DNA of 54,284 bases from Candidatus Woesearchaeota archaeon. Its GTDB lineage: Archaea; Nanobdellota; Nanobdellia; Pacearchaeales; GW2011-AR1. Location of the stretch: positions 1 to 54,284 of the forward strand of contig CAZLHJ010000001.1 of the NCBI GenBank assembly GCA_964559675.1, written 5' to 3'. The notes beneath the pieces were generated by a model that had not been told where the DNA came from, made no database searches, and worked only from the letters and a program-made list of their open reading frames with translations. The translations under genes were made by a program, and so were the position numbers. Below are positions 1-54,284 of this stretch, piece by piece. How positions within the stretch are numbered: the stretch's first letter is position 1; the number at the start of each line of letters is the position of its first letter.

Positions 1-174
1 ATTACTAACTTTCATCTAAATCCAACTACTTATGAAAAAGCATTTACAGAAGCAGGCTTTTTATTCGAATGGGAAGAAATCATGCTTAACTCTTCCGAAG
101 TAGGAAAACCTTATTGGGAAGATTTCTTTAAGGACGAACCTCCATTCATCGCAATGACCGCAACCAAGATTTAA
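1..174 (+). CDS. 3' fragment of a gene running in from the left edge; possibly the C-terminus of a class I SAM-dependent methyltransferase
   Basis: Frame 1 is open from base 1 to TAA at 172-174 (ITNFHLNPTTYEKAFTEAGFLFEW...PPFIAMTATKI). The 'YEKAFTEAGF' helix and terminal beta-strand resemble methyltransferase C-termini. Function is inference. Confidence 0.45.
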   Translation: MTNFHLNPTTYEKAFTEAGFLFEWEEIMLNSSEVGKPYWEDFFKDEPPFIAMTATKI

Positions 175-198
175 AAACCAAATTTCTTAGTTTATTTA

Positions 199-768
199 AT
201 GAGAAATAATATTTACATAATTGAACATCTCGAGCCCGAGCTTTGGCCATGGTGTATAATTGAATATGAGAATATGGCTAAGCTAGTTGGGAAGAAAAGA
301 ATGTGGTTTACAAATATTCAAAAGAAAGATGTATCTAAATTAGAAAAATTCGGAAAAGTTTTCACAGAATCAGTAAAAACAATGGATTTACAAGATACTT
401 GTGTTCTTGATCCAGAATCAAAAATTCTTTTAACTCCAAAAGATTCCCAAGAATTCCAATACTTCATTTTTGGAGGTATTTTAGGAGATCATCCTCCAAA
501 GAAGAGAACTGAATTAGAATTAACAAAATTCATAAAAGATACTAAAACTCGAAACATAGGAAAAGAGCAATTTTCAACAGACTCTGCAGTCTATGTCACA
601 GACCAAATTCTCTCGGGAAAAAACTTCTCCGAACTTAAATTCCAAGATGTTGTAGATATAAAATTAAATGACGTTGAAACAGTCACTCTTCCATTCAGAT
701 ATCCTTTGATAAATGGTAAGCCGAATATCACCAAGAAGCTCATCAAATATCTCAAGACTGCTTATTAG
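199..768 (+). CDS. SPOUT-class SAM-dependent methyltransferase, Sfm1-like (RNA_Me_trans family)
   Basis: Motifs YIIEHLEPEL..W..IEY, VLDPES, FIFGGILGDHPP..RT, QFSTDSAV, V.LPFRY typical of the Sfm1/COG2428 family. Confidence 0.85.
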   Translation: MRNNIYIIEHLEPELWPWCIIEYENMAKLVGKKRMWFTNIQKKDVSKLEKFGKVFTESVKTMDLQDTCVLDPESKILLTPKDSQEFQYFIFGGILGDHPPKKRTELELTKFIKDTKTRNIGKEQFSTDSAVYVTDQILSGKNFSELKFQDVVDIKLNDVETVTLPFRYPLINGKPNITKKLIKYLKTAY

Positions 769-807
769 TAAATAAATCTTTAAATATATTAAAAATGTCT
801 TTTACTC

Positions 808-1284
808 ATGTCTTTTAAAAAAAGAATCCAGTCTCTAGTTACAGAATATATTCAAGGTTCAAGTATAGATAATTTGCTTTTATGGAAGAGGGAAGAAAAA
901 AAAGAATTACAAGCATTATATAACGCAGGATTAGTAGATGACGCAACAATTGAATCCGCGTTACATACTTCAGTTCTAAGGCAAGCACAAGATGATTTTA
1001 AGACAATGACTGCTCCAGATAGGCCTTATAAAATATATCCAGATCACGTTGGAAGGCCTGAATGTCTGGCTTATGCATTAAAACAAGGAGCATTCACTCA
1101 AGCACAAATATCAAGAATTCCTTTCGATCATGGACAGACGGCAGAAACGTTCCCTGAAATTTATGGTAGAGAAAGACTTATTTCAGAACTAAGGGAAAGA
1201 CTTTTAGATCCTGCTCATCCTCTTGAGGGTTTGGATATGGGTGACGTTGATTCAGATCCCCATCCAGTATGCGACTGCTGTTAA
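808..1284 (+). CDS. hypothetical protein
   Basis: 158-aa ORF with an upstream TTTAAATA box; ends in CDCC; no family recognised. Confidence 0.7.
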   Translation: MSFKKRIQSLVTEYIQGSSIDNLLLWKREEKKELQALYNAGLVDDATIESALHTSVLRQAQDDFKTMTAPDRPYKIYPDHVGRPECLAYALKQGAFTQAQISRIPFDHGQTAETFPEIYGRERLISELRERLLDPAHPLEGLDMGDVDSDPHPVCDCC

Positions 1285-1413
1285 AAGGTTAAAAGCAAAG
1301 ATTTAAATCCTCACATTTATTCAATTTTTCAATAAAGATAAGGATATGAGATAAAATATAAGATATAGATTTCTAATTAGTTAAAATGTTAATAAATATA
1401 ATGGAGGATTTTC

Positions 1414-1599
1414 ATGGAAGGAAGATTTAACGGTCCAAGAAGAGGCGGTTTCAAGCCAAATTTCAGACCCAGAGAGAACCAAGAGAAGCATAAAGCTATC
1501 TGTTCCGAATGCAAGCAAGAATGCGAAGTACCATTCAAGCCAGCAGAAGGCAGACCAGTTTATTGCAGAGACTGCTTTAAAGCAAGAGCTGCAGCTTAA
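1414..1599 (+). CDS. CxxC-x17-CxxC zinc-ribbon protein with Arg/Gly-rich N-terminus
   Basis: AICSECKQECEVPFKP.EGRPVYCRDCF signature; GGAGG Shine-Dalgarno motif just upstream. Confidence 0.9.
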   Translation: MEGRFNGPRRGGFKPNFRPRENQEKHKAICSECKQECEVPFKPAEGRPVYCRDCFKARAAA

Positions 1600-1684
1600 T
1601 TAGACACTAAGTCAAATTATTTTTATTTTTTATTCCTCTTTCTTATTTTTATCAGAAGTATCGTATAGGGAAGAAAAGGCAACC

Positions 1685-1691
1685 TTTAAAA
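1685..1691 (+). promoter_or_regulatory. archaeal TATA box for the initiator tRNA gene
   Basis: TTTAAAA about 25-30 nt upstream of the tRNA 5' end, preceded by a purine-rich BRE-like stretch. Confidence 0.6.
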
Positions 1692-1715
1692 CCCCTTTCT
1701 CATCTATATTTACAT

Positions 1716-1791
1716 AGCGGAGTAGAGCAGCCTGGAGTGCTCGCGAGGCCCATAACCTCGAGGTCGTGCGGTTCAAATCCCACCTCCGCTA
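1716..1791 (+). tRNA. tRNA-Met(CAU), initiator type; CCA not encoded
   Basis: Cloverleaf AGCGGAG/CTCCGCT-A; D stem GAGC/GCTC; anticodon CAT at 1751-1753; TTCAAAT T-loop. A1-U72 and A11-U24 are initiator hallmarks. Confidence 0.92.
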
Positions 1792-1842
1792 TTATCATTC
1801 CAGAACAATTATACTTTTAATATCTCGAATCTTCAAGAAGGC

Positions 1843-2733
1843 ATGAGGGATTCAAGAAGAGATTTTTTTCTATCAACCACACTAACTCTCTCATCTTTAT
1901 TATCTCAAGGATGTGTTTCTCAATTATCTCTCCGAGAATCGGAAACTCAAGTAATTCAAATTCAACAATCTCAGATACATCAACAAACCTATGAACAAGA
2001 TGAATTCTTATCTTCTTTTCCAAAAAAAATAAACGGAATAAGAGAGATAGAGTTCTTCCCATCTCCAAACCCAGACGCCTATATAATTTTCATAAGACAA
2101 TATCATCATATTCCTGGCATCTCAGAAGAAAAGCTAAGAAAAGTAGAATCGGTTCAAAAAGATATTTACTCAGCATTAAAAGACCTATCTTCAAAATACC
2201 CTATAAAATCTTTTTATCTTGAGGGAATCTCTATAAATGAGGAAAACACTGCAAATCAACTTTGCTCTCTTTGGAGAAGTGTTGACCAAATCACAAAAGA
2301 AAAATTGGACACAATACACTTACTAGATAATTCAAGACTTTGGCACTCAGACTCTTGTGAGATAACTAGAGATTACCTAATAAATAGAATAGAAAAACCA
2401 AGAAATGCTTTTCTCAAAAGAATGTTTATTTATCACGGAGCTCCATATGTAATATCTAAAGAGAACGGCGCACAATTAAATGCAGCAGAACAAGAGGAAT
2501 TGAACAAAAGAGCAGGCGAGGCAATTGACAATTTTTCAGAAGATGCAAAAAGACTAGTTCTAAAGGAAAGAGAAGATATGGCTTTAACTTACCTCACAGG
2601 AAACGATGAAAAAATAAAAGTTCTTCTCTTCGGAGCACTCCATGACTTCAGAACAAATGTATATGAATGGAACACGAAAGGAAATCGCCCAAGATATTCT
2701 CTTATAACTTTAACTCCTAATTCAGTGGAATAA
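1843..2733 (+). CDS. putative exported lipoprotein, TraB/Tiki/ChaN/EreA-superfamily-like fold
   Basis: N-terminal SRRDFF twin-arginine-like motif and SQGC lipobox-like Cys; motifs IRQYHH, FYLEG, EREDMA and LFGALHDF are spaced as in this superfamily. Confidence 0.5.
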   Translation: MRDSRRDFFLSTTLTLSSLLSQGCVSQLSLRESETQVIQIQQSQIHQQTYEQDEFLSSFPKKINGIREIEFFPSPNPDAYIIFIRQYHHIPGISEEKLRKVESVQKDIYSALKDLSSKYPIKSFYLEGISINEENTANQLCSLWRSVDQITKEKLDTIHLLDNSRLWHSDSCEITRDYLINRIEKPRNAFLKRMFIYHGAPYVISKENGAQLNAAEQEELNKRAGEAIDNFSEDAKRLVLKEREDMALTYLTGNDEKIKVLLFGALHDFRTNVYEWNTKGNRPRYSLITLTPNSVE

Positions 2734-2771
2734 ACAATTAAATTTTTATATAGATTAAATTTCCTAGAACC

Positions 2772-3449
2772 ATGTTAATTCTAGGTATTGACGATGCGGG
2801 GAGAGGTCCAATAATAGGTCCAATGGTTTTAGCAGGAGTTCTAATCAGCTATGAATCCGAAGCAGAACTAAAAGCCCTAGGGGTGAAAGATTCAAAAGCA
2901 GTCCTTCAAAATTCAAGGGTAAAAATTGCAAAATCAATAAAATCAATCGCTCTTGACAGCAAAGTAGTTCTCTCCACACCAGAAGAAATAGATTCTTCTA
3001 TTTTATCAGGAACAAATCTCAACACATTAGAAGCAATAAAAACTGCAGAGATAATAAACTATATAACAAAAAATCACAAATCAAGAATAAAAGTAGTGGT
3101 GGATTGCCCTTCTGTGAATATTAAAGCATGGACTGCAACCCTCCTCAAATATGTAAAAGAACCAGATAATTTAGAAGTTACTTGTGAACATAAGGCAGAT
3201 GTAAATCATGTAGCAGTTTCAGCTGCATCAATTTTAGCTAAAACCACAAGAGAAGAACAAGTAGATAAAATAAAAGAAAAATATGGAAACATGGGAAGTG
3301 GTTACCCTGCAGATCCTTTCACAAAAGAATTTTTAATAAAGCGTGGAAAAGAATTAGAAAACTCAGGAATTTTCAGAAAATCCTGGCAAACCTGGAAAAC
3401 TCTCTTCGGAGATCCAAGTGAAAAGGATAAGCAAGCTAAGTTGTTTTAA
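2772..3449 (+). CDS. rnhB: ribonuclease HII
   Basis: GIDDAGRGPIIGPMV, GVKDSK, VVVDC, HKADV..VAVSAASILAK, GSGYPADP. Confidence 0.97.
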   Translation: MLILGIDDAGRGPIIGPMVLAGVLISYESEAELKALGVKDSKAVLQNSRVKIAKSIKSIALDSKVVLSTPEEIDSSILSGTNLNTLEAIKTAEIINYITKNHKSRIKVVVDCPSVNIKAWTATLLKYVKEPDNLEVTCEHKADVNHVAVSAASILAKTTREEQVDKIKEKYGNMGSGYPADPFTKEFLIKRGKELENSGIFRKSWQTWKTLFGDPSEKDKQAKLF

Positions 3450-3484
3450 CAATAAATTTATCAATAAAAAACTCATTTAAGATT

Positions 3485-4009
3485 ATGGAAGAAATAGAAT
3501 CCTTGATCAAAAAAGTAAATTTGTTTAAGCAACCCTTTACTGAAATTTCAAAAAAAGATCTATCAGACTTAACAAAAAGAAATATTTCAGTAGAAGATTT
3601 TTTAGATTACATTTCTAAAAAATTTGATGTTTTACTTCACGGCTCACGAAATTTAATCCAAGATAAAATCAAAGCAATCAATAATGGAATTTTTGCCACT
3701 AATTTAGCAAGTATAGCTATAATGGAATCATTAATCTCAAATATTAAATGTAATTTGAGATATCCCTATATTATCTCAAAGAAAAACCCTCTAGTAATTG
3801 AAATAGAAAATATTAATTCTAAAACCATTGGGAAAAAAGGATTTATTTACATCATCAGTTCAGATAATTTTGAAAATTATCCAGATAAATCCTGGCAATT
3901 TCTAAACAAAGAAAATAAAGAAGTTAAAATTTTAGCGAGAGTTGAAATTTCATTCAAGGATTTTAAATATCAGATTATTGACAAGACAAATAATAAAAGA
4001 ATTCAATAA
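3485..4009 (+). CDS. hypothetical protein, possible ADP-ribosyltransferase-like fold
   Basis: LLHGS ... GIFAT ... GFIYII motif order resembles H-G-[ST] ART-fold enzymes; weak. Confidence 0.4.
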   Translation: MEEIESLIKKVNLFKQPFTEISKKDLSDLTKRNISVEDFLDYISKKFDVLLHGSRNLIQDKIKAINNGIFATNLASIAIMESLISNIKCNLRYPYIISKKNPLVIEIENINSKTIGKKGFIYIISSDNFENYPDKSWQFLNKENKEVKILARVEISFKDFKYQIIDKTNNKRIQ

Positions 4010-4081
4010 TAGGTTATAATAGGTTATAACTAAAAAGGAGCATACGGAAAGTTTTAAATATCGGATTTAGTGTAAAAATTA

Positions 4082-4705
4082 ATGACTTCCTTAGAAAGAC
4101 TGGGAATAAAATGCGAATATCGCACAGAAGGAATGAGAGAACTGAATTACACAATTCCATTAAATCCTGAAAAATTTAATAGTCCTAAGGAGGAGAGAGA
4201 TTATTTTCAGAAGATGATCCGAGGGATCTCAAGGGATGTTTCTAAGAAAAAAGGTCTCGAGAATTTAACTCTTACATTCGACTCATCCCATAGAGATGGA
4301 CTAATCTCAACAACACAAGAATTAATAGATGAAGCAGAAAAACAAAAATTAATTAGAAAAGGAGAGGGAGACTTTCCCATTCTACCAAGAATCTTAATTA
4401 TTGGAGGAGCAACTGCAGGTACAGTAGCAGGTCTTGTTTACGGTTATGATCAAATGTCTGAGTGGGGCACAAATGCAGCAAATTCTATGAATAATTATTC
4501 GCATCTATTAGCTCCAATAGCAGGAAGTTTACAAGCAGGCATCTCTATTTTTGGAAGTGCAGCAACGACTCTCGTCGGATGTTTAGCGGGACTTTTTGGT
4601 GGAGTAATCGCATCAAGACCATATGTATTTGCAAAAACTCCTCTCGCTAGCGAGGTTGAAAATTTCAAGAGGATTAAAGAGGAATTATCTTCAAGTAAAA
4701 TTTAA
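4082..4705 (+). CDS. hypothetical membrane protein with glycine-zipper-like helices
   Basis: Hydrophobic Gly/Ala-rich segments (GGATAGTVAGLVYG; GCLAGLFGGVIA). Confidence 0.65.
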   Translation: MTSLERLGIKCEYRTEGMRELNYTIPLNPEKFNSPKEERDYFQKMIRGISRDVSKKKGLENLTLTFDSSHRDGLISTTQELIDEAEKQKLIRKGEGDFPILPRILIIGGATAGTVAGLVYGYDQMSEWGTNAANSMNNYSHLLAPIAGSLQAGISIFGSAATTLVGCLAGLFGGVIASRPYVFAKTPLASEVENFKRIKEELSSSKI

Positions 4706-4747
4706 GGATTATTCTAGCCAATAATACAATAAATTTACCATAAAAAT

Positions 4748-7615
4748 CTACTCCATTCTCAAACTTAAAATCTTTGAAATTCCTTCATGCATACTCACAC
4801 CATACAAAATATTTGAATTTGTAATTAAAGCATCATTATGTGTAACTACAATATATTGCCCGGCTTTCATATATTGATTTAATAAACCCGCAAGCCTCTC
4901 TGAATTTCTCTTATCTAGTGCTGCATCAATCTCATCAAAGATATAGAAGTGATATGGCTTATGCTCTTGTATAGCGAATAATAATGAGAGAGCAACCATT
5001 GTTTGTTCTCCACCAGACAACGAAGTAACATCAAAGTATTTACCTTTGGCCATTTTAACAACGATATTTACTCCGCCTTTGAACAAATCTTCTTTATTCT
5101 CAATTTCCAAATACGCCTCACCTTTAGTTGAAATTTTACTAAAGTTCTGAGAAAAGATTTCATTAACAGCATGGAAACTCTTCATAAATTCTCTCTTCTT
5201 TTTCTTATCAATCTCTTCAATAATGCTCATAATATCTCCTTTTTCTTTTTCAAGAACCTGAACTTTCTCAAACACTACATCATACTCTTTCTTAACTTCT
5301 TGATACACTTCAAGAGCCCTCATATTAATATTTCCAATTTGTTGTAATAAAAATTGAGTTTTTCTTAATTTATCTTCTAACATTGCTACAGTTCCTTGAA
5401 TAATTTCAACTCCATGGAATTCTGAAATTTCAAATTCAAGAGATTCCTTTTCAGCAACAAATTTCGCAAGCCCGATTTTCAAATAATTCGCCTGATCATC
5501 AATTTGCCTCATTTCATTATTGAGGTCATTTAATTCTAAACTAGCTTCTTGAGATTGAACTTGTGTCTTATCTCTCTCTTCAAACATCTTTTTAAATTTC
5601 TCATTAAGTTTTCTCTCTTGCTCTTCTTTTTCTTTCAAAAGTGCAAACTTTTCCTTAAGCTCTCTCGTATGTTCCATTAATATTTTATTTAACTCTTCAA
5701 GACCTTGCATATTAATTTTAATAGCATTCCTAGATGCGTCTAAATCTCTTTCTCTATAAATTAAGACCGTATCCACATTTTCTTCAGTTCTGGAAGATAT
5801 TTCCTCAATCTCCATAATTTTCCTTTCATATTCTTCTTCTAACTTACTAGAATCAAGAGACTTTGATTCAAGAGTATCTCTCTTCTTTTCAAGCTCTTGT
5901 AATTCTTTTCTAATATTGTCTTGTTCTTCAGTTAATTTTCTCAAATTATCTTTTTTTTCTTTAAGATTTCTTTGATTAATTAATTCAATTTCAGATTTAG
6001 ATAATTTTTCTTCATTCTCTCTCAACTCCCTCATTAACTCTTCTCTCTTAGATTTAATATTCTCCAGCTCTTGCTTGGCCCTTTGAGATTTATCTCTGTG
6101 CTCTTTTATTCTATTATCTGAATCGCTATATACATGAGATATATGGTCTTCAGTAATCTTACTTTGACATAGCGGACAAGTATCTATCTTAGAAACATCT
6201 TCTTTTATTTTCTCAGCTCTTCTTATTTCTATATCTGCAACTCCAATTATTTTTTCATTTTGAATAGAATCATCATGTAATTTATTCAATTCCTCTCTTC
6301 TGCTCTTTATTCTCTCTTTTATTTTTTCTATATGTGATTGAGTATCTTCAACATTCTTATAGATGAATTTACTAGAGATATCATCTATATTTCTTAACAA
6401 ATGGTCTCCTTCAGAAGTATTTCTAGCTAATTGCCTTTCTTTATCTTTTATTCTTTCTCTGGTTGAATTAAGCTCGGTCTTTAAACTTAGAATTTTTCTT
6501 CTCTCCCCTTCAAGTTGAGACAACTCTTCTTTCTTTTTCCTAACTTCTTCTGCTTTCTTAGCCATCAAAGGACTCTTCTTCCTAAGCTCTTGGATTTCCT
6601 TCTCAATTTCAGGAATACTTGCTTTAAGCTCTTTAATTCTCCTCTCAGACTCGTCTTTTCTATGTTCTTGACTTTCTTTTCTTACTCTTAATCCTTCTAA
6701 ACTTGCCCGTAAATTAGAGATATCATTTCTCAAGGATTCTTGTTCTAATCCCGTAGATTGTTGAATATGCTTATTTATAGTATTAATCTTATCAGTTAAA
6801 ATTTCAAGCTCTCCTTGCAATTTAACATATTTCTCCTTTAATTTCTCTTTTTGTTTATTCCTCTCTTCAATACTCTTTTCAACATTTTCAATTTCTTTTT
6901 TCTTCTCATTTAATTTCTTTGTAATAATACTTGCCTTTGTTTTTTTCACAGATTCTTCTAATTCTTTAAATTTCTCAGCCTGCTCTTTCTCTTTTTCTAA
7001 ATTTTTCAAATAACTAGACCTTTCTCTCAAAATAGTAGAAATTTCCTTCAGCTTAGAATCTGTTTTCTCAAGTTCTTTCATAGCTCTTTCTTTTCTTGTT
7101 TCATAAATCGAGATTCCTGCTACTTCCTCAACTATTTTTCTTCTTTCTTCTCCATGCATTCTTACAATGCTTTGAATCTGTCCTTGCAAAACTAAATTAA
7201 ATCCATGAGGGTCTATACCTGCCTGAGCTAATAATTCAATTACTTCTGCTCGTGTTTTAACTTCTCCATTTATCTTATATATGCTCTGCCCGTTTCTTCT
7301 TACAATTCTTGTTAAAACAACTTCATCCGCATCTAAACCAAAATCTCTAGAAGTATTATCAAAATATAGCTCAACAACCGCCTCTCTAGCAGGCTTCATT
7401 AATTTACTTCCCATAAAAATCAAATTAGACGCTTTAGCCGTCCTCATACTCTTCATACTGAGCCTTCCAAGTGCAAAACATAACGCGTCAGATATGTTGC
7501 TCTTCCCAGATCCGTTCGGGCCTATAACTGTGTTAATATTTTTATCAAAAATAACTTCAGTTTTCTTGGCGAAACTCTTGAATCCATGAATCACCATCTT
7601 TTTGATATACGTCAT
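4748..7615 (-). CDS. smc: SMC-family ATPase: Smc-type head, central CxxC zinc hook, no recognisable hinge
   Basis: Walker A GPNGSGKSN, Q-loop VLQGQI, signature LSGGEQ, Walker B FDEIDAALD, H-loop VVTHN, long coiled coils, CPLC at aa 480-483. Confidence 0.9.
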   Translation of the reverse strand: MTYIKKMVIHGFKSFAKKTEVIFDKNINTVIGPNGSGKSNISDALCFALGRLSMKSMRTAKASNLIFMGSKLMKPAREAVVELYFDNTSRDFGLDADEVVLTRIVRRNGQSIYKINGEVKTRAEVIELLAQAGIDPHGFNLVLQGQIQSIVRMHGEERRKIVEEVAGISIYETRKERAMKELEKTDSKLKEISTILRERSSYLKNLEKEKEQAEKFKELEESVKKTKASIITKKLNEKKKEIENVEKSIEERNKQKEKLKEKYVKLQGELEILTDKINTINKHIQQSTGLEQESLRNDISNLRASLEGLRVRKESQEHRKDESERRIKELKASIPEIEKEIQELRKKSPLMAKKAEEVRKKKEELSQLEGERRKILSLKTELNSTRERIKDKERQLARNTSEGDHLLRNIDDISSKFIYKNVEDTQSHIEKIKERIKSRREELNKLHDDSIQNEKIIGVADIEIRRAEKIKEDVSKIDTCPLCQSKITEDHISHVYSDSDNRIKEHRDKSQRAKQELENIKSKREELMRELRENEEKLSKSEIELINQRNLKEKKDNLRKLTEEQDNIRKELQELEKKRDTLESKSLDSSKLEEEYERKIMEIEEISSRTEENVDTVLIYRERDLDASRNAIKINMQGLEELNKILMEHTRELKEKFALLKEKEEQERKLNEKFKKMFEERDKTQVQSQEASLELNDLNNEMRQIDDQANYLKIGLAKFVAEKESLEFEISEFHGVEIIQGTVAMLEDKLRKTQFLLQQIGNINMRALEVYQEVKKEYDVVFEKVQVLEKEKGDIMSIIEEIDKKKKREFMKSFHAVNEIFSQNFSKISTKGEAYLEIENKEDLFKGGVNIVVKMAKGKYFDVTSLSGGEQTMVALSLLFAIQEHKPYHFYIFDEIDAALDKRNSERLAGLLNQYMKAGQYIVVTHNDALITNSNILYGVSMHEGISKILSLRME

Positions 7616-7769
7616 AAACTCTCTTATTAAACCGAATATTTAAAGTTTCAGATATAAGGGAATGAAAATGAAAGAAATGCGAATCTTTAAATAATTTTTA
7701 GATCTAATTTAAATGAATATCTTTACACTTATTGGTATTTTTAGGAGCAGAAGAGAAAGCCTTAGAGCA

Positions 7770-8207
7770 TCATCGAACTAGTCTCAATTCAGGAGAAGAA
7801 ACTAATCTATATTCTCCAGTTTCATCATCTAATTCATAAACTTCAGAACGACTAACCATACTAGAGAATGCCTTATGGCTTACCTCTCTAGTTTTTTCTT
7901 GATAATCCATTATCCTAGTTACTAAATCAATTCCTAAAAGTCCAATGACTTCTTTTAAGGACATCGATAATTCATATCTTCTATGTCTTTTTGAAATATT
8001 CTTTGGAAGAGCTTTCAAAATTTCCAATTCCCTTTTATCTAATGTAGTCCAAAAACCCTCAAATCCATTTTCCGAAAAATTTCCTACTGCTCCTGAATGG
8101 TCTTGATAAAATCTCCAGAATTGATTCGCAACAGTTTTGTTATATCCAAAAGAAGTTAGTCTTTTAACTACTGATTCTCTTAACCTTGCATACGTTTCTC
8201 TAGACAT
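7770..8207 (-). CDS. hypothetical protein
   Basis: 145-aa ORF; no family recognised. Confidence 0.7.
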   Translation of the reverse strand: MSRETYARLRESVVKRLTSFGYNKTVANQFWRFYQDHSGAVGNFSENGFEGFWTTLDKRELEILKALPKNISKRHRRYELSMSLKEVIGLLGIDLVTRIMDYQEKTREVSHKAFSSMVSRSEVYELDDETGEYRLVSSPELRLVR

Positions 8208-8278
8208 GATATCTAGATAAACGGGAGTGTATAAAAGATTTTTCTTTTGCCTTATTAGGAAAATTCTTTCAGAATTTC

Positions 8279-9010
8279 TTATTTAAAGCAAGTTTCCTTA
8301 ATACCAAGAACCTCTGCTAGAACCTCTGGATTAAGGACATAATCCATGCCTTGTTCAACTGAAAGAGAAGTCAAGCCATGATAAATCCTAATAAATCTTG
8401 CAGAATCTATCGCATCACCCAGGGGCACAACATTACCGATGTTTGTTCTAGTTTGGCTAATAGAATCTCCAAACCAGTAGGCAAATGCCTCATCATTTTC
8501 TCTTCCTTTAGAAAAGGAAGTTAAGAGTCTAAGATTTCTAAGTGGGTTATAGATTTGCCGGCTAGAATAACTAGCAGGGTTCATTTTTGGATAAAGAAAT
8601 TCATCCAATGCAATATGGCCATATTCATGGGCAATAACATTTGCTAAGAGGTCTTCTGGGGTCACACTTAATCCTTCTTGAATATTATGTGTTCGAAAAT
8701 AATCAAATTGAGGACTTCTTAATAATCTTGCAACCATTCGGTTGATAAGCGGATGATGCACTCCCTTTGCATCTTTCAAAAGACAACCTAATCCTCCTAT
8801 TTTCTTTTTTTCAAAACATTGTCTTTTTAATTTAGGAAAATAATCTTGAATTTTTGCCAAAACTACTTGATGAATTTCTTCTGCTTTTCCTTCTAAGGGA
8901 TTTGCTCCATTCATTCTCTTTTGCATAGGATCTTCTCTTTCTAAATCTAAAATGATTTTAGTCAGAGGGTCTTCCCCATAATCATATGGGATATAATTCA
9001 TCTTTGCCAT
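8279..9010 (-). CDS. hypothetical protein with HExxH zincin-like motif
   Basis: IAHEYGH followed by a downstream DEAFA glutamate helix. Confidence 0.55.
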   Translation of the reverse strand: MAKMNYIPYDYGEDPLTKIILDLEREDPMQKRMNGANPLEGKAEEIHQVVLAKIQDYFPKLKRQCFEKKKIGGLGCLLKDAKGVHHPLINRMVARLLRSPQFDYFRTHNIQEGLSVTPEDLLANVIAHEYGHIALDEFLYPKMNPASYSSRQIYNPLRNLRLLTSFSKGRENDEAFAYWFGDSISQTRTNIGNVVPLGDAIDSARFIRIYHGLTSLSVEQGMDYVLNPEVLAEVLGIKETCFK

Positions 9011-9117
9011 AAACTCAGAAGAATTTGGCCATTTATAAAACCTTCTATATTGACTACTGCATAGTTACAATTAACCATAAGTATTCTTCCATCTAAAAAA
9101 TAATGTTTATTATTTTA

Positions 9118-9354
9118 TTATCTGTGTGGGCAACCTGCCCAACAACACGGCCTTCGTTTTCCATTAATTAATTCATTTATTAATCTTTCAATATGGTCTT
9201 CTCTAGTCTCTTGTTTCTTAACAGATATAACCCAGCAAATCCACTCATTTCTTGCAAGCGGAGTAAGGTCATTCCACGCTTCTAAAGCTCTCGATGATGA
9301 ATTCAGAGCTTCTTTTAAATCATCAGGCATCTTATGTAATTTTTCTTTTACCAT
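9118..9354 (-). CDS. YdeI/OmpD-associated (OmdA) family protein
   Basis: MPDDLKEAL...AWNDLTPLARNEWICWVISVKKQETR...GKRRPCCWAGC. Confidence 0.9.
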   Translation of the reverse strand: MVKEKLHKMPDDLKEALNSSSRALEAWNDLTPLARNEWICWVISVKKQETREDHIERLINELINGKRRPCCWAGCPHR

Positions 9355-9356
9355 AA

Positions 9357-9731
9357 TTAGTGTTTGTATCCAAAAACATTATCATAGTCTTTGTGATTGA
9401 AAATATCCATTACGAAATTTATGACTTCTAATTTATTACCTGTAATTGTGTAGATTAATCTCCAGCGATTAGCTAATTCAATTCTCCAAACATTTTCTGC
9501 ATCATATTTTTTAGCATACTTATCAGGTAATTGTCTTCTTGGGACTTGATCGCCCGCAAAGGGATTTTTCTTAAGCAAGTCAATTACTCTTTCAATCGAT
9601 CTTAATAGAGTTTGATGAAAAGAACCCTCAACACCCCTCATCTTTTCTTCACCAACAATTTTATTCAACTCTTTAAAAACTTCATCAGCTTCTTCGGAGA
9701 AAACAACTTTTATCTCCTTGTTTTCAAACAT
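9357..9731 (-). CDS. RelE/ParE-superfamily putative toxin
   Basis: N-terminal 'VVFSEEADEVFKEL', L.KNPFAG, and C-terminal WRIELANRWRLIYTI...HKDY, typical of the RelE fold. Confidence 0.7.
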   Translation of the reverse strand: MFENKEIKVVFSEEADEVFKELNKIVGEEKMRGVEGSFHQTLLRSIERVIDLLKKNPFAGDQVPRRQLPDKYAKKYDAENVWRIELANRWRLIYTITGNKLEVINFVMDIFNHKDYDNVFGYKH

Positions 9732-9988
9732 TATACTTCTCTCCCTTTCTCAATTGCTTTTCTTAGTTTTGAACTAGGATTGTAAATCCAGAGTATTCCT
9801 TTATGGCTATCGATTATTAATCCCCTATTCTCCATGTAATTAAGAATTAGATTAAGTGTTTGGTGCATTATTTTATTCGGCAATCTTCTTTTTAATTCTT
9901 CGCGGGTTAGCATAGTGTCGGCATCCTTTAGAGCTTTCTCTACCATTAACATTGTCTTCAAACTTGGATAGTGTATTATTTGTTCCAT
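9731..9988 (-). CDS. small winged-helix protein, putative antitoxin/regulator
   Basis: LTREELKRRL...QTLNLILNYMENRGLI wHTH pattern; its stop overlaps the RelE-like start by 1 nt. Confidence 0.65.
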   Translation of the reverse strand: MEQIIHYPSLKTMLMVEKALKDADTMLTREELKRRLPNKIMHQTLNLILNYMENRGLIIDSHKGILWIYNPSSKLRKAIEKGREV

Positions 9989-10278
9989 TTTATATATTTT
10001 TATACTATATTTTATATAAACTTATATATAAATCTTTCGAAATATAAGAAAAAATCAAAATATCACAAAAATCTATACGCTCATAGGAAAAGATTTTAAC
10101 TCTTCGAAAAGTCAATTTTTCTTTTACCATAATTAGAATTAGGCAGTTTTATTTATATTTTTTTTCTTCATATCAATGTACTTAAACTCAAAAACTAAAG
10201 ATTAACAAAAACTAAAAAGTAGTTTACATATCCTTTATGGATTGGATGTTCAGAGGTATAAAAAATCTATTTTTGTCA

Positions 10279-10824
10279 TTAAGCACTAATGCCTCTTTCT
10301 CTCAAAACATCTTCTCTCTTTTGAGGCGGAGCATCCCAATCCATTGCATTATATGCTTGCCATTTATCTAAATATTCATTCGCTAATCCTAGATAAGCTT
10401 CAGGATATCTCGAAACACAATAATTATCTCTACTTACTTCTACTTCTCCTAATTTACCTCTTACACTTTCAGTTAATTTCCTTAATAGGCCTACATTTTC
10501 CTCAAATAATATGCCCTTTGCTATTGAAAATGCCGCCAATCCTGTTTGTATTTTATCGTAAACCTTATTAATCTGCCCTTCAAATAATTCAGTAAGGGCG
10601 TAATAAGAAATAAATTCTAATTCTCTAATTAAATAAGTTGGAATATTGTCCTCATTATTAGAATCGCCAAACATACGAAGTTCAATTCTCCCTTTTTTTA
10701 AATCTGGCCCTATATAAACTCCAAAATTTTGGTAAGCCCTATTAAAAAATCCCATTAAACTATCTAAGTGCTCTTCCACTATTTCAAAAGGAGTTTTTTC
10801 TTGTGAATGTTTCATTTTCTTCAT
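10279..10824 (-). CDS. hypothetical protein
   Basis: 181-aa ORF; no family recognised. Confidence 0.7.
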   Translation of the reverse strand: MKKMKHSQEKTPFEIVEEHLDSLMGFFNRAYQNFGVYIGPDLKKGRIELRMFGDSNNEDNIPTYLIRELEFISYYALTELFEGQINKVYDKIQTGLAAFSIAKGILFEENVGLLRKLTESVRGKLGEVEVSRDNYCVSRYPEAYLGLANEYLDKWQAYNAMDWDAPPQKREDVLRERGISA

Positions 10825-10883
10825 ATATTATTAAATAAAAAGAGGAAGCTACAAAAGGAAAAAATAAAAAATTAAAAGTCTAT

Positions 10884-12113
10884 TTAGTAGTAGCTTTCCC
10901 CGAATTCTTCGGATTTCTCAGGTTTTCTTGTTAGCAATACTATTAGAACAACTAATAGCACAACGAAGATTATTGCAAGAACAACTGTCAAAAGAACAGT
11001 CGCATTTCCTGCTAAACCTACGCCATTACCTTCTGCATTTAGAGAGAACATTTCTTCTCTAACTACATCAGCACCAGAGTGAACCGCGACAGTAAAGTCA
11101 TACTTACCTTCGTCTTGAGCCATTGCTGTTACTTTAACAGTTCTGCTTGTTCCAGCAGGTACAGCAACAACAGGTTCAGAAACATCTACAGTTAATCCTG
11201 AAGATGATCCAACAACAAGGTTGTAAACTTTTACATTGTTTCCAGCGTTTACTAGAGTTAAGCTGTATTCAGCTGTTTCTCCAGTTCCTACACTTCTTGA
11301 GTGTACCGGTGCGACAACAGTTGTGTCAGCTCCAGCACCTTGTATTACAACCTTCTTTACGACTGTTGTAACACTATCATCAGTGAAGGCTTCTACTTCA
11401 ACAGTATATAGACCAGGAGCTGCGTTTGATGGAATTCTCAAAAAGAGTCTTCTCTCAACAGCGTCTTCCTTGTCTGGGTTGTCTTGGTCAACAGAACTTA
11501 AATCTCCGAAATAAGCTCTATCTGCAATACCCAAAGCTGGAATTCTAGCTTGAACGAAGGAATCTTCAGCGAAGTGACTTCCTCTGTTCTTTAGAACAAC
11601 GTCTAAAGCTACAATTTCCCCAGCTCTAACTTCACTGTCAACTTCAACATCCAAAATTTGAATTTGGTATGCTTCTCTTTGTACAGTTAAGTCTACTGTG
11701 ACATCGTCTGCTGTTCCTAAGTTTCTGTTCTCAACCAAAACTCTTAAGTCAAGGTCTTCAAACAAATTCTCATCAAGATCAAATGGAACTTGCACATTGA
11801 ACACTTTTGTATATGTTCTACCTGCAATTACATCGAATCTTTCTGAAGAAACAGCTACGTCTTTATCGCCAGAAAGCCAAAGTTTCACTCTGACATCTTC
11901 CGCATCAGATGTTGCCTCAAATTGTACTCTTACTGGAATTGTATTTCCAGCAGATATAGCTACAGGTGTGTTGCTTCCTGAAAGGACGTCAACGCCTGAA
12001 ACTTCAAGGTCTGAAATCTGTGCAAAAGCACTCGCATTAACAGCAAAAACTGCCACTAATGCAAATATTGCAACAAGCAAACTGAATTGCTTTTTGTATG
12101 TCATGTGTTTCAT
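10884..12113 (-). CDS. putative cell-surface / S-layer-like protein with tandem Ig-like domains
   Basis: N-terminal signal peptide, Val/Thr/Asp-rich beta-sandwich repeats (CARDB/NPCBM-assoc-like), C-terminal TM helix and short charged tail. Confidence 0.75.
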   Translation of the reverse strand: MKHMTYKKQFSLLVAIFALVAVFAVNASAFAQISDLEVSGVDVLSGSNTPVAISAGNTIPVRVQFEATSDAEDVRVKLWLSGDKDVAVSSERFDVIAGRTYTKVFNVQVPFDLDENLFEDLDLRVLVENRNLGTADDVTVDLTVQREAYQIQILDVEVDSEVRAGEIVALDVVLKNRGSHFAEDSFVQARIPALGIADRAYFGDLSSVDQDNPDKEDAVERRLFLRIPSNAAPGLYTVEVEAFTDDSVTTVVKKVVIQGAGADTTVVAPVHSRSVGTGETAEYSLTLVNAGNNVKVYNLVVGSSSGLTVDVSEPVVAVPAGTSRTVKVTAMAQDEGKYDFTVAVHSGADVVREEMFSLNAEGNGVGLAGNATVLLTVVLAIIFVVLLVVLIVLLTRKPEKSEEFGESYY

Positions 12114-12203
12114 TTTAAAATTTAGTTAATATTTCATCACTTTAGGCATATATAAACTTTATGGTAACAACAAAAAAGACTAATTCTTCAGTGACAACCG
12201 AAA

Positions 12204-12217
12204 TATACTTAAGTATA
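12204..12217. promoter_or_regulatory. perfect 14-bp palindrome overlapping the TATA region of the RHH gene
   Basis: TATACTTAAGTATA is self-complementary and is followed by TATACCA direct repeats before the ATG at 12235. Confidence 0.55.
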
Positions 12218-12234
12218 CCAGTATATACCAAACT

Positions 12235-12477
12235 ATGCCAAAAACTCCCTCGATAAAGAACAATAAAAGCAGTAAAAAAATTACAACAATAAAGCTCTCT
12301 GAATCCACAAAACTAAGATTAGAGAAGCTTAGAGTTTATGAAAGGGAGACATATGATGAAATTCTTAGAAGAATGTTAGATCTTTTAACTCTAACAAGAA
12401 TAGATCCTGATAAAGCAGAATCAACTTTAATTTCAATAGAAAGAAAAAGAAAACAAAATCTAAGAAAAAAGGATTAA
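12235..12477 (+). CDS. ribbon-helix-helix (CopG/VapB-like) DNA-binding protein
   Basis: TTIKLSESTKLRLEKLR...ETYDEILRRML strand-helix-helix pattern. Confidence 0.8.
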   Translation: MPKTPSIKNNKSSKKITTIKLSESTKLRLEKLRVYERETYDEILRRMLDLLTLTRIDPDKAESTLISIERKRKQNLRKKD

Positions 12478-12737
12478 TCCTCCAAGCCAATAACCTGAAA
12501 ACCAAATTTCTCAATATCTTCCTGCTTCCAATATTTCATCTCTTTTGTTTTAGCAACAAGCTTAACTTTTTTTCTGAGCTCTCTTCCAGTATAATCTTTC
12601 TTCTCTGGATCCCACTCTCTTAATAATAACTCATCTCCCTCTCGAACTTCAAAATCATCCAGTCGAACTTCGAAGTCTTTCTTCCCTTCCAATATTTTAT
12701 CAAAAGAATCTTTCCAAGTTTTCTTCTCAATTATCAT
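12474..12737 (-). CDS. ASCH/PUA-like (DUF3850-type) protein
   Basis: KTW..SFDKILEGKKDFEVRLDD..VREGDELLLREWD...YTGRE. Confidence 0.85.
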   Translation of the reverse strand: MIIEKKTWKDSFDKILEGKKDFEVRLDDFEVREGDELLLREWDPEKKDYTGRELRKKVKLVAKTKEMKYWKQEDIEKFGFQVIGLED

Positions 12738-13519
12738 TTTAATTTTTTATAAATCTCTAGTCCTTCAACACAATCTTCGACCATTGTAGGAGCCTCATTT
12801 ACAATTCTTATTTTCTTATCTTTAGGCAAATTCTTTAATAGCTCTTTCCATGCCCCAGTCGGAGTTTTAATATGATGTTTCTCTCCTTTATCTCCATATA
12901 CAATTCCAGAGAAATGGCAATGCCATTCTTTCTGAGGGAATGCTTTCTTTATTCTCTCATAATCGACCTCTTTATCTCTAGCAAGTATATGTGCAAAATC
13001 TATACAAAATGAACATCCTGTATCTTTTACTAAATTAGAAATATCTTCAACTGAACCAAAAACATTTACTTTTCCCATCGTCTCAGGAGCAATTTTAATC
13101 TTCCACTTATTTTTTTCAATAACTTTCATTATATCAAGAATATTATTCTTAATTGTCTCATAAGCCGTATCTTTAGTCTTACCATAAAATCCAGGATGAA
13201 ATACAACAACTTTAGCTCCAAGCCACTCTCCAACTTGGCAACATTCAAGAATTCTCTTTTTAGACGCCTCTTGTTTTTCTTTCTCACTAGAATTTAAATT
13301 AATCCAATATTGTCCATGTATACTTAATTCAATTCCGAGTTCTTTAGCTTTCTCTCCAATTCTCCTCGCATCCTCTTCCCTTTTTATATATGCGGAATAA
13401 GTGAACGCTAATTCGCACGCCTTTAAACCCGCTTTAGCTAATCCTTCAAGAACATCTTCAGCAGTTTTCACAGGTCCAAGTCCCGCAGGTCCAAACCTTA
13501 CTTCTCCTTTCTCTGTCAT
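12734..13519 (-). CDS. nfo: endonuclease IV (AP endonuclease family 2, TIM barrel)
   Basis: SIHGQYWINLNS, VVFHPGFY, APETMGK..FGS, CIDFAH, HCHFSG, KHH Zn-ligand motifs. Confidence 0.9.
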   Translation of the reverse strand: MTEKGEVRFGPAGLGPVKTAEDVLEGLAKAGLKACELAFTYSAYIKREEDARRIGEKAKELGIELSIHGQYWINLNSSEKEKQEASKKRILECCQVGEWLGAKVVVFHPGFYGKTKDTAYETIKNNILDIMKVIEKNKWKIKIAPETMGKVNVFGSVEDISNLVKDTGCSFCIDFAHILARDKEVDYERIKKAFPQKEWHCHFSGIVYGDKGEKHHIKTPTGAWKELLKNLPKDKKIRIVNEAPTMVEDCVEGLEIYKKLK

Positions 13520-13563
13520 ATTGATAAGAAGTTCTTAGCGTTAATAAAACTTTAGAATTAATT

Positions 13564-13923
13564 CTATTTTCTCTGTTCTTGCACAGTATTGTAAAAATCT
13601 AATGTTAAGTCTAATACTCTTTTCTCGCTATAATGCTCTTCACCTTTTCTAGGCATATCAATTCCTAATTCTTCTTCTGCTCTCATTACAATATCAAGAT
13701 AATCTATGGATTGTGCTCCTAAATCTTTTTCTAAAGTAGCATAAGGTTTAATTTCATCAAATCTTACACCAAGAGATTGTTCTAAAATTCCAACAGTTGC
13801 ACGAGAAACTCTTCTTACTAACTCCCCATTAATTCCTCTTCCTGCTGAGGAAAGGTTCTTTCTAACTTCTTCTTCTAATTTATCTGCTTCAACACAATCC
13901 ATTTGATAACTTCCATTACTCAT
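13564..13923 (-). CDS. acyl carrier protein-like protein (paralog 1) with N-terminal extension
   Basis: L.KDLGAQSIDYLDIVMRAEEELGIDMP matches the ACP DLGxDSLD motif (Ser retained, D->Q). Confidence 0.75.
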   Translation of the reverse strand: MSNGSYQMDCVEADKLEEEVRKNLSSAGRGINGELVRRVSRATVGILEQSLGVRFDEIKPYATLEKDLGAQSIDYLDIVMRAEEELGIDMPRKGEEHYSEKRVLDLTLDFYNTVQEQRK

Positions 13924-13947
13924 TTAACCCTCAAAAATAAAGAGTAT

Positions 13948-14307
13948 TTAAGAATTTCTATTTCTTCCTTGCTCTTGAACTAAATTATAAACTTTCAATG
14001 CAACTCCAAAAACATCAGTCTTATCATCATAAAGAGATTTTCTCTCAATTTTAATTCCAAGGCTTTGCTCTAAACGGAATTCAAGATCTAGTCTGTCTAA
14101 TGAATCTCCCCCCAAGTCCCCTACAATTTTCTTATTATGAATTATCTTTGCACGATCTATTTTAAGAACGTCTTCTAATGCAGATATTGTCTCACTTGAT
14201 ACTCTTCCTATTAAATCGAAATTAGGATTCTTTCCCCTAAGGTGATATTCAAGATGATCTGCTAATTCTTGAGTGATTTCTTGATAAGTTTCCACAGTAC
14301 TCATCAA
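13948..14307 (-). CDS. acyl carrier protein-like protein (paralog 2) with N-terminal extension
   Basis: IVGDLGGDSLDRLDLEFRLEQSLGIKI is a canonical phosphopantetheine attachment motif. Confidence 0.8.
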   Translation of the reverse strand: MMSTVETYQEITQELADHLEYHLRGKNPNFDLIGRVSSETISALEDVLKIDRAKIIHNKKIVGDLGGDSLDRLDLEFRLEQSLGIKIERKSLYDDKTDVFGVALKVYNLVQEQGRNRNS

Positions 14308-14335
14308 TCCTTTTAAAAAATAGTATATTTAATTC

Positions 14336-14815
14336 CTATAAAGCTTCCTTTAGCTTCTCATCAACTTTTCCAAGGTTTTGTAAGATATGGGTATGTAATC
14401 TCTCGATGATAATTCCTTGAAATTCTTCTTTTAATCTTCCATGACACTTAGATAAGTCTGATTCAGGATAAGTCGCAAATCCGTCAGGGTAAGTACAAGC
14501 CATACCATATCCTTCTAATTGATTAAGTTTTAATTCTCCTTCTTTAGCTTGGATTAATTTAGCTTCGACTTCACACCCTTCTGAATTCTTTCCTAAGATT
14601 TCATATCTCCAGATTGCTTGTTCTCCAGAATTAACATAGGTCGCTTTAGAACATGATCTCATATTCTCAGTAAAACACGTATAATTTTCACATTTTACTT
14701 TTTGATTAAAATAGAGATATCCTCCCACCGCAAGAATTATGACAAGTAAAACGATTAATAATTGAATCTTCCTATCCCCAAAGAATCTTCTCAGTTTACT
14801 CTCGCCTCTTTTCAT
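14336..14815 (-). CDS. membrane-anchored, Cys-rich hypothetical protein
   Basis: Single N-terminal TM helix followed by a domain with 6 Cys. Confidence 0.7.
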   Translation of the reverse strand: MKRGESKLRRFFGDRKIQLLIVLLVIILAVGGYLYFNQKVKCENYTCFTENMRSCSKATYVNSGEQAIWRYEILGKNSEGCEVEAKLIQAKEGELKLNQLEGYGMACTYPDGFATYPESDLSKCHGRLKEEFQGIIIERLHTHILQNLGKVDEKLKEAL

Positions 14816-14894
14816 GATTTTAATTACAAAAAAGAATATTTAAATCTTGGGAAGGAGTACAAATCTTTTTATAACTCTTAAATTTCAAAGGCAC

Positions 14895-16016
14895 ATGATA
14901 GAAAGAATGCCTTTATTAGATGTTACATCCGAAATATTCAAAGATGTTCAACTTAATAATGTGCTTTTAATTGCCTCCCAACATATCTTAGAAACTATCA
15001 GAGTCATGTTTGGGTCATTTATTTCTAAAGGATTGAAACCAGAGAATATCTTTCTAATTGGAAAATGTTACTCAACTAATGATGAAGTAATGAAAAGATT
15101 TCAAAATATGGGGATTAATGTTTCTCCAAAAAGCGACTCCTTTGACAGCTATACTTCGTTTGATGAACAATTCGAGGTTTATACAACAGAATTTCTAGAG
15201 GAAATAAAAAATAAAGTCAATACTAAAAAATTTGATAAAGTAATTATTTTAGAAGATGGGGGAAATTTATTACCTAAGGCAGAACTTATTTTTGAAGATA
15301 GGAGTAATTTTATCGGAATAGAGCAGACATCTGCAGGATACGAGAGATTAAAAAATATCAAATTGGATTTTCCAGTTATTAATGTCGCTCGTTCGTATAC
15401 GAAACTAGAAATAGAATCCCCAATAATTGCAGAGAGTGTTCTTCAAAGAATAGAATTATTTCTAAAGAATAAAAAGAACAAACCAAAAAAAGTTTTAATT
15501 ATTGGTGGAGGGGCAATCGGAAGATCCCTTCAAGAGAGGATAAAAGATATCTTTGAGGTTAAGGTCTTTGACACAATTAGAGAATTATCTGATTTTAATG
15601 GAGAAGTTAATTCAATTTTGAAAGACTTCGATATGATTATAGGATGTACTGGGAAAAACATATTAGACATAGATACGTATTCTTACTTAAAGAAAGATTG
15701 CATTTTAATAAGCGCTTCTTCTTCAGATAGGGAATTTTCAGCAGTAACTCTTAGGAAGATGTGTAAAAAGATAGCTCATTGTCATGAAGATTTAGAGATT
15801 AACGGATTAACTCTGACTAATTGCGGTTTCCCCATAAATTTTGATGGCGGAGAGATAAGCGCAGGGCCTCAAGATATTCAGATTACATTAGCTCTTTTAT
15901 TTTCCTCTATTTGTCTAGCTGTTTCTAAGAAATATGAAAACGGCCTAGTGGAGTTAGATAAGAGCACCCAAGAAAGATTAATTAAGGAATTTGAGAGTTT
16001 AAGAAGCAAAGTTTAA
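14895..16016 (+). CDS. divergent S-adenosylhomocysteine hydrolase-like NAD-dependent protein
   Basis: QH, EDGG, EQTSAG, FPVINVARSYTK, GGGAIG Rossmann motif, GCTG and GFPINF occur in AdoHcyase order. ATG at 14895 preferred over the TTG at 14847. Confidence 0.65.
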   Translation: MIERMPLLDVTSEIFKDVQLNNVLLIASQHILETIRVMFGSFISKGLKPENIFLIGKCYSTNDEVMKRFQNMGINVSPKSDSFDSYTSFDEQFEVYTTEFLEEIKNKVNTKKFDKVIILEDGGNLLPKAELIFEDRSNFIGIEQTSAGYERLKNIKLDFPVINVARSYTKLEIESPIIAESVLQRIELFLKNKKNKPKKVLIIGGGAIGRSLQERIKDIFEVKVFDTIRELSDFNGEVNSILKDFDMIIGCTGKNILDIDTYSYLKKDCILISASSSDREFSAVTLRKMCKKIAHCHEDLEINGLTLTNCGFPINFDGGEISAGPQDIQITLALLFSSICLAVSKKYENGLVELDKSTQERLIKEFESLRSKV

Positions 16017-17168
16017 TTACAAACTAACTAATTTAATATTAGTGTCAGCACCGCTTCCGAAGTTAGTTGCTGCTAAATATTTAACATCTTTTTCTTCACA
16101 AGATCTAATTAATGTTCCCGTAACTGCCCCTTCAACGATTACAGCAAAGATATTCTTTCTCGACATTCCGATAGCTTTAGCAACTTCTCTAGAGCTAACT
16201 TTTCTCATCACATCTAAACTAGAATCTAATAATAAAGCAGATTTACTTCCTTGAACTCCTGCATAAATACTTCTTAATTTTTGTTTGATTTCATCATCGC
16301 TTAAATCGCTTTCATTACTCTCAGAACCTTGAGATTCAACGTCATCACTTCCAGATCTTCTTAAATATTCAGACACCGGAACTTTCTTTCTCAATGCTAT
16401 CAAGATTTCTTTTCCTTGTAATTCTTCTACTTCTTTTCCATCAGGAGCAACAGCAACGAATGCAATTCTTGCGTTATTGATAACATTTCTAGCAATTAAT
16501 TTTCCACCTCTATCTCCGTCAACAAATAAGGTTATTTCTTTACTCTCTCCAAGTCTTGCAATTTCTCTTGGAAGTTTTGTTCCATTCATTCCAATTACAT
16601 TATTCACTCTATTCTTCAACAAGTTAACAACATCTGCTCTTCCTTCAACTACAATTAATTCACTACTTAATTCAATATCTCCAGCAGGTAATTTCTCTTC
16701 ACCATATTCTTGAATTCTGGCTACTCTTGTTTCTTCTTTAACTGCTTTAGACATATCATCAAATCCTCCAGTCTCTAATCCTTCCATAAGCTTCTTAGCT
16801 CTTCCAATTATGAAATCTCTCTTACTTCCTCTTACGTCTTCAATTTTGTTAATTGTTATTTGAGATTCAGTTGGACCGATTCTATCAATAGTTTCAAGAG
16901 CTGCAGCAATTAAGGTAGTTTCAGATTTATCTAGAGCACTAGGTACTTTTATTTCACCAATAGTTTTTCCGTCAACAATTTCAAGATCAACTTCAATTCT
17001 TCCAATTTTACCTTCTTTTTGAAGTTCTCTCATTTCAAGATCATCACCAAGTAAACCTTCAGTCTGACCGAATATAGCTCCGATTACATCTGGTTTTTCA
17101 AGTGGACCTGCTGCTCTAAATGCAGCGTAAATCATATATTTTATTGATACTGGACTAACTTTTGCCAT
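16017..17168 (-). CDS. dnaG: archaeal DnaG-type primase (exosome-associated)
   Basis: EKPDVIGAIFGQTEGLLG, GKIGRIEV, TOPRIM VVEGRADV and DGDRGG. Confidence 0.97.
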   Translation of the reverse strand: MAKVSPVSIKYMIYAAFRAAGPLEKPDVIGAIFGQTEGLLGDDLEMRELQKEGKIGRIEVDLEIVDGKTIGEIKVPSALDKSETTLIAAALETIDRIGPTESQITINKIEDVRGSKRDFIIGRAKKLMEGLETGGFDDMSKAVKEETRVARIQEYGEEKLPAGDIELSSELIVVEGRADVVNLLKNRVNNVIGMNGTKLPREIARLGESKEITLFVDGDRGGKLIARNVINNARIAFVAVAPDGKEVEELQGKEILIALRKKVPVSEYLRRSGSDDVESQGSESNESDLSDDEIKQKLRSIYAGVQGSKSALLLDSSLDVMRKVSSREVAKAIGMSRKNIFAVIVEGAVTGTLIRSCEEKDVKYLAATNFGSGADTNIKLVSL

Positions 17169-17540
17169 TTTATTTTGTTTTAATTTATTTTTCAGAAAGA
17201 AGACTATTAATCAATTCTATTTCTTTATTTAAATAAAGTGAATGTGAATATGAAATTTGAAGTTAATGTTATACTTCTTCTTTCTATGATTCATTAAGAT
17301 ATTTTGCTTTTTTAAACCTTTGCCCTTTAAATTTCAGAAAGGAACTCAGATTCCTCCTGAGAGGATTTCCAATTATCTGCTCTAGGTATTCTTTATCTTA
17401 AGAATAAATTTATCTAGAAAAAAGAAAAGTAAAAATTACAAACTCTCTTGAGTATATAAATATTGTTTTACCCTCGATAGATTAAAAAATTGGGCAAAAC
17501 ATTTATATATCTATCAAGAGAGAAAGGTTAAATCAACAAA

Positions 17541-17645
17541 ATGGAAAATAAAGAGGTGTTGAGAAACGAATCTGTCGAAGATTCCGACGACAACTTTATT
17601 GAAGAAAACCTCGATGAAGTGTTTGACGGTCTCGAATTGAATTAA
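17541..17645 (+). CDS. unannotated 34-aa highly acidic small protein
   Basis: MENKEVLRNESVEDSDDNFIEENLDEVFDGLELN; TTTATATA box at 17502-17509 upstream and a hairpin-polyT downstream. Confidence 0.55.
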   Translation: MENKEVLRNESVEDSDDNFIEENLDEVFDGLELN

Positions 17646-17661
17646 TTAATTTTATTTTTCT

Positions 17662-17680
17662 GCCCGCTTGGGCTTTTTTT
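17662..17680 (+). terminator. GC hairpin plus T-tract terminator
   Basis: GCCC-GCTT-GGGC followed by TTTTTTT, right after the small ORF. Confidence 0.55.
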
Positions 17681-17723
17681 ATTTTACAATAGATTTAAAA
17701 TTTATTTTACAATAGATTTAAAA
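17678..17723. repeat. perfect 23-bp tandem duplication
   Basis: TTTATTTTACAATAGATTTAAAA x2, each copy containing an AGATTTAAAA TATA-like element. Confidence 0.85.
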
Positions 17724-17746
17724 AGCAAGTTTTAGATTGTTATTCT

Positions 17747-18001
17747 ATGACAGTAATAACACCAGAAACAAGGCAGAAGGTTCTAGACTTTCACTTAAAA
17801 AGCTTAAGAGACGGACTTGAAACAATATATCATCAACACGTTACTTTAAGCGATATTTTCCAATTAAGGGACTTAGTCTTAGAAGAAACCGCTCGCGCTC
17901 TAGACGAAGGCAAATCCCCTCTTAGTTTTCCAGTTAGAATGTTTGCATCAGACTTGTACTTATTAAATAAACATACTCTCCCTAACGGAGAATATCATTA
18001 A
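17747..18001 (+). CDS. hypothetical protein
   Basis: 84-aa ORF downstream of the duplicated TATA-like element. Confidence 0.6.
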   Translation: MTVITPETRQKVLDFHLKSLRDGLETIYHQHVTLSDIFQLRDLVLEETARALDEGKSPLSFPVRMFASDLYLLNKHTLPNGEYH

Positions 18002-18158
18002 CTTAATCTCAATAATAATTTCAAGATTAAATCTTAAACACTAGTTACTAGGGACTAAAATTCTAAAATCTAAAATAAATAAGTTCTAAAAAATAAATTG
18101 ATTAAACAAAAAACAATTAAGCTAAATATTTAGAATAATAAGAGATTAAAACAAAAAA

Positions 18159-19445
18159 TTAATTCTTTTTCTTGGTGATTTCAATACATACACCAGCTGC
18201 AACTGTTGTTCCAGCGTCTCTAATTGCGAATCTAGCCATGTGTGGATTTTCAGCTTGTGTTTCAAGTACAAGGTTTCCAATTGGTCTTAATCTTACCTTA
18301 GCTAATTCTCCATTCTTCAAAAAGTCTGGATTTGGTGTCTTTGTTCCATCAGGGCTTGTCTTTTCAATAAGCTCTACGAATTGACATGGAACTTGAGCTG
18401 TGTGAACGTGGAATACTGGCGTATATCCTTTAGCAATAACAGTTGGGTGTGAGATTACTGCAATTTGACCGATAAATTCTTCAACAACTGGTGCAGGTTT
18501 AGATGCTTCACAAATAACGTCTCCTCTAGCAACATCTTTCTTACCTACTCCTCTGATGTTTACTCCTACGTTATCTCCAGCTTCTGCTTCTGGAAGTGTT
18601 TCGTGGTGAGCTTCAACTGACTTGATTTCTCCCTCAATACCTTTTCCAGATCTTCCTGGTACAATTATAACTTTCATTCCAGCTTTCATTACTCCAGTTT
18701 CAATCTTTCCTACTGGAACTGTTCCAATTCCTGTAATTTCATAAGCATCTTGAATTGGCATTCTTAATGGTAATCCAGTTGGTTTTTCAGGTTCCTTGAA
18801 TAAATCTAATTGTTCCATTATTGTTGGACCCTTATACCAAGGCATATTTTCAGACTTCTTAACTAAGTTATCTCCCTTTAATCCTGAGATTGGGATGAAT
18901 GGAGTTGTCTCTGGATTATATCCAGCTTGTTTGATTAATACAGAAACATCAGCTTTAACTTTATTATAGTCTTCTTCTTTATATCCAACAGTATCCATCT
19001 TGTTAACAGCTACTGCAAGTTGTCCAACTCCCATTGTTCTCAAAAGCCATACGTGTTCTTTTGTTTGTGGTTGAACTCCAGCTCCTTGTCCAGCTGCTAC
19101 TGTTAAGAATGCTGCGTCAGACTGTGATGCTCCAGTAATCATGTTCTTAACGAAGTCTCTGTGACCCGGTGCGTCAATTATTGTAACGTCATATTTGTTT
19201 GTTGGTAATTTTTCATAAGAAAGATCAATTGTAACTCCTCTTTCTCTCTCTTCTTTGAACTTATCCATCATATAAGCGAATTCAAATCCAACTTTTCCAT
19301 GTTTTTGAGCTTCAGCTTTTAATTTCTCTAATTCTTGTGGAGATAATTTTCCAGAATCGTACATTAAGTGTCCAATTGTAGTAGACTTTCCATGGTCAAC
19401 GTGACCAACGAATGCAATATTGATGACAGGTTTTGTTTTAGCCAT
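18159..19445 (-). CDS. tuf: translation elongation factor EF-1 alpha
   Basis: [30 protein letters not shown]. Start placed at MAKTKP (19445); the upstream GTG at 19475 lies within an AAGGAGTGAT SD-like leader. Confidence 0.99.
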
Positions 19446-19595
19446 TTTATGTTTTAATTTTTTTAATTGTATCACTCCTTAATTTATAGGGTATTTAAAT
19501 CTTTCGTTCAGGTGCATTTTACCGACGAAATAAATCTTTATTTATACCTTCATCAATTTCAAAGAGTAAATATTAAGCAGGTTTATCGAAGAGAG

Positions 19596-20018
19596 TTAAA
19601 GAGAAATCAAAATACTTCCTACAATTATCAAATTCAATAACCAGTAAATACTATTCAATGCCCACAATCCCCAAGACTTATTGTCCCAAAGAACGCTTCC
19701 AAGTAACGTTGTACTAGCAAAGAATCCTAGCCAAATCCAAAAACTAAATTGCATAACTTCTGTAAAATTATCGACGGAAGCATATTGAATTAGAAATCCA
19801 AAAACATAAACCATTAAGATTGTACCTAAGAAGTTTAATAACATGGGAGTTGTTATTCCCCTCACCTCTGCTTCTCTAATTTCTTTAACGCTCTTTCTGT
19901 TTAACTTAATCCATAATTTCCCAAAAAGTGGCCCATAAAACAACCATCCAAAAATAAAACTTACAACTGCAGCAATGAAAACTGCAAGATAATTTACATC
20001 AACACTCGGGAGAGCCAT
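19596..20018 (-). CDS. DUF1761-family membrane protein
   Basis: VNYLAVFIAAV..FIFGWLFYGPLFGKLW; four TM helices. Confidence 0.85.
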   Translation of the reverse strand: MALPSVDVNYLAVFIAAVVSFIFGWLFYGPLFGKLWIKLNRKSVKEIREAEVRGITTPMLLNFLGTILMVYVFGFLIQYASVDNFTEVMQFSFWIWLGFFASTTLLGSVLWDNKSWGLWALNSIYWLLNLIIVGSILISL

Positions 20019-20059
20019 AGATATTTTAAGAATTAGAAGTTTATAATCGTTTGTAGAAT

Positions 20060-20674
20060 TTAAGCAACCTCTAGAGATGCCCTATAACCACATTCTCCAA
20101 TGGGGCAATTTCGATCACACATAGCGTCTAGTTTTGGACAATATTTTCTAACTTGTAAATCTGATCTTCTAAATGGAAATTCAAATGCGGGTTTTCCAGA
20201 AACTCCGCCATCGGAATAAATTAAAGTAGGTTCTGCAATAGTATTCCCGAAGTTAGGAGATTGAGGGTTTAAATCTAATTCTTCAAACAAAACTCTTCCA
20301 TTTTTTGCACCATTAATTCCATAGAAAACTGGCGCAAAAAGCCCTTCGAAATATCCTTGAGATTTTCTGACAAATTGCAATATTTCAGCTAATTCTCCAA
20401 ACTCTTCTCGCGTAACAAAATCTCTTTGGGAAATTAAAAATAAGGGAGAGTAGGGATTTTCTGAAGCAATCTGATTAGCCTTCCTAGGTGAAAAATTTGT
20501 GAAATATTCATATAATCCTCCAGGAGTACTTCCCATTAAACAATGTTCTTGGGCAGTTTTCATTGTAAAACTATTGAGGAATTCATCAGAAACTCTATCT
20601 AGTATATCCGGAGAAGTCTTTCTAAGTAAGTCCTTAGGTAATTTTATTGTTCTTTTATTCAGTACCATTTCCAA
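20060..20674 (-). CDS. hypothetical protein with C-terminal 4-Cys cluster
   Basis: C-terminal CPKLDAMCDRNCPIGEC; no family recognised. Confidence 0.65.
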   Translation of the reverse strand: MEMVLNKRTIKLPKDLLRKTSPDILDRVSDEFLNSFTMKTAQEHCLMGSTPGGLYEYFTNFSPRKANQIASENPYSPLFLISQRDFVTREEFGELAEILQFVRKSQGYFEGLFAPVFYGINGAKNGRVLFEELDLNPQSPNFGNTIAEPTLIYSDGGVSGKPAFEFPFRRSDLQVRKYCPKLDAMCDRNCPIGECGYRASLEVA

Positions 20675-20818
20675 CCTTGTGTCGTCGACAAAGTAAAAAC
20701 TTTCGTTTTCTTGTCTAAAAAAAGATAAAACCAGGATATTTAAATATTATTAGATCAGAGAACTCATAAAATTTAATTGCTTGAGAAGGTTTAAAAGTTA
20801 GGTTCTAAGTGAATTTTT

Positions 20819-21751
20819 ATGGGATTAGAAAGAAAGCTTAGGGCAATACAAGACTTAAAAGCAAATCACTATATCGGAACTGCGCAGGCATGGGATTACA
20901 TGAAATTAACTGAAGCATTATATGAAAATCCTCGAAAGGTTTCAGACGATATAAACAAAGCAGTATCTTCCAGACAGAGATTGGTCTTCCCAGCAAATCC
21001 TGCAAGAATAGTTTTACTTGGGGAATTCTTCCAACAAGCATTTGATGAAATAGCAGATTCTGTTCAGGAATTAAATCTTGATGAAGACCCTTACTGGGAA
21101 CCAGGACACAGTTTATCTGAAAAAACAGATTACAGATCAGAAAAATTATTCCACCCCCTTGTAAATTTTGAAATCCTATTATTCCCTATGGTAACGTATT
21201 CTTGCGCTCAGCCAGAAAGATATTCACAATACCTTATTCCAATTTTCCAGAGAACTCAGGTAAATGATCCTACTGAAGAAGGTTTAGTAAATGAAGTTTT
21301 TGAAGATTTAAAACAGAATGATTTGCTACACCCAGTTGAATTAGAAAAGCTCCCTCTCATAATCTCCAAAACAGATTTTTCAAGATTTTTTACCGAGGGA
21401 GCCCTTAGAAATTATGAGAAAATGATGGGGATGAGCATCCAAATAGGCACTTTAAAGTTAAAAGATAGATTCGAAAGAATGGAACGAGATAGAATCGACC
21501 ATCGACTTGAGAATAGAAGAGAACTTGTAACTGAGTATGTAGATTCTCGTTTAGCACAGGTCGGAGAATTATCTTTCGAAGAAATAGTTGATGAATTAAA
21601 GAAAGTCATTGGAAAAGATCAACTGAAATTAGATATTTATGCAGCTTTCATATCTCCAGTAGGTCCCTCTAGGACTCTTCATTTTCAGAAAGCTTTACTT
21701 GGATTTTTAAACTCAGACAGAAATTTTGTCAGAAGATATTTAAAAAATTAA
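20819..21751 (+). CDS. hypothetical protein
   Basis: 310-aa helical ORF; no family recognised. Confidence 0.7.
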   Translation: MGLERKLRAIQDLKANHYIGTAQAWDYMKLTEALYENPRKVSDDINKAVSSRQRLVFPANPARIVLLGEFFQQAFDEIADSVQELNLDEDPYWEPGHSLSEKTDYRSEKLFHPLVNFEILLFPMVTYSCAQPERYSQYLIPIFQRTQVNDPTEEGLVNEVFEDLKQNDLLHPVELEKLPLIISKTDFSRFFTEGALRNYEKMMGMSIQIGTLKLKDRFERMERDRIDHRLENRRELVTEYVDSRLAQVGELSFEEIVDELKKVIGKDQLKLDIYAAFISPVGPSRTLHFQKALLGFLNSDRNFVRRYLKN

Positions 21752-22227
21752 ATCGTAAAACCTTTTTCTCTCGCAAGCTCTAAACTTTTATCTAAGTATT
21801 CTCTAAATGGGATCTCAACACGAGAATTCATTCTAGGAACGGGAAAATCCATACTTGAGAAAATTCTTCCCAAAGAAGTATCTACCGCCATGGTCTGAAC
21901 TAATCTATAGTTTTCAGGTAATGGTAATCCAATAATTTTTGCCACTTCTTGGATGGTAACTGCATGAATATATGGCCTAATTTCCCCTCTTTTTCTTAAC
22001 AACGCTTCAGGAGTTTTCGGACCAAGCGGAATAAATTCTTTCCAAGAGACTTCTCCCATACGATCTTCCTTTGCAGTTCTAACAGATAATCTCGAATATC
22101 CTGTATATTCTACCCTTTCATTATCTGCAAAATAATTAAATGCTATAATTCTCGAACCATTAACTGGTCTTCCAACTACTTTGTCAAAAAAAATTCGAGG
22201 ACTTTGTCTTGTATATATATTGCTCAT
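21748..22227 (-). CDS. hypothetical protein
   Basis: 159-aa ORF immediately downstream of fusA on the same strand. Confidence 0.7.
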   Translation of the reverse strand: MSNIYTRQSPRIFFDKVVGRPVNGSRIIAFNYFADNERVEYTGYSRLSVRTAKEDRMGEVSWKEFIPLGPKTPEALLRKRGEIRPYIHAVTIQEVAKIIGLPLPENYRLVQTMAVDTSLGRIFSSMDFPVPRMNSRVEIPFREYLDKSLELAREKGFTI

Positions 22228-22256
22228 GGTAAAATAAACTAGATTTATTTACAGAT

Positions 22257-24446
22257 TTACTGGTTCTCAGCTAATCCTTTTCTGTCTCTAATCTTTCTAA
22301 TTACGTTATCTTGTAATTCTCTAGGAAGTTTTTGGAATTGCTGATCTGCAAGTGAAGATACTCCTCTTCCTTCTGTTGCTGATCTTAAATCTGAACTCCA
22401 TCCAATCATTTCTGAAACTGGGATCTTTGATCTTATAACTACATCAATTCCTTCTTGTTGAACATCTAATAGAACTCCTCTCTTTCCACCAACTAATTGT
22501 GTTACTGCTCCCATAAAGTCTACAGGCGCTTCAATTAAGTGTGTCTGAACAGGTTCTAGGATTACTGCTCCACCTTTTTGCATTGTTTCAAACATACCTT
22601 GTCTAACTGTTGGATAAATTTGTGCAGGTCCTCTATGCATGTGGTCTACGTGAAGTTTTGCATCATGTAAGATTAACTTAGTTTTGATAACTGGTTCTTT
22701 TGCTAACGGTCCAGCATCAATAACCATTTTCCATCCATCCATAATTGAATCTATAACTTCTCCTAAAAGTACAAGACCTCTTGTTCTATCCTCGAAAACA
22801 TTTCCTTTATAGATTTCTCTATATTGTCTTGCTTCATCATTACTTATTCCTAATTCAGAAAGTTTTTTCCAAATGTCTTCAGGTTTCTTCTTTAATCTTC
22901 CCTCAGGCAATTCTCCTTTTTGGATAGATTCGAAAACATTATCTTCTAAAGGCTCAATACTGAAGAATAAAATGTTATGTCCATTTGGAGTTCTAACTTC
23001 AACTTTAGGACTTTCCCCACTTACAGATTCTCTATAAACTACGATTGGAGGGCCCATTTTAATATCAAGACCTTTTTCATTCTTGATTCTTCCTTCGATA
23101 ATCTCTAAGTGTAATTCTCCCATTCCAGATAATAAGTTCTCTCCAGTTTCCTCATTAATTTCAATCTTAATGGACGGATCTTCTTTACCAACTTTTCTTA
23201 AAACTTCAACTAATTTTGGTAAGTCTACAGATTTCACTACTTCAATCGACTTTGTAATAACTGGTTGGAATATGTGTTTGATTTCTTCAAATGGAGTTTG
23301 AGGTGTGGTAGTAACTGTTTCTCCAACATCTACATTTAATCCAGTAAGTGCAAGAACGTTTCCAGCAGGAACTCTTTCTAATTGCTCTGGCTTAATTCCA
23401 TTATATACTAGAACTTGTTGTACTCTTGTTTTTTTATTTGCGTTATTACAATGTAACTCCATACCATTAACAACTGTCCCAGAATATAATCTTCCAGCTG
23501 CAATTTCTTTTCCAGATCTTGGATCAATAACAATATTTGTAATAACGAATGCAACTTCTCCTTCTCTATTACAACTCAATAAATCTTGTCCAAATTGAGA
23601 ATCGATATCTCCTCTCCAGATTTTTGGAATTCTATATTTTTGAGCTGAAACTGGATCAGGTAAGTGCTTAACTGCCATATCTAAAATAACTTCGTGTAAT
23701 GGCGCATTTTTCCATATCCATTCTTTTCTTACTTCTTCATCTTTTTGATAAATATCTAAAATATCTTTAAAGCTAACTCCTTTTTTCTGCATGTAAGGAA
23801 CAGATAATGCCCAATTCTCTCTTGCAGATCCGAATGCAACGCTTCCATCTGTAACACTAACTTTCCATTTTTCTTTAAATTCTTCTTCTGCGATCTGCAT
23901 AATTAAGTTATTGAAATCAGTAATTAATTTCATAAATCTTTGTTGCATTTGCTCCGGTGTAACTTTTAATTCTTTGATTAATCTGTCAACTTTATTGATG
24001 AATAAAACTGGTTTTACTCTTTCTCTTAGAGCTTGTTTCAAAACTGTTTCTGTTTGAGGCATAATTCCTTCAACTGCACAAATAAGAACGAAAGTACCGT
24101 CAATAGCTCTCATAGCTCTTGTAACGTTTCCACCAAAGTCAACGTGTCCAGGAGTATCAATTAAATTAATTAAATATTCATTATCTCCAAAAGAGTGAGC
24201 CATAGATACGTTTGCAGCGTCAACAGTCATTAATCTTTCTTGTTCATCAGCATGTTGCCATGTTGTCATTCCTTCTTCTAAGTCTCCAGCGTTCTTAGAA
24301 GCCATCATACCTGCTGCAGCCAATAAGTTATCAGTAAAAGCAGTTTTTCCGTGGTGAATGTGCGCAGACGTAGCTACGTTTCTGATTGTCTTCTGGTTAC
24401 TAGTCAACCTGTTAATCTTCTGTAAACTTGTTTCTTTTTCAGCCAT
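22257..24446 (-). CDS. fusA: translation elongation factor EF-2
   Basis: DTPGHVDFGG, NKVD, MGELHLE, diphthamide loop HRGPAQ; G1 and G2 motifs are atypical (see findings). Confidence 0.98.
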   Translation of the reverse strand: MAEKETSLQKINRLTSNQKTIRNVATSAHIHHGKTAFTDNLLAAAGMMASKNAGDLEEGMTTWQHADEQERLMTVDAANVSMAHSFGDNEYLINLIDTPGHVDFGGNVTRAMRAIDGTFVLICAVEGIMPQTETVLKQALRERVKPVLFINKVDRLIKELKVTPEQMQQRFMKLITDFNNLIMQIAEEEFKEKWKVSVTDGSVAFGSARENWALSVPYMQKKGVSFKDILDIYQKDEEVRKEWIWKNAPLHEVILDMAVKHLPDPVSAQKYRIPKIWRGDIDSQFGQDLLSCNREGEVAFVITNIVIDPRSGKEIAAGRLYSGTVVNGMELHCNNANKKTRVQQVLVYNGIKPEQLERVPAGNVLALTGLNVDVGETVTTTPQTPFEEIKHIFQPVITKSIEVVKSVDLPKLVEVLRKVGKEDPSIKIEINEETGENLLSGMGELHLEIIEGRIKNEKGLDIKMGPPIVVYRESVSGESPKVEVRTPNGHNILFFSIEPLEDNVFESIQKGELPEGRLKKKPEDIWKKLSELGISNDEARQYREIYKGNVFEDRTRGLVLLGEVIDSIMDGWKMVIDAGPLAKEPVIKTKLILHDAKLHVDHMHRGPAQIYPTVRQGMFETMQKGGAVILEPVQTHLIEAPVDFMGAVTQLVGGKRGVLLDVQQEGIDVVIRSKIPVSEMIGWSSDLRSATEGRGVSSLADQQFQKLPRELQDNVIRKIRDRKGLAENQ

Positions 24447-24548
24447 TTTTCTTATTTTTTGATTAAATCCTCACATTTCCTTCTAAAATTGAGAACAAAC
24501 TTTTGTATTAATGAGGGTTTTTAAATCTTTATACTAAAATTTACAAAT

Positions 24549-25064
24549 TTATTTTCTATAACTTAATTTTTCTCTCATCGGAAATAAAAAGTATTTTCTA
24601 AATGGTCTAGACGTTAAAGCTGCAATTCCTGCACCCATAACTAGAGCACTACCTATTTTTTCAGCATCTGCTCCATTTGCAGCCAGCACTCCTGCATAAG
24701 CAGGACTATAAACACCGACCATTGCAAGGGTATCAATCAACCATGCCTTAAATCCTCCTTCCTTTTTATCAACTTTAAGCTTCTTATACAACCAATCTGC
24801 AGTTTTTATGTAGGTTTTAGCAACTGCAACGTCTATTAATGCTGAAGTCATCCTAGCTCCAACTATCTGCTCTGAATCTAACCCATTATAAGCCTCCATA
24901 GCCCCCATAATCGGAGTATACACTGCTACTTTTGCTCCAGTATCGATTAAATAATTAACAAAGAAATCTTCAATTCTCTTCCCTAATTTCTTCTTGGGAG
25001 ATTCATCTACTTGAACAATTTTTTCCAAATTTCCTTGATTTAAATTTCTTGTTCTTCCATTCAT
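24549..25064 (-). CDS. alaE: L-alanine exporter AlaE (YgaW)-family membrane protein
   Basis: GLDSEQ...R.....V.VAK.Y....D and LIDTLAM...YSPAYAGVLAANGAD align by eye with the AlaE pattern (GM..EQ...SR; AD.LAY..FQSPVY..IL...GAD). Confidence 0.7.
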   Translation of the reverse strand: MNGRTRNLNQGNLEKIVQVDESPKKKLGKRIEDFFVNYLIDTGAKVAVYTPIMGAMEAYNGLDSEQIVGARMTSALIDVAVAKTYIKTADWLYKKLKVDKKEGGFKAWLIDTLAMVGVYSPAYAGVLAANGADAEKIGSALVMGAGIAALTSRPFRKYFLFPMREKLSYRK

Positions 25065-25150
25065 GAAATCTCTAAAAAAACAAGGTAATTAAGAAAGTGT
25101 CCACCAAATTGGAGGGCAATATTTATAAGTCTATAAACACTCCAACTTAT

Positions 25151-25885
25151 ATGGATTTAGAAGTCCCACTTCAAGAGTATGGTCTGACGGATAAGGAAAT
25201 TAAAGTATACTTAACTCTTCTACCGTTGGGAACTGTTAATTTACAAGAAGTCGCAAAGAGATTAGATTTTCCAAGAACAACGGTCTACAACACACTTAAT
25301 TATCTCATCAGCAAAGGTCTCGTTTCAACAATAATAAAAAAGGGAGTTAATTATTTTTCAGCAGTAGATCCAGAGAAACTAAAAGATAAATTGGAGGAAA
25401 AGAAAAAATTAATTGAGTCAGTTCTTCCAAATTTAAAAGAGCTCAGAGGAAAAATAAAAGAATCTTCAAGTGTAGAGATTTATGAGGGGTTTAAGGGAGT
25501 ATATACTCTATTATGTGATGTGTTTAAGGAAAAGCAACAAACATATTATTTCGGAGGGTATGCAGGAGCTTTAGAGATTCTAAAGCACATTCCAGATCAT
25601 GCACGTCTAATGAGGCTTGAGAAAAAAATACCTGCAAAAATAGTAATTGCTCCAATGGATACAGAATTATTTCATAATCCAAAATATAAGAAACTTACAG
25701 AGATGCGTTTTCTTGAATCTATGAGGGATTTTCCTTGTATGATTCTAATCTACGGAGAAAAAGTAGCAATTCATACAGTTAAAGGAGATCTAGTCGGAAT
25801 AATAATCTCAAATAAAGAGATGGCCGAAGCAATGAAAATAGTCTTTGAAATGTATTGGTCACAAGCAAAACCTGCAAAACTATAG
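25151..25885 (+). CDS. TrmB-family HTH transcriptional regulator
   Basis: GLTDKEIKVYLTLL...PRTTVYNTLNYLISKGLV wHTH plus C-terminal effector domain (IYGEKVAI). ATG at 25151 follows a TATA box at about 25122. Confidence 0.88.
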   Translation: MDLEVPLQEYGLTDKEIKVYLTLLPLGTVNLQEVAKRLDFPRTTVYNTLNYLISKGLVSTIIKKGVNYFSAVDPEKLKDKLEEKKKLIESVLPNLKELRGKIKESSSVEIYEGFKGVYTLLCDVFKEKQQTYYFGGYAGALEILKHIPDHARLMRLEKKIPAKIVIAPMDTELFHNPKYKKLTEMRFLESMRDFPCMILIYGEKVAIHTVKGDLVGIIISNKEMAEAMKIVFEMYWSQAKPAKL

Positions 25886-25888
25886 ATT

Positions 25889-26638
25889 TTACATTTTCTT
25901 AGCAACAAACCACATTGTTTCAAAAAATGTCTTAAACGATTGCGCGATACCTTCATTTTTTATCAAAAGACAAGAGGGCTCTTCATCATAGGTTTGAATT
26001 AAAACCATATCTTTCAAGATCCCTATTGCTGAAGGAGTTATTCCATGCAAATACTTTATTTCAGTATATTTTATTTTTTTAAAAGCGTTATCTAGCTCTT
26101 TATTTTTTTCAGAGAAAAGAAATCTTCCCATTATCTTTCTTCTTGCTCTTTCTTTATGCCACTTTTCCCACATCACATTAAAAACTTCCCCTTTATCTCC
26201 TCTTACTCCCATAGCTATAACTTCGTCTTCTTTATCTAATTCATTTAATGCTTGAAATATCGCGGTTTCAAAACCCCTTACTCCAGAAAATAGGGTTGCT
26301 TGATGTTTTATAGAACTTAAATTGTGTAAATTTAAAAGTGTAGGCATCTGCTTTTCAATCTCTTTTTTCTTATCATTAAGGTTTTCTTCCTCTTCTTTTA
26401 GATAATCTAATATTTTTTCAGGAGAAGCGGCTGAGAAATATTTTGTTTTCTCTTTGACTATATGGCTAACAAGTCCCTTATTTTCCAATTTACTCAATAT
26501 TTGATATACTTTCCCTCCAGAAATTTTCGCTCTTTCAATTATCTTCCCTGTCGTAGTTTCGCCTATTTTCAATAAAGTAAGATACACTTTTATTTCCCCA
26601 TTCGTAAATCCTAATTCTCCTAATGTTTTCTCAATCAT
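25889..26638 (-). CDS. TrmB-family HTH transcriptional regulator (convergent paralog)
   Basis: LGFTNGEIKVYLTLLK.G...GKVYQILSKLENKGLV...FETMW; GGAG SD-like motif upstream. Confidence 0.9.
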   Translation of the reverse strand: MIEKTLGELGFTNGEIKVYLTLLKIGETTTGKIIERAKISGGKVYQILSKLENKGLVSHIVKEKTKYFSAASPEKILDYLKEEEENLNDKKKEIEKQMPTLLNLHNLSSIKHQATLFSGVRGFETAIFQALNELDKEDEVIAMGVRGDKGEVFNVMWEKWHKERARRKIMGRFLFSEKNKELDNAFKKIKYTEIKYLHGITPSAIGILKDMVLIQTYDEEPSCLLIKNEGIAQSFKTFFETMWFVAKKM

Positions 26639-26677
26639 CTCCTTTTGAGTAATTCTAAGTTTTTAATTCTTTACTTA

Positions 26678-26695
26678 CTCCCCACTAGGTGGGAG
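26678..26695. promoter_or_regulatory. GC-rich imperfect palindrome between divergent promoters; candidate operator
   Basis: CTCCCCAC-TAG-GTGGGAG (one bulged base) lies just downstream of the minus-strand TATA of the trmB paralog. Confidence 0.4.
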
Positions 26696-26730
26696 AAGAG
26701 ATTTATAATCTTATATAGTGCCAAAAAAAT

Positions 26731-27216
26731 ATGGTAGGACAATCAAATTATGCAAGAGAAGAAGAGATACGAGGCTTTCCTTGGAATAGAAGTAAACATG
26801 CCAGAAGACTTAAGGGCTTAATAGAAAGACACAAAGAAAAAGACGATGATTCTGAAATTATAGCTTGCAATCTAATGGGACTATTACCAAAAATTATACA
26901 TATGACTCCCAATTCATTTGGAAGAGTTGATTGGATTGGAAATGGTGGAAGGCACGGTATTCTCCCAAGAGATCCAAATCCTTATATGTCCAATGATAAA
27001 GTACGTCTTATTGAAATTATGGAGCGTCTTGGTTTACTTACCCGAGAAAGAAAAATGCCGCGCATACAATATCCATACGGGTTTTATAGAGAGCTAACGG
27101 AGGAGGGAGAAAGATTATACAATAATCTCTATCAAGAAGGAGTTTATGGTGGGGGAAAGTTTAGCCTATGGCAAGATGGCGCAGATACGGATTTTTTTGG
27201 AATGGAGGGAGAATGA
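26731..27216 (+). CDS. hypothetical protein
   Basis: 161-aa ORF; possibly wHTH-like (MERLGLL..., ELTEEGE) but weak. Confidence 0.65.
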   Translation: MVGQSNYAREEEIRGFPWNRSKHARRLKGLIERHKEKDDDSEIIACNLMGLLPKIIHMTPNSFGRVDWIGNGGRHGILPRDPNPYMSNDKVRLIEIMERLGLLTRERKMPRIQYPYGFYRELTEEGERLYNNLYQEGVYGGGKFSLWQDGADTDFFGMEGE

Positions 27217-27491
27217 TGTCATTAGAAGACCTTGGATTTTTTGGAGGAATGATTGGAGGACCTATTTTATTAGCCTTAGCTAAATCAAACTCTCCTGAAA
27301 TTAGAGACTTTGAGAACTCAGAAGCATTCACTCTCGTCTTCGGAACTGCTTCAGCTGTAATTGGTGCAAATATCGGAAGATATATCGGAAGATTTCTCGA
27401 TGATTATGTTATCTTACCTATTCAGGAAATACGTGAAGAGAGAAGTAAACGGAAGCAAGGTAAAAAAAGAAATTATTGGAATTATTGGTAG
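27213..27491 (+). CDS. small hypothetical membrane protein
   Basis: ATGA overlap with the upstream gene and GGAGG SD; two hydrophobic helices. Confidence 0.65.
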   Translation: MMSLEDLGFFGGMIGGPILLALAKSNSPEIRDFENSEAFTLVFGTASAVIGANIGRYIGRFLDDYVILPIQEIREERSKRKQGKKRNYWNYW

Positions 27492-27601
27492 ACAAGATTA
27501 AGCAAAAAAGTTTCTAAAAAAATCTCGCAAGAATTTCATCAATTCTTTCTTTGCTTCTTCTTCTCAATCATGCCTTGCAGAAACGGGATAGCCATTAAAG
27601 T

Positions 27602-28087
27602 TTATCGACGAAAATTAAAAGATAAATCATTATATTCTCGAGTATCATAGGCAGTTATTCCTTTCTCATGCCACAAAGTAAATTCTGAAATTCCGACGTC
27701 TAACGCCATTTTACTACAAATTGTACAATATGGTGGGCCTGCAAAACTCTTCTCTCCATCTTCTCCAAGTCTTATAAAATATAATCTCGAACCAATTATA
27801 TTATTTGGGGCTCTTCTTAGAGCATCCATAATTGCCCTTTGTTCAGCATGAACACAACAAGTCTTATCAGTTACTTTCATATCGTAAGAATCTTTAGATA
27901 AGTCACATCTTATTTGAGAGGACAAATCTCCAGGAGGCGAATTAAATCCTTCACCAATAAGAACTCCGTTAGAAACAATAATCGAACCGCATTTTGATCT
28001 CTCACAAGTAGCTTCTCTCGCAATTTTCTCCGCGTGAGCCATCCATGACCTTGCAATGGTTAATTCTTGTCCAGAAAGTACTTTCAT
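27602..28087 (-). CDS. dCMP/cytidine-deaminase-family zinc enzyme
   Basis: CERSKCGSIIV, HAEQRAI, PYCTICSK motifs. Confidence 0.88.
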   Translation of the reverse strand: MKVLSGQELTIARSWMAHAEKIAREATCERSKCGSIIVSNGVLIGEGFNSPPGDLSSQIRCDLSKDSYDMKVTDKTCCVHAEQRAIMDALRRAPNNIIGSRLYFIRLGEDGEKSFAGPPYCTICSKMALDVGISEFTLWHEKGITAYDTREYNDLSFNFRR

Positions 28088-28137
28088 TTAATCTTAATAA
28101 GTATGAATTTGCTTAAATAAATTATTACACTAGAAAA

Positions 28138-28746
28138 TTATCTTGCGGAATCTGCTTGTTTCTCAGCTTCGTTCTTCTTTGTAAGTGCAAATGATTCCAT
28201 ATTTCCTTGAGCAGTTAACATAATCTCGTTTGCTAATGATTCTGCCATTTTCTTCTTCTTTCCAAATGATCTTTGATATGCTCCTTGTACAAGCCATCTT
28301 AATGCAAGATCTACTCTTCTCATTGGAGATGAGTCAACAGCCTGAGGATATCTCGCTCCTGCTTGCTCAATAACTGTAATTTCGTCTCTTGGAGAACCAT
28401 TTTCAATAGCATCAACAAGAACTTGAATTGGATTTTGATTTGTCTTTTTCTCAATAATATCAAATGCACCCAAAACGATTAACATATTGTTTCTATATGC
28501 TCCTGAGCTCCACGCAGTAATTATTTTGTGTTTCTTTCCAACGTGTCCTGGAACTGCAATTCTATTTGCTAATCTCTCAACAATATTCACTCTCGTTTTT
28601 CCATGTTTCACTTTAGCGTTAAATCCTTGAGACTTAACAAGTAATTTAGGATCAACATTAATGAATGGCTTCATTGCTGCATCTTTTATTTGAATATCTG
28701 CAACAGAGTACTTATCAAATATTTTAAATTCTTGAGCTTGTTCCAT
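28138..28746 (-). CDS. rps7: 30S ribosomal protein uS7
   Basis: IVERLANR, NPIQVLVDAIEN..PRDE, AVD.SP.RRVDLALR. Confidence 0.98.
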   Translation of the reverse strand: MEQAQEFKIFDKYSVADIQIKDAAMKPFINVDPKLLVKSQGFNAKVKHGKTRVNIVERLANRIAVPGHVGKKHKIITAWSSGAYRNNMLIVLGAFDIIEKKTNQNPIQVLVDAIENGSPRDEITVIEQAGARYPQAVDSSPMRRVDLALRWLVQGAYQRSFGKKKKMAESLANEIMLTAQGNMESFALTKKNEAEKQADSAR

Positions 28747-29168
28747 TATCTTCTTCCCTTCTCTATTTTACCTCTCCATAACAAATGTAATGGTTGGTCA
28801 TTTACTTTAATTACTTTGAATCTGATTCCTCTAATATCTCCTTTAGCTCTTCCTTGTTTTCCACCAATTCTTTCGATTACGACTTCATCGTGTTCATCTA
28901 CGAATTTTTGTGCTAAGTTTCCAGGAATGAACGCTCCTACTTGAAGACCGTTCTTAACCAATTGAACCTTGCAACATTTTCTCATCGCAGAGTTTGGCTG
29001 TGCAGCTTCTTTTTGGAATTTCTCAATTACAATTCCCTTAGCTTGCCAACTTCTTCCCAATGGATCGTATTTGACTTTCAAACCTGTCTTTCTAGATTTG
29101 AAATCTCTATTTTGCCATCTATTGGCCTTCCTTCTATTCATTATTTTTTTTGCATTTAATAATCCCAT
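28746..29168 (-). CDS. rps12: 30S ribosomal protein uS12
   Basis: QPNSAMRKC..VQLVKNG, DEHDEV, GDI.G.RFKV.KVN. Start placed at MGLLNA (29168). Confidence 0.97.
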   Translation of the reverse strand: MGLLNAKKIMNRRKANRWQNRDFKSRKTGLKVKYDPLGRSWQAKGIVIEKFQKEAAQPNSAMRKCCKVQLVKNGLQVGAFIPGNLAQKFVDEHDEVVIERIGGKQGRAKGDIRGIRFKVIKVNDQPLHLLWRGKIEKGRR

Positions 29169-29211
29169 GTTAATTATCTGAAAAATTAGCTTTATAAAGA
29201 TTTGCCTCGAA

Positions 29212-29628
29212 TTAAAGAATCTTAAGCTCAAAATTGAATACGCCCTGTATTATCTTCTCTAATTCTTCGAGTCTCCTTTTATTTCTTCCAATTAAGCTAG
29301 CTTTATTCTGATTTGTTCCTGCAGTGATTATCACTTCAGAATCTTTAACTTCCAAATTTTTGAATTTTATCGGCGAGACGATATCAGAAATGAAGCTTCC
29401 AATCTCATTAACTCCATTAGGCTCTCTAATTATTTTTATTTTTTTACCAATCTGATCTTGCATTTTTTTAATATTTATTGCTTGAGGACCAATTGCTTTA
29501 GAAATTAGATTTTGAGGAACAGCAAAGAAGATAGTATTATTATATACGAAACATCTCATCGTCTTAACCTTAGAGGCCTTATCTAATAAGTTAATGTACC
29601 TCATCGTTTGCATATCTATTGTTGCCAT
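29212..29628 (-). CDS. nusA: archaeal NusA (two KH domains)
   Basis: KAIGPQAINIKK and LIGRNKRRL KH motifs; conserved position between rpoA and rps12. Confidence 0.93.
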   Translation of the reverse strand: MATIDMQTMRYINLLDKASKVKTMRCFVYNNTIFFAVPQNLISKAIGPQAINIKKMQDQIGKKIKIIREPNGVNEIGSFISDIVSPIKFKNLEVKDSEVIITAGTNQNKASLIGRNKRRLEELEKIIQGVFNFELKIL

Positions 29629-29797
29629 TTTTAGAATTATTTTTTATTTTTTGGTAAGATTATTTCATCCATCTTTTAAATTCTCTCAATTACTTAGTAT
29701 ATAAATTTATCTTTTTGAAAAAAAACAAATTAAATTTATTTATTTTTTACCGACGGAAATTATTTAGACTAAAAATTAAAATATTTTAAAAAAAATA

Positions 29798-32700
29798 TTA
29801 TTTCTTCTTTTCCGATTTTATCTCCTTTGATAATGGTCCTGTAATTTGAACTAACAATCCTGGCAATCCTGTTCCAACTGGAATTGGTTGGTTCAATAAA
29901 ATATTTTCTACAACAGAGTTTAATTCATCTCTTGCACCTTGCATTGTTGCAGTGATAAATTGTTTATCAGGTGTTTCGAATGTTGCTCTTGCCAATACGG
30001 ATGCTTTGTCAGAGATAATTCCCATTCTAGTAATTCCCTTAACTATTCCAGAGGAAGTCATTGCATCAGCAACAAAGTTAATGTGCCTCTCATTAATATC
30101 TAATCCTTGAGATTCAATAACTTTCTTAATTTCATTAATTATTGTTTGTCTTGCTGCTTCTACTCCAAGTACTCCAAATACGTCGTGAATATCGTTGCTA
30201 AAGATTTTATCTTTGTTAACTCCTTTAATTGTCATTACGTCAGATAAATTGCTTCCTGAGGTGATTATTACAAAGTCGCTTCCTCTCTTGCTCACAACAA
30301 CTTGGTTGATTCCTTTAACTCCAGAGATAATAATTTCTTTTAATTTCTCTTTCAATTTGTAAAGTCCTTTGAAATCTAATTCTTCCATATGTAATGTTAA
30401 TTTCATATCGTTAGCTTTGAATTTATATCCCTTGTCATTCAACTTGTCATTAATTTTATCAATGCCTAAGTGAGTACTCTTAACTGCTTTTTGATCTAAT
30501 GTAATTTCAATCTTCTTTCCGCCAAAGTCCACTTTAATCTCTGACGCAATTTCTTTCAATTTAACTTCTCTTATCTTCTCAGCAATAACTCTTGAATTCT
30601 TTTCATCATTATGCTCTTTATCTAAGTAAATTTCCATCTGAGGCGTAGAAGGTTGTTTTCTAGCGTCGACAATTTCAATTAATCTTGGAAGTCCTTGTGT
30701 AACTTGTAATTCTGCAACTCCCGCATGGTGGAAAACGTTCAAAACCATCTGTGTTGAAGCTTCTCCAAAGCTTTGTGCAGTAATAACTCCAATCGCTTCA
30801 GCAGGACTTACCTTATTATTTTTCAAGTGAAGTTTAGAGACATCTAATCCATCGTTTCCGTATTCAAATTGAACAACTCTTTCAGACGCATCTCTTACAG
30901 TTCCGTCGTATTCTATTTTCAAATCTTGTAATGCAGAAACTAATCTTCTATAGAAGTATCCAGATTTAGGAGTTCTAAGTGCAGTATCCATCAGAGAGTC
31001 TCTTCCTGTAATAGCGTTAAAGAAGAATTCGTGAGGCTTCATACCTTCGAAGAATGAACTCTTGATAAATCCTCTTCCTTCTGGGCTCATATCTCCTTTC
31101 TTGAAATGGCTTAATGTTCTATCGTTATATCCGAATGAAATTCTTCTTCCCCATAAAGACTGCTGTCCGATTACACAACCAATCTGGGTGATATTTAACA
31201 TACTTCCAGCTGCTTTTGGAACAATCATTTTGTTAACATTTCCATCGACTGGGAAGTTTGCTTTAACAACTTCTGCAACTTCAGTTCTAACTCCGTTCAA
31301 AATCTGCATAATCTTTGTTTCTCTTGTTTCTTCAGGAGTCTTTCCAGGGATTTGCTCAAGTTCATCATTCTCATATTGAGCGATAATATCTTTAGTTGAT
31401 TTTTCAGCTTTTGTAATAATATCTGAAGTAATATCTTTTACTTTCTTTGAAACGTTTAAGTCTTGTAAGGATAGGGTATATCCTCTTCTTGTCAAATATT
31501 CTGTTCCTAATCTGAATGCTTTATTGATAGATTCAACTGCAACATCTCTTCCAAATTCTCTATCGATTACTTTTATCATTACTGAATCTTCAACTCCGAA
31601 GCTTGATTCTCCAGTGATCTTTGCAGGAACTTTCAAACTACTTCCTTTAGGAATAACTTGTCCGAATACATCTTTTCCATCTTGTTCTTTCTTTGTGTTT
31701 GAGTTTTCGATTCCAGCATTGAATAACAATAAGTCTGCTTCAGACTTTGAAATTGTTTCTTGTCCAAGAAGATAATTTCCTGTAACTGCGTCGGCAAATG
31801 TACCTACTAAGTTCATATTATTTTTACTTGAGATTATGTTTGTGTTAATATCCAATAATACTTTTGCTTCTGCTAATGCTTCTTCAGTCTGCGGACTGTG
31901 GATGTTAATTTCGTCTCCATCGAAGTCAGCGTTATATGGTGGTGCAGCAGCAGGGTGCAATCTAAATGTTCTTCCAGGAAGAACTTTAACATAATGTGCC
32001 ATTAATCCTTGCTTGTGAAGTGTAGGGTGTCTGTTTACAAGAACCATATCTCCATCTCTCAAATGTCTTTCAATCTTGTATCCAGGAACTAATTCGTTCT
32101 TTATTTCTTCTTTAAATTCAGATGTAACTTTCTTTCTCTTTCCATCAGGTCTAATAATATAGTTTGCTCCAGGATATTCTCCTCCAGATTCGATTAATTT
32201 CTTAACTTCCTCAACATTAAAGCTTGTTACACTTTCTGATACAGTAATCACTTTTGCAACTTCAATTGGGATTCCAATTTCATTAATTTTAATATACGGA
32301 TCAGGTGAAACTACTGTTCTTCCAGAGAAGTTAACTCTCTTTCCTGCTAAGTTGTTTCTAATTCTTCCTTCTTTTCCTTTAATTCTTTCAGTAATTGTCT
32401 TTAATGGTTGTCCAGATCTGTGTCTCGCAGGAGGAATTCTTGTAACATTGTTATCAAAGAATGTTGTAACATGATATTGTAATAGGTCCCACAAGTCCTC
32501 TATAATGACTTCAGGAGCTCCAGCATTAAGGTTTTCCCACAATCTTTGGTTTGCTCTTATAATATCTGATAACTTGTGTGTCAAGTCGTCTTCAGACCTT
32601 TCTCCAGATTCTAATGTAATTGAAGGTCTAACTGTAACGCTTGGAACTAATAATAATGAGATTACTGCCCATTCAGGTCTTGCCGTTTTTGGATTAATTC

Positions 32701-33235
32701 CAATTTTCTTTAATTCACTATCTTGAACTTTTACAAGTTTTTCTCTAATTTCAATTGGAGATAATCTCTTTTTACCAATCATAAAGTTGCTTGGTTTTTC
32801 AACTTTAACTTTATCAATATTTTCATTACAGTGAGGGCATTTCTTAGCATCTCTTGCTTTCTTTCCTCTTTCTGCAGGTGTTAATCCTTGTTGCTTTTCA
32901 TCACTTAATGTTAATTTTCCACAGTGTGGGCAGAAACTTCTCAAACATAATTCTACAAGTTGAATGTATTTGATATGTAAAATTGGTCTTGCAAGTTCAA
33001 TACTTCCAGGGTGTCCAGGACATTCTTTAACTCTCTTTCCACAAGTTCTACATCTAACTCCTGGATCGATTGCACCTAATCTTAAGTCCATTAATCCTCC
33101 ATCTACTGGGAATCCATCGATATCATAAAGTTCAGGAGTTACAATCTTTGCAGAACTAAGTCTCTTAATCTGCTCAGGGCTAAGCAAACTAAAGCTTAAA
33201 CTCTTCACTTGTTTTCTGAATGATTTATCTAACAT
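29798..33235 (-). CDS. rpoA: DNA-directed RNA polymerase largest subunit, fused A'+A'' (Rpo1N+Rpo1C)
   Basis: NADFDGD catalytic motif, Zn-clamp CxxC motifs, and trigger loop plus A'' C-terminal ENI..NQPIPVGTG in one ORF. Confidence 0.97.
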   Translation of the reverse strand: MLDKSFRKQVKSLSFSLLSPEQIKRLSSAKIVTPELYDIDGFPVDGGLMDLRLGAIDPGVRCRTCGKRVKECPGHPGSIELARPILHIKYIQLVELCLRSFCPHCGKLTLSDEKQQGLTPAERGKKARDAKKCPHCNENIDKVKVEKPSNFMIGKKRLSPIEIREKLVKVQDSELKKIGINPKTARPEWAVISLLLVPSVTVRPSITLESGERSEDDLTHKLSDIIRANQRLWENLNAGAPEVIIEDLWDLLQYHVTTFFDNNVTRIPPARHRSGQPLKTITERIKGKEGRIRNNLAGKRVNFSGRTVVSPDPYIKINEIGIPIEVAKVITVSESVTSFNVEEVKKLIESGGEYPGANYIIRPDGKRKKVTSEFKEEIKNELVPGYKIERHLRDGDMVLVNRHPTLHKQGLMAHYVKVLPGRTFRLHPAAAPPYNADFDGDEINIHSPQTEEALAEAKVLLDINTNIISSKNNMNLVGTFADAVTGNYLLGQETISKSEADLLLFNAGIENSNTKKEQDGKDVFGQVIPKGSSLKVPAKITGESSFGVEDSVMIKVIDREFGRDVAVESINKAFRLGTEYLTRRGYTLSLQDLNVSKKVKDITSDIITKAEKSTKDIIAQYENDELEQIPGKTPEETRETKIMQILNGVRTEVAEVVKANFPVDGNVNKMIVPKAAGSMLNITQIGCVIGQQSLWGRRISFGYNDRTLSHFKKGDMSPEGRGFIKSSFFEGMKPHEFFFNAITGRDSLMDTALRTPKSGYFYRRLVSALQDLKIEYDGTVRDASERVVQFEYGNDGLDVSKLHLKNNKVSPAEAIGVITAQSFGEASTQMVLNVFHHAGVAELQVTQGLPRLIEIVDARKQPSTPQMEIYLDKEHNDEKNSRVIAEKIREVKLKEIASEIKVDFGGKKIEITLDQKAVKSTHLGIDKINDKLNDKGYKFKANDMKLTLHMEELDFKGLYKLKEKLKEIIISGVKGINQVVVSKRGSDFVIITSGSNLSDVMTIKGVNKDKIFSNDIHDVFGVLGVEAARQTIINEIKKVIESQGLDINERHINFVADAMTSSGIVKGITRMGIISDKASVLARATFETPDKQFITATMQGARDELNSVVENILLNQPIPVGTGLPGLLVQITGPLSKEIKSEKKK

Positions 33236-33239
33236 TTTT

Positions 33240-36200
33240 TTATCTCTCGTATTTATTCTTTAATTCAAATTTAGTATTTATTCCTAATCCAAGTAGTTCA
33301 TCAATTAACAACTTGAATGCGTATGATACTTCAACTGGATCAGCTTCGCTGTTTCCACACATATTACATGGTGTTTTGTTTCTTATTACATCTTCGTAAG
33401 TCATGTTTCCACAATCCTTACATATCCAAACAATTGTTTTATCTGAACTATATCTTTCTTTCAATAATAATGAAGCTCCGTGACCTACTAATGCTTGTTG
33501 CTCCATTTCTCCTAATCTTAATCCTCCACCTCTTGCTCTTCCTTCAATTGGTTGTCTTGTTAATAATGCAACTTTTCCAAGAGCTCTTGCATGAAGCAAG
33601 TTCTTTACCATTCTCTCTAGTTTCAAATAATACATGTTACCAATATAAATCTTAAGGTTCATTCTCTTTCCAGTTACCCCATCATACATTGTTTCCTTAC
33701 CATCAAATCTGAATCCTGCTTCCTTCAATTGGCCTTCTAATTGTTCAACACTTTGTCCAGTAAAGCTTGTTCCATCGACGATCTTTCCAGATGTTGCAGC
33801 AGTTTTTCCTGCTAATAATTCAATTAAATATCCTACTGTCATTCTGCTCGGAATTCCGTGCGGATTGAAGATTAAATCTGGTCTAATTCCACTAGCTGCA
33901 AAAGGTAAGTCGTTAGGATCTGCAATAAGTCCGATAACTCCTTTCTGTCCGTGAGGTGCAGAGAATTTGTCTCCTGGCTCAGGCAATCTTGTATCTCTAG
34001 TTCTTACTTGAATAATCTTATTACCTTCTGAATCTACAGTTATGAATACTGAATCTACAGTTCCTCTCTCTTCTTGTCTCATAGCACTACTTGCTTCTTT
34101 CTTAGCTTGAATACTAATATCTCTTGCTTCACTTAAGAATTTAGGAGGAGTAATTTTTCCAATAATAACTTCACCACTATCAACGTCTGCTTCAGGGTAA
34201 GCGATTCCGTCGTCTTCCAAATGTCTATATTTCTCTTCAGTTCTATATCCAGAAACATCTTTATCAGGAATAACAATTTCATCTCTCAATCCTCCAGGAT
34301 ATTGTAATTCTACCGATCCATAAGGTCTGAAATATGTGCTTCTTCCCATACCTCTATTTACGCTCGCTCTGTTCAAAATAATAGAGTCTTCCATGTTATA
34401 TCCTTCATACGGCATAACTGCAACAATTACGTTTTGTCCAGATGGATAAACTTCTAATGTATCGTATACAAAACTCTTTACAAGAGGTTTTTGTGGGTAA
34501 TGTAATATAGAAACGTTTGTATCTAATCTTACTAAGTAGTTAGCAGCATAAATTCCAAGACTCTGAGTTAATGTTTTTGCTCCTCTTAATAATCTAGATC
34601 CCTGGTCGTGGTTTCCGTAAGGAACAAGGCTTGTAATTAAACCAAACATATCTATTGAGTGTACTTCTAAATGTGTGTGTTCTGGTGTTAAGTCTCTTTC
34701 ATCTGATGCAATTAATGCATTTTCTTCTTCAGAAGCATCAATATATTCGATAACTCCTTCACTTACTAAATCTTTCCACTTAAGTTTATTCTCTTGTAAT
34801 AATACAACATGTTCGTCTTTAAGTCTACTCTCTCCATTTTCTACTACAATTACAGGTCTTAATACTCTTCCAACTTCATTTGAAATCATAACTTGCTTCA
34901 AGTGATCATCATATCTTATACAAATTTCATGTGCGATTTCATTACTTCTTCTTAATCCTCTGAAATCTTTAGCAAATTTATCTCCATCATTAGTATACCC
35001 TAAGAATCTTCCATTAAAGAATACGTCGACCTTTCCACTTTCTCTATTCAATCCAATTTTATCTATTGACTTTTCAAATGATTTTTCATCAATCAAAATA
35101 GCAGTCGATACTCTAGCCAATAATGCAAGGTTTTTTCTTAATCCGATTTCAGTTCCTTCTGGAGTTTCAATTGGGCAGAATCTTCCATAGTGTGTTGGGT
35201 GTAAGGTTCTAGCTGCAAAATTTTCTTGTTCTCCAGGAAGCAAGCTAGTAACTCTTTGCAATTGTGATAAGATTCTCAAGTAATTTGTTTTCTGCATGTT
35301 TTGTGTAACACCAGATTTTTCTCCAATCCACGAACCTGTTGCAATCGCGCTTTCCATTCTGTGTGTGAATAATGTAGATTTAGCAATTGTTTTCAATGAA
35401 TAGAATTTCTTTCTCTTTGAAATTTTTTGTAATGAATACTGAATATCTCTTACTAAAATACCGACGTTAACTCTGAACAAATCAGACATCAAGTCTCCAG
35501 ATAATTTAACTCTCTTGTTAGCATAATGATCTTTGTCTGTTCTTATAGTTGAATCTTCTTTAGATCTCAAATATAAATTAACTAATCTACATAATGTCAT
35601 AGCTTTTTCTTGTCTTGAATTTTTATCTAATCCAATATGTGGAAGTAAGAAAGAATCAATTCTTTGTTTAACTCTGTCAAGTATTTCTTTTCTTGTTCCT
35701 TGAATTCCTGATTTCTCAGCAATAAACATCATAGCATCTTCTGCATTTTGCAATGATGCAAACTCATATAAGTTTACAATTAAACAATCGTTTTCGTAAT
35801 TAATGTTCTTTGCAATTTCAGCTTCTTTTGACATTCCAAGAGCTTTTAATAAAACAATAATTGGAATATTTTTCAATCTACTAAATGTCAAATCTAATAA
35901 TCCTTCATTTGTTTCAGAAATAGTTGTTGGGATTCTATATGCTCCTCTTTGGCTAAATAATCTTAATGTTAAACCTAATCTTCCTTCTTCGATAAATGGT
36001 TGGTTTGGTGCTAAGTCCTCAGACATAACAATTAATCTTTCGTTTCCATTAACTATGAAGTATCCTCCAACATCTAATGGGTCCATTAATTGCTCTTTTA
36101 ATTGTTCTCTTGTCATTCCATAAGTTGAACATGCAGCGCTTCTTACAATAACGGGCATTCTTCCAATTTCAACTTCACTTGAATCAGTTTGATCTCCAAA

Positions 36201-36491
36201 CTTAACTGAGATTTCAACAAATACTGGAGCAGAATATGTTAAATTCCTCAATCTAGCAACTGTTGGGTTAATCTCTGTGGTACTTCCATCACTTTCAATA
36301 ATATTTGGTTTACCAATTCTTACTCTTCCTAATTTGATTTCAACTTCTTCATTATTTATTGTAGAATTAATTTCGTTTACTACTTCTTGAACTCTGTGTT
36401 CAATAAAATCATTGAAGGATCTAATGTTAGATTCAACTAAAGAATGTTGTTCAAGATATCTTCTTACTAATATGTCTTTTTTGCTTACCAT
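33240..36491 (-). CDS. rpoB: DNA-directed RNA polymerase subunit B (unsplit)
   Basis: GYFIVNG.ER, CPIETPEG, GYNMEDS, GDKF..HGQKG, RQP.EGR, GLRLGEME. Confidence 0.98.
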   Translation of the reverse strand: MVSKKDILVRRYLEQHSLVESNIRSFNDFIEHRVQEVVNEINSTINNEEVEIKLGRVRIGKPNIIESDGSTTEINPTVARLRNLTYSAPVFVEISVKFGDQTDSSEVEIGRMPVIVRSAACSTYGMTREQLKEQLMDPLDVGGYFIVNGNERLIVMSEDLAPNQPFIEEGRLGLTLRLFSQRGAYRIPTTISETNEGLLDLTFSRLKNIPIIVLLKALGMSKEAEIAKNINYENDCLIVNLYEFASLQNAEDAMMFIAEKSGIQGTRKEILDRVKQRIDSFLLPHIGLDKNSRQEKAMTLCRLVNLYLRSKEDSTIRTDKDHYANKRVKLSGDLMSDLFRVNVGILVRDIQYSLQKISKRKKFYSLKTIAKSTLFTHRMESAIATGSWIGEKSGVTQNMQKTNYLRILSQLQRVTSLLPGEQENFAARTLHPTHYGRFCPIETPEGTEIGLRKNLALLARVSTAILIDEKSFEKSIDKIGLNRESGKVDVFFNGRFLGYTNDGDKFAKDFRGLRRSNEIAHEICIRYDDHLKQVMISNEVGRVLRPVIVVENGESRLKDEHVVLLQENKLKWKDLVSEGVIEYIDASEEENALIASDERDLTPEHTHLEVHSIDMFGLITSLVPYGNHDQGSRLLRGAKTLTQSLGIYAANYLVRLDTNVSILHYPQKPLVKSFVYDTLEVYPSGQNVIVAVMPYEGYNMEDSIILNRASVNRGMGRSTYFRPYGSVELQYPGGLRDEIVIPDKDVSGYRTEEKYRHLEDDGIAYPEADVDSGEVIIGKITPPKFLSEARDISIQAKKEASSAMRQEERGTVDSVFITVDSEGNKIIQVRTRDTRLPEPGDKFSAPHGQKGVIGLIADPNDLPFAASGIRPDLIFNPHGIPSRMTVGYLIELLAGKTAATSGKIVDGTSFTGQSVEQLEGQLKEAGFRFDGKETMYDGVTGKRMNLKIYIGNMYYLKLERMVKNLLHARALGKVALLTRQPIEGRARGGGLRLGEMEQQALVGHGASLLLKERYSSDKTIVWICKDCGNMTYEDVIRNKTPCNMCGNSEADPVEVSYAFKLLIDELLGLGINTKFELKNKYER

Positions 36492-36698
36492 TTATGCGAC
36501 CACTCTATAATATAAGTTTATTTTATCTCCGTCTTTTCTTTCAATCTTAAGAACTTCTCCTTTTTCAGTTCCTTCTGGAACGCAAGGATCATTTAATCTA
36601 ATCTTCGGTAACTGAGAAACTGTGATGTTGTATTTTTCAACTAACTTTTTCACTTCTTCAGGCTTGAGTTTGGTGTGTTTTGGCTGTAATGCGTGCAT
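36492..36698 (-). CDS. rpoH: DNA-directed RNA polymerase subunit H (Rpo5)
   Basis: LQPKH..L, QLPKI..NDP, G.VLKIER, YYRVV. Confidence 0.96.
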   Translation of the reverse strand: MHALQPKHTKLKPEEVKKLVEKYNITVSQLPKIRLNDPCVPEGTEKGEVLKIERKDGDKINLYYRVVA

Positions 36699-36798
36699 GG
36701 AGGTGTATTTTTATGATAAATTTATCTCGGTGATAATGAAAGTATAATTGAGTGTAAAAGTGCCTTTTTAAATGTTTCTACTTTAAACAAGTAAATCA

Positions 36799-36872
36799 TG
36801 ACCTCGACGGGATTTGAACCCGCGACACCTGGGTTAAAAGCCCAGTGCTCTACCAGGCTGAGCTACGAGGTC
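36799..36872 (-). tRNA. tRNA-Lys(UUU); CCA not encoded
   Basis: Reverse complement GACCTCG-TA-GCTC..GAGC-A-CTGGG-CT-TTT-AA-CCCAG...GCGGG-TTCAAAT-CCCGT-CGAGGTC-A; upstream TTTAAATA box. Confidence 0.95.
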
Positions 36873-36944
36873 AACCTTCGAAAAAAAAGATAAACTCGCT
36901 ATTTAAAGTTTTACTCTTTGTAGAATTTATACTTCAAATTTAAA

Positions 36945-37738
36945 CTAAATTCCAATATACCACTCATCAACATCAATTCCAGATCGACTTCCGTTCTTTA
37001 AAACATGAATTAATTCATCTTTCATATCAGGATATCCTTTCTTTAAAATTCCTTTAACTTTTTCTCTACTTTTTGGGTTATCGAATAATTCTACTAATCT
37101 ATCAATCCCTTCATTAGTTCTAAGCATTTTTCTTGCCCAAATTCCTTTATTTTCAAGTCTCTCTCTTAAGTTCCTATATGCTGTTGGAGTTACAACTCCA
37201 TTTTTAAGTTGATAATCCCATGCAATTTCATTTAACTTTACAACAGAAAGAGATCTTAATCCTAATCTTTTCATTACTTGAACGCCATCTTCCATTCTAT
37301 CAACAAAGAACAGGACATCTTCCAATTTTCCATTACTGGATTGAATAATAGGTGTCCAATATCTCTCAACAGAAGATCCTTCGTTATTCAAATCAGCAAT
37401 GTGCAGAACTCTTCTTCCATCCATCTCTGCTCCAACTTTTTTGCCATCCTTATATAACATAACATGAGGGATTTCTAATAAATTAGCAACGGGCATTGAA
37501 AATATCCAATCTCGTGTTTCGCCCCCAGAGATTATATCAAAATTACTCAGTTTAGAAACAAATTTAGTCAGAGCTATGGCCTTGCTATACGTGTCCCCAT
37601 TCTTCATTACATCGCCTGATTGAACAAAATACGGCCCTATCTCGCCAGAAGTATATGGAAAAAAGTATCTGTAAATTGAAATGCACGTACAGAGTTTAAT
37701 AAATCCAATCCACGCTTTTGTAAGTTCTCAAATGCCAT
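36945..37738 (-). CDS. orotate phosphoribosyltransferase-like type I PRTase, interrupted by a -1 frameshift at a T6 run (37659-37664)
   Basis: ATG at 37738 reads MAFENLQKRGLDLL..FTDTF; the -1 frame continues FPYTSGEIGPYF..., then GGETRDW and the HIADLNNEGSS PRPP loop. The ORF track shows only 36945..37607. Confidence 0.7.
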
Positions 37739-37790
37739 AAAAATATTAAGAAAACCTCCTTAAATACATTATTGTCTTTCAAATATGTGA

Positions 37791-38102
37791 TTAGAATAAT
37801 TCTTGGAAGCTTGAAGCAATTTCATCTTCATCCATTACACCGACTTTTCTATCTATAAGTTTTCCATCCTTGAAGAATAAAGTTGTTGGAATACTCATAA
37901 CTCCAAATCTCTGTGCAATTTCAGTTTCTGAATCAACATCTACGCTTGCAAATTTAACGTTTTTGTGACTTTCTGCTGCAGAGTGGAATATTGGCTTGTA
38001 AATTCTACATGGCCCACACCAAGCTGCCCAAAAATCAACAATCGTGTTTCCCTCAGAAACAAAATCGTCAAATTCTTCCGATTTTAAGTCTTTAACTGTC
38101 AT
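37791..38102 (-). CDS. trxA: thioredoxin
   Basis: VDFWAAWCGPC, SIPT. Confidence 0.97.
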   Translation of the reverse strand: MTVKDLKSEEFDDFVSEGNTIVDFWAAWCGPCRIYKPIFHSAAESHKNVKFASVDVDSETEIAQRFGVMSIPTTLFFKDGKLIDRKVGVMDEDEIASSFQELF

Positions 38103-38195
38103 ATTTTCTCAAGAAAAAAACACTTAATAAATCTTTGTAAACTCTGTTACCTTTCCCTAATAATACAATATAAATACTTCTTTATCCTCTATAAA

Positions 38196-38804
38196 ATGAT
38201 GGATTTGGAGAAGGAAAAGCTCATCGAAAAACTAAAACAACAAGGTTTCTCTGAAAAAATTATTGAAGCTTTCTCAAAAGTTAGAAAAGAAGATTTCATT
38301 CCAGAGACATTTCAATTATATGCGTACGAAGATATTGCTCTCCCAATTCAAGATGGGACGATGGTTCCAAAACCTTCCACAATTGCATTTATACTCTCTC
38401 TTTTAGATTTACATTACGGGCAAAAAGTTTTAGAGATAGGTTCAGGATCGGGATATGTATGCTCTCTAATCTCTGAAATAATAAAGAACGGGAAAATTAT
38501 CGGTTTAGAAATAAACAGAAATTTAGCAAATAATTCTAGAAAATTATTAGAAAAAGATTCAAATATCACTATAATAAATCAATCTGGATGGAATGGTTTT
38601 CTAAGCGAAGCTCCGTACGATAGAATCTTAATTTCCGCCGCATGTAATGATCATTCCACTATTAAAAAAATTTCAGAACAATTAAAACCAAAAGGAATTT
38701 TAGTTTCCGCATTTAATCAATCTCTAATTCAAATAAATACTGAAAAGAAGGAAGAAAAGATTTTCGAAGGATATTCATTTGTTCCATTAAAAAGAGACGC
38801 TTAG
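38196..38804 (+). CDS. pcm: protein-L-isoaspartate O-methyltransferase
   Basis: AYEDIALPI, VLEIGSGSGY, APYDRILISAA, FVPL. Confidence 0.92.
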   Translation: MMDLEKEKLIEKLKQQGFSEKIIEAFSKVRKEDFIPETFQLYAYEDIALPIQDGTMVPKPSTIAFILSLLDLHYGQKVLEIGSGSGYVCSLISEIIKNGKIIGLEINRNLANNSRKLLEKDSNITIINQSGWNGFLSEAPYDRILISAACNDHSTIKKISEQLKPKGILVSAFNQSLIQINTEKKEEKIFEGYSFVPLKRDA

Positions 38805-38974
38805 AACGTTTCTATACTAGCCATTACTTCTTCCTTGCTCAATTTTTTTCCAGGATGAAACTTCTTCAAGTGTTGATAAGCGAGTTCAGCAACTTCTTCG
38901 CTATCATGGCTCTCAACTTTAAACCCGCATTCTATACACTGAATTCTTTTAGATGCTAAATTTATTTTTTCCAT
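38801..38974 (-). CDS. DUF1059-like small metal-binding protein
   Basis: CIECGFKVES.DSEEV...AYQHLKKFH (CxxC...HxxxH); ATG at 38974. Confidence 0.7.
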   Translation of the reverse strand: MEKINLASKRIQCIECGFKVESHDSEEVAELAYQHLKKFHPGKKLSKEEVMASIETF

Positions 38975-38975
38975 A

Positions 38976-39818
38976 TTATTGATGAATTGCAAGATCTGGA
39001 GCTCCATTCCAATCAATTTCTTTTAGTTTATCATCTATTTTCTGTTTAACTTCTTTATGGGCACCATTTAATTTCTCTATTTCAAGAAATGCACCTGGAT
39101 AATTTCTTCTAATTCCATCTATTTCAGTTCCTCTTAATTCAGCTAATCTCTCTAAGCCTTCGTCAGATAGTAAAGCTTCCCTTACCCACCCAACAGGATT
39201 AGATAAATATCCTATAAGATTTTGATGTTCTCTTTCACTCATTTCTCCAGAGTTTCTCAATTCATTCCAAATTTCTTCTCTATTCAATGGGGCCAAAACA
39301 TAATCTGAGTTTCCATTCTCTCCAACAAAGAAGACTCTTCCTAAAACCTCTCCTCCATTTTGAGAAATATGCTCTAGAATTCTGGGGTTAAATGTAGTGT
39401 CATTTATTCCTCCGACATAAACTACTTTTTTTCCATCTAAAACTCTCATTAAGTCAACACCTCTTCCAACTTCTAGCTCTTTTGAGAAGTTTAACAAAGG
39501 TGATCTGGTCCTGTTAGCCACATTAGTTCCAAATGAAGAATAATTTCCTTCTAGAGTTGCAATAGCATCAAATTCTGCAAAAGATCCTTGAATAAATGTA
39601 GATAGCCAAAATCCCGCTCTTGTTCTTTCCCCATTATCTTCTGAATTCTTAATTGAATCTGAATCTGGAGAATAAATCTCTATTAATGCAGGATTTACTT
39701 CATACGGTCTAACATGATAAGAATCGTCAATAAAGAAAGGTTCATCAAATTTCAAACTTCCAGTTTTAGTGAGAATTTCTGCGCCTTGTTTTCTAATTGC
39801 TTCATACGGTGCTGGCAT
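38976..39818 (-). CDS. degenerate PRTase-like paralog of the frameshifted OPRT-like gene
   Basis: Collinear by-eye similarity: YEAIRKQGAEIL vs FENLQKRGLDLL; VFFVG vs LFFVD; EGLERLAEL vs EGIDRLVEL; NYP vs GYP. PRPP loop altered (VGGINDTT). Confidence 0.6.
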   Translation of the reverse strand: MPAPYEAIRKQGAEILTKTGSLKFDEPFFIDDSYHVRPYEVNPALIEIYSPDSDSIKNSEDNGERTRAGFWLSTFIQGSFAEFDAIATLEGNYSSFGTNVANRTRSPLLNFSKELEVGRGVDLMRVLDGKKVVYVGGINDTTFNPRILEHISQNGGEVLGRVFFVGENGNSDYVLAPLNREEIWNELRNSGEMSEREHQNLIGYLSNPVGWVREALLSDEGLERLAELRGTEIDGIRRNYPGAFLEIEKLNGAHKEVKQKIDDKLKEIDWNGAPDLAIHQ

Positions 39819-39924
39819 ATTTTATATTAGAATTTCTTTTTTAAAAACCTTAGTCGAGAAAAAAATACACCTTTCTAAAATTTCCGAAGGAAAGATTTAA
39901 AAAAAGAAATGGTGAGTTAGCGGT

Positions 39925-40581
39925 ATGTTATTAAAAAACTCTCTAGAGCAATTAAATGAAGATTTTCTTAAAAATTTATTACTCATTTCAAGATTAGATT
40001 TAAACGGAGTAAACGGGACTCCAAATAATCATCAATTTGCAGAAATAACCTATAATGCTTTAAGGGGCATGGGTTATGACGTCGAATTACAACACGGTTC
40101 AGTACAATACTCTGCAGGTTTTTTAATAGAAAATTTAATTCTAAGACAAGGTCCAATAAAAAGACCTGAAGACGATATAAGGCGAGAAGCTCAAACAATA
40201 GATAGTTTAATATCTGAAAGACCAAATAGACAACTTCAAGGGATCTCAAATATTGTTTCAGAGTTCTCAGGAAGTCCACTAGAGGAAGTCCTTAGAAAAG
40301 TTCGAGATATTTATTCAGCATGCGACGCAAAAGGACTGTATCCTCAAATCTTTCATTCTTGGTGTGAACTCGGGCATAACATTAAGGTAGATTCTCATCC
40401 ATCTGGTATGGAGATTCTAAGCTCCCATTTCTCACCATTCTCAAAAATCATTTATGGAAATAAAAGAGCAATTTACACTCCAGAGAAATTTAAAATCTTA
40501 GACCAAAATGGTAGTAGAATCTTAAGAATAGACGACCATGATTATGAGGCTCCTTTATTACAATCTACAAGTTCTAATTAA
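39925..40581 (+). CDS. hypothetical protein, possible inactive transglutaminase/papain-like fold
   Basis: NNHQFAE...ALRGMGY.VEL.HG and FHSWCE...VD pattern; His at the expected catalytic Cys position. Confidence 0.45.
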   Translation: MLLKNSLEQLNEDFLKNLLLISRLDLNGVNGTPNNHQFAEITYNALRGMGYDVELQHGSVQYSAGFLIENLILRQGPIKRPEDDIRREAQTIDSLISERPNRQLQGISNIVSEFSGSPLEEVLRKVRDIYSACDAKGLYPQIFHSWCELGHNIKVDSHPSGMEILSSHFSPFSKIIYGNKRAIYTPEKFKILDQNGSRILRIDDHDYEAPLLQSTSSN

Positions 40582-41402
40582 AGAGCAACTCCTACAGGTT
40601 TTCTCGGAGTAGTTCTCTCGCCACGATCTCCTTCAGGATCTCTTTTCAAGAAAAAAGGGAAAGTTCCATTTGAATCAATTTGACCTTGATAAAGAAATTC
40701 TCCATTTATCGAGATAACTCCTTGCATGTAGAAGTTAGGCCTATATATTCCCCTCCGATTATGCTTTGTCTTCAAACTACCAAGTACTTTCTCAGTAATC
40801 TCAGAATAAAATTTATCACCTAATCTAAAATAAATTTTACCAGGCTCTCCAAAATGTGTCTCGGCTCTATTTTTTACATTTCTAGTAATGCTAGTCAAAC
40901 CTCCCAAAGAAATTTCTAAATCAAACTTATAATCTAATTCCAGTCTTCCATAAACAGGTATCTCTCTAGATTGCGGGTGGTCAAACAAGAATAAATCAAA
41001 TTGATCTCCATTTTTCTCAATAGGAATTACTGTCTTTTTTTCACCATTCGGGGTGATTTCAAAACTAGGGATGTCACATATTGTGAATTCCTCTAACTTT
41101 TTCCCAGAAATTTTTAAGATGTGGTCTAACCATTCTAGGTTTTTTTGAGGAGAAAAATACTCACAATTACAATATTTTCCTTCATTAATCTTATTGAAAA
41201 ATTTAGAAGTTGCCCTCCACCAAGCCAAATAACCTCTTCTAAGACAATCAACATCTTGCTTTCTTGCGATATGGGCTTTTCTTGAAACTCTAGAAAGAAC
41301 TCTAGAAACCATTCCAGTATCTACAAATCTCTCAAGAAGCTCGCCTTCTAATGGTAAAACATGTTCTTCAAAAACAAAAGGTCGCACATCATATCCTTCC
41401 AT
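40578..41402 (-). CDS. hypothetical protein
   Basis: ORF downstream of nrdJ; ATG at 41402 avoids overlap with nrdJ. Confidence 0.65.
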   Translation of the reverse strand: MEGYDVRPFVFEEHVLPLEGELLERFVDTGMVSRVLSRVSRKAHIARKQDVDCLRRGYLAWWRATSKFFNKINEGKYCNCEYFSPQKNLEWLDHILKISGKKLEEFTICDIPSFEITPNGEKKTVIPIEKNGDQFDLFLFDHPQSREIPVYGRLELDYKFDLEISLGGLTSITRNVKNRAETHFGEPGKIYFRLGDKFYSEITEKVLGSLKTKHNRRGIYRPNFYMQGVISINGEFLYQGQIDSNGTFPFFLKRDPEGDRGERTTPRKPVGVAL

Positions 41403-41437
41403 CAAGAAATTAATCTTTACAAGCTTTTTAAGAATTA

Positions 41438-44326
41438 TTATTCTCCGCAACCAGACCTAGTTACAGTATTACAACTCGTGCATGCAATTGAGCAATTTCC
41501 AGTTCTTTTTGCAGGACCTCCACAATGTGGGCAAGTTAATCCTTCATTAGCAAATTCTTTCAAAGATTTTTGTTCTTCGACTTCTTCTATCTCTTCCTTC
41601 TTTTCCATAGTTTTAACTTCAAGAGCAATCTTTCCTGAACTCTCTCCAAAGTTATTTAACATAAATTGAGAGACATAATCCACAATCGAACTTGCAGTCC
41701 TTATTTGACTTATCTTATCATCCATACTTCCTCCACCGACATTCTTTACGAAACCAGAAGGCTCAAATCTCTGATGTCTAAATTTATCAAACAAGTCCTT
41801 AACAGAAACTCCATATTGTAAGTTTAAACTTACAGAAGTTGCCCATGCATCAATTAATCCTCTTATTGTTGAACCTTGTTTGTGCATACTTACAAAGATT
41901 TCTCCAGGTTTGCCTTCGTCATATAATCCAACTGTAATATATCCTTCATGACCTGCAATCTCGAATTTATGTGTAAGGCTTCTTCTAGTTTGAGGCATTT
42001 TTCTTCTTTGTTGAACAAATACTTTTTCTTTCTTCTCTTCCTTATCCCACATTTCTCCTTTAGTTTTCTTTGTATTAAGTGGTTGAGATCTCTTACTATT
42101 TTCTCTATAGATAGCAACTGCTTTCAATCCTCTTTCCCAAGCATAAATGTAAGCTTCCATTATATCTTCTATACTTGAAGTTTCACTCACGTTTACAGTT
42201 TTACTAATTGCTCCAGATAAGAATGGTTGAGTTACAGCCATCATATCAATATGCGCTTTCCACTGAATACTCCTAACTCCTTTAGCAGGTTTGAATGCAC
42301 AATCAAATACTCCGAGGTGCTCTTCTAACAATTCTGGAGCGCCTTCAATAGTATCGTTCTTCTCAATATATTCACTTATCTTCATGATTTGCTCTTCATT
42401 ATATCCTAAAGTTTGCAAAGCCAATGGAACAGTTCTATTAACGATCTTCAACATTCCTCCTCCTGCTAATACCTTGTACTTAACAAGAGCTATATCTGGT
42501 TCAATTCCAGTTGTATCACAATCCATCATAAATGCAATTGTCCCAGTTGGAGCAAGAACAGTAACTTGCGCATTTCTAAATCCATATTTCTCTCCAAGCT
42601 CGAGTGCTTCAGTCCAACAATCCCAAGCAACATTAACCAAATCTCTTAGATGCTCAGGCATGACTTCAACATTTATTTCTTTAACATGTTCTCTATGCAT
42701 TCTAATTACTTCTAACATAGATTCTTTATTTTCATCATATGCTGGGAATGGACCCATTTTACTTGCGATTTGTGCTGAAGTCTTGTAAGCTTCTCCCCCC
42801 ATTATCGCAGTGATGGCTGCAGCAACAGCTCTTCCAGAATCTGAGTCGTAAGGTAAACCTATACTCATTAATAATGCTCCAAGGTTTGCGTACCCTAATC
42901 CAAGCGTTCTAAATAAGTGAGACCTTAATGCAATTTTCTCAGTTGGATAACTTGCAGCGTCAACAAATACTTCCATTGAAGTAATGAATCTTTTAACCAC
43001 TGCTTTGAATTTCTCAGCCTCAAATCCTCCTTCTTGAGTTCTAAATCTCAATAAATTAATACTAGCTAGATTACATGCAGTGTCGTCTAAAAACATATAC
43101 TCACTACAAGGATTAGATCCATTTATTCTTCCACTTGCCTTACACGTATGATATTTATTAATTATACTATCGTTCTGAATTCCAGGATCTCCACACAACC
43201 AAGTTCCTTCTGCAATTTTATGTAACATCTCTTTCGCCTTTATTGACTCACAAGTCTCTCCAGTCGTTACAAACTTAGTATTCCATAATTTATCTTCTTT
43301 AGCCGCCTTCATAAATTCGTCTGTAACTCTCACACTCATATTACTATTTTGGAAGTATACTGAAGAATATGCTTCTCCGTTCAATCCTCCACCATATCCT
43401 GCTTCAATTAGTGCCCAAGCTTTTCTTTCTTCGTTTTGCTTAGCAGTTATGAACTCCATGATATCTGGATGATCTACATTTAAGATTTCCATCTTAGCCG
43501 CTCTTCTTGTTTTTCCACCAGACTTTATTGCTCCAGCATAAGCATCATAACCTTTCATAAAACTTAACGGTCCAGAACTCCATCCTCCTCCAGTCAATCT
43601 CTCTCTTGAACTCCTAAGGGCAGACCTATTTTCCCCTGCTCCACTTCCTCCCTTGAAAAGCATTGCCTCTGCTTTTTGTAATTCCATAATGCTCTCCATA
43701 GAATCTTCAACACCTAAAATGAAACAAGCAGAACATTGTGGACTATCTTCATTCTTCTCTGTTAATCTTACCTTATTTGCAACTGGATCCCACTTATATG
43801 GAGAAACTCCTCCTGCATTAGGATGATATTTCTGTATTCCTGCATTGAACCAAACAGGAGAGTTGAAAACACCGAGCTGATTTAAATTGATGGCTGCAAT
43901 TTCATCTCTCAAAACTCTCGCTTTGCTTTCATCAAAGTAGCCCTGCTTTATCGACTGCCTTTCAATGAAATCCGCAACTCTCCCGATAATGTGTTTAACA
44001 GAGCTTTCTCTCTCTCCCTTTTGAAGATTACCCCAAAAATATTTACTAGCAACAACTTTTAATGCAAGAGTACTCCAAAATGAAGGTTTTTCAACATCTT
44101 TTTGAACATAAATAACTTTTCCAACATCATCACTCACCTTAACTTCTTCTTTTACCCAAGTAATCTTATTTCCATACATATCAAAATCAAAAGCATTTTT
44201 TTCTGGATAGCTAAAGACTCGTTCAACATTTAATTGAACTCCTGAATTCACTTCACTAGAAACTTGTCTCGACTTAAATTCAGATTCTTCATTTTCTCTG
44301 TTTTCGTTAAATCCGTTTATTTCCAT
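41438..44326 (-). CDS. nrdJ: class II (adenosylcobalamin-dependent) ribonucleotide reductase with C-terminal TSCPD and Zn-ribbon region
   Basis: QCSACFI, GGKTRRAAKM, SNPCSEY..DDTACNLAS, APTGTI, QPFLSGAISKTVN, R.S.THKF.IAG.EGYI, terminal CxxC...CxxC. Confidence 0.97.
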   Translation of the reverse strand: MEINGFNENRENEESEFKSRQVSSEVNSGVQLNVERVFSYPEKNAFDFDMYGNKITWVKEEVKVSDDVGKVIYVQKDVEKPSFWSTLALKVVASKYFWGNLQKGERESSVKHIIGRVADFIERQSIKQGYFDESKARVLRDEIAAINLNQLGVFNSPVWFNAGIQKYHPNAGGVSPYKWDPVANKVRLTEKNEDSPQCSACFILGVEDSMESIMELQKAEAMLFKGGSGAGENRSALRSSRERLTGGGWSSGPLSFMKGYDAYAGAIKSGGKTRRAAKMEILNVDHPDIMEFITAKQNEERKAWALIEAGYGGGLNGEAYSSVYFQNSNMSVRVTDEFMKAAKEDKLWNTKFVTTGETCESIKAKEMLHKIAEGTWLCGDPGIQNDSIINKYHTCKASGRINGSNPCSEYMFLDDTACNLASINLLRFRTQEGGFEAEKFKAVVKRFITSMEVFVDAASYPTEKIALRSHLFRTLGLGYANLGALLMSIGLPYDSDSGRAVAAAITAIMGGEAYKTSAQIASKMGPFPAYDENKESMLEVIRMHREHVKEINVEVMPEHLRDLVNVAWDCWTEALELGEKYGFRNAQVTVLAPTGTIAFMMDCDTTGIEPDIALVKYKVLAGGGMLKIVNRTVPLALQTLGYNEEQIMKISEYIEKNDTIEGAPELLEEHLGVFDCAFKPAKGVRSIQWKAHIDMMAVTQPFLSGAISKTVNVSETSSIEDIMEAYIYAWERGLKAVAIYRENSKRSQPLNTKKTKGEMWDKEEKKEKVFVQQRRKMPQTRRSLTHKFEIAGHEGYITVGLYDEGKPGEIFVSMHKQGSTIRGLIDAWATSVSLNLQYGVSVKDLFDKFRHQRFEPSGFVKNVGGGSMDDKISQIRTASSIVDYVSQFMLNNFGESSGKIALEVKTMEKKEEIEEVEEQKSLKEFANEGLTCPHCGGPAKRTGNCSIACTSCNTVTRSGCGE

Positions 44327-44769
44327 TATTTTGTTATTAACTCCTTTATTTCATCTTTGAAATCTTGAATGTCTGTGAAGTCCTTGTAAACACTTGCAAA
44401 TCTTATGTATGCAATCTTATCAAGTCTCTTCAATTCCTTAGAGGCAAGTTCCCCAATATATATTGACTGAACTTCTTTCCCTCTTTTTTTCAACTTTTCT
44501 TCAATTCGAGTAATCATTTGATCGATTTGCTCGATACTCACAGGCCTCTTTTCACAAGCCCTCATCATCCCTTTCTTTATTTTTTCTTTATTGAAATCTT
44601 CTCTCCTGCCATCTTTTTTCACAACTCTCAAGTTTGCTTCTTCAAGCTCCTCAAGAGTGTTAAATCTTTTTTGGCATTTGAGACACTCTCTTCTCCTCCT
44701 TGTACGTCCACCAAAGTCTCTCTTATCTATTACTTTCGTGTCCTCATGGAGGCAGTAAGGGCATAACAT
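44326..44769 (-). CDS. nrdR: transcriptional repressor NrdR
   Basis: MLCPYC...TKVIDKR..RRRRECLKC.KRFNTLE, ATP-cone VVKKDGRREDF, LD.IAYIRFASVYKDF. Confidence 0.97.
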   Translation of the reverse strand: MLCPYCLHEDTKVIDKRDFGGRTRRRRECLKCQKRFNTLEELEEANLRVVKKDGRREDFNKEKIKKGMMRACEKRPVSIEQIDQMITRIEEKLKKRGKEVQSIYIGELASKELKRLDKIAYIRFASVYKDFTDIQDFKDEIKELITK

Positions 44770-44803
44770 CTCTTTTTTACCATTGCTTTCTTCAAGCTTT
44801 CAA

Positions 44804-44850
44804 CCACAATATCTTGTGTTATTTTGTGTATTCTACACAACAAATTGTGT
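44804..44850. promoter_or_regulatory. tandem NrdR boxes (44804-44819 and 44835-44850)
   Basis: CCACAATATCTTGTGT and ACACAACAAATTGTGT each match the acaCwAtATaTwGtgt consensus at 14/16; starts are 31 bp apart. Confidence 0.85.
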
Positions 44851-44875
44851 TTATGAAAACTCTAACTTATTTTTA

Positions 44876-44883
44876 TATTTAAA
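44876..44883 (-). promoter_or_regulatory. archaeal BRE/TATA promoter of nrdR-nrdJ
   Basis: Minus strand AAAAACA-TTTAAATA; predicted start site near 44851, abutting the first NrdR box. Confidence 0.6.
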
Positions 44884-45021
44884 TGTTTTTGAAATTTATA
44901 TTTTATCGTCGATAGTTTTATATTTGTCACTCAAGAAGAAAAAAAATTAAAGTTCAGTTAATACAATTTCACGAGATAAAAAAGACGTTAGCTTTATAAA
45001 TAACAGCGGACTATACTAATT

Positions 45022-45288
45022 ATGGCATTAGAATCATTCGCAAATTCTCTCCCAATTCCATTATGGGCTTTTATTTTAATCGCTATCTGGGAATTGGTAT
45101 GGAAAGGTTTAGCCCTATGGAAATCTGCTAGATTATATCATCCTATTTGGTTCGTCGCCATGCTAGTAATTAACACATTCGGAATCTTACCAATTTTATA
45201 CATTTTTGTATTCTCAGAGATGCTAAGATCAAAAGAGAAAAACGTAAAGCCAAGAAGTTCTAAAGTCTCTAAGAAGAAACGAAGATAA
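45022..45288 (+). CDS. DUF5652-family membrane protein
   Basis: IWELVWKGLALWKSAR...WFVAMLVINTFGILPILY. Confidence 0.88.
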   Translation: MALESFANSLPIPLWAFILIAIWELVWKGLALWKSARLYHPIWFVAMLVINTFGILPILYIFVFSEMLRSKEKNVKPRSSKVSKKKRR

Positions 45289-47199
45289 TTACTTATTTCT
45301 TTCAGTTATATCATAAATCAATTCAAGTTCAGGAATTAATACTCTGCTCCAAGTTTCAAACTTATCATATGAAAGTTTTCTACTTCCAAATTCTTTAGGA
45401 GAAAACATTCCCAATCCAGTTATAGAGCTTTCATTTCCACGAACTTCTCCATCAACCATTACTCCATAAACCAAACCAAAGTGAACTCTATCAACAGGTT
45501 TATCTTCTGCAAAAAGAGTGCCAATTAATTTAGGTTCTGTAATGTAATTTGCTCTTACTTCTTCACATCTTTCTCTATCTAATGCTTTTCTAACAAGTCC
45601 TTCTGGAGAGAAATCCTCTCTATTAATATGTCCCCCAATACCAATAGAGAACTTTCCAAATAATCTTTCATCTCCATAATCTTGGATGTTCTTTGCTCTT
45701 ACATAAGTGAATACCTGACCTTCTTCGTTAAAAATTAACAAATATGGGATTGGTTGCAAAATTAATCCATCTTCCTCACAATCATATCTAGAGTGGAAAA
45801 ATCCATTCGTATTTATTTCATCAACAAGTTTTTTAGCTTTTACAGGATCTATTAAATCAAAACTTGCTATACCTTTTCTTCCAGATCCAAAACTCCTTAA
45901 AACATTAGCATCATGAACTAAAACTTCTCTATCCAATTTTCCATATTCTTTTGCCGCTTTTGCATAATCAAATTGTTTGAAATGTTTAGATGTCTTCGGT
46001 CCAAGTTGCCCTTGATAATTACTTCCTATAGATCCACCATATACTTTATCTGGCTCTTCAACAGTTCTAAACAATTCTAATGCACTAAATGGAAATCTTC
46101 CATGTCTAATTGAAATCCCTCCAGATTCTTGGAAAACTACTTCCCCAACTAAATCTCCTTGGAAACCTGAATCGACGAAACCGGCTTCATCAAAAGTACC
46201 TCTAATTCCTTTTCCATAATGTCTTCTTAACTCGGCACTCAAATGACTCGGTATTCTTAATACATCCGCAGAGGCAAGAAGATATCTCTCTCCAGAAAAG
46301 AATTTGACTCCCTTATTATCTTTAGAAGCTGGAACAGGTTCAAAAAAATCTTCAGGACGATAATTTCCAATTCTTGAAACATCGATCGGTTCAGGATTAT
46401 TTTTCGCCCTTAATGCAATTATTCCATTTGTGTTTCTTCCAACTAAATCGAATTCTAATCCAAGACCATCATCAGTTACAGAAATATCTTCAATAGGAAT
46501 CAAATCTCCATCATCATCTCTTCTAAACAATAATGGATTTCTTTTATGCTCTTCTAAAATTTCTCTTTGACTTAAAGAAGAATCTTGTCCACGTATAAAT
46601 CTAATTTGATCTAATGTATCTCCCGGTCTAATAACTAAATTAAATGCACCTGGTTGTATTAATAACCACGATTGAGTTAATTTTCCAGCACAATATCTAC
46701 TATCAATTTCATCAGTACAAGGATTATAATCTGCAATCAATCTTGTTATTGGAAATAATCTTCCAGTACTGCTTTTAGGAGAATTCTTTATTCTCTCTCC
46801 AGGAAGAAGAGTAAATCTCTCTTGAATTGGAACCAAATAACTAAAACCTCTTTTTATTTCAAATCCTTCACTAATATCAATTTTTTGCCTCTGGCTTTTA
46901 GGAAGCTCAAGAACCGCACGATAAACGGTTTTATCTTGCCCAGGGGTTAATACACTAGTCTGTTCACTATCTAATATAAAAGCTTCATCAGCTAAAGAAA
47001 CGTCAAATGACTCAGGTTGAATTCTTTTCTCCAAATCAATATCTTTAAACCATCCCTTTCTAAATCTTCCATTCAAATCGTCACTTTCATGCCTACCGAG
47101 ATTCCCAAAATTTCCTTTAATTAATCCATCAACTATTTTATCTCTTAAATTCTGAGAAACTAGCGTTCCTCCTCTCTCGCTTTCCTCAACTCTAACCAT
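45289..47199 (-). CDS. dCTP deaminase-family (duplicated DCD domains) protein fused to a C-terminal Nudix-family domain
   Basis: IQPESFDV, SPKSSTGRL and AGFVDSGF.G (DCD); CEED...QPIPY, DERLFGKFSIGIGGHIN, RE..EE and VHFGLV (YmaB/COG4112-type Nudix). Confidence 0.8.
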   Translation of the reverse strand: MVRVEESERGGTLVSQNLRDKIVDGLIKGNFGNLGRHESDDLNGRFRKGWFKDIDLEKRIQPESFDVSLADEAFILDSEQTSVLTPGQDKTVYRAVLELPKSQRQKIDISEGFEIKRGFSYLVPIQERFTLLPGERIKNSPKSSTGRLFPITRLIADYNPCTDEIDSRYCAGKLTQSWLLIQPGAFNLVIRPGDTLDQIRFIRGQDSSLSQREILEEHKRNPLLFRRDDDGDLIPIEDISVTDDGLGLEFDLVGRNTNGIIALRAKNNPEPIDVSRIGNYRPEDFFEPVPASKDNKGVKFFSGERYLLASADVLRIPSHLSAELRRHYGKGIRGTFDEAGFVDSGFQGDLVGEVVFQESGGISIRHGRFPFSALELFRTVEEPDKVYGGSIGSNYQGQLGPKTSKHFKQFDYAKAAKEYGKLDREVLVHDANVLRSFGSGRKGIASFDLIDPVKAKKLVDEINTNGFFHSRYDCEEDGLILQPIPYLLIFNEEGQVFTYVRAKNIQDYGDERLFGKFSIGIGGHINREDFSPEGLVRKALDRERCEEVRANYITEPKLIGTLFAEDKPVDRVHFGLVYGVMVDGEVRGNESSITGLGMFSPKEFGSRKLSYDKFETWSRVLIPELELIYDITERNK

Positions 47200-47257
47200 A
47201 TATCTTTTTCATCATAGACTAATTTAAATATAATTGTTCTAAGAAATTATATTCAAG

Positions 47258-47800
47258 ATGAGATGCTTAGTTTACCTCAAACCTTCTGAAGATCTACAAA
47301 GAGTTATCTCTGCATATTTCGATCCTAGCAACTTCCCTAAATCAGGATTACACTGCACTTTATGGGGGTTCAACATAATTCGAGCGGAACAAGATTCTCT
47401 TATAATGGCTCTCTCCCAAATCCAAGCGAATGAATTTACCCTAACTACGAAAGATTATCAATTATTTGATAACAACTCTCTCGTTCTAAGATTATCAAAA
47501 ACAAGAAGGTTACAAGCACTTCATCAAGCAGTCGTTGAAACCTCTAGAAAGTTCGATAAATCTCCTGATTTATTTGATGAAATGGTTTCTAGATATGGTT
47601 TAGAAAAATACTCTCCCCATATAAGCATGGGAAGAGCAAACGTTATCTCCCCAGAATCTCCTAAGTCCCTTCCCACTTTAAAAGATTTAACTTTCGACGT
47701 AAGAAAATTTTATCTCGCAATAAAAAACGGAGAAGATAAAGATCCAAATTCAAAATGGGAAGAGGTAGCTAATTTCAATCTTCAGAGAAATTATAGTTAA
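47258..47800 (+). CDS. 2H phosphoesterase / 2'-5' RNA ligase family protein
   Basis: Two H-x-[TS] motifs: LHCTL and PHISM. Confidence 0.8.
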   Translation: MRCLVYLKPSEDLQRVISAYFDPSNFPKSGLHCTLWGFNIIRAEQDSLIMALSQIQANEFTLTTKDYQLFDNNSLVLRLSKTRRLQALHQAVVETSRKFDKSPDLFDEMVSRYGLEKYSPHISMGRANVISPESPKSLPTLKDLTFDVRKFYLAIKNGEDKDPNSKWEEVANFNLQRNYS

Positions 47801-47837
47801 CCCAAAACTTATATACTTCTTTTCATAAATTAATATT

Positions 47838-48074
47838 ATGCAAACAAAATATAAAAGAGGACAAAAAGTAAAAATTCTAGTTTCTCCAGATCCAGAATAT
47901 GTAGAATATCACACAGAAAACTCAAACAGCGAACAAGTCCCAATTAAACCTGGAATGACCGGAAAAATAAATATGCTTCTTCCAAACGGACAATATCATG
48001 TAGAAATTTACGACGAAAACGGAAATGAACTCGCATACGCTCCTTTCGATGAAGATTCTTTAGAAGCTATTTAA
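47838..48074 (+). CDS. small hypothetical protein, SH3/KOW-like beta barrel
   Basis: YKRGQKVKI...PGMTGKI...YHVEI pattern. Confidence 0.6.
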   Translation: MQTKYKRGQKVKILVSPDPEYVEYHTENSNSEQVPIKPGMTGKINMLLPNGQYHVEIYDENGNELAYAPFDEDSLEAI

Positions 48075-48115
48075 TATTAATTTTAAATATACTAATTACT
48101 AATCTATTTAGAAAC

Positions 48116-48343
48116 TTACTTTCCTCTTAATGCTCTTTTTGGTCTTGTTGAATAATCTCTTCTTGCTCTAGTACCATAATCTCTCCTTCTTTGACCGCTA
48201 GAATCTTCAGAAACCTCGCCAACAACAGTTCCTCTATTATCTTCATGCAATCTTTTTATCAATGTTGTATACGGAACAGCGAAAAAAGATAACGCTCCAA
48301 AGACTTGTGTGAATAATCCAGTTCTATATGTATTATCTGACAT
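48116..48343 (-). CDS. small hypothetical protein
   Basis: 75-aa ORF with an Arg-rich repetitive tail (RRRDYGTR ARRDYSTR). Confidence 0.5.
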   Translation of the reverse strand: MSDNTYRTGLFTQVFGALSFFAVPYTTLIKRLHEDNRGTVVGEVSEDSSGQRRRDYGTRARRDYSTRPKRALRGK

Positions 48344-48396
48344 GATTTAGCTCAAGTTTTTTCACTTTAAAAAGATTATTGCTTTGAAGTCTCTTT

Positions 48397-49128
48397 TTAC
48401 AAATTATCTGCATCTCTCAACTTAAATCTCACCGGATCTAAATCAGAAAGTAAGTCATATGTATTTCCCTCATAATCTCCGAATATATGATTGTTTCCTA
48501 ACGTTGCTACTAAAACCTTCTCAGGATTATCGCAGTGTATTTTTCTAATTTGTTCTGCAAATCTCCGATCTCTTTCCAAACCAACAAGTCTAAATAATCT
48601 TTCGCCAAATATCGATATAAAATCATTTGGATTTGTACGATCGTATAAGCTATCTATATGTGCTTGGTGTTCTTGAACAGAGCCGCTCTCTATAAAATCT
48701 TTAATATTTAAATTAACGGGGGTAAATAGGTCCTGAATAGTTTTTCCACTTGCTAACTCCCGCATCATCCATAATCTTTGATTTAAGTCCAATGAACTAT
48801 TCGCTTCATCAGTAGGTTCTTGATCTATACAATAAAGAGTTATGTCTGGAGAACCATTTTTATAGACTTTTGGAACCCACGATTCATAATGTAAAGACAT
48901 AAACTCTAGTCTCGCTCTTTCTATCTGTTCAGGAGAGTATATACGATGCCAAGGTGTCTCCTCCAATTTTTTCATAATTTCTAAATGACTTTTCCATCCC
49001 CGTGTTGCATCTTTTGGCGTTTGTTCTAAACAAACAATTTCCGGCCTATAATGTTGGAGAGTTCTCTCTAGTCTCTCAGGACCTTTATGGTCTATATGCA
49101 CCGAACCTACCAATACAATTTTCGACAT
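48397..49128 (-). CDS. TraB/GumN (Tiki)-family protein
   Basis: IVLVGSVH, RPEIVCLEQ, ERDRRFAEQI, VATLGNNH; ATG at 49128. Confidence 0.7.
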   Translation of the reverse strand: MSKIVLVGSVHIDHKGPERLERTLQHYRPEIVCLEQTPKDATRGWKSHLEIMKKLEETPWHRIYSPEQIERARLEFMSLHYESWVPKVYKNGSPDITLYCIDQEPTDEANSSLDLNQRLWMMRELASGKTIQDLFTPVNLNIKDFIESGSVQEHQAHIDSLYDRTNPNDFISIFGERLFRLVGLERDRRFAEQIRKIHCDNPEKVLVATLGNNHIFGDYEGNTYDLLSDLDPVRFKLRDADNL

Positions 49129-49201
49129 CTTAATAGCGAGAAATTTCAGTTTATAAATATTCCTATAAATAACTACTTTTAAATGACATAAATAATAAAG
49201 A

Positions 49202-50326
49202 TTATCTGAACAAATCAATCCCTTTCTTAATCTCACTCACAACTCTCTTTATATCTGCATCTTTGAAATTTTCATTTAAGGAAATTCTCAAACTTCCTCT
49301 TTGCTCTTCTTTACTTAATCCAATCGCCTTTAAGACATAATCTTCTTTTTCTTTCTTTGAATCACATGCACTTCCAGCCGAGACATAAATTCCTTTTTCA
49401 GATAAATAAACAACTAATCCTCTTCCATCCACTTCTGAAAATGAAACATGAATATTATTGTAAATCTTTTTTTCTCTTGAGCCATTTATCTTTCCACCAA
49501 TTTTCTCTAATTCAAGAGAAAGTTTATCTCTAATTTTCTCAATCTTCTTCTTATCAATTTTTCTTTGAATTTCAAGAGCTTTTCCAAATCCAATTATTCC
49601 AGGCACATTCTCAGTTCCTGATCTTAATCCTCGTTCTTGGCCCCCTCCATAAAGCCAAGGTAAAACTTCAATGCCTTTCTTAATATAGATAAATCCAATT
49701 CCTTTAGGTCCTCCAATCTTATGAGCTGAAGCAGATAACATTGAGATATTAGACTTTTTAACATCGATCTTTAATTTACTAAAACTTTGAACTGCATCAG
49801 TATGAAACAAAACACCATATTTCTTACATAATCTTCCAATCTCATCTAAATCCTGAATTGTTCCAATAATATTATTTACATGCATAATTGAAACTAATTT
49901 TATTCTCTTAGAAAATTTCTTTAAAACATTTTCAAGTTCATTATAATCTATCTCTCCGACCTCATTAACCTTTATCTTAATTACTTTATTTCCTGCTTTC
50001 TCCATAAAACTCGCAACTTCCCAAACAGATGGATGTTCAACTGAAGAAATTACTAAGATATCTTTTCTCTTATCAATCAACGTTCTCAAAGCAATATTAT
50101 TACTCTCACTTGCTCCAGAAGTAAAATAAATTTCTTCAGGGGAAGCATTAATCTCCCTAGCTATTTTTAATCTAACTTCATTCACTAGCTTTAATGCGTT
50201 TTCTCCAAGCTCATGCATACTACTTGGATTCCCATAATCTTCAAGCATGACTTCATTCATAGCCTTTACAACTTCTACATAAACAGGTGTAGTTGAAGCG
50301 TTATCCAAATACAATTCTTTATTCAT
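49202..50326 (-). CDS. iscS: cysteine desulfurase (IscS/NifS group I)
   Basis: YLDNASTT, GNPSS.H, HTDAVQ, SAHKIGGPKG (PLP Lys), RSGTENV, SAGSAC. Confidence 0.95.
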   Translation of the reverse strand: MNKELYLDNASTTPVYVEVVKAMNEVMLEDYGNPSSMHELGENALKLVNEVRLKIAREINASPEEIYFTSGASESNNIALRTLIDKRKDILVISSVEHPSVWEVASFMEKAGNKVIKIKVNEVGEIDYNELENVLKKFSKRIKLVSIMHVNNIIGTIQDLDEIGRLCKKYGVLFHTDAVQSFSKLKIDVKKSNISMLSASAHKIGGPKGIGFIYIKKGIEVLPWLYGGGQERGLRSGTENVPGIIGFGKALEIQRKIDKKKIEKIRDKLSLELEKIGGKINGSREKKIYNNIHVSFSEVDGRGLVVYLSEKGIYVSAGSACDSKKEKEDYVLKAIGLSKEEQRGSLRISLNENFKDADIKRVVSEIKKGIDLFR

Positions 50327-50367
50327 AAAGATTATAGGTAAAATTAGTTTTTAAGTCTTAGTCTAGA

Positions 50368-50649
50368 TTAACGAATTAACTCTGGGCTATATTTTCCAGT
50401 TTCCAGCACTCTCTTAAATTGATCATCAAGATTCCTGTCCCATAAACCAAATTTTTGCATCCGTTCCCTAATAGTGTTATAATGATTTCTTGCCCCTTCT
50501 AGCATAACTCTCATATTTTCTTCAGGTTCGGTTGGATAATTTTCCCTTAGATGTGCGACTCTTGAGAAAACTCCTCTTAATTCAACCAAATAACTTTCTA
50601 ATCTCTCTCCTGCAAGTCGCTTTGCTTCCCCTATAGGAAGATTTTTCAC
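50368..50649 (-). CDS. hypothetical protein
   Basis: 93-aa helical ORF. Confidence 0.6.
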   Translation of the reverse strand: MKNLPIGEAKRLAGERLESYLVELRGVFSRVAHLRENYPTEPEENMRVMLEGARNHYNTIRERMQKFGLWDRNLDDQFKRVLETGKYSPELIR

Positions 50650-50731
50650 AACTCCAGGAATTCTATCTTCAATAGCTATATCTCTCCAAACCTAAATCAA
50701 TTTTTAAAGATTTATGTGGCCGTGTATCAAA

Positions 50732-51283
50732 TTACCATCTAAAGTTTTCAGAAATATATCTCAAATCTAAGTCAAGCTGTTCTCTCATACGGCTTGCAAT
50801 TCCTTGAACATCTACTCTATCTTTTTCAACCATTCTTGGAAGAATATCTTGCTCTACTTGAGAAACCACTGAATGGCTAAGTCTGAATGTCGATCTATTA
50901 GTTACGTCACAAATTCCATAAGGAGATTTAAAGATATTATAAAGGTCACAATGAATACTTACCTCCTCATAATGTCCTCCTCCTCTCGTCTGGGCACCAC
51001 ATAGCTTCCTAATTGTCTGTTCAAGATCCGGAGTTAATTTTCCTTTTCCACGTGAATCCATATTTTTTCTAAGTTCAGCATCAATTTTATCAACAAACAT
51101 CACCTCATCATAATCTCTTGCAACTACTTCTCCCGCATTTCCACCAAGATAACCAATAACTCCATTCGCAACCTCACTTAAAATAAAGGAGTTTAATGTC
51201 GGAAGAGTATATCCTCTATGAGCAGAAGATAATACAAGAAGCGATTTCAGAAGATTTCTTTGTCTTTCAAATTCCCCACCCAT
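50732..51283 (-). CDS. hypothetical protein
   Basis: 183-aa ORF. Confidence 0.65.
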   Translation of the reverse strand: MGGEFERQRNLLKSLLVLSSAHRGYTLPTLNSFILSEVANGVIGYLGGNAGEVVARDYDEVMFVDKIDAELRKNMDSRGKGKLTPDLEQTIRKLCGAQTRGGGHYEEVSIHCDLYNIFKSPYGICDVTNRSTFRLSHSVVSQVEQDILPRMVEKDRVDVQGIASRMREQLDLDLRYISENFRW

Positions 51284-51385
51284 AAATTTTATATCATGAG
51301 TAAGTATTTAAGATTTTATATTGTGGACGTCTTGAATTTAAATCTTACCAAAAAAACTTAAATACCCTCAATAATTTAATAAGAT

Positions 51386-51763
51386 ATGAAAAATTCTCAT
51401 TTAATGATTGGATTCGCAGTTATAGTGGTAATCTTCTTTGGATTAATATATTTCTCAGGAGATAATGCTCCTCAAGCACAAGTTTCAGAGGAATTCGCTC
51501 AATGTGTAGGAAATTCAGGAGCAAAAATGTTCGGAGCATATTGGTGTTCACATTGTCAAAATCAAAAAGCTATGTTCGGACAATATTGGGATGAAATAGA
51601 ATATATCGAATGCTCCCTTCCAGGTGGACAAGGGCAAACTCAAGAATGTATCGCTGAAGGAATTTCGAGTTATCCTACATGGGAATTTGCATCTGGACAA
51701 AGAATATCGGGAGAATTAAGCCCACAACAATTAAGCCAATATACTGGTTGCCCATTAAATTAA
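51386..51763 (+). CDS. membrane-anchored thioredoxin-fold protein (type seen fused to VKOR)
   Basis: N-terminal TM helix; GAKMFGAYWCSHC..QK..FG, YIEC, C...GISSYPTW, LS..TGC. Confidence 0.8.
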   Translation: MKNSHLMIGFAVIVVIFFGLIYFSGDNAPQAQVSEEFAQCVGNSGAKMFGAYWCSHCQNQKAMFGQYWDEIEYIECSLPGGQGQTQECIAEGISSYPTWEFASGQRISGELSPQQLSQYTGCPLN

Positions 51764-52236
51764 ATTTTAAATTTAGAATTCAATTCAGAAGTTAATTTCC
51801 TGAATGTTTTTACTTCTTGTAATTCCTCCCCAAAATACATCTTTATATGTTCCCAAGGAACATTCAACAGAATCCAATCTTCCTTCTCCTTGTGCTCTCT
51901 TATTTGCATTATTAATTTATTTGCCTCATTTTTTATTACATTAGTATTTGAATTTTCAAATTCTAATTCTCTAATCAATTTATCTTTCCTTTTCTTTATT
52001 TCTCCATGTTCAAAACTTAATTCATATGTTCTAAGCTTAAAATTATTTCTCCTCAATACATCAAAAATTATTTCTTCCTTATACTCATGTAATTCCCAAA
52101 AGTCCCTAAGCTCTTTAAGAAAATGGAGCAGTGTGGCAGAATCTGGCAGATTCTCTCCTAACGCATTTTCAAAATCCTTTAACTCCTTTTCTACAAAATC
52201 ATGCTCTTTTCTTATTATCTCAAATAAGTTATCCAT
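51760..52236 (-). CDS. hemerythrin/HHE cation-binding domain protein
   Basis: EH...; HE.KEE..F; EH; H..KED spacing. Confidence 0.8.
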   Translation of the reverse strand: MDNLFEIIRKEHDFVEKELKDFENALGENLPDSATLLHFLKELRDFWELHEYKEEIIFDVLRRNNFKLRTYELSFEHGEIKKRKDKLIRELEFENSNTNVIKNEANKLIMQIREHKEKEDWILLNVPWEHIKMYFGEELQEVKTFRKLTSELNSKFKI

Positions 52237-52272
52237 ATTCTCTTTTAAGATTTAACAATATAAATATTTTTA

Positions 52273-53046
52273 TCAAGGCCGAGAAGAGACATAAATTACC
52301 TCTGCACCAAAGAAAAATACGATTGAAGAGAAATAAACCCATATTAAAAAGGCAATAAACGCTCCAGCTAAACCGTACGAATTAGAAGTTGCACTAAAAC
52401 TTAAATAAAAACTAATCAAATATTTCCCAACTACAAAAAGAATGGATGAAACAACCGCCCCCTTTAATAAATTCTTATTAGAAAATCCTCTATCTGGAAC
52501 ATATTTGTAAAGTAAATAAAAGACTCCTGTAAAAATTAGAAATGAAATTAACTGGTCTATTAAAATTCCAGATAAATTATAACCTATATTAAAATAAGAG
52601 CTAATTGATAAAGAAGTTATTATGATCATAAGGAGCAGGAAAAGAAAGATCATTAAACTAATCCTTTTAACAATCTTCTTTTTTAGAGTTTCATCAACTT
52701 CAGATTTAAATATCTTATTTAAAGAAAAGTTTACCTGAACTAAAATAGCACTTGCAGAGACTAATGAAATAATTGTTCCAATTGTTAAAGAGATTAAACT
52801 AATTCGATTACTTGATGAGGAATCACTAATGAAAACTCTTAATATTTCCCCAACAGATGGGCCTGTAAAACTCACTATCTGTGAAATAACTTCGTCAATT
52901 GAAGAAATATTCAAAAGACCGATAACACTCAAAATAACAAGCAATAGTGGGGCTAGAGCAAGAACTACGTAAAAAGAGAGTGCAGCAGATAATGTTAAAA
53001 CATCATCTCTTGAGAATTTTCTAGATATTTTCTTAAATAAACCCAT
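52273..53046 (-). CDS. YihY/virulence factor BrkB-family membrane protein
   Basis: DD..TLSAALSFY..LALAP, LYKYVPD, YGLAG..IAFL.WVY.SS. Confidence 0.92.
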   Translation of the reverse strand: MGLFKKISRKFSRDDVLTLSAALSFYVVLALAPLLLVILSVIGLLNISSIDEVISQIVSFTGPSVGEILRVFISDSSSSNRISLISLTIGTIISLVSASAILVQVNFSLNKIFKSEVDETLKKKIVKRISLMIFLFLLLMIIITSLSISSYFNIGYNLSGILIDQLISFLIFTGVFYLLYKYVPDRGFSNKNLLKGAVVSSILFVVGKYLISFYLSFSATSNSYGLAGAFIAFLIWVYFSSIVFFFGAEVIYVSSRP

Positions 53047-53111
53047 TATAAACTAAAGATTAAATTTAATCTTTAAAATTAAGGTGTATCTCAAAAACAC
53101 GATATTTTTTA

Positions 53112-53417
53112 ATGTTCAAGTTATTCTCTATTAAAATGGTTAGAAAAGAATGGGATTTATACATCTATATCGCTCTAGTCCTGCTTCTATTAGCATGGGC
53201 TTTCCAAATAAGATATACATGTGAAGAAATTGGATGTCTAGCCGTAATCATCCCTATTATCGGTCTAATGTCGGTTAATGCAATCGAATTCATAATAAAC
53301 TTAGTATTCTATTTCCAAGATAGAAAATTCTCACCATTAAGGTGGACGATATTTGTAATTTCAGGACTTATAACTCTCTTTTCATTATTTTTATATATAT
53401 TTTCTCTAGTCAGATAG
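53112..53417 (+). CDS. hypothetical membrane protein
   Basis: Three hydrophobic helices; start could be 53136. Confidence 0.6.
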   Translation: MFKLFSIKMVRKEWDLYIYIALVLLLLAWAFQIRYTCEEIGCLAVIIPIIGLMSVNAIEFIINLVFYFQDRKFSPLRWTIFVISGLITLFSLFLYIFSLVR

Positions 53418-53466
53418 TACTCTAAATACTACAAATCATATTATAAATTTAGGCCATTACACAATT

Positions 53467-53898
53467 ATGTTAAGGCCTATAGAAAAAACAGTCCAAGAAA
53501 CAAATGAATTCTTAAAAGATATAATGAATGTCTTAGACACAGAAGATGAGCAATTTGCATACCATGCTTTAAAATCTGTTCTTCATGCTTTAAGAGATAG
53601 AATAACTATACAAGAGAGTGCAGATTTCGCAGCCCAACTTCCAAATTTATTGAAGGGAATTTACTACGATGGATGGCAACCTTCAAAAGTTCCAGTAAAA
53701 ATAAGAACAAAAGAAGAATTCTTTGCTTTAGTCTTAGAATATTTTCCAAAAGACATGAATTACATGATAAATCCAACATTAGCAACAAGTGCAGTATTCA
53801 ACGTTCTTGCAACAAGAATCTCTACAGGAGAAATTGAAGATATTCAAAGTATTTTACCAAAAGATCTCAAGGATCTTTGGCCAGATATAATTTATTAA
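53467..53898 (+). CDS. DUF2267-family protein
   Basis: [16 protein letters not shown]...[23 protein letters not shown]...LP.DL..LWP. Confidence 0.92.
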
Positions 53899-54284
53899 AT
53901 TCTTTTTCTCCTCAATAAGTTAGCATTAGTTACAACACTAATTGAAGATAAAGCCATCGCAATCTCAGCAATAACTGGATGTAACAAGCCTGCAATTGCT
54001 AATGGAATAGCAATAGTATTATATGCAAATGCCCAAAATAAGTTTTGTTTTATCTTGCTAAATGTAGCTTTACTTAGATTAATTGCTTGAACAACCCCTT
54101 CTAAACTTCCCTTTGCTAAAACCAAATCTCCAGCTTCAATCGCAATATCTGTTCCAGTTCCAATTGCAATTCCAACATTTGCTTGTTTAAGTGCAGGAGC
54201 ATCATTTATTCCATCGCCTACAAAAGCAACCATTCCCTCTTTTTGTAACTCCTCAACTTTCTTAGCTTTATCCTCTGGGAGAAC
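53895..54284 (-). CDS. heavy-metal P1B-type ATPase (CopA-like), 3' part; gene continues beyond the window
   Basis: [38 protein letters not shown]. Confidence 0.93.

Follow-up and report, generated by a model that had tools for sequence, protein, structure and literature searches.

The hinge is regarded as a defining part of SMC proteins, in which it has been proposed to act as a DNA-binding site and an entry gate, and the hooks of Rad50 proteins dimerise through Zn(Cys)4. The two have been exchanged in the laboratory: the engineered B. subtilis Smc(Zh), in which the hinge was swapped for the P. furiosus Rad50 zinc hook, supported normal growth (Buermann et al. 2017, PMC5344682), and an Smc of this design can therefore work. 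It was concluded from that construct that the essential mechanics reside in the heads and arms rather than in the dimerisation fold (PMC5344682). The archaeal ASRP family (ClsN/coalescin, Sph1 and Sph2; NF045487) also bears hooks, and in ClsN, which organises chromosome compartments (Yoshinaga et al. 2022, PMC9389158), there is precedent for a chromosome organiser with a hook; the family's description is as SMC-related proteins rather than as subunits of Smc-ScpAB. In addition, "hinge-less" SMC variants without a CXXC motif have been reported from marine Actinobacteria (PMC12153180, 2025). No description of a natural hook-bearing Smc was found in the literature searched, in which the swap was otherwise reported only as a laboratory construct; Smc(Zh) and the ASRP family, whose heads differ, were the nearest precedents.

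The window (the whole 54,284-nucleotide stretch of DNA analysed, from a 790-kb, 85%-complete MAG of a tiny DPANN archaeon) contains a gene whose product, we believe with good confidence, is the bona fide single Smc of a Smc-ScpAB condensin and a mosaic in which a Rad50-like apex of ~105 residues replaces the hinge (Table 1). The original prediction had been of a chromosome-organising Smc with a hook instead of a hinge, a reading that our analyses supported. The open reading frame was real and its product of the predicted length, with the gene on the minus strand, a detail not stated previously. All of the head motifs quoted in that prediction were located (GFKSF, SNISDALCFALG, MRTAKASNLIF, IGNINMRALEVY, LSGGEQTMVALSLLFAI and FDEIDAALD), and the CPLC motif, which accounts for two of the three cysteines in the whole protein, was at its exact midpoint.

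Table 1. Features of the hook-bearing smc gene and its product, with positions in the window.
Feature	Residues	Position (nt)	Strand	Basis
smc gene (hinge-less, hook-bearing Smc)	955 aa + stop	4748..7615	-	ORF and translation
N-terminal half of Smc ATPase head	1-170	7106..7615	-	TIGR02169 197.6 bits; hhalign
Walker A GPNGSGKS	32-39	7499-7522	-	within N-terminal head half
Head-proximal N-terminal arm, colinear with canonical Smc arms	171-350	6566..7105	-	hhalign, TIGR02169
N-arm segment, origin unassignable	351-429	6329..6565	-	hhalign prob 0.8 Smc, 4.4 Rad50
Apex module, Rad50-like putative zinc hook, ~50 aa coiled coil each side	430-535	6011..6328	-	hhalign, HMMs, AF2
CPLC (Cys480, Cys483), putative zinc ligands at hairpin tip	480-483	6167..6178	-	
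C-arm segment, origin unassignable	536-619	5759..6010	-	hhalign prob 3.5 Smc, 5.5 Rad50
Head-proximal C-terminal arm, colinear with canonical Smc arms	620-789	5249..5758	-	hhalign, TIGR02168
C-terminal half of Smc head	790-955	4751..5248	-	TIGR02168 169 bits
Signature LSGGEQ		5003-5020	-	within C-terminal head half
Walker B FYIFDEIDAALD		4913-4948	-	within C-terminal head half

Among the described systems, the canonical Smc of Smc-ScpAB (TIGR02169/TIGR02168; e.g., Pyrococcus Smc, PDB 5XEI and 4I99) has in common with the protein the head sequence and motifs, two arms of which the ~180 aa beside the head are colinear, ScpA and ScpB, and its occurrence as one copy per genome. Unlike the canonical protein, it has no PF06470 domain, is ~210 aa shorter, has a CPxC hairpin as its apex and scores below the equivalog cut-off. 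With the Rad50/SbcC hook (PF04423; 1L8D, 5GOX) it shares an antiparallel coiled coil tipped by a CPxC and profile similarity over ~106 aa, but its heads are not of the Rad50 type and Mre11 is not adjacent. It has the architecture of Smc(Zh), in which a Rad50-type hook is combined with the heads and arms of an Smc; the engineered protein, however, is a bacterial laboratory construct, whereas the window protein is natural, archaeal, fixed across an order (251 species genomes) and has its own arm lengths of ~310 aa. The ASRPs likewise have a zinc hook motif mid-protein, although their heads are a distinct family (20-32 bits here versus 170-198 for SMC) and they are shorter, with a model of 593 positions. 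The Actinobacteria variants are naturally without a hinge, and are bacterial and without a CXXC, unlike the window protein with its conserved hook.

Analyses with curated HMMs indicated that both head halves were of the Smc type. The N-terminal half scored 197.6 bits with TIGR02169, versus 54 for Rad50 and 20.6 for ASRP, and the C-terminal half 169 bits with TIGR02168, versus 32 and 32.5, respectively. Rad50 models as a whole gave 30-54 bits on the heads versus 170-198 for SMC models, and the ASRP model NF045487 gave 147 bits overall, mostly from coiled coil, versus its 300-bit cut-off. Profile comparisons agreed, both for the N-terminal head (hhalign score 475 vs hinge-Smc, 79 vs Rad50) and for the full length (1296 vs 282), as did Pfam (SMC_N, 2e-44) and the top PDB sequence match, Pyrococcus Smc 5xei at 1.6e-99, with Rad50 at 1e-12. 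The Walker A, signature LSGGE, Walker B and H-loop of an Smc-type ABC ATPase head were all present, and the C-head motifs (LSGGEQ and Walker B) were invariant across an 80-sequence alignment. On the head tree the Smc clade was split from Rad50 with support of 100/99 and the Smc proteins of the order formed one clade; a head phylogeny had been proposed as a check on the original prediction, and together with the HMMs it placed the heads with Smc, not with Rad50 or ClsN/ASRP. The full protein scored 516 bits with TIGR02169 and 513 bits with TIGR02168, both under the NCBIfam equivalog cut-offs (729 and 567), a shortfall that fits the missing hinge.

The similarity to Smc continued from the heads into the arms. 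Hhalign windows 170-260 and 260-350, neither of which matched Rad50, corresponded to hinge-Smc positions 170-256 and 263-346 (prob 98.7 and 93.5), and windows 620-700 and 700-790 to positions 821-891 and 900-989 (prob 95.9 and 98.8). TIGR02169 was colinear with the N-terminal arm at 73.8 bits and TIGR02168 with the C-terminal arm at 37.9 bits. Smc-arm homology was therefore found for residues 170-350 and 620-790, in long helices by AlphaFold2 (AF2), with the apex-proximal thirds not assignable to either family.

No SMC_hinge was found in the protein by Pfam, and a profile search found no PF06470 in the entire 790-kb genome. The AF2 model, of a single chain, had a 14-residue loop between continuous helices at 170-474 and 489-733, and no globular domain at 450-600, in agreement with the earlier statement that a globular hinge is lacking. 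Across the order, a hinge was found in 0/251 genomes, while Smc itself was present in 248 of them. In the phylum sample 278 of 301 genomes had a hinge, and the hinge-less genomes outside the order had Smc fragments at contig ends or no Smc. The replacement maps to one order of Nanoarchaeota.

In place of the hinge, the AF2 model had a helical hairpin (apex pLDDT 95.6), which bore out the earlier description of a midpoint CPLC flanked by coiled coil on both sides. The top PDB structure matches of this hairpin were the Rad50 hooks 1l8d and 5gox, with the weak Foldseek E-values (0.02-0.07) expected of a helical hairpin. Retention of the motif in orthologues had been set as a test of the original prediction, and it was conserved far beyond chance: CP[LV]C was invariant in 120/120 homologues, in which central-region identity was 43-50%, and CPxC was found in each of the 79 Smc genes that could be read in GTDB species genomes and in every hook-type Smc of the order. 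In a region-by-region hhalign map the apex matched the phylum Rad50 profile (prob 98.8, score 111.5, Rad50 positions 300-410), versus a prob of 3.4 for hinge-Smc. Among NCBIfam models it matched ASRP (26.4 bits, model positions 253-357) and Rad50_Sulf (20.4 bits), with no SMC match. The suggested comparison of SMC_hinge with Rad50_zn_hook came out in favour of the latter, which ranked first among Pfam families in 39/40 members of the family (best 1.7e-6), the window protein's own fragment scoring 18 bits, below the 24.3 gathering threshold. In 301 genomes a 95-aa hook profile matched only hook-Smc and Rad50-sized ORFs, and none of 278 hinge Smc. A CxxC hook at a coiled-coil apex, as in Rad50/SbcC, was thus recognised from sequence and predicted fold only. 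Searches of the PDB gave less: phmmer with the lone hook fragment found only RING fingers and keratin (E > 0.02), and the hook profile found human RAD50 first, at E 0.15.

Based on these data, we propose that the heads and the head-proximal two thirds of both arms would be those of an ordinary archaeal Smc, and that a ~190-residue hinge would have been replaced by a ~105-residue module of coiled coil, CPxC and coiled coil, with the hinge-proximal coiled coil probably replaced along with it. Cys480 and Cys483 of two protomers would together hold a single Zn2+ in tetrahedral coordination, as in Rad50, and this putative link would close the far end of the ring, normally closed by the hinge. ScpA would bridge the heads and ScpB would bind ScpA, with ATP-driven DNA loading and translocation operating through heads and arms without a hinge.

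An alternative is that the apex is no dimerisation hook, and that the CPxC belongs to an intrachain metal site (Cys480, Cys483, His491 and His494) or a hairpin cap, the dimer being held by arm-arm contacts, head engagement and ScpA. Consistent with this, the histidines at +11 and +14 varied hardly or not at all across the 120 close homologues, the apex had a weak Pfam match to the C2H2-type zf-Di19, and sister lineages have "mini-Smc" proteins of 780-860 aa with neither hinge nor CxxC that keep ScpA and ScpB, so that the apex link may be dispensable. We nonetheless consider it unlikely. The two cysteines alone were universal, too few ligands for a complete zinc site within a single chain. Position +11 is Tyr in families f2 and f4, and a histidine at +11 is found in the Rad50 hook of the lineage itself as well. 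An intramolecular C2H2 site was rejected as the main reading because His+14 was found in only 22/75 GTDB species genes and was absent from the order's other families. In addition, profile comparison makes the module a homologue of Rad50 hooks; these form dimers through Zn(Cys)4, as we suppose the hook of this Smc to do.

Very unlikely, in our view, is that the hook arose by convergence in an Smc arm after hinge loss, rather than by descent from a hook protein such as Rad50. In favour of convergence, the CPxC motif is short, and separate HMMs of the N- and C-terminal hook flanks scored no better than reversed-sequence decoys, so that the Rad50 signal needs the core motif as its anchor and the Smc/Rad50 recombination junctions cannot be placed. 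In addition, the f5 family of mini-Smc branched first on the head tree rooted on hinge Smc (97/94), which would allow the hinge to have been lost first and the hook gained later; a tree rooted on Rad50 was less useful, as it did not resolve the basal branching of the Smc clade. Against convergence, the hook aligned with Rad50 by hhalign at 98.5% (E 1.4e-15) over 106 columns centred exactly on the Rad50 hook, versus 10% for the hinge-Smc control, and the two have V-x-K-[IL]-D-x-C-P-x-C...E-x-H in common. The whole-region hook score (46-54 bits) was about twice the core-motif score (15-24 bits), and a library-wide search of 1.84 billion proteins with the hook gave only Rad50-sized proteins besides hook-Smc. 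We therefore retain descent of the apex from a hook protein, with Rad50 the probable donor; given the 26-bit match of the apex to the ASRP model, a different hook family could have been the source.

Inspection of the gene neighbourhood found no mre11, scpA or scpB adjacent to smc, as the original prediction had stated, only unrelated neighbours; all three are encoded elsewhere. The genome search that it had proposed located ScpA (contig C20:4017-4646), ScpB (contig C39:3107-3544) and a separate mre11-rad50 operon on contig C2, in which mre11 adjoins a distinct 685-aa Rad50. Among relatives, ScpA was present in 29/31, ScpB in 31/31 and Rad50 in 39/41. These findings support the assignment of the protein as the lineage's condensin Smc, not its Rad50, and a reading in which the hook-Smc also serves as sole Rad50 is rejected for this genome and order. 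That it is instead a repair or defence SMC-like ATPase (Rad50-, ClsN/ASRP- or Lamassu-like), as its hook, carried by those families too, its 516 versus 729 bits under the NCBIfam cut-off and the non-adjacent scpA/B might suggest, is hardly credible: the heads are Smc-type by a wide margin, it is the genome's only Smc-head protein and ScpA and ScpB have no other partner, a separate Mre11-Rad50 pair exists, its presence in 248/251 genomes of the order is core-gene-like, and a missing hinge would produce the score shortfall.

The suggestion that this Smc offers a natural test of the need for a hinge held insofar as the case is a natural one, but was partly anticipated by Smc(Zh) (PMC5344682) and ClsN/ASRP (PMC9389158). 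In this case an Smc free of a hinge has become fixed throughout an order of ultra-small archaea, apparently via a Rad50 apex grafted onto Smc arms, and in some relatives the apex domain seems to have been lost altogether. The order provides natural material for asking what the hinge does, an independent check of the Smc(Zh) conclusion, and a clear example of two branches of the SMC superfamily exchanging a module. Any SMC survey whose seed was a hinge alignment (e.g., that of PMC5344682) would miss these proteins, which is a blind spot of both annotation and survey.

The mini-Smc proteins of the sister lineages are new here and resemble the Actinobacteria variants; a word-index search with the arm region of one of them matched only the query itself. 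Their lack of a CxxC indicates that apex dimerisation may not be essential in the clade, and if they are functional, a working prokaryotic condensin needs no dedicated apex dimerisation domain of any kind. We tentatively suggest, with rather more doubt than conviction, that the order runs Smc-ScpAB without a hinge, the apex having been swapped for a Rad50-derived hook by recombination between two SMC-superfamily genes and then lost several times, giving the mini-Smc. On the head tree the mini-Smc were interleaved with the hook forms, and the tree is compatible with either order, hook first or mini first.

The product of the window's smc gene (here called hook-Smc) is a condensin Smc and not a Rad50. 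Every head motif quoted in the original prediction was found in the translated ORF, and the CPLC motif claimed near its midpoint was borne out, with the ORF lying on the minus strand. Pfam searches showed that SMC_N (2e-44) covered residues 3-947 and that there was no match to SMC_hinge. The closest solved structures were the Smc heads of Pyrococcus and Thermococcus (5xei, 1.6e-99), whereas Rad50 heads matched at merely ~1e-12. In NCBIfam, the protein scored 516 bits against SMC_prok_A, 513 against SMC_prok_B, 147 against ASRP (the archaeal ClsN/Sph family) and 109 against Rad50; its SMC scores were below the equivalog cut-offs, as would be expected if ~200 model residues were missing. Maximum-likelihood analysis of the concatenated head halves placed hook, mini (780-860 aa) and hinge Smc in a single clade apart from Rad50 (support 100/99), and in the head tree rooted on hinge Smc the proteins of the window's order formed one clade (100/99).

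The apex of the protein gave a different profile. The 91-aa hook fragment alone had Rad50_zn_hook as its best Pfam match (E 0.0025), although at 18 bits this was below the 24.3-bit threshold; the same model was matched by 39 of 40 family members (best 1.7e-6). With a profile spanning 95 aa of the hook region, 301 genomes and 1.84 billion representative proteins were searched. In the genomes, strong matches were confined to the 950-990 aa Smc of its own family, the more than 120 weaker matches (1e-12 to 1e-4) were all to ORFs of 476-856 aa, the own genome's Rad50 among them, and the 278 hinge-type Smc ORFs all went unmatched. The representative proteins yielded 103 matches, which were hook-Smc, fragments of hook-Smc, and Rad50-sized proteins matched at mid-length.

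When a 144-aa profile of the hook region was aligned with the full-length Rad50 profile of the phylum, the match reached 98.5% probability (E 1.4e-15), and the 106 columns that it covered had the Rad50 hook exactly at their centre; a control against the full-length hinge-Smc profile reached 10%. Piecewise searches with curated NCBIfam models agreed with the profile-profile map (see table), as both heads and both arm pieces matched SMC colinearly and the apex had no match other than ASRP (26 bits) and Rad50 (20 bits). The Pfam, hook-profile, profile-profile and NCBIfam comparisons indicated that the apex is a Rad50-like module and hook-Smc a mosaic protein. HMMs of the hook flanks alone performed no better than reversed decoys, and the Smc/Rad50 junctions were therefore not placeable. 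In principle, some other family with a hook could have been the donor.

Features of hook-Smc and of the ScpA, ScpB and mre11-rad50 genes in the window's genome
Feature	Location	Strand	Remarks
smc ORF	window 4748..7615	minus	955 aa (translation)
CPLC	nt 6167-6178 (aa 480-483)	minus	2 of the protein's only three cysteines
Head and arm pieces	aa 1-170, 170-260, 260-350		colinear with hinge Smc, 93-100% (profile-profile)
Arm piece	aa 350-430		neither Smc nor Rad50 matched (profile-profile)
Apex	aa 430-535		Rad50 hook 98.8%; Smc 3.4% (profile-profile)
Arm piece	aa 535-620		neither Smc nor Rad50 matched (profile-profile)
Arm and head pieces	aa 620-700, 700-790, 790-955		colinear with hinge Smc, 93-100% (profile-profile)
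ScpA	contig C20:4017-4646		window's genome
ScpB	contig C39:3107-3544		window's genome
mre11-rad50 operon	contig C2:9681-12892		compact; outside window

The AlphaFold2 model (80-sequence alignment; mean pLDDT 74.7, 88-94 near the apex) showed helices 170-474 and 489-733, with a connecting loop of 14 residues that contains two beta bridges, and had no globular domain. Folded alone, the 95-aa apex was predicted to be a helical hairpin (pLDDT 95.6) whose top three Foldseek PDB matches, chains A and B of 1l8d together with 5gox, were all zinc hooks of Rad50; 7zqy and 6zff followed at lower rank. The E-values were weak (0.02-0.07), as expected for so simple a fold.

The hook is conserved in orthologues. 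The central region (aa 300-700) retrieved 333 proteins, labelled 'chromosome segregation SMC family protein' and derived from Pacearchaeota or Nanoarchaeota MAGs. In the best 120 of these (43-50% identity) CP[LV]C was invariant, mostly at exact position 480, and the surrounding motif V-x-K-I-D-x-C-P-L-C-Q-S-K-I-T-x-x-H-x-x-H-V was nearly so. More than 578 related loci were found across GTDB species genomes, and in the best 80 of them CPxC was present in all 79 readable Smc genes, being shifted from mid-length by an intein in four. An intein with a LAGLIDADG endonuclease (PF14890, PF14528) splits the Walker A P-loop (GPNGSGK|C...HN|SN) of homologues P0013, P0025, P0059, P0071, P0090 and others (1480-1575 aa), and also occurs in ~1700-aa hinge Smc of the phylum; the window's smc gene has none.

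An SMC hinge was present in 278 of 301 genomes sampled from the phylum; in that sample the window's family (14 genomes, the window's own included) lacked it throughout, as did the sole other member of its order. In a sample of the order, 248 of 251 genomes had this Smc and none had a hinge. Eight hinge-less genomes lay beyond the order; two had Smc fragments at contig ends, and the other six had no Smc-head match, bar weak Rad50 hits in two.

The window's genome (790 kb, 60 contigs, ~85% complete) encodes only one Smc-head protein. ScpA, ScpB and a separate rad50-mre11 pair were all found in it, and relatives encoded ScpA (29/31) and ScpB (31/31). The first gene of the operon codes for a phosphoesterase of the Mre11 type (best NCBIfam Mre11_Pyroc, 1e-25) and the next for a 685-aa Rad50 (NF003034, 2e-40) bearing its own hook, KIDLCPTCLQDVPERH. 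Searches with this Rad50 found it in 39 of 41 relatives, with each family of the order represented. Its hook is similar to that of the Smc; oddly, the Smc hook profile scored higher against the Rad50 of other orders (46-54 bits) than of its own (22-33 bits).

The best-supported reading of these analyses is that an inter-protomer Zn(Cys)4 hook stands in for the hinge. Two protomers would form one such hook between them, which would replace the hinge as the constitutive dimerisation site, and the head end would be closed by ScpA and ScpB. This is plausible because Smc(Zh), an engineered B. subtilis Smc bearing the P. furiosus Rad50 hook, supports normal growth and retains the same arm-length constraints (PMC5344682), and because hook and hinge are reported to be interchangeable as dimerisation modules (PMC6969161). 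An intramolecular Cys2His2 site at the apex is unlikely: His491 and His494 are conserved in close homologues, but His+14 occurs in only 22 of 75 species genes, position +11 is Tyr in other families of the order, and His+11 is common to the lineage's Rad50 hooks. The observation in the original prediction is confirmed and its interpretation, a chromosome-organising SMC that would dimerise through a zinc hook, supported; the zinc-dependent dimerisation and function of hook-Smc are inferred from homology.

Zinc hooks are known from Rad50/SbcC. They also occur in many LmuB proteins (PMC10586767) and in the ASRP family, including the chromosome organiser ClsN (PMC9389158), so that a hook-bearing chromosome organiser is not without precedent. 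All these proteins have heads of non-Smc type, whereas hook-Smc combines a genuine Smc head with genuine Smc partners. In the full-text literature searched, which spans part of the journals, no naturally occurring Smc is described as carrying a zinc hook. The SMC survey in PMC5344682 took hinge alignments as its seeds, so that proteins of this kind would have escaped it. The finding is of high interest to the SMC field.

Intact Smc of 780-860 aa (mini-Smc) were found in families f5, f6 and f7 and several f4 genera of the same order (loci L049-L052, L159-L171). These lacked both a hinge and any CxxC, and their genomes retain ScpA, ScpB and Rad50. A hinge-less, CXXC-less SMC reported from marine Actinobacteria (PMC12153180) is comparable. 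One f4 mini-Smc was closely akin to the f4 hook-Smc under the same genus label, with lineage-specific head features in common (e.g., FDEIDPALD), and differed from it by a central deletion of ~170 aa that takes the hook and its flanks. In the head tree the two forms were interleaved, with at least four changes forced by well-supported branches, which either repeated hook loss or exchange of central regions would explain. One f4 genome (G332; contigs C10, C13 and C20) had two Smc-like genes, one a 1000-aa ORF (31% identity) and the other divided between two contigs, which could be paralogy or contamination.

The ORFs flanking the smc gene (4082-4705, 7770-8207 and 8279-9010) had no Pfam match and gave no hint of Smc partners. 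Elsewhere in the window, the plus strand encodes an SFM1-like protein arginine methyltransferase (199-768, 1.4e-52) and RNase HII (2772-3449, 4e-40). Two small minus-strand genes at 9357-9988, whose ends overlap by one base, encode an 85-aa winged-helix-like protein and one of 124 aa that weakly matches YoeB/ParE toxins (E 1.6e-4), and are a possible toxin-antitoxin pair.

What the first reader, a model, noticed from the sequence alone, without database searches (positions are those of the whole stretch)
13564..14307. Tandem pair of acyl carrier protein-like genes in an archaeon
Seen in sequence: two adjacent 119-aa paralogs (RVS.AT/ET...LE..L; ends FYNTVQEQ and VYNLVQEQ) each carry a DLGx[D/Q]S[L/I]D motif and an extra N-terminal segment of about 35 aa. 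One has the canonical DSL, the other QSI. Established: ACP-dependent fatty acid synthesis is generally absent from archaea, which make isoprenoid ether lipids, and DPANN genomes usually lack lipid synthesis. Inference: the pair could scavenge or shuttle host acyl groups, act as a decoy for host PPTases, or be a non-acylated scaffold. No PPTase, ketosynthase or ligase gene is in the window.
Basis: partly seen in the sequence, partly recalled or inferred. Interest (0 to 1): 0.75.

Follow-up and report, generated by a model that had tools for sequence, protein, structure and literature searches.

The report
Orphan acyl carrier protein pair, DPANN archaeon
Two neighbouring genes in a tiny archaeal genome encode real but unusual acyl carrier proteins from a rare archaeal branch of that family, yet the genome has none of the enzymes that normally activate, load or use such carriers.

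Summary
Two 119-aa minus-strand ORFs (13564-13923 and 13948-14307) are 38% identical. Both match acyl carrier proteins by sequence (PDB ACPs at E 2e-7 and 1e-5; family profile at 6e-17). Both are predicted with pLDDT 85-87 to fold as the ACP four-helix bundle plus one extra N-terminal helix.

They have no close relative among 1.84 billion representative proteins. Their nearest relatives are about a dozen very divergent proteins from DPANN-type archaeal contigs. These share the N-terminal extension, the motif DLGAESID[YF]LDIxFRxE and a C-terminal NVLG..Y..E helix. One of those contigs also carries a tandem pair.

The sister group is a large Planctomycetota ACP family of about 130 aa that sits among FabZ-like, ketosynthase and FabG genes. 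The attachment serine is invariant in a 35-sequence alignment.

The clade is rare: 8 of 401 genomes of the phylum. The window's genome lacks a PPTase, CoaB, ketosynthase, FabD, FabZ-like, AMP-binding and PlsC genes, as do two other genomes that carry a stand-alone family member (one has a single AMP-binding gene).

My best reading is an orphan carrier that is still phosphopantetheinylated. An apo-protein adaptor role is a serious rival. This is a new variant of a known kind, of moderate interest.

The parts
13564..13923 (-). ACP-A, 119 aa. ACP-fold protein with an extra N-terminal helix. Motif DLGAQSIDYLDIVMRAEEE. Predicted helices 11-27, 33-51, 72-86, 95-98 and 103-118.
13948..14307 (-). ACP-B, 119 aa from TTG 14307, or more likely 118 aa from ATG 14304. 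A paralogue of ACP-A. Motif DLGGDSLDRLDLEFRLEQ. Predicted helices 4-22, 30-48, 69-83 and 99-118.
13708..13710 (-). Codon of Ser72 of ACP-A (TCC), the predicted 4'-phosphopantetheine attachment serine. Invariant in the family alignment.
14101..14103 (-). Codon of Ser69 of ACP-B (TCA), the predicted attachment serine.
13828..13923 (-). N-terminal extension of ACP-A (residues 1-32; helix 11-27). Absent from ordinary ACPs, shared by the DPANN clade.
14221..14307 (-). N-terminal extension of ACP-B (residues 1-29; helix 4-22).
13928..13932 (-). Shine-Dalgarno-like GAGGG, 4 nt upstream of the ACP-A ATG, in the 24-nt spacer between the two genes.
   Evidence: read directly
14336..14815 (-). Upstream co-oriented gene, 28 nt from ACP-B. 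A 159-aa protein with an N-terminal hydrophobic segment (read from the sequence), several cysteines and no family match. Possibly co-transcribed; a functional link is not shown.
12734..13519 (-). Downstream co-oriented gene, 44 nt from ACP-A. An AP_endonuc_2 / xylose-isomerase-like TIM barrel. It overlaps a DUF3850/ASCH gene (12474-12737) by 4 nt. Context only.

Best explanation
ACP-A and ACP-B are tandem paralogues that probably duplicated within this lineage. They belong to a rare, fast-evolving, DPANN-archaeal clade of type-II-FAS-like acyl carrier proteins. The clade is related to a bacterial 'long' ACP family that is abundant in Planctomycetota, where the gene sits among FabZ-like, ketosynthase and FabG genes. 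The archaeal clade gained an extra N-terminal helix, and the two window copies have lost the roughly 45-aa insertion before helix IV. Shown: they have the ACP four-helix fold, the serine is invariant, and the acidic recognition helix II is kept (S-I/L-D-x-L-D...EE). Inferred: the proteins are still modified with 4'-phosphopantetheine on Ser72 and Ser69 and carry a thioester-bound acyl group. This is most plausibly a host-derived fatty acyl chain for salvage or remodelling, because the cell cannot make fatty acids. They are orphans. The genome encodes no recognisable PPTase, CoA-synthesis step CoaB, ketosynthase, FabD, FabZ-like enzyme, acyl-AMP ligase or PlsC acyltransferase. Activation and loading would therefore need an unrecognised enzyme, or cofactor and enzymes supplied by the host. 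The extra N-terminal helix would be the docking element for such a non-canonical partner, or for pairing of the two paralogues.
For: ACP identity:
- Sequence matches to solved ACPs; the family profile hits ACPs at E 6e-17.
- AF2 models have pLDDT 85.4 and 86.8. Foldseek top hits are all ACPs, with target-normalised TM 0.73-0.83 and probability 1.00.

Clade:
- The exhaustive search found no close homologue. The best hits share the N-terminal extension and the C-terminal motif.
- Those that could be placed lie on archaeal contigs.
- A second tandem pair occurs in L106.

Retained carrier features:
- Ser, D(+2), L(+4) and D(+5) are invariant in 35 sequences, despite terminal branches of 1.6-3.5 substitutions per site.
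- Helix II of ACP-A (SIDYLDIVMRAEEELGIDMP) closely parallels E. coli AcpP ([20 protein letters not shown]).

Bacterial sister family is a true FAS-context ACP.

The genes look functional:
- Both ORFs are intact and base composition is native.
- An SD-like motif lies upstream of ACP-A.

A relative in the same family has an AcpS plus AMP-binding/PP-binding/PlsC salvage operon. Carrier-dependent acyl salvage therefore exists in this lineage.
Against: Every known partner is missing from the window's genome: PPTase, AMP-binding, ketosynthase, FabZ-like, FabD, PlsC and CoaB. Most are also missing from G301 (95% complete, 4 contigs), which carries a stand-alone family member without the extension, and from G456, the Pacearchaeota genome that carries clade member P0019. 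G456 does have one AMP-binding gene. No neighbour gene is conserved across about ten archaeal loci. ACP-A has Gln instead of the acidic residue before the serine. ACP-A is just below the Pfam cut-off. The proteins are less acidic (pI 4.8 and 5.4) than classic ACPs.
Confidence: 0.4

Rival explanations
1. PPant-independent adaptor. The ACP fold has been co-opted as a small acidic protein-binding module, possibly an A/B heterodimer. The extra N-terminal helix makes the contacts and no prosthetic group is needed. The serine is kept for structural reasons, as the N-cap of helix II.
For: No PPTase and no CoaB in three genomes that carry a stand-alone family member. No ACP-dependent enzyme is found. 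Genomic contexts are variable and often sit among information-processing genes: between rpl13 and rps9 in L082, after rps27e in L106, before rpoB in L102, after TrmB in L010 and L108. The clade-specific N-terminal helix is confidently modelled. Tandem duplication has occurred in two lineages. From general knowledge: ACP serves as a structural subunit in mitochondrial complex I, NFS1-ISD11, mitoribosome assembly factors and E. coli MukB. Such complexes appear among the fold hits.
Against: The serine and the two acidic helix-II residues are strictly invariant across very long branches. That is more than an N-cap role needs. The known structural ACP roles still use the acyl-PPant arm. No LYR-type partner was found. 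No conserved neighbour points to a binding partner.
Confidence: 0.3
2. An ordinary ACP system whose partner genes are simply missing from the assembly. The PPTase and the acyl-loading or acyl-using enzymes lie in the unassembled roughly 15% of the genome, or are too divergent for the profiles used.
For: The assembly is 85% complete in 60 contigs. Relatives in the same family and class do carry AcpS-type PPTases next to carrier domains.
Against: G301 (95% complete, 4 contigs) and G456 also lack a PPTase. A profile built from DPANN AcpS sequences and run without filters found nothing in the own genome. Seven different partner families would all have to fall in the gaps. The PPTase-bearing relatives carry conventional ACPs or fusion proteins, not the N-extended clade.
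Confidence: 0.12
3. Functionless remnants of an old bacterial-to-archaeal transfer, drifting towards loss.
For: Distribution is very patchy: 8 of 401 genomes of the phylum, and no homologue of the pair itself among 60 close relatives, only three weak carrier-domain hits. Branches are extremely long. Partners are absent.
Against: Both copies are intact, fold confidently and keep all motif residues. The duplicate is retained and base composition is native. The clade-specific N- and C-terminal helices are conserved between distant DPANN members.
Confidence: 0.1
4. A decoy that soaks up host phosphopantetheinyl transferase or CoA.
For: Only that the recognition helix is ACP-like and that no own PPTase exists.
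Against: There is no signal peptide or export context. The protein would have to enter the host. Nothing in the data points to this.
Confidence: 0.03

Closest known systems
Planctomycetota-type 'long' acyl carrier proteins (about 125-135 aa; GAESIDFLDIVFRLEKAFGIKIPR; annotated only as 'acyl carrier protein')
   Same: Best-scoring large family. It shares the motif G-A-E-S-I-D-[FY]-L-D-I-x-F-R-x-E and the helix I and II layout. The longer archaeal clade members also share its insertion before helix IV, for example 'G.V(S/T)DEG...LR..(F/M)P'.
   Different: The bacterial genes sit beside FabA/FabZ-like dehydratases, a FabF-like ketosynthase and FabG. They evolve slowly (branches 0.1-0.3) and have no N-terminal extension. 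The window's proteins have the extension, lack the insertion and have no FAS neighbours or FAS genes anywhere in the genome.
Bacterial type II FAS AcpP (E. coli, Aquifex, Thermotoga, Helicobacter; PDB 1L0H, 2EHS, 6LVT, 4ZJB)
   Same: Four-helix bundle, serine at the N-terminus of helix II, and an acidic recognition helix. Sequence E 1e-5 to 2e-7; fold TM 0.73-0.83 over the ACP core.
   Different: About 30 extra N-terminal residues form a fifth helix. The pre-serine residue is Gln in ACP-A. Scores are far below the equivalog cut-offs (34.8 and 26.2 bits against 70.45 for TIGR00517). There is no AcpS and there are no Fab or Pls enzymes.
Mitochondrial ACP (NDUFAB1/ACPM) as a structural subunit with LYR-motif partners
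   Same: It has an N-terminally extended ACP and roles beyond fatty-acid synthesis. These chains appear among the sequence and fold hits.
   Different: The mitochondrial extension is largely a targeting peptide, and the structural roles still use acyl-PPant. No LYR protein was detected here.
DPANN Aas-like fusion (AMP-binding + PP-binding + PlsC acyltransferase) with adjacent AcpS, found here in a genome of the same family
   Same: A carrier domain in the same archaeal family, plausibly for salvage of exogenous fatty acids.
   Different: There the carrier is embedded in a 784-aa enzyme with its own PPTase next door. The window's genome has none of these parts, and its carriers are free-standing and belong to a different clade.

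Membership tests
Carrier-protein (PP-binding, PF00550) superfamily | Four-helix-bundle ACP fold | tested here: met
   AF2 pLDDT 85.4 and 86.8. All top Foldseek PDB hits are ACPs, with TM normalised to the target of 0.73-0.83.
Carrier-protein (PP-binding, PF00550) superfamily | Conserved serine at the start of helix II in a (D/E)-S-(L/I)-D motif | tested here: met
   Ser72 and Ser69. The serine is invariant in 35 aligned homologues and aligns with the PPant serine of solved ACPs. ACP-A has Q instead of D/E at position -1.
Carrier-protein (PP-binding, PF00550) superfamily | Score above Pfam's gathering threshold (20.8 bits) | tested here: inconclusive
   ACP-B scores 23.3 bits (met). ACP-A scores 20.0 bits (just below). 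ACP-A nevertheless hits PDB ACPs at 1.9e-7.
Carrier-protein (PP-binding, PF00550) superfamily | Post-translational 4'-phosphopantetheinylation by a PPTase | not testable with these tools
   No PF01648 match in the own genome at E<=1, and none with a DPANN-AcpS profile. This needs mass spectrometry.
Housekeeping type II FAS AcpP (TIGR00517 / NF002148-51) | Equivalog-level score | tested here: not met
   34.8 and 26.2 bits against the 70.45 cut-off. All ACP equivalog models are below threshold.
Housekeeping type II FAS AcpP (TIGR00517 / NF002148-51) | Presence of FabD, FabH/F, FabZ and PlsX/Y/C in the genome | tested here: not met
   PF00698, PF00109 and PF01553 are absent. Profiles of FabZ-like and KAS neighbours found nothing. 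PlsX and PlsY were not searched. Only generic SDRs are present.
Planctomycetota-type long ACP | Motif GAESID[FY]LDIVFRLE | tested here: met
   ACP-A reads GAQSIDYLDIVMRAEE and ACP-B reads GGDSLDRLDLEFRLEQ. Both are partial matches, and both align throughout.
Planctomycetota-type long ACP | Insertion of about 45 aa between helix II/III and helix IV, and FabZ/KAS/FabG neighbours | tested here: not met
   The insertion is absent in both window proteins. The neighbours are a membrane protein and an AP-endonuclease-like gene.
DPANN N-extended ACP-like clade (defined here) | N-terminal helix of about 30 aa, plus ...VSR.T... helix I, plus the GA(E)SID motif, plus a C-terminal (N)VLG...Y....E helix, on archaeal contigs | tested here: met
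   Alignments A2 and A4. The contigs of the members carry archaeal genes such as Rpb1/2, Rpb7, Spt4, S24e, S27e, S17e and TrmB.
Mitochondrial-type structural ACP | LYR-motif partner protein | tested here: not met
   PF05347 gives only sub-threshold matches, 18.4 bits inside a 595-aa frame.

The most novel reading that the evidence does not exclude
A DPANN-specific clade of ACP-fold proteins works without any endogenous phosphopantetheinyl transferase, CoA synthesis or ACP-dependent enzyme. One possibility is a prosthetic-group-free adaptor that uses a new fifth helix, possibly as an A/B heterodimer tied to information-processing machinery. The other is a carrier whose activation and loading depend on host-supplied cofactor and enzymes. 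That second case would be a molecular handle on how ultra-small archaea acquire host lipids.
Probability: 0.3. Interest if true: 0.7.

Novelty: new variant of a known kind. Interest (0 to 1): 0.5.

Why it matters
ACP and its processing machinery are regarded as bacterial inventions that are missing from most archaea (PMC3533463). How DPANN archaea, which cannot make lipids, obtain and handle host lipids is an open question.

A conserved, free-standing carrier-protein clade in DPANN genomes that lack every known ACP partner gives two directly testable outcomes. The first is a non-canonical route of carrier activation and acyl handling in episymbiotic archaea. The second is a case of the ACP fold re-used without its prosthetic group.

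The practical test is simple: express both proteins, treat them with Sfp or AcpS, and measure the mass. If they turn out to be ordinary holo-ACPs whose partners are merely unassembled, the finding reduces to one more bacterial-type gene acquired by DPANN.

Tried and rejected
- The word-indexed homologue search with ACP-B found only the protein itself. With the family alignment it was swamped by Planctomycetota ACPs.
A 6-sequence alignment worked.
- The tree of the clade is unresolved, with long branches and a star-like shape. It cannot say whether the tandem duplications in the window and in L106 are shared. Pairwise scores and the shared insertion state suggest independent duplications.
- A third PP-binding 'hit' in the genome (C1:62973-63050) lies inside a polytopic membrane protein and is spurious.
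- Two strong FabG-like hits are generic SDRs with unrelated neighbours.
- PADLOC gave nothing. PHROGs gave only 'acyl carrier protein'.
- The viral contig scan gave four core-only matches without the extension.
- An LYR-partner search was negative.
- There is no compositional sign of a foreign island.
- No neighbour is conserved across about ten archaeal loci. TrmB occurs twice and DUF3850 twice, which is too few to build on.
- The literature searches found reports of FabG/FabI/FabZ in DPANN MAGs (PMC10936187) but nothing on this clade.

Full report
**Observation**

The window holds two adjacent 119-aa ORFs on the minus strand, 24 nt apart: ACP-A at 13564-13923 and ACP-B at 13948-14307. They are 38% identical over 106 residues, E 7e-15.
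- DLGAQSIDYLD in ACP-A and DLGGDSLDRLD in ACP-B.
- RRVSRAT in ACP-A and GRVSSET in ACP-B.
- C-termini FYNTVQEQ in ACP-A and VYNLVQEQ in ACP-B.

ACP-B most likely starts at the ATG one codon inside the TTG, because the database copy is 118 aa. ACP-A has a GAGGG Shine-Dalgarno-like motif 4 nt upstream of its ATG.

The pair lies in a run of five co-oriented, tightly spaced genes:
- a 159-aa protein with an N-terminal hydrophobic segment, several cysteines and no family match;
- ACP-B;
- ACP-A;
- an AP_endonuc_2-type TIM barrel;
- a DUF3850/ASCH protein.

Base composition is the same as the rest of the genome, about 0.32-0.33 GC.

**Are they ACPs?**

Yes, at the level of fold and superfamily.
- Pfam PP-binding scores 23.3 bits for ACP-B and 20.0 bits for ACP-A, against a cut-off of 20.8.
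- NCBIfam ACP models hit at E 6e-10 and 1e-7, but far below the equivalog cut-offs.
- Solved ACPs (Aquifex, E. coli, Thermotoga, Helicobacter, mitochondrial) match at E 1.9e-7 and 1.2e-5, with the serine aligned to the PPant serine.
- A profile of the family hits PDB ACPs at E 6e-17.
- AlphaFold2 models built on 33-35-sequence alignments have mean pLDDT 85.4 and 86.8 and pTM about 0.8. They show the ACP helices plus one extra N-terminal helix: residues 11-27 in ACP-A and 4-22 in ACP-B.
- Every top Foldseek hit in the PDB is an ACP, with probability 1.00 and target-normalised TM 0.73-0.83.

**Which ACPs?**

An exhaustive HMMER search of 1.84 billion representative proteins found no close relative. 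After the two proteins themselves, the best score drops from 210-220 bits to 77 bits.

The best hits define a small clade with these shared features:
- an N-terminal extension;
- a ...VSRxT... helix I;
- the motif DLGAESID[YF]LDIxFRxE;
- a C-terminal (N)VLG...Y....E helix.

Every member whose contig could be read lies among archaeal genes:
- Pacearchaeota RIFCSPLOWO2_01_FULL_32_14 (L010): after a TrmB regulator.
- GCA_053534795.1 (L102): between thioredoxin and rpoB.
- L104/L105: after a class II aminoacyl-tRNA synthetase.
- L108: overlapping a TrmB gene.
- L106: after rpoE'-spt4-rps24e-rps27e.

L106 carries a second tandem pair of such genes.

Two shorter-N-terminus relatives also occur in DPANN genomes. 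One is in G301, a genome of the same family, between DNA ligase and RadB. The other is in a Woesearchaeota MAG, between rpl13 and rps9.

The large sister group is a Planctomycetota family of about 125-135 aa, annotated only as 'acyl carrier protein'. In 76 loci of this family (nearly all Planctomycetota), the gene is flanked by FabA/FabZ-like dehydratases, a FabF-like ketosynthase and FabG. The longer archaeal members share that family's insertion before helix IV. The two window proteins have lost it.

In a maximum-likelihood tree the bacterial sequences form a tight clade with short branches. The archaeal ones sit on branches of 1.6-3.5 substitutions per site and are unresolved. Within each genome the two paralogues are each other's best match and share the same insertion state. 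The duplications therefore look lineage-specific.

**Distribution**

The clade is rare. Only 8 of 401 sampled genomes of the phylum give a hit at E<=1e-4. None of 60 close relatives carries a homologue of the pair; three of them give only weak matches to conventional carrier domains.

**Partners**

The window's 790-kb assembly (85% complete, 60 contigs) has no match to any of the following.

| Partner | Family or method |
|---|---|
| PPTase | PF01648; unfiltered profile of DPANN AcpS proteins |
| Acyl-adenylating enzyme | PF00501 (AMP-binding) |
| Ketosynthase | PF00109; profile of Planctomycetota KAS neighbours |
| FabZ-like dehydratase | profile of Planctomycetota neighbours |
| FabD | PF00698 |
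| PlsC acyltransferase | PF01553 |
| CoaB | PF04127 (found in 14 of 14 control genomes) |

G301 (95% complete, 4 contigs) and the Pacearchaeota genome G456 lack the same families. The exception is one AMP-binding gene in G456.

Other DPANN genomes do have AcpS, but next to conventional ACPs or next to fusion proteins of about 800 aa. In G012, of the same family, the operon is alpha/beta-hydrolase, then AMP-binding + PP-binding + PlsC acyltransferase, then AcpS. So carrier-dependent acyl salvage exists in the lineage, but not in this genome.

No neighbour gene is conserved across the roughly ten archaeal loci.

**Interpretation**

Shown:
- The fold, the family placement and the invariant serine.
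- A retained acidic helix II. D at +2 and +5 from the serine are invariant, and ACP-A reads SIDYLDIVMRAEEELGIDMP against E. coli [20 protein letters not shown].
- The orphan status.

Inferred: because the serine and the residues that ACP partners recognise have stayed invariant across extreme divergence, the proteins are most likely still phosphopantetheinylated carriers. My recollection of the B. subtilis AcpS-ACP structure is that D35, D38 and E41 contact the PPTase. I did not test this here. Activation and loading would need unrecognised or host-supplied factors. I give this reading 0.4.

The main rival, at 0.3, is a PPant-independent adaptor that uses the new N-terminal helix. The complete absence of PPTase and CoA synthesis favours it. 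So do the repeated locations among ribosomal and transcription genes, although such genes are so common in these tiny genomes that this is weak evidence. No LYR-type partner was found.

The remaining rivals are missing partner genes in assembly gaps (0.12), decaying remnants (0.1) and the decoy idea (0.03).

**Literature and novelty**

ACP and its processing enzymes are reported as absent from most archaea and acquired by HGT where present (PMC3533463). FabG, FabI and FabZ genes have been noted in DPANN MAGs (PMC10936187). I found no description of this N-extended clade.

I class the finding as a new variant of a known kind, of moderate interest. It is a real, previously undescribed sub-family of a very well-known fold, in an unexpected and partner-less setting, and a simple biochemical test can decide its nature.

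**Limits**

- The organism's name is withheld.

Noticed in passing
L101 (G012:C29) 697-4299, minus strand: A genome of the same GTDB family carries an apparent acyl-salvage operon. It reads alpha/beta-hydrolase (286 aa), then a 784-aa fusion of AMP-binding + PP-binding + PlsC acyltransferase, then a 106-aa AcpS-type PPTase. Similar frames of about 820 aa with a PP-binding domain occur in G164 and G304, with AcpS adjacent in G304.
   Followed up: partly
L082 3131-3571 (Woesearchaeota MAG CAYHPN010000049.1): A 146-aa ACP gene (PP-binding E 1.6e-10) is inserted between rpl13 and rps9, with overlapping or abutting stop and start codons. It is therefore apparently co-transcribed with ribosomal protein genes. 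That genome also has AcpS, PlsC and CoaB.
   Followed up: partly
L106 1723-2863: A second tandem pair of N-extended ACP-like genes (183 aa and 172 aa, 34% identical) lies in another archaeal contig, directly after rpoE'(Rpb7)-spt4-rps24e-rps27e.
   Followed up: partly
L010 1678-3170 and L108 288-1426: A TrmB-family regulator lies immediately upstream of the ACP-like gene in two unrelated archaeal contigs. In L108 it overlaps the ACP-like gene by one base.
   Followed up: no
window 14847-16016 (+): A 389-aa Rossmann-type protein is transcribed divergently from the ACP gene run. It has only sub-threshold matches to adenosylhomocysteinase (36 bits against a cut-off of 275) and HcgC (20.8 against 31.4). 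Its identity is unclear.
   Followed up: no
window 14336-14815 (-): A 159-aa protein lies directly upstream of ACP-B. It has an N-terminal hydrophobic segment and several cysteines, and no match in Pfam, NCBIfam, PADLOC or PHROGs.
   Followed up: no
L115 1099-3015: In one metagenomic contig, the ACP-like gene (P0033) is followed by a radical-SAM + BATS-domain protein (BioB/ThiH/HydE-like).
   Followed up: no
genome contigs C19:3405-4274 and C23:2009-2749 (outside the window): Two SDR proteins score 1e-48 and 1e-46 against a profile of Planctomycetota FabG neighbours. Their neighbours (MsrA, a GTPase, a hydrolase) suggest generic SDRs, not a FAS.
   Followed up: partly

Follow-up and report, generated by a model that had tools for sequence, protein, structure and literature searches.

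The question raised by this locus is how a ribosome decodes when both lysine 42 and proline 90 of protein uS12 (E. coli numbering), both of which rank with the most thoroughly studied determinants of ribosomal fidelity, have been replaced. The window, namely, the whole stretch of 54,284 nucleotides analyzed here, encodes a uS12 protein that contains FQKEAAQPNSAMRK and RAKGDIRGIRFKV, with alanine and arginine at these positions. An earlier reading of the letters alone (the sequence-only reading) had proposed a naturally restrictive decoding center whose cost is compensated elsewhere. We therefore analyzed the identity of the gene, the distribution and history of the two residues in relatives, and the candidate compensators. 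Below, states are written as residue 42/residue 90.

The gene was identified as uS12 of the archaeal/eukaryotic type. Profile searches gave 120.9 bits for PF00164 (cut-off 22.3) and 174.9 bits for TIGR00982 (uS12_E_A), exceeding the curated cut-off of 140.2 at full length (residues 2-140 on model positions 1-139 of 139). Archaeal uS12 chains of known structure in the PDB were matched with an E value of 2e-41. Every homologue opens with MGL, and the start codon is accordingly the ATG at 29168. The reading frame is intact, and the gene order rpoB-rpoA-nusA-rps12-rps7 is the usual block, in which the ATG of uS7 overlaps the stop codon of uS12 (TAATG). The named relatives are Pacearchaeota/Nanoarchaeota MAGs, and rpoA/rpoB homologues adjoin uS12 in 34 recovered loci. 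The window genome (G000), itself a MAG of 790 kb in 60 contigs with 85% completeness, holds a single uS12 copy. The coordinates of the features are given in Table 1. In several other lineages, this otherwise conserved cluster is broken, such that uS12-uS7 stands without nusA-rpoA-rpoB within 7 kb upstream; these are the lineages of L105 (G071), L108 (G229), L112 (G066), L126 (G016), and L134-L136.

Table 1. Features of the window that bear on the analysis of uS12.
Feature	Position	Strand	Evidence or use
uS12 (rps12) gene, 140 aa	28746-29168	-	PF00164 and TIGR00982 profile matches
Codon 56, GCA = Ala, E. coli K42 equivalent	29001-29003	-	Alignments with E. coli RpsL and solved uS12 chains
Codon 113, AGA = Arg, E. 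coli P90 equivalent	28830-28832	-	Alignments with E. coli RpsL and solved uS12 chains
EAAQPNSA loop, codons 54-61, "PNSA" decoding-center loop	28986-29009	-	Sequence, alignment, pattern match
GDIRGIRF loop, codons 110-117, "PGVR" decoding-center loop	28818-28841	-	Sequence, alignment, pattern match
uS7 gene	28138-28746	-	PF00177, 113.8 bits; operon context and tree marker
NusA-like KH-domain gene, upstream of uS12	29212-29628	-	TIGR01952 E 1.4e-15, below cut-off; weak KH_1 match; operon context and tree marker
rpoA	29798-33235	-	ORF; same-contig tree marker
rpoB	33240-36491	-	ORF; same-contig tree marker
EF-2 gene	22257-24446	-	

Alignment with E. coli K-12 RpsL placed Ala56 under K42, which is the first lysine of PKKPNSA, and Arg113 under P90 (DLPGVRY). 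The window protein is also collinear with canonical uS12 (TIGR00982; PDB 9o17, 4v6u of Pyrococcus furiosus, and yeast Rps23 in 4u3m), alignable end to end, and located at the same operon position. In the solved archaeal and eukaryotic chains, Ala56 falls under the K of EAKQPNSA or ESKQPNSA and Arg113 under the P of GDIPGVRF, where the window reads EAAQPNSA and GDIRGIRF. Thus, the earlier assignment of the two residues as K42 and P90 equivalents was correct, including their exact coordinates. Both decoding loops (QPNSA and K-G-D-x-x-G-[VI]-[RK]-[FY]) are kept in register with E. coli, archaeal, and eukaryotic uS12, and residues 42 and 90 are the only deviation from the canonical loops. Ala56 and Arg113 take the place of the near-universal Lys42 and Pro90, which the TIGR00982 model does not require. 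A substitution at K42 and/or P90 is a mark of error-restrictive or streptomycin-type rpsL variants, and both positions are changed in the window uS12.

The substitutions are real and are not sequencing artefacts, as they recur in independent assemblies with synonymous codon variation. Ala42 is encoded by all four of its codons (GCA, GCG, GCT, and GCC) and Arg90 by AGA, AGG, CGA, and CGT. Because these codons are used across synonymous divergence, both residues have long been held by selection. Ala42 and Arg90 are therefore a selected lineage trait under purifying selection.

Next, we analyzed the occurrence of the states among relatives. The nearest 120 protein clusters were drawn from a collection of 5.8 billion proteins, and their source assemblies came from ENA, JGI, NCBI, Tara, and Logan. 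Ala/Arg was found in 113 of these clusters, including two with further loop changes, Lys/Pro in five, and Cys/Arg and Ala/Pro in one each; the Ala/Pro sequence (P0101) comes from a 500-nt contig. When uS12 was read in 71 genomes, each representing one species of the Pacearchaeota-like GTDB family to which the window belongs, 29 carried Lys/Pro and 26 carried Ala/Arg (25 plus G097), followed by Arg/Pro (seven), Lys/Ser (seven), and Met/Pro (two). Outside the family, the Ala42 pattern gave one match, in G795, which was not uS12 (the search covered ~370 genomes of high quality, drawn from about 120 families in the phylum), and the Arg90 pattern gave chance matches only, with that of G471 not being uS12 (about 88 genomes, completeness 99).

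The accuracy positions of uS12 are unusually plastic throughout the family. Lineages with Arg42 (some of which have GDMPG) or Met42 each carry Pro90. A well-supported clade with GDLSGV, in which Ser occupies the P90 position, Leu replaces the preceding Ile, and Lys42 is kept, comprises L008, L014, L015, L026, L089, L093, and L095 (genomes G019, G029, G016, G003, G131, G252, and G221, respectively). Cluster P0097, with 51 members, shows Ala/Arg plus QPSSG for QPNSA and KGN for KGD; the Asp of KGD is the residue methylthiolated in bacteria. One further uS12-like fragment was observed as a second copy in G220 (C75:65-246), which reads ESKQPNSAIRKCVRI with a eukaryote-like Ser41 on a short contig, and which is probably bin contamination.

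Within the family genomes, Ala42 and Arg90 are strictly coupled. Every Ala42 sequence read from these genomes had Arg90, and Arg90 was found in none of the 45 genomes with Lys, Arg, or Met at position 42; Arg42 retained Pro90, and Ser90 retained Lys42. A pattern scan detected Ala42 with Arg90 in 28 of 250 family genomes and in 25 of 151 genera, and Ala42 with Pro90 in none of the same 250 genomes. Arg90 together with a codon 42 whose first base is A (Lys, Arg, Met, Thr, and others) was absent from all 400 family genomes scanned. A general version of the pattern served as the control and matched 344 of 401 genomes. Among the 120 nearest clusters, the partner of Arg90 at position 42 was Ala or Cys only. 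The signature of a suppressor pair, in which both sites are altered in one protein and the P90 change never stands alone, was thus found in the family scans.

A species tree was then employed to analyze the history of the two sites. RpoB, RpoA, NusA, and uS7 (2559 columns, 34 loci) were taken from the same contig as uS12 as a guard against binning problems, and another family with Lys/Pro served as the root; the trees were built by a quick LG+G4 search. The Ala/Arg genomes fell into two sub-clades, both well supported, among which Lys/Pro and Arg/Pro genomes were interspersed. At least four state changes were forced by well-supported branches, and the most parsimonious number was six. Constraining Ala/Arg to one clade cost 2103 lnL units (AU p 4e-39), and a smaller flank tree (47 loci) gave the same picture. 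Three genera were mixed: g190 (G315 with Ala/Arg, G274 and G193 with Lys/Pro), g63 (G229 with Ala/Arg, G066 and G287 with Met/Pro), and g143 (G304 with Ala/Arg, three others without). Site 90 followed site 42 in four of four independent contrasts on supported branches, for which the sign test is underpowered (p 0.125). These results indicate at least four coordinated switches of both residues, some inside single genera.

The two residues have been studied extensively as bacterial rpsL alleles. K42 is in electrostatic contact with the phosphate of C912 (helix 27), and hydrogen bonds connect the PNSA loop with the PGVR loop; E. coli K42A is viable and hyper-accurate (PMC4224418). P90R alone leads to streptomycin dependence in Thermus (PMC3884664) and in E. 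coli and Klebsiella (PMC3082907, PMC4182516). In Thermus, dependence is caused by bulky P90 residues including P90R, and the effect was ascribed to their clashing with helix 44, by which the decoding site is distorted and GTPase activation is blocked (PMC3884664). In bacteria, K42 mutations reportedly suppress P90 dependence mutations from within the same protein, according to work cited in PMC3884664. Because P90R brings dependence and K42 changes suppress such mutations, the best reading would be a compensating pair inside uS12, and the archaeal pair would thus match the epistatic relation known from bacterial K42/P90 genetics.

We therefore favor, with a probability of about 0.7, the reading that the window uS12 is the genuine and sole uS12 of a Pacearchaeota-like DPANN archaeon and carries, in the two loops that shape the decoding center, a mutually compensating Ala42/Arg90 pair that is not compensated elsewhere. 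As proposed, Lys/Pro and Ala/Arg would be two alternative workable and mutually compensated forms of the uS12 clamp on 16S helices 27 and 44. Arg90 would be tolerated only once the Lys42 side chain is removed (by Ala, rarely by Cys), and lineages would switch both residues together, repeatedly, because of this dependence. How the clamp is rebuilt is more tentative. One possible arrangement, which we consider less likely than not, is that the guanidinium group of Arg113 fills the space of Lys56 and makes its phosphate contact, thereby relocating the charge between neighboring loops. The decoding site with Ala/Arg may be near-normal or mildly restrictive in accuracy. Furthermore, Ala/Pro and Cys/Arg, although rare, point to an evolutionary path that passes through a small residue at position 42 first; Ala42 alone may be viable, as in E. 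coli, judging from the lone Ala/Pro sequence P0101.

The archaeal pair resembles the bacterial rpsL alleles of E. coli, Salmonella, and Thermus thermophilus, which confer streptomycin resistance and error restriction at K42 and streptomycin dependence at P90, in that the same two residues of the same two loops are changed, and both the published P90R and the laboratory-studied K42A recur in it. The suppressor relation of rpsL would predict the pattern found in the archaea, namely, that Arg90 never occurs without a change at 42. However, the bacterial alleles are antibiotic-selected laboratory mutants that are mostly costly, whereas the archaeal pair, which is known from sequence, is natural, fixed, and selected; roughly one species in ten of a large family carries it, and it has been gained or lost more than once. 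Like the archaeal pair, bacterial K42R and the Arg42, Met42, and Ser90 forms of the family are naturally occurring variants at the accuracy positions. Position 42 in bacteria is reportedly only Lys (96%) or Arg (4%), and K42R is non-restrictive there (PMC4224418). K42R keeps the positive charge, whereas Ala42 of the archaeal family removes it and, in the family genomes, occurs only with Arg90. The variant corresponds to laboratory rpsL alleles. Our literature search found no description of a natural and fixed Ala42/Arg90 uS12 that recurs in archaeal ribosomes, which does not prove its absence.

A whole set of free-living lineages uses an Ala42/Arg90 ribosome, and the double change was made and unmade several times in nature with no Lys42/Arg90 intermediate left. 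The pair offers a case of strong sign epistasis within the decoding center that is both natural and replicated, and it supports a role of uS12 in organizing the decoding site beyond steric contact alone. Ala/Arg and Lys/Pro sequences from the same genus are ready-made pairs for studying the loops and accuracy in archaeal and eukaryote-type ribosomes.

The alternative of the sequence-only reading is one that we consider unlikely. It posits a ribosome whose decoding is restrictive (hyper-accurate) by nature and whose cost is offset elsewhere, by ram-type changes in uS4/uS5, by helices 18, 27, or 44 of 16S rRNA, or by the unusual EF-2 of the window. K42A and other K42 alleles are indeed error-restrictive in E. 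coli (PMC4224418), and the classical means of offsetting restrictive S12 alleles are mutations in S4/S5 and in rRNA bridges (PMC3082907). Substitutions of K62 in yeast Rps23 (S28) lower paromomycin-induced miscoding, as far as the citation of Alksne et al. 1993 in PMC4224418 conveys. As described there, these changes concern the same lysine in a uS12 of the eukaryote/archaeal type, as in the window, but they are engineered single changes (R, N, T, and Q) without a partner at the proline. The strict Ala-Arg coupling described above, in contrast, already provides a compensator within uS12, and no other one was found at the candidate sites, as follows.

Since the 16S rRNA of the window genome was not assembled, the Ala/Arg relatives G002, G063, G005, and G097 stood in for it. 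The 530 loop and segments 907-926, 1392-1416, and 1484-1507 were identical in these four genomes and in the Lys/Pro relatives. No alignment column was Ala/Arg-specific in all four compared with many Lys/Pro genomes; position 932 differed in two Ala/Arg genomes, but not in G005. C1490U suppresses P90L in Thermus. The pairs A1409-U1491 and A1410-U1490 were considered as a family-specific permissive background and rejected, both being common across the class. For the proteins, uS4 was found by TIGR01018, as PF00163 gave no uS4 in these archaea. No position in the conserved parts of uS5 and uS4 separated the states (five Ala/Arg versus five Lys/Pro genomes, in phylogenetic pairs), and the same held for the conserved parts of aEF1A (seven versus five). 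This covariation search in uS4, uS5, aEF1A, and 16S rRNA addressed fixed differences only, in four to seven Ala/Arg genomes; at that scope, the proposed compensation in uS4, uS5, and the h18/h27/h44 segments was not borne out by any Ala/Arg-specific change.

The EF-2 of the window carries the variant motifs AHIHHGKT and LMTVD. The variant was also present in G193 (L140), a Lys/Pro genome, with 89% N-terminal identity, whereas the Ala/Arg genomes G107 and G315 had canonical motifs, as did the Lys/Pro genomes G274 and G015 (L141-L144). A link between the EF-2 variant and the uS12 state was thus rejected, and compensation by EF-2 was dropped along with it. The absence of the variant from G274, which belongs to the same genus as G193, fits horizontal movement of EF-2. 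Taken together, the earlier interpretation holds in that the residues are real, selected, and located at accuracy and streptomycin-response positions, but not in that compensation lies elsewhere, as the coupling lies within uS12.

Selection might instead flip the two configurations. On the most far-reaching reading, which we consider improbable, the clamp would be bistable, and Lys42/Pro90 and Ala42/Arg90 would be functionally different settings of accuracy against speed, or of sensitivity to natural ligands of the decoding site; if true, ribosomal fidelity would have a determinant that can be switched in nature. Adaptive toggling, driven by natural decoding-site ligands (aminoglycoside-like compounds or toxins of hosts or competitors) or by tuning of speed against accuracy to the niche, is less probable still. 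Both positions are classical sites of streptomycin contact and response, the family also has the Arg42, Met42, and Ser90 variants, and the coordinated switches, each of at least three base changes, are much for pure drift. However, Ala/Arg and Lys/Pro lineages come from metagenome sources of like kinds. Moreover, C912U gives streptomycin resistance in E. coli; because the 16S rRNAs of the family already have U at 912, streptomycin itself is unlikely as the agent.

A single origin of Ala/Arg, followed by horizontal spread among relatives through homologous replacement, would reduce the coupling to mere linkage. This is very unlikely. Phe51, Gly78, and Ile115 are common to most Ala/Arg sequences, as such a spread would have it, but they also occur in neighboring Lys/Pro and Arg/Pro sequences, and G107, G140, and G115 have Ala/Arg on Thr78 or Ser78 backgrounds in place of the usual Gly78. 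The uS12-only tree is poorly resolved, and its starred branches by themselves are compatible with a single change; nevertheless, when the two columns were removed, monophyly of Ala/Arg was disfavored on this tree (59.6 lnL units, p-AU 0.03). The uS12 backgrounds track the species tree: the uS12 of G107 (Ala/Arg) was nearest to that of its neighbor G015 (Lys/Pro; 88.9%), and the DPLGRSWQAKGIVI motif was common to Ala/Arg and Lys/Pro proteins of clade I. When Ala/Arg alleles from separate clades were compared, their DNA identity was 0.78-0.83, no higher than with Lys/Pro alleles, and every compared pair was at or below 0.86. Recent allele transfer was rejected, as DNA identity gave no signal of it. 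Linkage also leaves unexplained the reversions that altered both sites. The spread of one Ala/Arg allele is therefore unlikely, and the compensating pair within uS12 remains the preferred reading.

That the gene is an artefact, a pseudogene, or a non-ribosomal paralogue has a negligible probability, as no positive sign of this was found beyond the incomplete MAG status of the genome, and against it stand the intact frame inside the NusA-uS12-uS7 operon, the sole copy, the synonymous variation at both sites, and the presence of the pair in more than 100 clusters from the five sources above and in 28 other species genomes.

Several further observations were made on the decoding components of the family. 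The 16S rRNAs of many members (L043, L042, L032, L038, L040, and others) read ACACTGCCCGT, which places U at the normally invariant C1400. The loci with U1400 all have C at 1499, and a few differ at 1396 and 921; neither U1400 nor the variation at 1396 and 921 tracked the uS12 state.

The EF-2 frames of L142 (G315:C5, 1236 aa) and G018 (C2:4511-4870, 1205 aa) are about 500 residues too long, and their N-terminal P-loop part matches ~1.3 kb upstream of the remainder. This looks like a large in-frame insertion at the P-loop, possibly an intein.

Lastly, uS5 of some relatives carries a zinc-knuckle-like Cys cluster, C-x-x-F-D-C-x-C...H (L149, L150, and L153-L157 were compared with L148, L151, and L152). 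In uS5 of the window genome, G018, and G315, an acidic stretch (GFES-PEE...) occupies the place of this cluster; the presumed metal site would thus have been gained or lost inside the family.

What the first reader, a model, noticed from the sequence alone, without database searches (positions are those of the whole stretch)
44326..44883. Bacterial NrdR operator pair directly downstream of an archaeal TATA promoter
Seen in sequence: two 16-bp NrdR-box-like palindromes, each 14/16 to consensus and 31 bp apart start-to-start, lie directly downstream of a BRE-TATA (44876-44883) and upstream of nrdR-nrdJ. Established: NrdR is a bacterial ATP-cone repressor that binds tandem boxes about 31-32 bp (three helical turns) apart. 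Inference: a complete bacterial dNTP-sensing, autoregulated switch has been adapted to repress TBP/TFB/Rpo-type initiation by covering the start site.
Basis: partly seen in the sequence, partly recalled or inferred. Interest (0 to 1): 0.7.

Follow-up and report, generated by a model that had tools for sequence, protein, structure and literature searches.

The report
NrdR operator on an archaeal promoter
A tiny DPANN archaeon controls its only ribonucleotide reductase operon with the NrdR repressor, whose two binding boxes sit just after a normal archaeal TATA promoter; the site is real and conserved, but it is one more example of a system already known to occur in archaea.

Summary
Two 16-bp NrdR boxes lie at 44835-44850 and 44804-44819. 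Each matches 14/16 of the consensus, and they are 31 bp apart start to start. They lie 25 nt downstream of BRE/TTTAAATA (44883-44876, minus strand) and upstream of an overlapping nrdR-nrdJ operon. This is the only such box pair in the 791-kb genome, and nrdJ is its only RNR.

The contig is truly archaeal (RpoB, RpoA, aEF-2, EF-1alpha) and Pacearchaeota-like.

In this genome TTTAWATA is followed by an ATG after exactly 21-22 nt in 70 of 156 cases, which indicates leaderless mRNAs. That geometry predicts the nrdR start at about 44854, so the boxes cover +5..+20 and +36..+51.

NrdR is present in 314 of 401 genomes of the phylum. In 82 of 144 upstream regions a box pair follows a TATA box at gaps of about 3-7, 15-18, 23-28 or 36-38 nt. 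CPR bacteria instead place a TTGAC -35 element against box 1.

Most likely mechanism (inferred, not tested): dATP/ATP-loaded NrdR blocks RNA polymerase access after TBP/TFB have bound.

NrdR in archaea is already published (22% of archaeal genomes), so this is a new member of a known kind.

The parts
44884..44889 (-). BRE-like A-rich stretch (AAAACA) directly upstream of the TATA box
   Evidence: Matches the genome's own promoter profile, which has A at -5/-4/-3 in 54/71/84% of 59 leaderless promoters.
44876..44883 (-). TATA box TTTAAATA of the nrdR-nrdJ promoter
   Evidence: Sequence. Perfect TTTAWATA is conserved upstream of box 1 in 53 of 82 related loci. Genome-wide, TTTAWATA sits 21-22 nt before an ATG in 70 of 156 cases.
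44854..44854 (-). Predicted transcription start (A after C), +/-2 nt; not measured
   Evidence: This is the 22nd nt after the TATA box, by the leaderless-gene calibration of this genome. It is an inference.
44835..44850 (-). NrdR box 1 (promoter-proximal), ACACAATTTGTTGTGT, predicted +5..+20
44820..44834 (-). 15-nt linker between the boxes; sequence not conserved, length conserved (15-16 nt)
   Evidence: among the 77 high-scoring box pairs the start-to-start spacing is 31 in 25 loci and 32 in 45.
44804..44819 (-). NrdR box 2, ACACAAGATATTGTGG, predicted +36..+51
44770..44853 (-). Predicted leader of about 85 nt, made almost wholly of the operator; A/G-rich AAAAAAGAG directly before the ATG
   Evidence: The length follows from the predicted start site.
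44326..44769 (-). nrdR, 147 aa: Zn ribbon (C3, C6, C29, C32) plus ATP-cone
   Evidence: PF22811 55 bits and PF03477 72 bits; TIGR00244 180.5 bits; 143 bits to E. coli NrdR 9FVR.
41438..44326 (-). nrdJ, class II (B12-dependent) ribonucleotide reductase, 962 aa; its start overlaps the nrdR stop (TAATG); the only RNR in the genome
   Evidence: PF02867 446 bits and PF08471; whole-genome searches.
44993..45000 (+). Context: TATA-like TTTATAAA of the divergent leaderless DUF5652 gene (ATG at 45022, 21 nt downstream)
   Evidence: Sequence; geometry; PF18893.

Best explanation
This is a working NrdR operator built into an archaeal BRE/TATA promoter. TBP and TFB bind TTTAAATA (44883-44876), and transcription should start near 44854.

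When dATP rises relative to ATP, an NrdR tetramer loaded with ATP plus dATP binds the two boxes on one face of the DNA, three helical turns apart, at +5..+20 and +36..+51. It kinks the DNA there and denies RNA polymerase the DNA just downstream of the start site. Polymerase recruitment, opening or clearance then fails, although TBP and TFB can still bind. When dATP is low, ATP-only NrdR forms oligomers that do not bind DNA, and the nrdR-nrdJ mRNA is made.

Because nrdR is the first gene, the loop is autoregulated, and it controls the cell's only ribonucleotide reductase.

Shown here: the parts, their rarity, their conservation and their fixed position relative to TATA. Inferred from bacterial NrdR work: binding, the nucleotide switch and the step that is blocked.
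For: - Host: the contig is archaeal (RpoB, RpoA'/A'', NusA-like, uS12, aEF-2, EF-1alpha). The closest named NrdRs come from Pacearchaeota/Nanoarchaeota.
- Protein: full NrdR with K12, D15, R17, RRRR(24-27) and R35, equivalent to the DNA-contact residues of S. coelicolor and E. coli NrdR.
- Rarity: this is the only tandem box pair in the genome, and it stands in front of the only RNR.
- Spread: NrdR is present in 33/41 close relatives and 314/401 genomes of the phylum.
- Conservation: a high-scoring box pair occurs in 82/144 upstream regions, against a chance rate of about 0.002 per region. The linker varies in sequence while the spacing stays at 31-32.
- Position: forward TATA boxes pile up 0-39 nt upstream of box 1 and are almost absent inside or after the operator.
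- Bacterial control: CPR nrdR loci carry the same boxes but have TTGAC abutting box 1 in 8/11 loci and no perfect TATA.
- Calibration: in this genome TATA-21/22 nt-ATG occurs in 70/156 cases.
- Operon: nrdR is directly followed by an RNR gene in nearly all relatives.
Against: - There are no binding, footprint or expression data.
- In this window box 1 begins about 4 nt after the predicted start, so a block of elongation or promoter escape fits as well as a block of recruitment.
- 62 of 144 related upstream regions gave no high-scoring pair within 300 nt under my spacing limits.
- The nucleotide switch is extrapolated from two bacterial proteins.
Confidence: 0.8

Rival explanations
1. Same operator and repressor, but the blocked step differs. 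NrdR bound at +5..+51 lets the pre-initiation complex form and acts as a roadblock to promoter escape or early elongation.
For: In this window and most of its family, box 1 lies wholly downstream of the predicted start (gap 23-28 nt). A few loci have a gap of 36-38 nt, which is probably beyond the polymerase footprint.
Against: Across families the commonest register (gap 15-18) puts box 1 over the start site, and the 3-7 register puts it between TATA and the start. Those positions point to interference with polymerase loading. Register jumps within single families suggest one mechanism that tolerates all positions.
Confidence: 0.15
2. The palindromes act in the RNA. The transcribed boxes fold into a leader hairpin that affects mRNA stability or translation, and NrdR binding to DNA is secondary.
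For: The predicted 88-nt leader folds at -16 kcal/mol, z = -2.95 against shuffles, by pairing box 1 with box 2.
Against: Two similar palindromes must pair in any fold. In many families box 1 lies partly or wholly upstream of the predicted start and so is not transcribed (gaps 3-18). Many box 1 copies break hairpin symmetry while keeping C4/G13. The same boxes occur in bacterial promoters, where they overlap the -35 element.
Confidence: 0.03
3. The boxes are an inert relic carried in with a transferred nrdR-RNR cassette and no longer regulate anything in the archaeal host.
For: NrdR cassettes have moved from bacteria to archaea before (haloarchaeal nrdR-nrdAB; PMC3019208).
Against: Boxes, spacing and placement after TATA are kept across at least 37 families although the flanks and linker have diverged, and the NrdR tree follows the families. 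No bacterial -35 element remains next to the boxes (1 of 82 loci).
Confidence: 0.02

Closest known systems
Streptomyces coelicolor nrdRJ operon with its NrdR operator (cryo-EM 7P3F; PMC9110341)
   Same: Same gene order (nrdR, then a class II RNR), autoregulation, two 16-bp boxes with a 15-nt linker, one box with a middle AA, and conserved D15/R17/RRRR in the protein.
   Different: The host is an archaeon. The operator follows a BRE/TATA promoter instead of overlapping sigma-70 -35/-10 elements. The protein is about 40-45% identical to the solved bacterial NrdRs, read from the E. coli alignment; it scores 143 bits to E. coli NrdR and 103 bits to S. coelicolor NrdR.
Haloarchaeal nrdR-nrdA-nrdB / nrdR-nrdB-nrdA operons (PMC3019208)
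   Same: NrdR is encoded in an archaeon as the first gene of an RNR operon.
   Different: Those are class I cassettes attributed to recent transfer from bacteria, some on plasmids. Here NrdR is near-universal in a whole phylum and sits with class II (or, in relatives, other) RNRs. I did not examine the haloarchaeal operators.
NrdR operators of CPR bacteria (Woesebacteria relatives), examined here as a control
   Same: Same box pair and 31-32 bp spacing upstream of nrdR, in similarly small, AT-rich genomes.
   Different: In CPR a TTGAC -35 element abuts box 1 (8/11 loci) and there is no perfect TATA. In the archaea a perfect TATA is present in 53/82 loci and TTGAC in 1/82.
Archaeal repressors that bind just downstream of TATA and block polymerase recruitment (MDR1 of Archaeoglobus, LrpA and Phr of Pyrococcus); recalled from my own knowledge, not checked here
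   Same: The operator sits between TATA and, or just beyond, the start site and never over BRE/TATA.
   Different: Those are winged-helix or Lrp-type proteins with other effectors. NrdR is a Zn-ribbon/ATP-cone tetramer that reads dATP/ATP.

Membership tests
NrdR protein (TIGR00244) | N-terminal Zn ribbon with two CxxC motifs | tested here: met
   C3-x2-C6 and C29-x2-C32; PF22811 55.4 bits against a cut-off of 27.2.
NrdR protein (TIGR00244) | ATP-cone domain following the ribbon | tested here: met
   PF03477 72.2 bits, residues 48-133.
NrdR protein (TIGR00244) | Full-length equivalog score above the curated cut-off | tested here: met
   180.5 bits against 124.65.
NrdR protein (TIGR00244) | DNA-reading residues D15 and R17 and backbone-contacting arginines (RRRR motif, R37 equivalent) | tested here: met
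   D15, R17, R24-R27 and R35 are aligned to E. coli NrdR. Their roles are taken from PMC9110341.
NrdR protein (TIGR00244) | ATP/dATP-dependent change of oligomer and DNA binding | not testable with these tools
   Needs the purified protein.
NrdR operator | Two partially palindromic 16-bp boxes with conserved C4, A6, A8, T9, T11 and G13 | tested here: met
   6/6 and 5/6 key positions, and 14/16 to the consensus in each box (criteria from PMC13584703).
NrdR operator | Linker of 15-16 bp (three helical turns start to start) | tested here: met
   15-bp linker here. Among the 77 high-scoring pairs of relatives the spacing is 31 in 25 loci and 32 in 45.
NrdR operator | Located in the promoter region of an RNR operon | tested here: met
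   It lies upstream of nrdR-nrdJ, 25 nt after the TATA box.
NrdR operator | Bound by NrdR, with repression of transcription | not testable with these tools
Archaeal BRE/TATA promoter | TATA box with an A-rich BRE at a fixed distance from the start site | tested here: met
   TTTAAATA with AAA at -5..-3. The genome's own promoters show TATA-21/22 nt-ATG in 70/156 cases.
Archaeal BRE/TATA promoter | Mapped transcription start | not tested
   Predicted at 44854 +/-2 only.

The most novel reading that the evidence does not exclude
In Nanoarchaeota the NrdR operator may be allowed only at discrete helical registers after the TATA box. The gaps from TATA end to box 1 cluster at about 3-7, 15-18, 23-28 and 36-38 nt, roughly one turn apart, and never overlap BRE/TATA.

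This would mean the NrdR tetramer must sit on a particular face of the DNA relative to the TBP/TFB-bent promoter. It would give a geometric rule for how one repressor, used by both domains of life, shuts off an archaeal (Pol II-like) polymerase. NrdR would then be an old, vertically kept regulator of this phylum rather than a sporadic bacterial import.
Probability: 0.4. Interest if true: 0.55.

Novelty: new member of a known kind. Interest (0 to 1): 0.35.

Why it matters
NrdR is studied almost only in bacteria, partly as an antibacterial target. These data show that in one large archaeal phylum it is as common as in bacteria: 78% of sampled genomes here, against the published 77% of bacterial genomes. 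They also show that the same operator has been fitted to two unrelated promoter types, TTGAC -35 in CPR bacteria and BRE/TATA in DPANN archaea.

That makes the system a clean natural case for asking how one repressor stops both a bacterial and a eukaryote-like transcription machine. It also offers a simple, testable promoter for organisms that cannot yet be grown. For this window alone the result is ordinary, because the locus is a typical member of its lineage.

Tried and rejected
- The 2026 MMBR review on NrdR (PMC13602944), which may already describe archaeal operators, is not held. My novelty rating is therefore cautious.
- The published loose regex for box pairs matches this site, but it also matches about 84 places in this AT-rich genome, so it does not discriminate here. 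I used consensus mismatches and a weighted score instead.
- Search for further regulon members: the other top-scoring pairs (C2:53631, C1:105155, C5:20555) and the lone third box (C6:16687) lie inside coding regions and were dismissed as chance.
- A second archaeal lineage: the 'Methanosarcinales' hit (L023) turned out to belong to the same phylum, because its relatives are the same genomes.
- Donor lineage: the tree of 50 archaeal, 16 CPR and one E. coli NrdR separates CPR as one clade (98) and groups the archaeal sequences by family, but the rooting is weak and bacterial sampling is far too thin to name a donor.
- Rfam found no RNA element in the region.
Full report
**What is there.**
- On the minus strand the window reads: A-rich BRE, TTTAAATA (44883-44876), 25 nt, ACACAATTTGTTGTGT (box 1, 44850-44835), 15 nt, ACACAAGATATTGTGG (box 2, 44819-44804), 34 nt, then the ATG of nrdR at 44769.
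- Each box has 2 mismatches to ACACWATATATWGTGT, and the starts are 31 bp apart.
- nrdR (147 aa) matches the NrdR Zn ribbon and the ATP-cone and scores 180.5 bits on TIGR00244 against a cut-off of 124.65.
- Its stop overlaps the start of a 962-aa class II reductase gene, nrdJ (TAATG).

**Is it chance?** No.
- The assembled genome (790,830 bp, 32% G+C) has only three boxes with <=2 mismatches. Two of them are these, and they form the only tandem pair.
- With a looser weighted score this site is still the best pair. The next candidates and the third box all lie inside coding regions.
- The genome has no class III reductase and only this one class I/II-type gene. The only operator therefore stands before the only RNR.

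**Is the host archaeal?** Yes.
- The same contig carries archaeal RpoB, RpoA'/A'', a NusA-like factor, uS12, aEF-2, EF-1alpha and archaeal DnaG.
- The closest named NrdR proteins are from Candidatus Pacearchaeota and Nanoarchaeota MAGs at 65-75% identity.

**Is the TATA box a real promoter, and where is the start?**
- In this genome 54 of 156 TTTAWATA sites that precede an ORF lie exactly 21 nt before the ATG, and 16 lie 22 nt before it. This is the signature of leaderless mRNAs.
- It shows that TTTAWATA is the working promoter element and that transcription starts about 22 nt after it.
- These promoters have A at -5..-3 before the TATA box, as the nrdR promoter does.
- By this rule the nrdR start is at about 44854 (an A after a C). 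Box 1 is then +5..+20, box 2 is +36..+51, and the leader is about 85 nt.
- The divergent DUF5652 gene follows the same rule: TTTATAAA at 44993-45000, 21 nt, then ATG at 45022.

**Conservation.**
- NrdR is in 33 of 41 genomes of the same family or order and in 314 of 401 high-quality genomes sampled across the phylum.
- nrdR is directly followed by an RNR gene in nearly all relatives, although the RNR type varies.
- I analysed 144 distinct upstream regions. Of these, 82 have a high-scoring box pair within 300 nt, against a chance rate of about 0.002 per region, with start-to-start spacing of 31 or 32 and unconserved linkers.
- In 53 of those 82 a perfect TTTAWATA lies within 45 nt upstream of box 1, and most of the rest have a one-mismatch variant.
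- An unbiased scan shows forward TATA boxes piling up 0-39 nt upstream of box 1 and almost none inside or after the operator.

**A bacterial control.**
- In 16 nrdR loci of CPR bacteria (Woesebacteria and relatives, equally small and AT-rich) the same box pair is present.
- There box 1 is abutted by TTGAC, a -35 element, in 8 of 11 loci with a pair, and none has a perfect TATA.
- In the archaea only 1 of 82 loci has TTGAC there.
- The same operator is thus embedded in two different promoter types. This supports the idea that it has been fitted to archaeal initiation.

**Registers.**
- The gap from TATA end to box 1 is not spread evenly. It clusters at 3-7, 15-18 (mode 16), 23-28 (mode 26, this window's family) and 36-38 nt.
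- A Rayleigh test at a period of 10.5 gives R = 0.68 for 51 loci with a perfect TATA. After collapsing by family R is 0.39-0.46, with p about 2e-4 to 6e-3.
- Single families jump between registers: own family 6, 15-16, 23-28 and 36; another family 17, 26 and 36-38.
- This suggests a helical-phase rule. I treat it as suggestive, because the loci are related and the TATA choice is computational.

**Protein.**
- Aligned to E. coli NrdR (9FVR, 143 bits), the archaeal protein keeps K12, D15, R17, the RRRR motif and the R37 equivalent.
- In S. coelicolor NrdR, D15 and R17 read the conserved G-C pairs and the arginines hold the backbone (PMC9110341).

**Mechanism.**
- The most likely reading is bacterial NrdR logic applied to an archaeal promoter. 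ATP plus dATP-loaded tetramers bind both boxes, kink the DNA just after the start site and keep RNA polymerase off. TBP/TFB binding at BRE/TATA is left untouched, because the boxes never overlap those elements.
- A block of promoter escape is a close variant that I cannot exclude for this window.
- An RNA-level role for the leader hairpin (-16 kcal/mol) is unlikely, because in many families box 1 is not transcribed.

**Origin.**
- In a tree of 67 NrdRs the CPR sequences form one clade (98), and the archaeal ones group by family. The window's protein sits with Pacearchaeota sequences (99).
- Together with the 78% prevalence, this points to long vertical inheritance within the phylum. No donor can be named.
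- The 'Methanosarcinales' record that matched (L023) belongs to the same phylum by its relatives.

**Novelty.**
- The literature already states that NrdR occurs in some archaea (PMC9110341), in 22% of archaeal genomes (PMC13584703), that 'a few archaeal RNRs' are controlled by it (PMC12051234), and that haloarchaea carry nrdR-nrdAB cassettes (PMC3019208).
- NCBI already names these Pacearchaeota proteins NrdR.
- No held paper links NrdR with DPANN or with TATA boxes, but the 2026 review is not held.
- Earlier notes of this scan describe the same arrangement in many DPANN genomes.
- The locus is therefore a typical new member of a known kind. The promoter geometry is the modestly new part.

Noticed in passing
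window 29798-33235 (-): RNA polymerase subunit A appears as one 1145-aa open frame matching both A' (residues 5-541 and beyond) and A'' (804-1124). In most archaea these are two genes, so this is a possible fused rpoA.
   Followed up: no
whole genome (G000): The promoter geometry is very sharp: TTTAWATA, then exactly 21 nt, then ATG in 54 of 156 cases (22 nt in 16). This implies that a large share of the genes have leaderless mRNAs.
   Followed up: partly
related genomes, e.g. G195:C36:2808-3242, G131:C12:13958-14395, G373:C8:54775-55212: In one family of the phylum the NrdR match lies at the start of open frames of 780-854 aa, that is, NrdR fused to a large protein, probably the reductase itself. 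Box pairs are present upstream (L096, L110, L117).
   Followed up: partly
L023 (CAYNLP010000002.1): The record is titled 'uncultured Methanosarcinales archaeon', but its genome is about 1 Mb and its nearest genomes are the same Nanoarchaeota genomes found from the window. It is probably mislabelled.
   Followed up: partly
window 45289-47199 (-): A 636-aa protein with duplicated dCTP-deaminase-like domains and a C-terminal extension lies next to the RNR operon, so nucleotide-metabolism genes are clustered here. No NrdR box lies in front of it.
   Followed up: no
genome contig C6:16687-16702: A lone box with 2 mismatches (ACATTATCTATTGTGT) lies 21 nt inside an 840-aa ORF that itself has TTTAAAAA-21 nt-ATG. 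It has no partner box, so it is probably chance.
   Followed up: partly
CPR loci, e.g. G438:C49:11822-12259, G453:C1:397039-397446: Several CPR genomes carry a second, divergent NrdR-like gene (82-96 bits, below the family cut-off) besides the regular one.
   Followed up: no
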